From Candidatus Wukongarchaeum yapensis (lineage in GTDB: Archaea; Asgardarchaeota; Wukongarchaeia; Wukongarchaeales; Wukongarchaeaceae), in assembly GCA_016840425.1 (NCBI GenBank), contig JAEOSI010000109.1, positions 1 to 7,516 on the forward strand: 7,516 nucleotides of DNA, in the 5' to 3' direction. This document shows positions 1-7,516 of the stretch, piece by piece. Made by a program: the position numbers and the translations under genes. How positions within the stretch are numbered: position 1 is the stretch's first letter; each line of letters opens with the position of its first letter. The notes beneath the pieces were generated by a model, which saw only the letters and a list, made by a program, of their open reading frames with translations, ran no database searches and was not told the DNA's origin.

Positions 1-138
1 ATGAATATGAAAACCTACACCAATGGTCATCCGCGTATCTTCAAAGAATACCCCGCTTAAATATCTCTGGGTTAATGTGGTTTTTCCTACTCCTCCATCT
101 CCGGCAAGTACTACCTTGTAAATAAAAGCACTACCCAT
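1..138 (-). CDS. Ras-superfamily (Rab-like) small GTPase, N-terminal 46 aa; runs off the window start
   Basis: Hand translation from ATG at 138: MGSAFIYKVVLAGDGGVGKTTLTQRYLSGVFFEDTRMTIGVGFHIH. It has a beta1 strand YKVVL, G1/P-loop GDGGVGKT and a switch I/G2 motif TIGVGF (cf. Rab TIGVDF). RBS-like AAGGTGGA lies 6 nt upstream. Confidence 0.92.
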   Translation of the reverse strand, partial: MGSAFIYKVVLAGDGGVGKTTLTQRYLSGVFFEDTRMTIGVGFHIH

Positions 139-144
139 AAAAAA

Positions 145-152
145 TCCACCTT
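145..152 (-). promoter_or_regulatory. Shine-Dalgarno-like site for the small GTPase
   Basis: Minus strand reads AAGGTGGA-TTTTTT-ATG(138); GGTG is an archaeal-type SD core. Confidence 0.55.
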
Positions 153-396
153 AAAATCTTGGACTTGGAAAACTTACTATTCATTTTTCCCGTCCTGAAA
201 TCCTAAAAATTTCGAGGTAAAAAGGTCAAATAAAAGATTAAGGCGGGGTTACGTTTAAAAGAACATATTATAAATTTAGTTTAGAGAATATTAATACTTG
301 TTGTTCCTTTAAGTAAGTAGTTTTCGTTTTATCTCCTTTGGCAGCCTTTAATTTAAAAAACACCCTCTCAAGTGTTCACATTGATACTTCTTTTTA

Positions 397-403
397 AAGG
401 AGG
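397..403 (+). promoter_or_regulatory. Shine-Dalgarno site for the small CxxC protein
   Basis: AAGGAGG ends 6 nt before TTG(410) and 9 nt before ATG(413). Confidence 0.7.
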
Positions 404-409
404 AAAAGT

Positions 410-670
410 TTGATGACGATACACAAAATAAAGTTGCCATGTCTCACTTGTAAAGCTGAAGCAAGTTTCATTTTTGACGATGACGATCCAAATATCAAAG
501 ACAAGCAAATGTTTATGCTAGCTACCCTTCACGGCAATCCTCCTCGCGTCCTTATCGCAACCTTTGATAAAAGATTTAAAGTTCGCAGAACTAAATGCCT
601 CCCCCTTCAAATACATGAAGAAAAAGAAGATACAAAGGAAAAAAGACAAAAACCCCTAAAAAAAGCATAA
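410..670 (+). CDS. Small hypothetical protein with N-terminal CxxC and HGNPP motif (possible metal-binding domain); true start may be ATG at 413
   Basis: 86-aa ORF with a strong AAGGAGG RBS; C11-L-T-C14, H41 in HGNPP, beta-strand-like VLIATFD and a charged C-terminal tail. Divergent from the GTPase gene. Confidence 0.7.
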   Translation: MMTIHKIKLPCLTCKAEASFIFDDDDPNIKDKQMFMLATLHGNPPRVLIATFDKRFKVRRTKCLPLQIHEEKEDTKEKRQKPLKKA

Positions 671-833
671 AAATAATCTTTTACCTAATAAAAAACCCCC
701 TTCATCGGTAAAGAATTAGTTTATTTCAAGCTAAATAGCATGTTTCCTTCAAAACAAAAGAGAGTATCCCCCCCTATTTAATAACCCCTCATATTCTAAA
801 AAGATCTGACTCCTATTTACTTTTTCTAGTATG

Positions 834-875
834 TTTAAATAATTGATTTGACCGTTATTATCTCTCAAGAAGGAA
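834..875 (+). promoter_or_regulatory. Putative TATA box (TTTAAATA, 834-841) and RBS-like AAGGA (870-874) for uvrB
   Basis: TATA-like octamer about 40 nt upstream of ATG(881). Spacing fits an archaeal promoter with a short leader, but the region is AT-rich. Confidence 0.35.
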
Positions 876-880
876 TATAA

Positions 881-2959
881 ATGCAAGAATATAAGAAGAA
901 ACTGGATGAAAACTTCAGGCTTATTTCACGTTTTAAACCAAAAGGCGACCAACCGCAAGCCATCAAAAAGCTAGTAGATGGAACCAAAAAAGGGCTTAGA
1001 AAACAAGTTTTATTAGGAGTTACAGGTTCTGGCAAAACCTTCACCATAGCAAAAGTTATAGAAGCCCTCCAAAAACCCACTTTGGTGATCAGCCATAACA
1101 AAACCTTGGCCGCCCAACTCTGCAGCGAATTTAAATCATTCTTCCCAGAAAACGCTGCTGAATTCTTTGTATCTTATTTTGACTATTTCCAGCCAGAAGC
1201 CTATGTACCTACTCGCGACCTCTACATTGACAAAGAAGTTGACATCAACATCGAGCTCGAAAAGTTACGATACGCAACAACCGCCTCCCTAATGTCTAGG
1301 TATGATGTTATTGTGGTTTCAAGCGTTTCCTGTATTTATGGTATCGGTTCCTCTGAAACCTATAAAGAAATCGTGTTAAATATCAAAAAAGGAGATTTAA
1401 TTGACCGGGATACGATCCTTGATAATCTTGTGGAAATGCAATACTCACGAAACGATTATGCATTCAGTAGCAGAAACTTTCGTGTAAGGGGTGACACTAT
1501 AGATATATGGCCTTCTTACCAAGATACTGCTTTTAGGATAGAACTGTTTGGGGATGAAGTTGAGCGGATAGTCGAATTTGACGCCCTTAAAGGGAAAACC
1601 TTAAAGGAACTTACCAGTCTCACAGTATATCCTGCAAAACATCATATACCCCCCCATGTGAAAATTGAGGAAATAGTAGAAGAAATTAAAAAAGAGTTGG
1701 AGGAAAGGCTGCCGTTCTTTGAAAAAAAAGGAAAACTTGTTGAAGCTCAAAGGTTAAGGGAAAGAGTAGGATATGACATAGAGATGCTATTAGAAACGGG
1801 TTACTGTTCAGGAATAGAGAACTATTCTCGGTACTTGGACGGAAGAAAGCTCGGAGAAAAGCCTTACACACTCCTTGACTATTTTCCCGAAGACTTTTTG
1901 ATGATTATTGACGAGTCTCACCAAACCCTGCCTCAACTTAGAGGGATGTGGGGAGGTAACTACTCCCGAAAGAAGAATTTAGTAGATTATGGTTTTCGTT
2001 TACCTTCAGCCTTTGACAACCGTCCTTTAAATTTTGAAGAGTTTGAAGAGTATATGAATAAAGCTTTTGTGATCTTTGTTTCAGCGACACCTGCTTCTTA
2101 TGAGTTAGGCAATAGTGAACAAGTAGTCGAACAAATAATTAGGCCTACAGGTTTGGTAGATCCTGAAGTCTTGATTAGGCCTGTTGAGAATCAAATTGAT
2201 AACTTAATTAAGGAGATCAATGACGTGGTTTCTCGGAATGAAAGGGCTCTTGTTACGACGTTAACGAAACGCATGGCAGAAGATCTTGCAGAATATTTGC
2301 TTGATATCGGTGTAAAAGCTCAGTATTTGCATTCTGAAATAACTGCTCTTGACAGAATTCAGATTTTAAGAGAGTTACGGGAAGGCAAAATAGAGGCTGT
2401 TGTGGGTATTAACTTATTGAGAGAAGGATTGGATTTGCCTGAAGTTTCGTTGGTAGCCATTCTTGATGCAGATAAAGAGGGCTTTTTAAGGTCTGAAACC
2501 TCTCTAATTCAGATCATGGGTCGTGCGGCTAGAAACGTGAATGGACACGTTATTTTGTATGCTGATGAGATGACCAAAAGTATGAACTGGGCTATAAAGG
2601 AGTCAAACAGGCGTAGAAAACTTCAACTTGAATATAATGAGAAGCATGGAATAGTTCCTAAAACCGTTGAAAAAGAGGTCAAAGATCTCCTTGAGGTAGT
2701 TGAAAGTTTCAAAGTTGCTGAAAAGGTCGATGTTTCCCCTGCGCGAAAAGGTATTGGTTTAGATGTTTCGGTACAATATCTTTTAGTAGAAGCTTTTGGG
2801 GAATCTGAGGGAAGTTTGGAAGATGAGGCGGAGTTATCGCTTTTAATTGTTAAGCTTGAAGAAGCGATGAAATTGGCGGCTCAAAACCTTGAATTTGAAA
2901 AAGCAGCTTTAATTCGAGATAAAATAAAAGAGCTTAAAGAGGACCTTAATAATCTTTGA
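881..2959 (+). CDS. uvrB: Excinuclease ABC subunit B (UvrB)
   Basis: 692 aa. Motifs: PKGDQPQAI, Walker A GVTGSGKT, HNKTLAAQL, beta-hairpin SYFDYFQPEAYVP, CSGIENYSR, DESH, GFRLPSAFDNRPL, VSATP, GINLLREGLDLPEVSLVAILDADKEGFLRS, GRAARN and C-terminal UVR coil LEFEKAALIRD. Confidence 0.99.
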   Translation: MQEYKKKLDENFRLISRFKPKGDQPQAIKKLVDGTKKGLRKQVLLGVTGSGKTFTIAKVIEALQKPTLVISHNKTLAAQLCSEFKSFFPENAAEFFVSYFDYFQPEAYVPTRDLYIDKEVDINIELEKLRYATTASLMSRYDVIVVSSVSCIYGIGSSETYKEIVLNIKKGDLIDRDTILDNLVEMQYSRNDYAFSSRNFRVRGDTIDIWPSYQDTAFRIELFGDEVERIVEFDALKGKTLKELTSLTVYPAKHHIPPHVKIEEIVEEIKKELEERLPFFEKKGKLVEAQRLRERVGYDIEMLLETGYCSGIENYSRYLDGRKLGEKPYTLLDYFPEDFLMIIDESHQTLPQLRGMWGGNYSRKKNLVDYGFRLPSAFDNRPLNFEEFEEYMNKAFVIFVSATPASYELGNSEQVVEQIIRPTGLVDPEVLIRPVENQIDNLIKEINDVVSRNERALVTTLTKRMAEDLAEYLLDIGVKAQYLHSEITALDRIQILRELREGKIEAVVGINLLREGLDLPEVSLVAILDADKEGFLRSETSLIQIMGRAARNVNGHVILYADEMTKSMNWAIKESNRRRKLQLEYNEKHGIVPKTVEKEVKDLLEVVESFKVAEKVDVSPARKGIGLDVSVQYLLVEAFGESEGSLEDEAELSLLIVKLEEAMKLAAQNLEFEKAALIRDKIKELKEDLNNL

Positions 2960-3032
2960 TAAAAAGACGATATTCTCAGTTTTTCCCTTTCTCATTCCTT
3001 TATATTGCATAATATAGTTTTTGATAGCGGTA

Positions 3033-3071
3033 TTTTTTGAATAACGTTTTTTCGTACTTTTTTTATTTTTT
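3033..3071 (+). terminator. Oligo-T tract, probable archaeal terminator of uvrB
   Basis: Several T runs (TTTTTT, TTTTTT, TTTTTTT-A-TTTTTT) 75-110 nt after the uvrB stop. Confidence 0.5.
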
Positions 3072-3114
3072 AAACCCGCTGTCTTCAAAGATATAAACTC
3101 TACAAGACATTATC

Positions 3115-3152
3115 TGCATGGGTTAGTGGGCATTAGGCATTTAACCCATTCA
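3115..3152. repeat. Inverted repeat upstream of nurA (possible hairpin or operator)
   Basis: ATGGGTTA (3118-3125) pairs perfectly with TAACCCAT (3142-3149); the stem extends by TG/CA past one mismatch; 16-nt spacer. Confidence 0.5.
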
Positions 3153-3153
3153 A

Positions 3154-4380
3154 ATGCAAAAAAATATCGAGGTAGGCTTTCTAATGGCAATAATAACTGA
3201 AATAAATGGTCAACAATTTTTCAACCAGGTTAAGCTGGATCGGTTTGCAGGAAAAAGCGTCTTTCCTGAAGTTTATCTAACCTTAAACAACTCTCTAGAA
3301 ATGGAAACAAATTCTATTCTAGAAGAACTGAAATCTATGCCAGCCCTTCCCATTGAAAATATTTTAGAAGATATTCCAGAAACGTGTGAAATCAAGGAAG
3401 AATCCTTTATTGTAGGCGTGGATGCAGGTTCTAATGGAGCTCCTCTTGAAGGTTTTTATTTCGGAGCAACTACGGGTATTGCTTACCTTTCTCAAATCTC
3501 TAAAAGAGATGGAAGTATCGCCATTCTTTCCTCAGGAAAACCTCTGAGCAGGGGCGGGACGTTTAGATGCAGTGATTGCGATCGCCCGAGAAGACACCTG
3601 TCTCTAGTAGAATTTGCTTACCTATACTCTACAGCCCTTGAGGCAATAATAAGAATAGATCCTCAAATCTTATTTATTGATGGAGGGCTCCTATTAAACC
3701 CATTATTTTTACCCTCAAGAGAAGAAGCTTCTTCTGAAAAAGAAGAACTATTTCTTGAAGATATTGATTTAGACCTTGTAGAACAGGCACTTATTAAAAA
3801 GAAGAGAGACTATTATATAGACTTTCTTTGCACGGTTTATTTCGCTTTAGAACTTTTTAGGGAGTGTGAACGGAGAAAGATCCCAATAATCGGCATCATT
3901 AAACGTCCCAGAGGGTTCTCATTTTTCAGCAATCATTTTCCAGACTCGGTAGTTTTAGAAAAGGCAGGAATGCCCCTTGGAACAAAAACTAAGCCAAAGT
4001 TTGTTGGTTCCCATCCCGTAACCTCAAAATATGATGTTTTGTGGGAAAAATTTTACGGGAAAAAGCCTAGTATAAGATTTAACGACAAAGAGAAAGGGTA
4101 TCTTAAAGAGTTTTATTTAAAGACAGTGGTTGGTAGAGAACCCATTCGAGTACAAATACCTTACTGGGTGGATGATAAACAGGCTGCAACTTTAACTTTC
4201 GCCTTTTCTGACAGTTATGAAGGCGTTCCTGTACCGATCTTAAAAGCTGATGCTCTCACTTGTGTTTCAGACCAATTACTCCACAATTTACACACAAAAC
4301 TCTACCTAAAACTTAGCATTCTCGCAAAATTAGAGGGGTTAAAGCCGTGCGAAACTGGGCTTATCAGGCTTAAAAGATAG
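3154..4380 (+). CDS. nurA: NurA-family 5'-3' nuclease (RNase H-like fold); probable true start ATG at 3184
   Basis: NurA-type motifs: IVGVDAGS (D90), LVE (E153), LFIDGGL (D176), IIGIIKR and C-terminal GVPVPILKAD (D366), numbered from 3154. Lies 3 nt upstream of a HerA gene. GAGGT RBS at 3169-3173 precedes ATG 3184. Confidence 0.88.
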   Translation: MQKNIEVGFLMAIITEINGQQFFNQVKLDRFAGKSVFPEVYLTLNNSLEMETNSILEELKSMPALPIENILEDIPETCEIKEESFIVGVDAGSNGAPLEGFYFGATTGIAYLSQISKRDGSIAILSSGKPLSRGGTFRCSDCDRPRRHLSLVEFAYLYSTALEAIIRIDPQILFIDGGLLLNPLFLPSREEASSEKEELFLEDIDLDLVEQALIKKKRDYYIDFLCTVYFALELFRECERRKIPIIGIIKRPRGFSFFSNHFPDSVVLEKAGMPLGTKTKPKFVGSHPVTSKYDVLWEKFYGKKPSIRFNDKEKGYLKEFYLKTVVGREPIRVQIPYWVDDKQAATLTFAFSDSYEGVPVPILKADALTCVSDQLLHNLHTKLYLKLSILAKLEGLKPCETGLIRLKR

Positions 4381-4383
4381 AAA

Positions 4384-6102
4384 ATGGCGGGTTTTCAAAT
4401 GGAAACAGGAACTATAAAAATAAAAGGCAAAAAAAAGGCTTTTTCCAAAAGCGTAATTTCCAACATAATGATAGAGGAGGAAGAAGTAAAAGAGGTTGTA
4501 GGATACGTTCTCTCCGACTCTTGTACTGAAACTTTCAACTTTGTTGTCATGGAAGAAAAACGTGTTTCAAAAAACCAATATGTTGTAGTACCACATCCCC
4601 ATGAACGTAACGCTGATGGAAAACCCGTCATGGTCCTTTGCAGGGTTTTAAACGGCAGATACATCAACCCCGAAACAGAAGACGGGGGATATGTAACTCT
4701 TCTTCTCTCAAAAACAGGCATGATGTTTGGAGGAAGAGAACAAGAAATCTTAGTATTTGAATGCCAACTATTAGGATATATACACTCCTCAGACTCCTAT
4801 TCTGAATTCAGACCTGTTTCAGACCCCATACCCACCCTATACCCTGTGTTCGAAGTCGATGAAAAATTCATCAGCAAGTTTTTCAACTTCAAACAACAAC
4901 AAGAAGATGCTGGTCGATTAATAGTTGGGAAAGATGCTCATGCAAATCAAGATATATTCTTAGAAATGAATAACTTGATTAAAGGTCATTTACTCATCAC
5001 GGGGATGACTAGGAGTGGGAAAAGCACTTTTGCCTTAAACCTCATCTTTTCAGGGGTTACAAGCAACCCCCCTATGCGTTTCATAGTTTATGATCGGAAC
5101 AACGAATACATAGGTCTCAAAAAACTAATTCCAGAAGACAAAATAGTCATAATAGATTACCGCCATTTCCTCGATTTTCGCTCTCTTACTGATGAAAATC
5201 TATGCTCAATGCTTGGCTTACCATTAAAACTAAAATGGAGCCAAATAATAACAGAAGCCATCTTTCAGCTTTTTGAGAAACGACTAAAAGATCCTAATAG
5301 GGGATCTAATTGCGATGAATGCAATAAGACTAAAGAAGGAAGTTGTAAAGCAAAAATAGGATGGCTATGCCCTAAGGAACTGCTAGAAATCATTTCAACT
5401 TATCGTACTCCAAGTTCTAACTCCAAAGAAATTGCCCGAAACCATGTCCGCCGAGCAAGATTCCAAAGAAGACTAAAACTTTTAAAATTTTTTGACCCCA
5501 AGCGGGAAAACATAATAGAACTCATAAAAAAACACTTAGTAGTAATAGTAAACCTAAGCACAAATAATAACATCATGCTGCAACAAATGGCAGTGGCTCA
5601 AATAGTGAAAGATGTTTCAAGACACGCTTTAAAAACTTCAGGTCATGATATATGTTGCATGCACCTTTTAGAAGAAGCTCAATTCTACGTGGCCGAAAAA
5701 AACGCGCCAAGTTATGGGGATAACCGAGGGACAAACGTTTATAACACGATAGCTAGCGGTCTTTCACAAATGGGCGGTTACAATGTCGGCTTCATCTTGA
5801 TAACTCAAAGACCCGCTTATGTATCAAAGGCAGCTATAAGTCAATGTAATACGGTCGCAGTCTTCCGACTTAGAACCAAGGCAGATCATGATCAGCTTGA
5901 AAACTCATCCGAATACATCACTAGCGCCTTAAAACAAACAATATCAAGTCTACGTGATAATGAATTTATGCTATCTGGCACCGCTTCCCCCCTACCTTTC
6001 CCCGTAATCGTTAAAGCTAATGTTTTCGTAAGACCGATGAAGGCTACATTAGCCCCCACACAAGTGCTCCAAAATTTGTATAAAAAAGAAAAAGATAGTT
6101 AG
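4384..6102 (+). CDS. herA: HerA/FtsK-superfamily ATPase (HAS barrel plus RecA-like domain), divergent variant
   Basis: N-terminal HAS-barrel-like segment (VVGYV...FNFVV...QYVVV...MVLCRV), HLLITGMTRSGKS Walker A, FIVYDRNNEY, Walker B LLEEAQ, VGFILITQRPAYVSKAAISQCNT and C-terminal GTASPLPFPV; in an operon with nurA. Confidence 0.9.
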   Translation: MAGFQMETGTIKIKGKKKAFSKSVISNIMIEEEEVKEVVGYVLSDSCTETFNFVVMEEKRVSKNQYVVVPHPHERNADGKPVMVLCRVLNGRYINPETEDGGYVTLLLSKTGMMFGGREQEILVFECQLLGYIHSSDSYSEFRPVSDPIPTLYPVFEVDEKFISKFFNFKQQQEDAGRLIVGKDAHANQDIFLEMNNLIKGHLLITGMTRSGKSTFALNLIFSGVTSNPPMRFIVYDRNNEYIGLKKLIPEDKIVIIDYRHFLDFRSLTDENLCSMLGLPLKLKWSQIITEAIFQLFEKRLKDPNRGSNCDECNKTKEGSCKAKIGWLCPKELLEIISTYRTPSSNSKEIARNHVRRARFQRRLKLLKFFDPKRENIIELIKKHLVVIVNLSTNNNIMLQQMAVAQIVKDVSRHALKTSGHDICCMHLLEEAQFYVAEKNAPSYGDNRGTNVYNTIASGLSQMGGYNVGFILITQRPAYVSKAAISQCNTVAVFRLRTKADHDQLENSSEYITSALKQTISSLRDNEFMLSGTASPLPFPVIVKANVFVRPMKATLAPTQVLQNLYKKEKDS

Positions 6103-6130
6103 TTTTTTAAAATGAAAAGCGATTTTTTAG
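6103..6130. terminator. Convergent oligo-T termination region between herA and the 116-aa gene
   Basis: TTTTTT immediately after the herA stop and another at 6124-6129 on +. The minus strand reads CTTTTCATTTT across 6109-6119. Confidence 0.45.
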
Positions 6131-6152
6131 AGCCTTTATTTTTATTTCTTCT

Positions 6153-6503
6153 CTATATTTCTACAATTTTTGTTTTTGAAATCCTTTTTCTCTCTTTTAT
6201 TGGGTATAATTTTGAAATAGTTTCTGCTAGTTCTTCTAACTTTTCGTTGTTTAACATTTTTTGAAACTCTAAAAGCTCATTAAAGCTCTTTATGTAAAGC
6301 CCCCGTCTTTTCGTAGGAGTTCCGTTCTCATCTACGGGATTAAGCTCGATAAGGACAGTTGGTCCTTTATCCCCCCTGCCCGGAACTTTAACCAAGAAAA
6401 TGCCTTTTATCGATGTAGGAATTTTTTCCCAATCGTGGGATTCTTTTACAACCTGCTTAATTTTCTCTTCTAATTCTTTATCTTTTTCTTCTTCTATTGC
6501 CAT
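6153..6503 (-). CDS. Small archaeal protein, probable PC4-like (beta-sheet plus helix) nucleic-acid-binding fold
   Basis: 116 aa with GGTG RBS at 6511-6514. The segment VLIELNPVDENGTPTKRRGLYIKSFNELLEFQKML aligns by eye with the PC4/Sub1 core ([33 protein letters not shown]). The CDS is well supported; the fold call is inference. Confidence 0.7.
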   Translation of the reverse strand: MAIEEEKDKELEEKIKQVVKESHDWEKIPTSIKGIFLVKVPGRGDKGPTVLIELNPVDENGTPTKRRGLYIKSFNELLEFQKMLNNEKLEELAETISKLYPIKERKRISKTKIVEI

Positions 6504-6594
6504 AGATACACACCAACATCTAATCTCAAATGTCAGAATAAAAATTTATTATCAAAAAATTTTGTTATAAAGTAGTGTTTATTAAAGTTTAGCC

Positions 6595-7110
6595 TTAGAG
6601 TAATTTCTTTTCTTTTCTTGCTTCAACCGCTTTTCTGTAAGCGCAATCGATGCATTCGCCAAATTTTTCCAACACTTTTGGTAGTATGTAGGCTGCAAGT
6701 TTAAACTCTTCTCCTTTTGCCTCTTCTTCAAGTCCTTCTTCCCTACGTCTTTGAATCTTTTTTATCGAGTTTGGTATAGGTCCTTCGCTGAATATCAACG
6801 GGTTTTCCCAAACTAAACTTTCTAAAGCATCCAAAAGTGCATCTTCTATGACAATAGGCATATCTGTCACAAAACAGTTTAATTCCCCTTCTTCATCCCG
6901 CTTTAATACCTTAGGTATACATTCTGAAACTTTTCTCACATAACATGTAATACTCTTCGAATCTTCAATAAAAGCGTAGGGGCATGGTAGGTAATGCATC
7001 CTTTTAAAAAACTCTCTTAGGGATCTTATAAGGGAAGGGCTTAAAATCAAATCCTGTTCTCGGCTTCTTTTCCTTGTGTCTTCAACTGATTTAAGGGCCA
7101 AATTTATCAA
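6595..7110 (-). CDS. Cys-rich hypothetical protein (start uncertain)
   Basis: 171-aa ORF from TTG, with an in-frame stop two codons upstream and no clear RBS. Six Cys: C43, C56, C64, C79, C153-x2-C156. Composition is protein-like and it overlaps no other gene. Confidence 0.65.
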   Translation of the reverse strand: MINLALKSVEDTRKRSREQDLILSPSLIRSLREFFKRMHYLPCPYAFIEDSKSITCYVRKVSECIPKVLKRDEEGELNCFVTDMPIVIEDALLDALESLVWENPLIFSEGPIPNSIKKIQRRREEGLEEEAKGEEFKLAAYILPKVLEKFGECIDCAYRKAVEARKEKKLL

Positions 7111-7267
7111 ACCTTAATAAATATAAACAACACGCCTTAATTATTAAAAAATTGTTCTTTTAGGTTAAAGAAATTACCCCTTTAAACTACTAATCTTACC
7201 CCTCGTTTACTTATATTTTATAACTTTAAAAATACTTTCATTTAGAAACATAAAATAATTTTGATAT

Positions 7268-7281
7268 ATTAAGATCTTAAT
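7268..7281. repeat. Perfect 14-bp palindrome ATTAAGATCTTAAT in AT-rich intergenic DNA
   Basis: Identical to its own reverse complement; lies between the partial CDS stop (7310) and the 171-aa ORF. Confidence 0.5.
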
Positions 7282-7309
7282 TATGCTATTAATATTATTT
7301 AATACTTTA

Positions 7310-7516
7310 TTAAAATTCCGCCATGCCTTCATATCCATCTTCAAGCCGTCTCATTCTATTTTCTTCTTCACACTCCTCTTCATATTCCTTTTCTTTTTTA
7401 TCAATTTTCCGTCTTCTCGTTTTTCTTTTCTTTAACTTTTTTCTTTCCTTTTTCTCTCTTTTCGGCGTTTTTACCTTGATCTTAGTTAAGAAATCTTCCT
7501 TTCCTATAATGCTTTT
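7310..7516 (-). CDS. C-terminal 68 aa of a protein entering from beyond the window; basic-then-acidic low-complexity tail
   Basis: Hand translation is open from 7516 to TAA at 7312-7310: KSIIGKEDFLTKIKVKTPKREKKERKKLKKRKTRRRKIDKKEKEYEEECEEENRMRRLEDGYEGMAEF*. Confidence 0.7.
   Translation of the reverse strand, partial: KSIIGKEDFLTKIKVKTPKREKKERKKLKKRKTRRRKIDKKEKEYEEECEEENRMRRLEDGYEGMAEF

Follow-up and report, generated by a model that had tools for sequence, protein, structure and literature searches.

How can a ring ATPase of the HerA type work if it lacks a catalytic hallmark of its class? In HerA/FtsK and related ring translocases, an arginine finger supplied in trans is treated as a defining and indispensable feature, because it catalyses ATP hydrolysis and couples the subunits; in the HerA/FtsK class it is placed immediately before core strand 4 (PMC10853773; PMC5727402). 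The original prediction, made from the DNA alone, was that the HerA encoded here has no such finger. The window (the whole stretch of DNA analysed, 7.5 kb) consists of three plus-strand genes, uvrB, nurA-like and herA-like, the last two separated by a gap of 3 nt.

881 to 2959, plus strand: uvrB, an upstream neighbour and context gene (Pfam), in an order shared with a related Hodarchaeota MAG.
3154 to 4380, plus strand: gene for a NurA-like nuclease (P0002; Pfam NurA, E 6.6e-9).
4384 to 6102, plus strand: gene for a HerA-like ring ATPase of 572 aa (P0001), assigned by its DUF87 match, AF2 model and clade placement.

The closest relative of the HerA-like protein, 93% identical, is encoded in that Candidatus Hodarchaeota (Asgard) MAG (L007) within the same uvrB-nurA-herA order. 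Asgard archaeal NurA and HerA proteins are uncharacterised (PMC13748450).

By sequence and by fold the HerA-like protein is a HerA homolog, despite the absence of one catalytic hallmark. It matches the Pfam DUF87/HerA central domain (PF01935) with 60.2 bits, passing the gathering threshold of 23.2. An AF2 model made from 38 homologs (pLDDT 84) has a beta-rich N-terminus (residues 35–158) and the overall HerA fold of N-terminal HAS-barrel, RecA-like core and helical insertion. The top PDB matches of this model are all HerA proteins (model-normalised TM 0.54–0.67), and the best of them by Foldseek are T. kodakarensis HerA-NurA (9x1m) and S. solfataricus (Sso) HerA (4d2i). All NCBIfam HerA equivalog cut-offs are missed by a wide margin, with scores of 62 bits vs 970 (helicase_HerA) and 32 bits vs 800 for the canonical DSB-repair equivalogs NF040819 and NF040937. 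The parts of the catalytic site that bear on the question are as follows.

5002 to 5025, plus strand: Walker A, GMTRSGKS, with R210 (5011–5013) three residues before the Walker Lys, where the alignment gives canonical HerA a Gly (Sso G151).
5092 to 5109, plus strand: D237-R238-N-N-E241-Y, the clade form of canonical DxHGEY (motif alignment).
5665 to 5682, plus strand: Walker B, LLEEAQ, with Q433 for the canonical His (motif comparison).
5749 to 5814, plus strand: end of helix alpha3 and the sensor-1 strand, I456–P477 (translation IASGLSQMGGYNVGFILITQRP; AF2 model).
5773 to 5778, plus strand: G464-G465, at the positions of the trans finger pair, Sso R381/K382 (profile alignment to 4d2i and 9x1l).
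5803 to 5814, plus strand: TQRP, with the sensor-1 Gln Q475 and R476 (invariant columns).

The Walker motifs of the HerA/FtsK class, GxxxxGK[ST] and hhhh[DE]E, are in place (GMTRSGKS at 207–214 and LLEEAQ at 428–433, with K213, E430 and E431 invariant), as is its Q sensor, Q475 of TQRP (474–477), which occupies an invariant column at the end of model strand 468–474. These motifs and SQCNT (486–490) had been listed as intact in the original prediction and all are present, although its residue numbers R209 and K212 need correcting to R210 for the P-loop Arg and K213 for the Walker Lys. The finger itself is another matter. Translation of 5749–5814 gives residues 456–477, as had been read, and the interval from R448 to R476 does lack any Arg or Lys. 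In a family profile alignment to solved HerAs, S461-Q-M-G464-G465-Y466 falls on R-E-G-R381-K382-F of S. solfataricus HerA (4d2i) and on EGRKFG of T. kodakarensis HerA (9x1l); the alignment also pairs R210 with Sso G151, and D237 with Sso D176, which is close to the ATP site. The AF2 model folds the segment into the C-terminal part of helix 452–466 and the strand 468–474 after it (pLDDT about 96), which is the alpha3/beta4 place where the HerA/FtsK class puts its finger. The catalytic-site definition of that class comprises a Q sensor and an upstream Arg finger, and the HerA-like protein fails the second of these two features.

The need for the EGRK Arg in hydrolysis, which the original prediction took as established, holds for R381, since the R381K substitution destroys the ATPase activity of HerA and leaves a mutant unable to sustain S. 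islandicus viability (PMC4351679). In DUF4297-HerA, R455 and K456, the equivalents of the finger pair, both touch ATP phosphates in trans (PMC11291478). Because G464 and G465 align with R381 and K382, of which R381 is the established finger, the canonical finger is missing, with glycine in place of both basic residues that act in trans. Positions 464/465 carry R/K in 96% of 27 canonical HerAs vs 0% of 52 clade members from genome loci, with Gly in 98% of the clade; the absence of the finger is far beyond chance.

The HerA-like protein is not alone. About 60 archaeal homologs with 30–35% identity to it all carry SQxGG[YF]N. About 30 proteins of a 5.8-billion-protein collection and 55 loci of GTDB species genomes have the trait, and the longer motif SQxGG[YF]N[VLIM]G replaces (R/S)EGRKFG in every member. 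They come from Bathyarchaeia, other Thermoproteota, Korarchaeum, Methanomethylicia, Hadarchaeota, Alkanophaga and Hydrothermarchaeota. When 1.84 billion representatives were searched exhaustively with HMMER, the finger-less group came out as a discrete block: 23 clusters fall at E<1e-30, and a gap separates them from ordinary HerAs. In a maximum-likelihood tree the group forms one clade (SH-aLRT 99) apart from canonical archaeal HerAs, with the Hodarchaeota pair on a long branch close to the clade base. The suggestion that SQMGGY might mark a conserved clade was thus borne out by the variant SQxGG[YF]N. Three of 201 sampled Asgard genomes have a member, two of them from the window's genus, a rarity that fits lateral acquisition or extensive loss.

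The catalytic core, K213, D237, E241, E430, E431, Q475 and R476, is invariant in both the clade and canonical HerAs. Around the catalytic motifs, other positions have changed. Walker B is EEAQ across the clade as opposed to the canonical EEAH, which a single exception (P0101) keeps, and all 54 of 54 members have at least one Arg at 238/239, beside the active-site Asp. Every member has the Walker A form G-[MQ]-T-R-S-G-K-[ST], with canonical HerA having Gly at the Arg position. Of the 193 relatives that could be aligned, 62 show the P-loop Arg without the finger and 129 the finger without the P-loop Arg; two combine a P-loop Lys with the finger, and the classes with both P-loop Arg and finger and with neither are empty. 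Across these 193 relatives, finger loss and the P-loop Arg covary perfectly, and P-loop Arg and finger are mutually exclusive. Because the finger-less group is monophyletic, however, this covariation counts as one evolutionary event (n=1) and not as repeated independent swaps. It shows an alternative state that is fixed and has long been maintained, and it does not amount to statistical proof of compensation. The original prediction had offered, as its first explanation, an alternative mechanism using either the P-loop Arg or R448; the first of these, R210, is the best-supported candidate, being clade-invariant and exclusive of EGRK, whereas R448 is not conserved in the clade and was rejected as a substitute. 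No solved HerA/FtsK relative carrying a P-loop Arg turned up when PDB sequences were searched with the Walker-A region, and a limited literature search found no description of a finger-less HerA clade or of a cis-acting HerA arginine.

Arginines at this place in the P-loop are catalytic elsewhere. R48 of the guanylate-binding proteins (GBPs), three residues before K51, serves as catalytic finger, and the R48A substitution leaves no activity (PMC11846989). In the D6E large terminase, R44A (Walker Lys, K47) abolishes ATPase activity, and in mixing tests the arginine acts in cis; the same P-loop Arg is shared by the packaging ATPases of T4, Sf6, lambda, P74-26 and phi29, which are relatives of HerA/FtsK (PMC5727402). 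Guided by these residues and by this analogy, we give a probability of about 0.5 to the reading that the HerA-like protein is an active, NurA-coupled HerA-type ATPase in which the phosphate-activating arginine has moved from a trans position to the P-loop in cis, possibly helped by R238/239. The clade ancestor would have lost both trans-acting basic residues of EGRK, the Arg finger and the Lys, and the same subunit would have acquired new basic residues, now fixed, on the side that binds the nucleotide: R210 in the P-loop and an Arg at R238/R239 by the active-site Asp. R210 would then swing onto the gamma-phosphate of the ATP held in its own P-loop and stabilise the transition state in cis, much as the GBP catalytic Arg and the P-loop Arg of terminase/phi29-type enzymes act from the same position, and the ring would hydrolyse ATP without a lent finger. 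If so, inter-subunit coupling, where kept, must run via other contacts.

We favour R210 for this role because it is invariant in the clade, is exclusive with the EGRK finger and sits at K-3 as in GBPs and terminases. We favour an active enzyme because the catalytic residues are invariant, because dN/dS of the herA-like gene against its L007 ortholog is 0.077, indicating strong purifying selection, and because many members from Thermoproteota and Korarchaeota have an intein directly behind GMTRSGKS. Inteins reside at sites critical to the function of active enzymes. By the same analogy, a caveat on the cis reading is that terminases keep a trans finger alongside their P-loop Arg (PMC5727402), so that in this superfamily such an Arg is not proven to suffice by itself. 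More tentatively, the clade may be the first HerA/FtsK-class ring motor that has no trans-acting arginine finger at all and uses a cis P-loop arginine only, a claim that we would put somewhat below even odds. A subunit could then fire with no finger through which to sense its neighbour, and the clade would follow a different coordination scheme, stochastic or gated by DNA or NurA, that evolved once and was kept across several archaeal phyla, a few Asgard lineages included.

Two further basic residues bear on whether the finger was lost or only moved.

5827 to 5829, plus strand: K482, just past the sensor-1 strand, in 55 of 55 clade members and variable in canonical HerA.
6040 to 6042, plus strand: K553, in the C-terminal tail motif P-x-K-A-T, in 54 of 54 clade members, an alternative trans-acting candidate.

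Being clade-invariant, K482 and K553 could act instead of R210. A trans residue might thus persist in relocated form, with K553, K482 or R238/239 completing the neighbouring site as a finger and R210 acting in cis for sensing or coupling only, as in terminases. The invariance of both lysines in the clade, set against the variable state of these positions in canonical HerA (44–48% R/K), speaks for such a role, as do the C-terminal brace of canonical HerA, which touches the adjoining protomer (PMC11514289), and the pairing of the P-loop Arg with a separate trans finger in terminases. Neither lysine, however, stands in a strict either/or relation to the finger, and canonical HerAs often have K at these positions. 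We consider a relocated trans residue unlikely, at about one chance in five, and the cis role of R210 the better account.

The genomic context defines the machine to which the HerA-like protein belongs. NurA is the only neighbour conserved clade-wide and lies directly upstream in 49 of 55 loci; its residues D90, D176, D264 and D366 show no or almost no variation in the clade. A small metallophosphoesterase gene is found downstream in 16 Bathyarchaeia loci, and the other clade neighbours are housekeeping genes. The window contains neither Mre11 nor Rad50, and no cluster of either appears among the conserved neighbours of the 55 clade loci; a search for small winged-helix ORFs upstream of nurA (ATG starts, BLAST E 1e-4) gave none common to these loci. 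No defence-island signature was found in the NCBIfam scores, which are below cut-off, in PADLOC, where the NurA has no match, or in the housekeeping neighbours, and a defence-system reading, which would have sub-cut-off matches only and no effector, was rejected. The window's genome carries on another contig (C191) a complete canonical NurA-HerA-Mre11-Rad50 operon, whose HerA has AAEGRKFG and EEAH. Because this four-gene operon is present elsewhere in the genome, the window encodes a second, paralogous NurA-HerA machine. Among five other clade-bearing genomes, canonical HerA is also present in two (a Methanomethylicia and a Hadarchaeota MAG); in Alkanophaga and two Bathyarchaeia, EGRK-type HerA was not found among the DUF87 matches of what are MAGs and possibly incomplete.

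A paralog of this kind might be free to specialise, since the genome already has the canonical set for end resection. The HerA-like protein might accordingly be a slow ATP-binding switch or scaffold that assembles on NurA and DNA, hydrolyses weakly and serves as a nuclease loader or regulator instead of a processive translocase, a proposal that draws further on the loss of hydrolysis in finger-less canonical HerA (PMC4351679) and on the rarity of the clade in the sampled Asgard genomes (3/201). We rate it as improbable, slightly more so than a relocated trans residue. At 30–35% identity the clade still keeps, without exception, the two Walker B glutamates, the glutamate of GEY and the Q sensor, which is unexpected if hydrolysis is dispensable, and some lineages apparently have this HerA type only. 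A scaffold without any hydrolysis, the third option of the original prediction, is unlikely, as it fits poorly with the invariant Walker A and B motifs, E241 and Q475, with purifying selection and with the P-loop inteins.

The remaining proposals fare worse. In an obligate heteromer, the second option raised at the outset, a finger-bearing HerA paralog or another partner would give its Arg in mixed rings. The window's genome does hold five further DUF87-type ATPase matches, among them the canonical HerA with AAEGRKFG, but NurA is the sole conserved neighbour of the clade gene, with no second ATPase gene conserved beside it, and three of the five other clade genomes yielded no EGRK HerA among their DUF87 matches, possibly incomplete as these genomes are. 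In solved HerA-NurA complexes, NurA binds the face that points away from the ATP sites. We regard a heteromer as very unlikely. A sequencing or assembly artefact or a decaying gene has practically no chance of explaining the missing finger, since the frame is open, the same motif appears in three independent assemblies at 91–94% identity (P0005, P0006 and L007), dN/dS is 0.077, the motif is kept across the clade and nothing was found in favour, which refutes the error that the original prediction had allowed for.

The clade has replaced its finger over long evolutionary time and retained its pairing with NurA, and it thus offers a natural system in which to ask how far the coordination of a ring motor depends on the finger. 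It likewise probes whether a cis P-loop arginine of the GBP/terminase type can substitute for one. For annotation, the consequence is that many archaeal 'HerA-NurA' entries span two distinct machines. The window's genome, a Methanomethylicia and a Hadarchaeota MAG have both; in Bathyarchaeia and Alkanophaga the finger-less type was the only one found. This split bears on the inference of DNA-repair capacity from genomes, those of Asgard archaea included.

Of known systems, canonical archaeal HerA (4d2i; 9x1l/9x1m) is the nearest. The HerA-like protein shares its fold over the whole length (model-normalised TM 0.62–0.67; Foldseek E down to 2e-29), Walker A and B, the DxxGEY glutamate, the Q-R-P sensor strand, SQCNT and an adjoining upstream nurA. 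It differs in having only 16–17% identity to solved HerAs in the Foldseek alignments and 21–24% to canonical homologs, in the change of EGRK to Q-M-G-G and of the P-loop Gly to Arg, and in the changes of the Walker B His to Gln and of DxHGEY to D-R/x-R/x-x-E-Y. Canonical HerA clusters with Mre11/Rad50, whereas the finger-less clade has no such linkage in 55 loci. The anti-phage HerAs of Sir2-HerA and DUF4297-HerA resemble the system in their two-gene module, a HerA-type ATPase with one effector-like nuclease gene, and the anti-phage models (NCBIfam HerA_antiphage, PADLOC) match the HerA-like protein partially, in its C-terminal half. The score is 70 bits against a cut-off of 800, however, the partner is NurA and not Sir2 or DUF4297, and defence HerAs retain the R-K finger that the finger-less clade has lost. 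GBPs are dimer-activated GTPases of unrelated architecture, and terminases have, at the HerA/FtsK position, the trans finger that is missing from the clade. Yet GBPs (R48 in G-L-Y-R-T-G-K-S) and the terminase/phi29 ATPases share with the clade an Arg at Walker Lys minus 3, as in R210/K213, which in those enzymes acts in cis and is essential for hydrolysis, a likeness of position by sequence that serves as a functional analogy only.

Loss of the arginine finger does not have to go together with the Walker B substitution of the window HerA (EEAQ for the canonical EEAH), because a clade member from a second Asgard lineage, found in genome G122 (L109:1063-2679) and as library protein P0101, combines EEAH with SQAGGYN. 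This protein still carries the GMTRSGKS P-loop, and CQRP replaces TQRP as its sensor-1 motif. Of the 201 Asgard genomes sampled, only 3 had a clade member.

A finger and a basic residue at K-3, three positions before the Walker Lys, do not strictly exclude each other, as two distant HerA relatives (P0178 and P0189) have both a P-loop Lys at this position (GMTKMGKT) and an R-K finger (Q-[IV]-R-K-Y-G). The closest outgroup to the finger-less clade is the 512-residue library protein P0113, which has an ordinary P-loop (GAVGTGKT) and the finger-region sequence T-N-G-G-R-N-G, so that its Arg follows the canonical finger site by two residues; P0113 may represent an intermediate or a shifted finger.

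Many Thermoproteota and Korarchaeota clade members (loci L048-L060) contain a large Hint-type intein, called from Pfam PF14890 in precomputed domain lists and inserted immediately after the Walker A sequence GMTRSGKS; intein-bearing herA genes include those at L048:4501-6975 and L059:2572-5001. Copies with and without the intein occur together in some MAGs (L009 and L048 in one, L010 and L051 in another).

Within its helical insertion domain, the window HerA contains an inserted segment:

5311-5370 (+), residues 310-329 of HerA, CX2CX7CX7C insertion

This segment aligned to a gap in all seven of the non-Hodarchaeota relatives compared and was modeled with low confidence (pLDDT 53-68). Amino-acid changes relative to the 93% ortholog are concentrated around it, at residues 299-360, and the insertion may be a lineage-specific metal-binding knob. 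Two convergent ORFs lie downstream of herA, and neither had a match in Pfam or PADLOC:

6153-6503 (-), ORF of 116 aa
6595-7110 (-), ORF of 171 aa

The genome from which the window derives also encodes a canonical NurA-HerA-Mre11-Rad50 operon on contig C191 (L087:4562-10765), whose HerA has the motifs AAEGRKFG and EEAH, and four more matches to DUF87-type ATPases were found on contigs C143, C176, C276, and C259. At 16 Bathyarchaeia loci, a small calcineurin-like metallophosphoesterase (~220 aa; Pfam Metallophos_3/_2) is encoded directly downstream of the finger-less herA, for example at L015:7591-8265. Rad50 is absent from these 16 loci, and the metallophosphoesterase may serve as a minimal Mre11-like partner.
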